A DNA stretch of 5,093 bases from a virus. The notes below the pieces were generated by a model. It had not been told where the DNA came from and searched no databases. It saw nothing but the letters and a program-made list of their open reading frames with translations. Shown here in pieces: positions 1 to 5,093 of this stretch (positions are counted from its first letter, which is position 1; each line of letters opens with the position of its first letter). Both the position numbers and the translations under genes were made by a program. The DNA is taken from IMG/VR virus record IMGVR_UViG_3300038728_000007, positions 1-5,093 of that record; one strand, given 5' to 3'.

Positions 1-127
1 ACTTTCCACCGGAACAGGATCTTCATATACATCATACATTGTCAGCCACTTTTTCGACATACTCATCACCTCGCAGAATTACAGGAATCGGAATACCAGC
101 TTCATCAGCTTCTACCAGCACATTATC
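1..127. repeat. Terminal direct repeat, copy A. It is the assembly overlap of a circular genome with unit length 4966 nt, and it duplicates the 5' end of VP3 and the 3' end of the 98-aa ORF.
   Basis: Base-by-base comparison shows 1..127 is identical to 4967..5093 (offset 4966). The match runs to the last base of the window, so its true extent is set by the window edges. Confidence 0.95.
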
Positions 128-328
128 AGCATTTACAAACATAAGGCCATCAAAACGACCGACCAAACGGAACGAATACTCTTTAGGTTCACCGACAGCG
201 ATCTGAGCCACGAGGCTCTTGAACACACGTTCTGACCACTCAGCGCCAGGCAGCACATAATACTGCATAGCATTCTGACTAACCTCATCATAGAAACAAT
301 ACACTACATCAACAATTCCATTTCTCAT
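32..328 (-). CDS. Hypothetical acidic 98-aa protein. It sits between the J-like gene and VP3, the slot often labelled VP5 or nonstructural in gokushoviruses. Function not recognisable from sequence.
   Basis: ATG at 328..326 is preceded by GAGGAGG with 9 nt spacing. The start overlaps the upstream stop as ATGA (328..325). The 3' end overlaps the VP3 start by 29 nt. Composition is protein-like and rich in D/E. No motif I can name. Confidence 0.7.
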   Translation of the reverse strand: MRNGIVDVVYCFYDEVSQNAMQYYVLPGAEWSERVFKSLVAQIAVGEPKEYSFRLVGRFDGLMFVNADNVLVEADEAGIPIPVILRGDEYVEKVADNV

Positions 329-444
329 AATCTTATACCTCCTCTGTATAATAACGGGCGCACATTCATTTTTTTAGTGCGATCAGCAGTTTTGCGAAAA
401 ATCTGTCTGTCTTTTCCTTTTGAATTCATTTTTTTACCAGCCAT
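325..444 (-). CDS. Small basic DNA-binding/packaging protein, 39 aa, analogous to phiX174 J (gokushovirus ORF8/VP8-like).
   Basis: ATG at 444..442 has AAAGGAGA upstream, with 7 nt from GGAG to the ATG. Product is MAGKKMNSKGKDRQIFRKTADRTKKMNVRPLLYRGGIRL: a K/R-rich N-terminal part and a hydrophobic C-terminal ..LLYRGGIRL that resembles the phiX174 J C-terminus ..ARLWYVGGQQF. The 62-aa track version starts at a TTG (513) upstream of a promoter-like element, so the shorter form is preferred. Confidence 0.7.
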   Translation of the reverse strand: MAGKKMNSKGKDRQIFRKTADRTKKMNVRPLLYRGGIRL

Positions 445-469
445 ATACATTCTCCTTTCTTTTTTCTCA

Positions 470-497
470 ATCATATACCCGGGGGGGGTACTGTCAA
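470..497 (-). promoter_or_regulatory. Sigma70/SigA-type promoter candidate for the J-like / ORF98 / VP3 / VP1 gene block.
   Basis: Minus strand reads TTGACA (497..492), a 16-nt spacer GTACCCCCCCCGGGTA, then TATGAT (475..470). The SD and ATG of the J-like gene follow about 15-25 nt downstream. The spacer contains a C8 run (plus-strand G8 at 481..488). Confidence 0.45.
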
Positions 498-519
498 GTA
501 AAATTTTGCGCAATTTAAT

Positions 520-543
520 AAGCCTAGGATTTTTCCTAGGCTT
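520..543. other. Perfect 10-bp stem-loop (AAGCCTAGGA / TCCTAGGCTT, 4-nt loop). Each arm contains a CCTAGG palindrome.
   Basis: Pairing checked base by base from 520-543 through 529-534, with loop 530..533. It lies just upstream (minus sense) of the promoter candidate and downstream of VP4. On the minus strand it is followed by TTATTAAATT, so it is a possible weak terminator or ssDNA structure. Confidence 0.6.
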
Positions 544-554
544 TCATATCATAT

Positions 555-584
555 ATTATACATAATTGCTATAGTATGAGCACA
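555..584 (-). other. dif/cer-like XerC/XerD recombination site candidate (possible attP).
   Basis: Minus strand reads TGTGCTCATAC-TATAGCAA-TTATGTATAAT. Against E. coli dif (GGTGCGCATAA-TGTATA-TTATGTTAAAT) the left arm matches 8/11 and the right arm 9/11, with an 8-bp central region as in cer rather than 6 bp. Located in a non-coding spacer. Confidence 0.3.
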
Positions 585-623
585 TATTAGTCATGCTATC
601 GCACAACTAACGCATTTAGCTTG

Positions 624-646
624 AGTCTCAGCTAATGGCTGAGACT
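624..646. other. 9-bp stem-loop (AGTCTCAGC / GCTGAGACT, loop TAATG) starting 3 nt beyond the VP4 stop codon.
   Basis: Inverted repeat 624..632 / 638..646 verified by eye. VP4 stop TAA is at 651..649. There is no U-run after it on the coding strand, so it is not a canonical intrinsic terminator. Confidence 0.6.
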
Positions 647-648
647 AA

Positions 649-1671
649 TTAAATATTAGGACGGATCAACATTTTTCCACGGAACTCTTTCGCTTGTTCG
701 TCAATTGCCAACTGTTCGAAATAATCTAATTCTGTTGCATATTCCTTAATTTCCTGTAACATCTTAGCAATTTCCACACGATTCTCTGATAACTTCTCAT
801 ATTCTTGTGGAAAGTCGCGCTCAAAGAACGGATCAAAATACCGAGGAATTGGAGCAGTAAGTCCATCCGGCATCTGAACATAACCTTGTGAAAGCATATC
901 TTTCGCATGAGCATCATAGTATTCCTTACCAATACCTGGACGTCGAGACATAGTGGAATATTCCGGCTCAATACCGAGATCGTCATAGATATGAGCATCC
1001 GTTCCCTTATGCTTCTTGAGCATATACCGGGCAACATAAGCACATGATTTCCAACATACATCTGCAACAACATTATATCCATAAGTCCAGAGCTTGTTGA
1101 GAGTCAAGCTATACCAATACTTGTTACCAGAAAACGAATTCTTAAGGAAGACTAGATCGTTTTCCGGCGGTATCCAATCATACACAATTAAGTGATAATG
1201 AGGTCTGTGAGTTTCTGATCCATACTCACCAGCAAGAAAATAACGTATCTTAATATCTGTCCTTGTTGACTGCTCTTTACGAAGACGTTTCAGAAAATTA
1301 GTTACATCTTCTGGGACAAGCGTATAAGCTAACTTATTACCACGAGTAATATGGTCATCATCATAAGTAAGAGTAAGAAAAAACGCTGTTTGATGGCACT
1401 GTAACTCTAACATAAGTCGAGTAGCCCATCTACGAGAGTAATCTAGACGGCATCCGATGCACTGACCGCATGGAATCATGAACGTTTCCAACTTGCGCCA
1501 GTTTCCAGTTTCTGCTGGATAATCAGACGTATAGAATACATCTGGTTTAGATCTATTTTGATATACATATTTATTCCCGGTTGTTGCTTCCGGGAAAACT
1601 TTTACTTGATTTTTTCCATTGGCTGTCTTAATATTAGTATAAGCGCCACGAAGAGGATGAAAACATGCCAT
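649..1671 (-). CDS. VP4: Replication initiation protein VP4 (HUH rolling-circle endonuclease, phiX174 gpA-like), 340 aa from the preferred start.
   Basis: Motifs seen: FFLTLTY (RCR motif 1), HYHLIVY (HUH, nt 1192..1200), a paired-tyrosine motif YVARY (Tyr codons 1036..1038 and 1024..1026) with the same Y-x-x-x-Y spacing as the phiX174 gpA catalytic tyrosines, and a CGQCIGC cysteine cluster. The N-terminus MACFHPL from ATG 1671 is typical of gokushovirus VP4 and has GAAAGGA 8 nt upstream. The longer ORF to 1740 has no SD, and its extra 23 codons cover a stem-loop plus homopolymer run. Confidence 0.93.
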   Translation of the reverse strand: MACFHPLRGAYTNIKTANGKNQVKVFPEATTGNKYVYQNRSKPDVFYTSDYPAETGNWRKLETFMIPCGQCIGCRLDYSRRWATRLMLELQCHQTAFFLTLTYDDDHITRGNKLAYTLVPEDVTNFLKRLRKEQSTRTDIKIRYFLAGEYGSETHRPHYHLIVYDWIPPENDLVFLKNSFSGNKYWYSLTLNKLWTYGYNVVADVCWKSCAYVARYMLKKHKGTDAHIYDDLGIEPEYSTMSRRPGIGKEYYDAHAKDMLSQGYVQMPDGLTAPIPRYFDPFFERDFPQEYEKLSENRVEIAKMLQEIKEYATELDYFEQLAIDEQAKEFRGKMLIRPNI

Positions 1672-1698
1672 ATACAAAATCCTTTCAATGTGGACTTT

Positions 1699-1728
1699 AG
1701 AGGACTTTCGCAGAGTCCTCTTTTTTTT
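1699..1728 (+). terminator. Intrinsic-terminator-like stem-loop with a T8 run, oriented on the plus strand (antisense to all genes).
   Basis: AGAGGACT (1699..1706) pairs with AGTCCTCT (1714..1721) across a 7-nt loop. The T-run 1721..1728 follows immediately. It lies 13 nt upstream (minus sense) of the VP4 SD. Confidence 0.4.
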
Positions 1729-1737
1729 GGAGTACAT

Positions 1738-1767
1738 CATGCATCTTAGGATGCATGGCTCTTTTTT
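1738..1767 (+). terminator. Second plus-oriented stem-loop with a T-run.
   Basis: CATGCATC (1738..1745) pairs with GATGCATG (1750..1757), loop TTAG, followed by GCTCTTTTTT (T6 at 1762..1767). Confidence 0.35.
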
Positions 1768-1773
1768 AATTTG

Positions 1774-1806
1774 AGTTGTCCGCGTAGCGCGTACAACTGT
1801 TTTTTT
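1774..1806 (+). terminator. Third plus-oriented, GC-rich stem-loop with a T7 run.
   Basis: AGTTGT-C-CGCG (1774..1784) pairs with CGCG-T-ACAACT (1788..1798): 10 bp with one C/T mismatch and loop TAG. It is followed by G plus T7 (1800..1806). Confidence 0.4.
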
Positions 1807-1817
1807 GGTGTCAGTCC

Positions 1818-1846
1818 GACCAGTTACATCAAGTAGGTAACTGGTC
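1818..1846. other. Perfect 10-bp stem-loop 12 nt beyond the VP2 stop.
   Basis: GACCAGTTAC (1818..1827) pairs with GTAACTGGTC (1837..1846) across a 9-nt loop. No T-run on either strand. Confidence 0.6.
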
Positions 1847-1857
1847 TGGGCTATCGG

Positions 1858-2562
1858 CTACCCGAAAATTCTACCAAGCAATCCAGCAGCAGAACCAGCA
1901 AGTGAGCCGATCAAACTCATATTCTGACCACGTTTTGTGGTCTTAGAATTGACATTAGTAGCATATCGAGATGCACCAGAACTCTTATTGCTGGAATATT
2001 TGGTACCAGCGTATCCCATTTGAGAAGCATATCGAGATCCGGCATAACTCATATTAGCAGCATACCGAGAAGCATTCGCAGAATTAAGACTAGCGAACCG
2101 AGACGCTTCTGCTTGAATGTTAGCAGCTTGTAAAGCTGTAGCTTGATGAATGCGAGCAGCTTCGAGAGTAGCATCTCTCTGCATCTGAGCAATAGCTTGC
2201 TGATTTGCGTTATTCTGTTGATTGACAATAATACTTGTCAGCGCAGGAACAACAGAATTATCAGTTTCACCTTTCGCACCGGATGCAGTAGCTCCTGATC
2301 CGGTTTGAGCACCAGAACCTCCAGCACTAAGAACCGGATTAAGTCCGGCTTTCTGGAGATCAAGAACCTCTCTTTGATGAGCAGTCGAAGACTGTTGCGC
2401 TTGCCAATCTCTATTTTTCTGTGCTTCAGCAGAGTTAAAGCGCATTTCTTCACGCGCGAATTCCTGAGACTTCGCGGTATTCTGAGAAGCAATATTTGAT
2501 AACTGATTAGACAATTGATCAGTAGTCATTGTATCACATCCTTTCGAGGTAATACAAGCCAT
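1858..2562 (-). CDS. VP2: DNA pilot / minor capsid protein VP2 (functional analogue of phiX174 H), 234 aa, or 223 aa from the alternative start.
   Basis: Contains the block STAHQREVLDLQKAGLNPVLSAGG that I recognise as the conserved core of gokushovirus VP2. It also has a Gly/Ser/Ala-rich linker, Q/A-rich helical segments, a repetitive C-terminal part and a terminal hydrophobic Gly-rich helix (MSLIGSLAGSAAGLLGRIFG). Start is ambiguous: ATG 2562 has AAGGTGG 12 nt upstream, and ATG 2529 has AAAGGA about 9 nt upstream. Confidence 0.88.
   Translation of the reverse strand: MACITSKGCDTMTTDQLSNQLSNIASQNTAKSQEFAREEMRFNSAEAQKNRDWQAQQSSTAHQREVLDLQKAGLNPVLSAGGSGAQTGSGATASGAKGETDNSVVPALTSIIVNQQNNANQQAIAQMQRDATLEAARIHQATALQAANIQAEASRFASLNSANASRYAANMSYAGSRYASQMGYAGTKYSSNKSSGASRYATNVNSKTTKRGQNMSLIGSLAGSAAGLLGRIFG
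1954..2109 (-). repeat. Degenerate tandem repeat of about 33 nt (11 aa) inside VP2, five units with core SR[YF]A / TKYS.
   Basis: Plus-strand 11-mer GCATATCGAGA occurs at 1961 and 2026, GCATACCGAGA at 2060 and GCGAACCGAGA at 2093, a period of 33-34 nt with a diverged unit near 1994. Protein reads ASRFASLNSAN / ASRYAANMSYAG / SRYASQMGYAG / TKYSSNKSSGA / SRYATNVNS. Confidence 0.65.
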
Positions 2563-2639
2563 CCAGTCTGTAAACCACCTTTTTTCTAACGAAAAAAGGA
2601 AGTTGACAGACTGCCTGTCTCGTATTAATGGTTAATCAA

Positions 2640-2661
2640 GGACAGACGTGATAGTCTGTCC
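2640..2661. other. 8-bp stem-loop GGACAGAC / GTCTGTCC (loop GTGATA) in the VP1-VP2 spacer.
   Basis: Inverted repeat 2640..2647 / 2654..2661 verified. It lies 50 nt downstream of the VP1 stop in minus sense, where it is followed by TTGATTAACC. Its arms are copies of a 7-mer repeated nearby. Confidence 0.6.
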
Positions 2662-2675
2662 CTGTCGTGACATAT

Positions 2676-2704
2676 AATATAGCATAAGCATTGTATCATG
2701 TTGA
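2676..2704 (-). promoter_or_regulatory. Weak extended -10 promoter candidate upstream of VP2.
   Basis: Minus strand reads TCAACA (2704..2699), a 17-nt spacer ending in TGC, then TATATT (2681..2676), which gives a TGnTATATT extended -10. The region is AT-rich, so a chance match is plausible. Confidence 0.25.
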
Positions 2705-2710
2705 ACGATA

Positions 2711-4426
2711 TTACAGAGTGTGCAAGCCCGGGATAGAATGCACTGGCATAACTCTAGTAGTCAAGTTCTTGACGTAAAAATCACCGAATATCTGATCTGC
2801 TAATTTACTTGTAACTGCAAGCGTCCTATCCACATTTGTTTTGTCTTCTTGAATCCACGCAGAAGATAAAGTAGGTTTCTGCGCATAATAATCGGCAAAA
2901 TGCCAAGATTGTAAACTATTGGTAATACCAGAGCGCATTTCTCCAGTAACAATGCTGGTCTTGTAGCGGTAATCTGCCCAAGCTTCTTGGTAACCAAAAA
3001 CATCATCTAAACTACCAAATCCATCGTTATCGTAATAGATTTCACGACTATAAATCGGCTGTTCACCGATGTTAGCCAAAATTGGAAAATAATAATCAAG
3101 ACGATTCTTACGACTCCACATACGCTGTAAACCTTGCTGATATGTGTGATTATAACGAGCGCACATAACACCAATCACGAAACCATGTTCCGTGAAAGAT
3201 TTCACGAAACTATTATCCGTATTAGAAGTCAGAGACATAGCAGCGGTAGTACCGAGCGGAGTTTCACCAGATTCAGACTGCTGTACGATCTGGTGAACAT
3301 TAATTCGTGTACGATTAGCACTTAACAACTCTGGACGCTGTAAGCGACCATCCGGAGAGATAACTCCAAAGTGACCACGTAACAACTCGATATAACGAGA
3401 ACCTGAGCGAGCATCTGTTTCAAGCATCTGCTGAGTTGCGAAAGCAAGACGAAGACTATTCACAGTTAAATAATCAGAACTACCAGCGTCAGCAAAAAGA
3501 TTGCTAGGTGCAAGATCTAAGTCTGACGGATAATTAGAAGTATCAACAGTAGAATAAGATTTTGGAGAAATAGTAGCATAGGCTTTTTTAAAACCAGGCA
3601 AAAGAGGGGAATTACCTTTAAGTCCTATATCATATCCAATACCCTCAGAAAAATCAAAATTAGGCTGACCAGCAAAATTAAAAGTTAATGGAACAGATGA
3701 TCGATTAGAATTATCTTTCCGAGTAACAACAGGGATATCACCGAATAATGAAGAAATCGTAACATCAGCACCTTTCTGAGGTTGCGGCAAAGCAGATGTA
3801 AAATAATCATGCAATTTATTGACTTTCAAAAGCTGTCCGCCTTTTGCAGAATTAGTCTTGTCAAACTCTACATTACCGTCATCAATATCAACCAAAACTT
3901 CATCTTGAAGATTCTCGTCACGGAACCACTCATTCCAAATCAGATTATAAGCATTGATCGGCAATCTACTTATCGAAAGCACTCCAGACGGATTAACCGG
4001 AACTCCAAAATAATCCAGCAAAGACTTCTGGAGAACAGTCTTATCAGCCTTGGAAAATGTCAGCTGAGGAACTTGATATTCTACGTCAGATGTCCACGCG
4101 GAAGTGGATTCACCCATGAATTCTTTCCAATGTGTCCAACAGAGTCGAGACGGTACGAAAAAGTAATACATATCCAAAAATAAGTCGTCCATCGGAGGTG
4201 TGATAAGAGTCTGTAGACGAGTCACGAAAGAAGTCTCTACGTCAAACGTATCGCCAGGTAAAACCTCATCAAGATAAAACGGCACTAAGTCGCCAACATT
4301 GAACGAAGTCTTGATAGAAGAACTACGATCGAACCGGGATCGTGGTCTTTCCAGATCACTCTTATACGTTGAAAAATAACTGTTAGCATCAATCAGATTT
4401 TTTGAAAATGCCAACTTACTCACCAT
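2711..4426 (-). CDS. VP1: Major capsid protein VP1 (Microviridae F-protein family), 571 aa from ATG 4426. The maximal ORF starts at TTG 4447 (578 aa).
   Basis: The N-terminal block PRSRFDRSSSIKTSFNVGDLVPFYLDEVLPGDTF is the signature start of microvirus F/VP1 capsid proteins. Length matches Gokushovirinae VP1. The first codon of the track ORF is TTG with only a weak GGTG upstream. ATG 4426 sits inside the last codons of the upstream 35-aa ORF, so coupling is possible. Confidence 0.96.
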   Translation of the reverse strand: MVSKLAFSKNLIDANSYFSTYKSDLERPRSRFDRSSSIKTSFNVGDLVPFYLDEVLPGDTFDVETSFVTRLQTLITPPMDDLFLDMYYFFVPSRLCWTHWKEFMGESTSAWTSDVEYQVPQLTFSKADKTVLQKSLLDYFGVPVNPSGVLSISRLPINAYNLIWNEWFRDENLQDEVLVDIDDGNVEFDKTNSAKGGQLLKVNKLHDYFTSALPQPQKGADVTISSLFGDIPVVTRKDNSNRSSVPLTFNFAGQPNFDFSEGIGYDIGLKGNSPLLPGFKKAYATISPKSYSTVDTSNYPSDLDLAPSNLFADAGSSDYLTVNSLRLAFATQQMLETDARSGSRYIELLRGHFGVISPDGRLQRPELLSANRTRINVHQIVQQSESGETPLGTTAAMSLTSNTDNSFVKSFTEHGFVIGVMCARYNHTYQQGLQRMWSRKNRLDYYFPILANIGEQPIYSREIYYDNDGFGSLDDVFGYQEAWADYRYKTSIVTGEMRSGITNSLQSWHFADYYAQKPTLSSAWIQEDKTNVDRTLAVTSKLADQIFGDFYVKNLTTRVMPVHSIPGLHTL

Positions 4427-4523
4427 CCTTTCTGTAGTCCGATGCAATCAGCACCAGACTATAAATATTAAGTCCAAGATCCATGAGGATTAGGAAAAAC
4501 ATAGCAAAAAGTAAACCTTCCAT
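4416..4523 (-). CDS. Unannotated 35-aa single-pass membrane peptide (MEGLLFAMFFLILMDLGLNIYSLVLIASDYRKDGE). Candidate lysis or membrane protein, or a coupling leader ORF.
   Basis: ATG 4523..4521 overlaps the VP3 stop as TAATG. GGAGGTGA lies upstream with 6 nt spacing. TAA at 4418..4416 lies 8 nt past the VP1 ATG. Translated by hand from the reverse complement. About 25 hydrophobic residues are followed by a charged tail. Confidence 0.55.
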   Translation of the reverse strand: MEGLLFAMFFLILMDLGLNIYSLVLIASDYRKDGE

Positions 4524-5026
4524 TATACATCACCTCCAACAGATTCCTGTGTATCAGATTTCTGTGGATCAGGTTTCTGAGTATCAGGTTTCTGCTTATT
4601 AAGAGAATCCAGAGCAGAATCGAGAGAACCATCGAGGAAACTCTGAATAAACAGATTTGAATCATAGTTAAACAACTCCTGAACCTCAGACGGAAACTCA
4701 GAGAAACTCTCACGGAACTGTCTTGTCTTCTGCATTGCATCCACAACATCTCGTGGCATCATAGACAAATCCACGCAGTTCTTTTCATCGAAATCAGTAG
4801 AGATTAATCCAGCCTGTAATTTATCCAGAATCACAGCCATATCGCATCCGGGAGCATAACTATTAATATACGCAGATATATCAATATCACGAATCTTAGT
4901 AAGACACTTGCGACCATCTTTACCTACAGATAACTTATACTCTTCACGAGTAGCTGTTCCGGGGTTACTTTCCACCGGAACAGGATCTTCATATACATCA
5001 TACATTGTCAGCCACTTTTTCGACAT
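4523..5026 (-). CDS. VP3: Internal scaffolding protein VP3 (Chlamydia-phage-type scaffold), 167 aa from the preferred start.
   Basis: It lies directly upstream of VP1. The central block DLSMMPRDVVDAMQKTRQFRESFSEFPSEVQELFNYDSNLF follows the pattern I associate with gokushovirus VP3 (P.D...A......F..[LF]P..[IV]...F..D...F). The track start at 5035 is GTG. ATG 5026 is preferred because GAGGTG lies 6 nt upstream. The gene crosses the circular junction (4966/1). Confidence 0.8.
   Translation of the reverse strand: MSKKWLTMYDVYEDPVPVESNPGTATREEYKLSVGKDGRKCLTKIRDIDISAYINSYAPGCDMAVILDKLQAGLISTDFDEKNCVDLSMMPRDVVDAMQKTRQFRESFSEFPSEVQELFNYDSNLFIQSFLDGSLDSALDSLNKQKPDTQKPDPQKSDTQESVGGDV
4550..4594 (-). 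repeat. Three tandem 15-nt units encoding QKPDT / QKPDP / QKSDT at the VP3 C-terminus.
   Basis: Minus strand reads CAGAAACCTGATACT CAGAAACCTGATCCA CAGAAATCTGATACA, followed by a degenerate fourth unit CAGGAATCTGTTGGA (4549..4535). Confidence 0.85.
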
Positions 5027-5093
5027 ACTCATCACCTCGCAGAATTACAGGAATCGGAATACCAGCTTCATCAGCTTCTACCAGCACATTATC
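4967..5093. repeat. Terminal direct repeat, copy B (identical to 1..127).
   Basis: See copy A. Identity was verified across all 127 nt. Confidence 0.95.

Follow-up and report, generated by a model that had tools for sequence, protein, structure and literature searches.

We have found a cluster of hairpins with antisense-facing T-runs between the VP2 and rep genes of a gut microvirus, together with a lineage-specific constraint on synonymous sites in the 5' end of rep. Our best explanation of this arrangement, reached by computation throughout and offered tentatively, is a plasmid-style antisense RNA that would damp the synthesis of Rep. The gene rep, which lies last in the operon, is the proposed target of this control.

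The window (the whole 5,093-nt stretch of DNA that was analysed) holds the entire circular genome, 4,966 nt long, of a gut microvirus. Every gene is carried by the minus strand in an apparent single operon, and the 186 nt that separate VP2 from rep make up the replication and control region. The start codon and Shine-Dalgarno (SD) sequence of rep, termed VP4 in an earlier note on this DNA, were placed correctly there (ATG at 1671-1669, SD at 1680-1686), and MAC(F/Y)HPLRG is the shared start of the protein in all relatives. Among 52 microviruses surveyed, gene order varies and rep often abuts a gene for a DNA-binding protein. No tRNA or tmRNA was found in the window. The features considered are as follows.

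543..520, minus strand: hairpin ending the operon after rep, upstream of the main sense promoter (context element, 470..543)
497..470, minus strand: main sense promoter TTGACA-16-TATGAT, an 11/12 match, kept in all clade members
649..1671, minus strand: rep (VP4), rolling-circle replication initiator (Pfam PF23343, E = 3e-20), whose protein has YVARY and identified homologues
1606..1611, plus strand: -35-like TTGATT, rep codons 21-23
1629..1634, plus strand: -10-like TAATAT, 17-nt spacer after the -35, rep codons 13-15
1635..1640, plus strand: alternative -10-like TAGTAT, codons Tyr11-Thr12-Asn13, synonymous sites invariant
1646..1693: stem-loop that encloses the SD (1680-1686) and start codon (1669-1671) of rep, kept in most lineages
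1699-1721, plus strand: hairpin H1, AGAGGACTTT-cgc-AGAGTCCTCT, with T8 at 1721-1728 (10 bp, 4 G-C, 3-nt loop, -12.1 kcal/mol)
1737-1758, plus strand: hairpin H2, TCATGCATC-ttag-GATGCATGG, palindromic, then CTC and T6 at 1762-1767 (9 bp, 4-nt loop)
1774..1806, plus strand: hairpin H3, arms 1774-1784 and 1788-1798 (6+4 bp, one internal mismatch), then G and T7 at 1800-1806 (-10.6 kcal/mol)
1807..1854, minus strand: GGTGTCA box and hairpin H4 (1811-1850, arms 1818-1827 and 1837-1846), the putative viral-strand origin

The T8, T6 and T7 runs after H1, H2 and H3 occur on the plus strand only, antisense to every gene, and on the coding strand each hairpin has an A-run before it and none has a T-run after it. 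Both observations had been made in the earlier note, and each of the features it described was found where it had placed them. With a consensus terminator scan, H1 and H2 were the sole plus-strand sites and by far the best genome-wide. A strict scan, in which stems had to have 8 bp or more and 6 or more of 8 nucleotides had to be T, gave two sites on the plus strand and none on the minus strand, against an average of 0.16 in shuffled genomes with both strands summed; the two sites are again H1 and H2, which share one strand within a span of at most 60 nt. For the fold of the surrounding 220 nt, z is -5.6 with RNA and -5.8 with DNA. The polarity of hairpin and T-run is real and non-random. By sequence criteria, H1 is a genuine antisense-facing intrinsic terminator of predicted activity, with a stable G+C-containing stem, a short loop and an adjacent U-run. 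Its wobble pairs favour the antisense strand (-12.1 vs -10.3 kcal/mol in the window, -16.6 vs -11.7 kcal/mol in L128/L129), and H2 and H3 of the window fold symmetrically between strands. Considering G-U asymmetry, hairpins with a T-run are equal or stabler on the antisense RNA and those lacking a T-run favour the sense strand. In the window, H3 is also preceded by a TTTGAGT box.

The three hairpins had been read as a triple intrinsic terminator. The excess of plus-strand sites bears out that polarity, but H1, H2 and H3 are not equivalent and do not form a single unit, since H2 is lineage-specific and the T-run of H3 belongs to the origin box. Antisense terminators showed no excess across the family either: perfect-stem hairpins in the non-coding DNA of 52 non-redundant microviruses gave 23 against 24, 18 and 24 in the controls, in a crude test whose ORF mask hid H1 of the window itself. 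The feature is therefore specific to the clade rather than a family trait.

Among relatives, the stem of H1 covaries in four lineages (AGAGGACT, GGGGACT, GGGGAGCT, GGGGGACT and GGGGAGACT). When the putative RNA was aligned with MAFFT, RNAalifold found H1 again, with 4 compensatory pairs, and missed the 5' stem owing to indels. The antisense T-run after H1 is retained in three of the four H1-bearing lineages, as T6-T8 in the groups of the window, L128 and L001, and the terminator scan flags H1 with its T-run in L001 (Dulem virus 137). An unrelated hairpin followed by T7 stands at the position of H1 in L128/L129. In L132-134, H1 and the promoter bases are kept and the T-run is gone (TTTAAAA); the sense-strand fold of H1 is slightly better there. 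H2 was found in the window and L124 only, and L130, L127 and L131 carry at its position unrelated hairpins that have no T-run and fold far better on the sense strand. The clade without H1 is nested inside H1-bearing lineages, which points to one loss event, and it is in this nested clade that the promoter bases, the synonymous constraint and H1 were jointly lost.

Synonymous diversity in rep is depleted in codons 1-30 only (residual -0.2, permutation p < 0.0005). Over codons 11-27 the residual is -0.27 in H1-bearing lineages and -0.01 in the clade without H1, a comparative signal that depends on a small number of independent lineages and, in essence, on a single loss. The constrained codons 4-27 coincide with the start stem-loop, the -10 and the -35. 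The method also picks up a known gene overlap, which was used as a positive control. A codon effect common to 5' ends in general was ruled out as the cause, given that VP1, VP2 and VP3 are not depleted in this way at their 5' ends, and no conserved overlapping ORF was found in the other two sense frames. We set aside a 63-aa plus-strand ORF (1558-1749), which has a TTG start and no SD and spans H1 and its T-run. Conserved RNA structure was found on neither strand within rep codons 1-40.

Within the constrained codons lies TTGATT-17-TAATAT, which the earlier note had put forward as the antisense promoter. The hexamers and their spacing are indeed present, but they match the consensus at only 8/12, under the threshold of the scan tool. 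Sites of this type number 18 on the plus strand against 21 +/- 4.6 in shuffles, or about one every 275 nt on each strand; by chance, one would lie in the 100 nt upstream of H1 with a probability of about 0.3, and 11 weak antisense promoter-like sites lie inside rep. On their own, the promoter hexamers are no better than chance. The phage's own promoters match at 11-12/12.

The comparison of relatives adds to this picture. The TTG of the -35 reads CAA, a Gln codon, on the complementary strand, and wherever Gln occupies position 22, in 8 of the 11 lineages compared, its codon is always CAA. All H1-bearing genomes have the TTG (TTGATT, TTGCTT, TTGTTT, TTGTCT); the clade without H1 has TTT or CTT instead. 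At the -10, H1-bearing genomes have TAATAT, TATTAT, TAACAT or TACCAT with the 17-nt spacing, and T1, A2, A5 and T6 are invariant even though residue 14 varies among I, N, V and G and residue 15 among K, I and M; in the clade without H1 the site is AACTAT, AAACAT, GAGCAT or GTGCAT. The conservation to which the earlier note had tied its proposal holds for these bases in every H1-bearing genome and for the T-run in three of four lineages; the bases are lost along with H1 in one clade. In the outgroup L079 the equivalent site has an antisense promoter with a 9/12 match, after which come, in this order, the start-site hairpin and TTTTTATTTT. Codons 11-13, which contain the alternative -10, read TAT ACT AAT in 10 of 11 lineages. 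The strand of this signal is ambiguous, as the sense-strand TATACT complementary to TAGTAT is also promoter-like; a 9/12 sense match within rep, TTTTCA-16-TATACT, is a competing explanation for the invariance of codons 11-12. It would account for codons 3-12 only and has no evident product, and is kept here as a caveat. A stronger antisense promoter in the intergenic region downstream of rep, with the extended -10 TGCTATAGT at 567-575, was rejected because L124 and others do not conserve it.

In the mechanism that we propose, a small antisense RNA, approximately 80-90 nt long, would start near 1641-1648 from a modest promoter within rep codons 13-23 (TTGnnT-17-TAnnAT) and have its 3' end at H1 (1699-1728). 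Plus-strand positions 1641-1728 span the SD and ATG, and such an RNA would by geometry be complementary to the rep leader, exactly so at the SD and AUG, both of which lie within the conserved stem-loop. The RNA would fold as the mirror image of that stem-loop followed by the terminator. In the predicted antisense copy, the 5' stem-loop has a 20-nt loop containing the anti-AUG, with the mirror structure on the mRNA; the 89-nt RNA with its stem-loop and terminator has a predicted energy of -24.3 kcal/mol and z = -3.4, compared with z = -2.0 when the sense strand is folded. By pairing with the rep leader, the antisense RNA would reduce translation of Rep or make the message less stable, much as countertranscripts act on the HUH Rep genes of rolling-circle plasmids. 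We infer that the promoter would fire, that the RNA would be made and that rep would be repressed. The start-site stem itself shows a compensatory change in L079 (Arg8 AGA with an upstream TCT, vs CGT with ACG/CCG). It is equal or stabler on the antisense RNA in H1-bearing lineages and favours the sense strand in the clade without H1. For this stem-loop, whose loop would have to contact a complementary loop in the target, covariation was limited and the strand could not be assigned with certainty.

The nearest known counterparts are the countertranscripts of rolling-circle plasmids (pMV158/pLS1 RNAII; pT181 RNAI/II). These are likewise antisense to the initiation region of an HUH-type rep gene, with a promoter within the rep 5' end and an intrinsic terminator a short way before the SD, both of which are predicted here, and their target site is also held in a stem-loop. 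An HTH-like gene with its own consensus promoter lies upstream of H1 and rep in relatives such as L001 and L128, and this order resembles copG-rnaII-repB of pMV158. L001 also has a canonical sense terminator followed by a 12/12 promoter. Differences exist as well: the putative RNA of the window has no sequence or Rfam similarity to the plasmid RNAs and is predicted only, its promoter is weak and constrained by coding sequence, and the replicon is a lytic-type single-stranded-DNA phage, in which copy-number control has no established role. Furthermore, pT181 acts by transcription attenuation, and no attenuator was seen in the window. A permissive scan of Rfam 15 returned no countertranscript family and four sub-threshold unrelated matches only, which argues against homology and not against an analogous mechanism. 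The countertranscript control of VP4 that the earlier note suggested is partly supported: the conservation of H1, the constraint in rep and the promoter bases speak for it, and the weak promoter and the split set of terminators speak against it. Three terminators would also be superfluous for a countertranscript.

On the other side of the gap, H4 is probably the viral-strand origin, a predicted nick-site hairpin common to very diverse uncultured microviruses. Its loop on the coding strand reads CTACTTGATG, with a predicted nick ACTTG^AT between 1830 and 1829, and the region is 90-95% identical in unrelated microviruses. An exact 16-mer of the origin hairpin occurs in at least 120 IMG/VR contigs, nearly all of them 4-5 kb microviruses whose Rep is only 30-40% identical to that of the window. 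In phiX174, the rep_origin is annotated at 4306, within AACTTG^ATATT. Thus the nick site of the phiX174 gene A protein shares ACTTGAT, found in the H4 loop on the coding strand, and an A/T-rich stretch 3' of it; it differs in lying inside gene A with no obvious hairpin, whereas that of the window is intergenic and in the loop of a 10-16-bp hairpin. Presentation of the nick site in a hairpin loop is a likeness to CRESS-DNA viruses. The YVA(K/R)Y motif of the window's Rep is shared with the phiX174 A protein. H3 and its T-run are part of this origin module beside H4. The T-run before GGTGTCA is widely conserved, H3 of L130 shows a compensatory change (CGCG/CGCG to CGCC/GGCG), and H3-type hairpins (AGTTATCC..GGATAACT) are also present in the clade without H1.

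This proximity to the origin lends itself to another explanation, which we consider unlikely. H1-H3 and the start stem could be DNA replication elements that fold in the packaged or displaced viral strand, either as a complementary-strand origin, where primase, RNA polymerase or PriA would recognise a signal to prime synthesis, or as sites for Rep or accessory proteins; the T-runs would then be A-rich spacers of the viral strand. The hairpin cluster adjoins the conserved origin hairpin, H3 with its T-run and GGTGTCA box is kept even where H1 is missing, and the region folds well as DNA (z = -5.8). Complementary-strand origins (G4 oric, the phiX174 PriA site, M13 ori(-), plasmid ssoA) are likewise stable hairpin clusters in a non-coding part of the packaged strand, and a primer RNA from the window region would have plus polarity. 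That of phage G4 is likewise a cluster of three hairpins. Distant microviruses have A-rich coding-strand spacers between origin and rep with no hairpins, which also counts against the antisense reading. In roodoodoo- and reekeekeeviruses, conserved hairpins between the capsid gene and rep have been read only as possible complementary-strand origins (PMC9865509). They are similarly intergenic, upstream of rep and marked by compensatory changes, although terminator polarity and an antisense promoter were not considered there. Against DNA elements, the G-T wobbles of H1 and the other T-run hairpins on the antisense strand become A-C mismatches on the viral strand, so that H1 pairs better on the non-packaged strand and does not show the packaged-strand specificity of complementary-strand origins. 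Better candidates for single-strand origins are the viral-strand-specific hairpins elsewhere (588-609; H2 of L127 and L131). The one at 588-609 of the window is clearly viral-strand-specific by its G-T wobble pattern. No CS-6 or RSB-type consensus was recognised in the hairpins of the window, and DNA elements give no account of a linear constraint over rep codons 11-27 that is free of conserved structure.

Alternatively, the elements could act in the sense mRNA with no antisense RNA made, which we regard as quite unlikely. The stem would sequester the rep SD in translational repression, and the VP2-rep hairpins would be barriers to 3' exonucleases, or with the A-runs endonuclease sites, such that capsid mRNA outlasts rep mRNA. 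This is consistent with the position of rep, which closes a single operon that has one strong, conserved promoter and is terminated after rep. Also consistent with it are the SD-sequestering stem, which is conserved in all groups with compensatory change and is better on the sense strand in the clade without H1, and the slightly better sense fold of H1 in L132-134, where the T-run is missing. However, flush T6-T8 runs on the antisense side would go unexplained, as would the constraint on codons 11-27, which extends beyond the stem and is limited to H1-bearing lineages, and the retention of TTG and TAnnAT through amino-acid changes.

It is very unlikely that working terminators serve as insulators only, blocking spurious antisense transcription into the origin and structural genes with no regulatory RNA involved. 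Three tandem terminators immediately before the origin and eleven weak antisense promoter-like sites within rep would suit such a role, as would the low-level antisense RNA of uncertain function reported in phiX174. There, antisense RNA makes up 0.2-0.4% of reads and is diffuse, and predicted antisense terminators do not coincide with drops in reads; the authors speculate that it could limit the A/A* proteins (Logel and Jaschke, bioRxiv 10.1101/2020.03.05.979765). Insulation does not predict a localised, lineage-specific synonymous constraint in the 5' end of rep, and many relatives do without H1 or H2. Antisense RNA in a microvirus is thus common to phiX174 and, as a prediction, to the window, but no discrete small RNA or conserved gene was defined in the former. 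The only papers that literature searches on the origin hairpin sequence and on antisense terminators in microviruses brought up were the phiX174 transcriptome preprint and that on roodoodoo- and reekeekeevirus hairpins. The earlier note's remark that such control had not been described for Microviridae needs a qualifier accordingly, because low-level antisense RNA has been reported in phiX174 (bioRxiv 10.1101/2020.03.05.979765); apart from those faint, diffuse reads, no regulatory RNA is defined in the family.

Coincidence, i.e. GC-rich palindromes in a spacer that is T-rich on the plus strand and chance promoter-like hexamers in AT-rich coding DNA, would account for a promoter match at chance level, the lack of a family-wide polarity bias and a lineage-specific H2, but it is highly improbable in view of two strict sites on one strand within 60 nt where 0.16 are expected, the covariation of H1 and a synonymous constraint with p < 0.0005.

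We therefore return to antisense control of rep as the preferred reading. Its fullest form, which is possible though doubtful, is a plasmid-style cassette carried by a clade of gut microviruses, in which a dedicated RNA of about 85 nt, made from the promoter in rep codons 13-23 and ended by H1, would throttle Rep. Its 5' stem-loop would be complementary to the one at the start of rep translation, and relatives would combine the cassette with the HTH repressor-like gene directly upstream. If this is true, the cassette would provide copy-number control of the replicative form and possibly allow a plasmid-like or carrier-state persistence of the microvirus. The Microviridae are among the most abundant gut phages. 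Lineage-specific synonymous constraint combined with terminator presence is a simple test that can be used on other phage clades. A conserved countertranscript gene would tie the control of microvirus replication mechanistically to that of rolling-circle plasmids. It would also agree with the evolutionary links that have been proposed between HUH plasmids and single-stranded-DNA viruses, and it would hint at a controlled, persistent replicative form.

The first and last 127 nt of the window (1-127 and 4967-5093) form an exact direct repeat, so the window is a circular Microviridae genome, 4,966 nt long, whose sequence continues beyond its starting point. All of its recognisable genes lie on the minus strand, making the plus strand antisense:

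5035..4523, minus strand, VP3-like scaffold gene
about 4414..2711, minus strand, VP1, major capsid gene
2529..1858, minus strand, VP2, pilot gene
1671..649, minus strand, rep (VP4), matching Pfam PF23343 (E = 3e-20)
minus strand, gene for a small basic protein
minus strand, 98-aa open reading frame (ORF98)

In GenBank, Dulem virus 137 (lemur faeces; Rep identity 73%) comes closest, and about 25 related contigs (L-numbers below denote such relatives) originate from gut metagenomes. Only one strong sense promoter is kept across the clade (window 497..470, TTGACA-16-TATGAT) and a terminator or hairpin lies directly past rep, which puts rep at the end of a single operon. The -35/-10 spacer of this promoter (window 470-497, minus strand) holds a G8 run at 481-488 (C on the coding strand). 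This homopolymer measures 6 to 11 among relatives, so that spacer length, and presumably promoter strength, differ; slippage, or noise in the assemblies, could account for the differences. The 3' end of ORF98 overlaps the VP3 start (window 32-100 / 4960-5035), and synonymous variation is strongly suppressed over its last ~20 codons (residual -0.3 to -0.4), consistent with two real genes overlapping in different frames; ORF98 is therefore probably a genuine gene. The VP1-VP2 intergenic region contains a long imperfect inverted repeat (2550-2627; 37-nt arms, 81% complementary, centre CCTTTTTTTC/GAAAAAAGG) and another hairpin, of 11 bp (2637-2664).

The features that the earlier note described around the rep start were all found in place. 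Four hairpins occupy the VP2-rep gap:

1699-1721, plus strand, hairpin H1, followed by T8
1737-1758, plus strand, hairpin H2, followed by CTC and T6
1774-1798, plus strand, hairpin H3, followed by G and T7
1811-1850, H4, the fourth hairpin

This region folds far more stably than its shuffles (z about -5.7). In a whole-genome terminator scan, H1 and H2 were the sole terminator-like sites on the plus strand and the best in the genome; stricter rules left two sites on the plus strand and none on the minus strand, against an expectation of 0.16 per shuffled genome for both strands summed. H2 is confined to the window and L124, and its position in L130, L127 and L131 is taken by unrelated hairpins without T-runs that are far more stable on the sense strand (e.g. 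-19.8 vs -14.5 and -17.0 vs -7.8 kcal/mol). Across the whole clade, TTTGAGT followed by an H3-type hairpin recurs, with compensatory changes in the hairpins. The T-run after H3 abuts a GGTGTCA box, and a T-run (an A-run in some lineages) before this box is widespread even where H3 is absent; we count both H3 and the T-run behind it as parts of the origin module. Thus, the three hairpins with T-runs are real, but they differ in history and H1 alone is consistently tied to rep. What looks like a "triple terminator" is not one unit and is partly coincidence.

Unrelated microviruses, with proteins no more than 30-40% identical, share H4 and the adjoining GGTGTCA box at 90-95% identity. The ~45-nt hairpin with its box is located at:

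window 1807-1854, functional on the minus strand
L002, 1430-1473
L003, 113-161
L004-L123

The 16-mer CCAGTTACATCAAGTA occurs exactly in at least 120 IMG/VR contigs, nearly all of them 4-5 kb microviruses with a Rep only 30-40% identical to the window's. Read on the coding strand, the loop of H4 is CTACTTGATG and contains ACTTGAT, the phiX174 nick context; annotation of phiX174 places its origin at AACTTG^ATATT. Judging from this sequence match and the wide conservation, H4 is very probably the viral-strand origin, displayed in a hairpin loop, and hairpins of this type probably serve as such for a large share of uncultured Microviridae. A literature search found no published description of an origin hairpin of this type. 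In the window, a module of two hairpins sits downstream of rep (588-646), and in L142, L127 and L131 it is upstream of rep, adjoining H3. The first hairpin, whose G-T wobbles are confined to the coding strand, is followed by TT(A/T)G(C/T)TTGAGT and the second hairpin. Because it pairs strand-specifically, this module is a stronger candidate than H1-H3 for a complementary-strand origin.

In four lineages the rep Shine-Dalgarno (SD) sequence is preceded, at a distance of 6-14 nt, by a hairpin whose stem covaries:

AGAGGACT/AGTCCTCT, H1 stem in the window, L124 and L130
GGGGACT/AGTCCCC, H1 stem in L001, L135, L147 and L149
GGGGAGCT, GGGGGACT and GGGGAGACT, H1 stems in L132-134
AAAGCCGATGTC..., unrelated stem at the same place in L128, L129 and L144

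Their antisense-side tails are T8, T8, T7, T7, T7, T6 or T4AT3, decayed to TTTAAAA in L132-134, and the scan independently marked this hairpin in Dulem virus 137. H1 is missing from the L125 clade (L125, L126, L127, L141, L143) and from L079 and L151, while L131, L142 and L145 have a different hairpin without a T-run. In the T-run hairpins the antisense strand holds the wobble pairs; the mid-stem G-T that L128 and L129 each have there is not the same one in both, and the antisense fold reaches -16.6 kcal/mol vs -11.7 for the sense fold. Folding of these hairpins as antisense RNA is thereby supported weakly but consistently. In rolling-circle replication, the complementary strand is not known to occur as single-stranded DNA. 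The Nextera transposase adaptor CTGTCTCTTATACACATCT... in L135 and L126 (about 60-130 nt upstream of rep, a perfect palindrome in the latter) marks where the contigs truly end; it is an assembly artefact without biological meaning.

Pairing between the SD region and rep codons 5-10 (window 1646-1693) is found in most lineages, and L079 shows a compensatory change (Arg8 AGA with upstream TCT, vs CGT with ACG/CCG elsewhere). On the mRNA this stem is predicted to sequester the SD; on an antisense RNA it would form a 5' stem-loop with the anti-AUG in a 20-nt loop. The predicted RNA 1641-1729, consisting of this stem-loop and H1, folds at -24.3 kcal/mol (z = -3.4), its sense copy at -21.8 kcal/mol (z = -2.0). 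Duplex energy of the start-site stem was better or tied on the antisense strand in 10 of 11 H1-bearing genomes and better on the sense strand in four of six from the L125 clade, a trend that may partly reflect base composition.

The antisense promoter proposed within rep, TTGATT-17-TAATAT, is present but scores only 8/12; 18 plus-strand sites were as good, compared with 21 +/- 4.6 in shuffles, so the match alone is not above chance. Its key bases are nevertheless kept. All H1-bearing genomes read TTGnnT-N17-TA(A/T/C)(T/C)AT there, with the TTG of the -35 and T1, A2, A5 and T6 of the -10 invariant, despite residue 14 being I/N/V/G and residue 15 K/I/M; the Gln22 codon is CAA without exception in lineages with Gln there. 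Outgroup L079 has TTGACG-17-TAGTAT (scan score 9/12), then the start-site hairpin, then TTTTTATTTT. The L125 clade has TTT or CTT at -35 and AACTAT, AAACAT, GAGCAT or GTGCAT at -10.

In a codon alignment of 11 lineages, rep synonymous diversity was depleted only in codons 1-30 (residual -0.17 to -0.20, permutation p < 0.0005), the remainder lying within about +/-0.1. The same analysis found no depletion at the 5' ends of VP1, VP2 and VP3, and was validated by picking up the known ORF98/VP3 overlap. For codons 11-27, the residual was -0.27 in H1-bearing lineages (raw diversity 0.20 vs 0.51 elsewhere), whereas depletion was absent from the L125 clade (-0.01; 0.285 vs 0.283). Constraint, promoter bases and H1 are thus lost together. 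A neighbour-joining Rep tree nests this clade inside the H1-bearing lineages, and ancestral presence followed by one loss is the simplest history. No conserved RNA structure in the coding 120 nt and no conserved overlapping ORF was found to explain the constraint; constrained codons 4-27 correspond to the stem (5-10), the -10 (13-15) and the -35 (21-23).

The single likeliest reading, to which we give somewhat less than an even chance, is an antisense RNA ending at H1 and resembling plasmid countertranscript RNAs (ctRNAs). A promoter inside the 5' end of rep would drive a small RNA with its 3' end at H1, which would repress Rep. The countertranscript control suggested in the earlier note is partly supported: how the terminator is built, oriented and conserved, the stem-loop at the rep start, the lineage-specific constraint at the nucleotide level and the joint loss of constraint, promoter bases and H1 all agree with it, and the chance-level promoter match weakens it. 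Against it, the antisense promoter is weak beside the phage's sense promoters (11-12/12), phylogenetic support amounts to about a single loss event, L132-134 lack the T-run, sense-strand TATACT is another reading of invariant codons 11-12, and distant microviruses that lack hairpins can also have an A-rich coding-strand spacer between origin and rep. Nor did 52 non-redundant microviruses show a family-wide excess of antisense-polarity hairpins.

An unlikely alternative is that the hairpins are replication elements, working as DNA or in its single-stranded form: the hairpins adjoin the origin and such elements have been suggested for other microviruses (PMC9865509), but they fit poorly with the wobble asymmetry and the linear constraint. 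Sense-mRNA elements, combining SD sequestration with decay barriers or processing sites, appear more doubtful still; all lineages probably do have the stem that sequesters the SD, yet T-run placement and the constraint on codons 11-27 would be left unexplained. Insulating terminators with no dedicated RNA are improbable, and coincidence very improbable.

The only Microviridae report so far of antisense RNA concerns phiX174, where it is diffuse, makes up 0.2-0.4% of reads, and predicted antisense terminators do not match read drops (bioRxiv 10.1101/2020.03.05.979765). Many relatives of the window, which itself lacks it, carry in the VP2-rep gap an extra ~70-aa ORF with a weak match to a CI-repressor HTH domain (E = 0.006):

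L001, 2535-2803
L128, about 1909-2200
also L127, L129, L132-134, L141, L143 and L079

This ORF is served by a separate promoter, a near-perfect match to the sigma-70 type (12/12 in L001, 11/12 in L128), and a repressor-like gene beside rep hints at regulated or persistent replication. The antisense arrangement belongs to none of the curated ctRNA families; we take it to be similar in function to rolling-circle plasmid countertranscripts, such as pMV158 RNAII and pT181 RNAI, a likeness that is closer where the HTH-like ORF precedes H1 and rep. Support for the ctRNA-like antisense RNA is computational only, yet specific and conserved. If confirmed, it would be a known regulatory principle in a new variant, so far undescribed in Microviridae.
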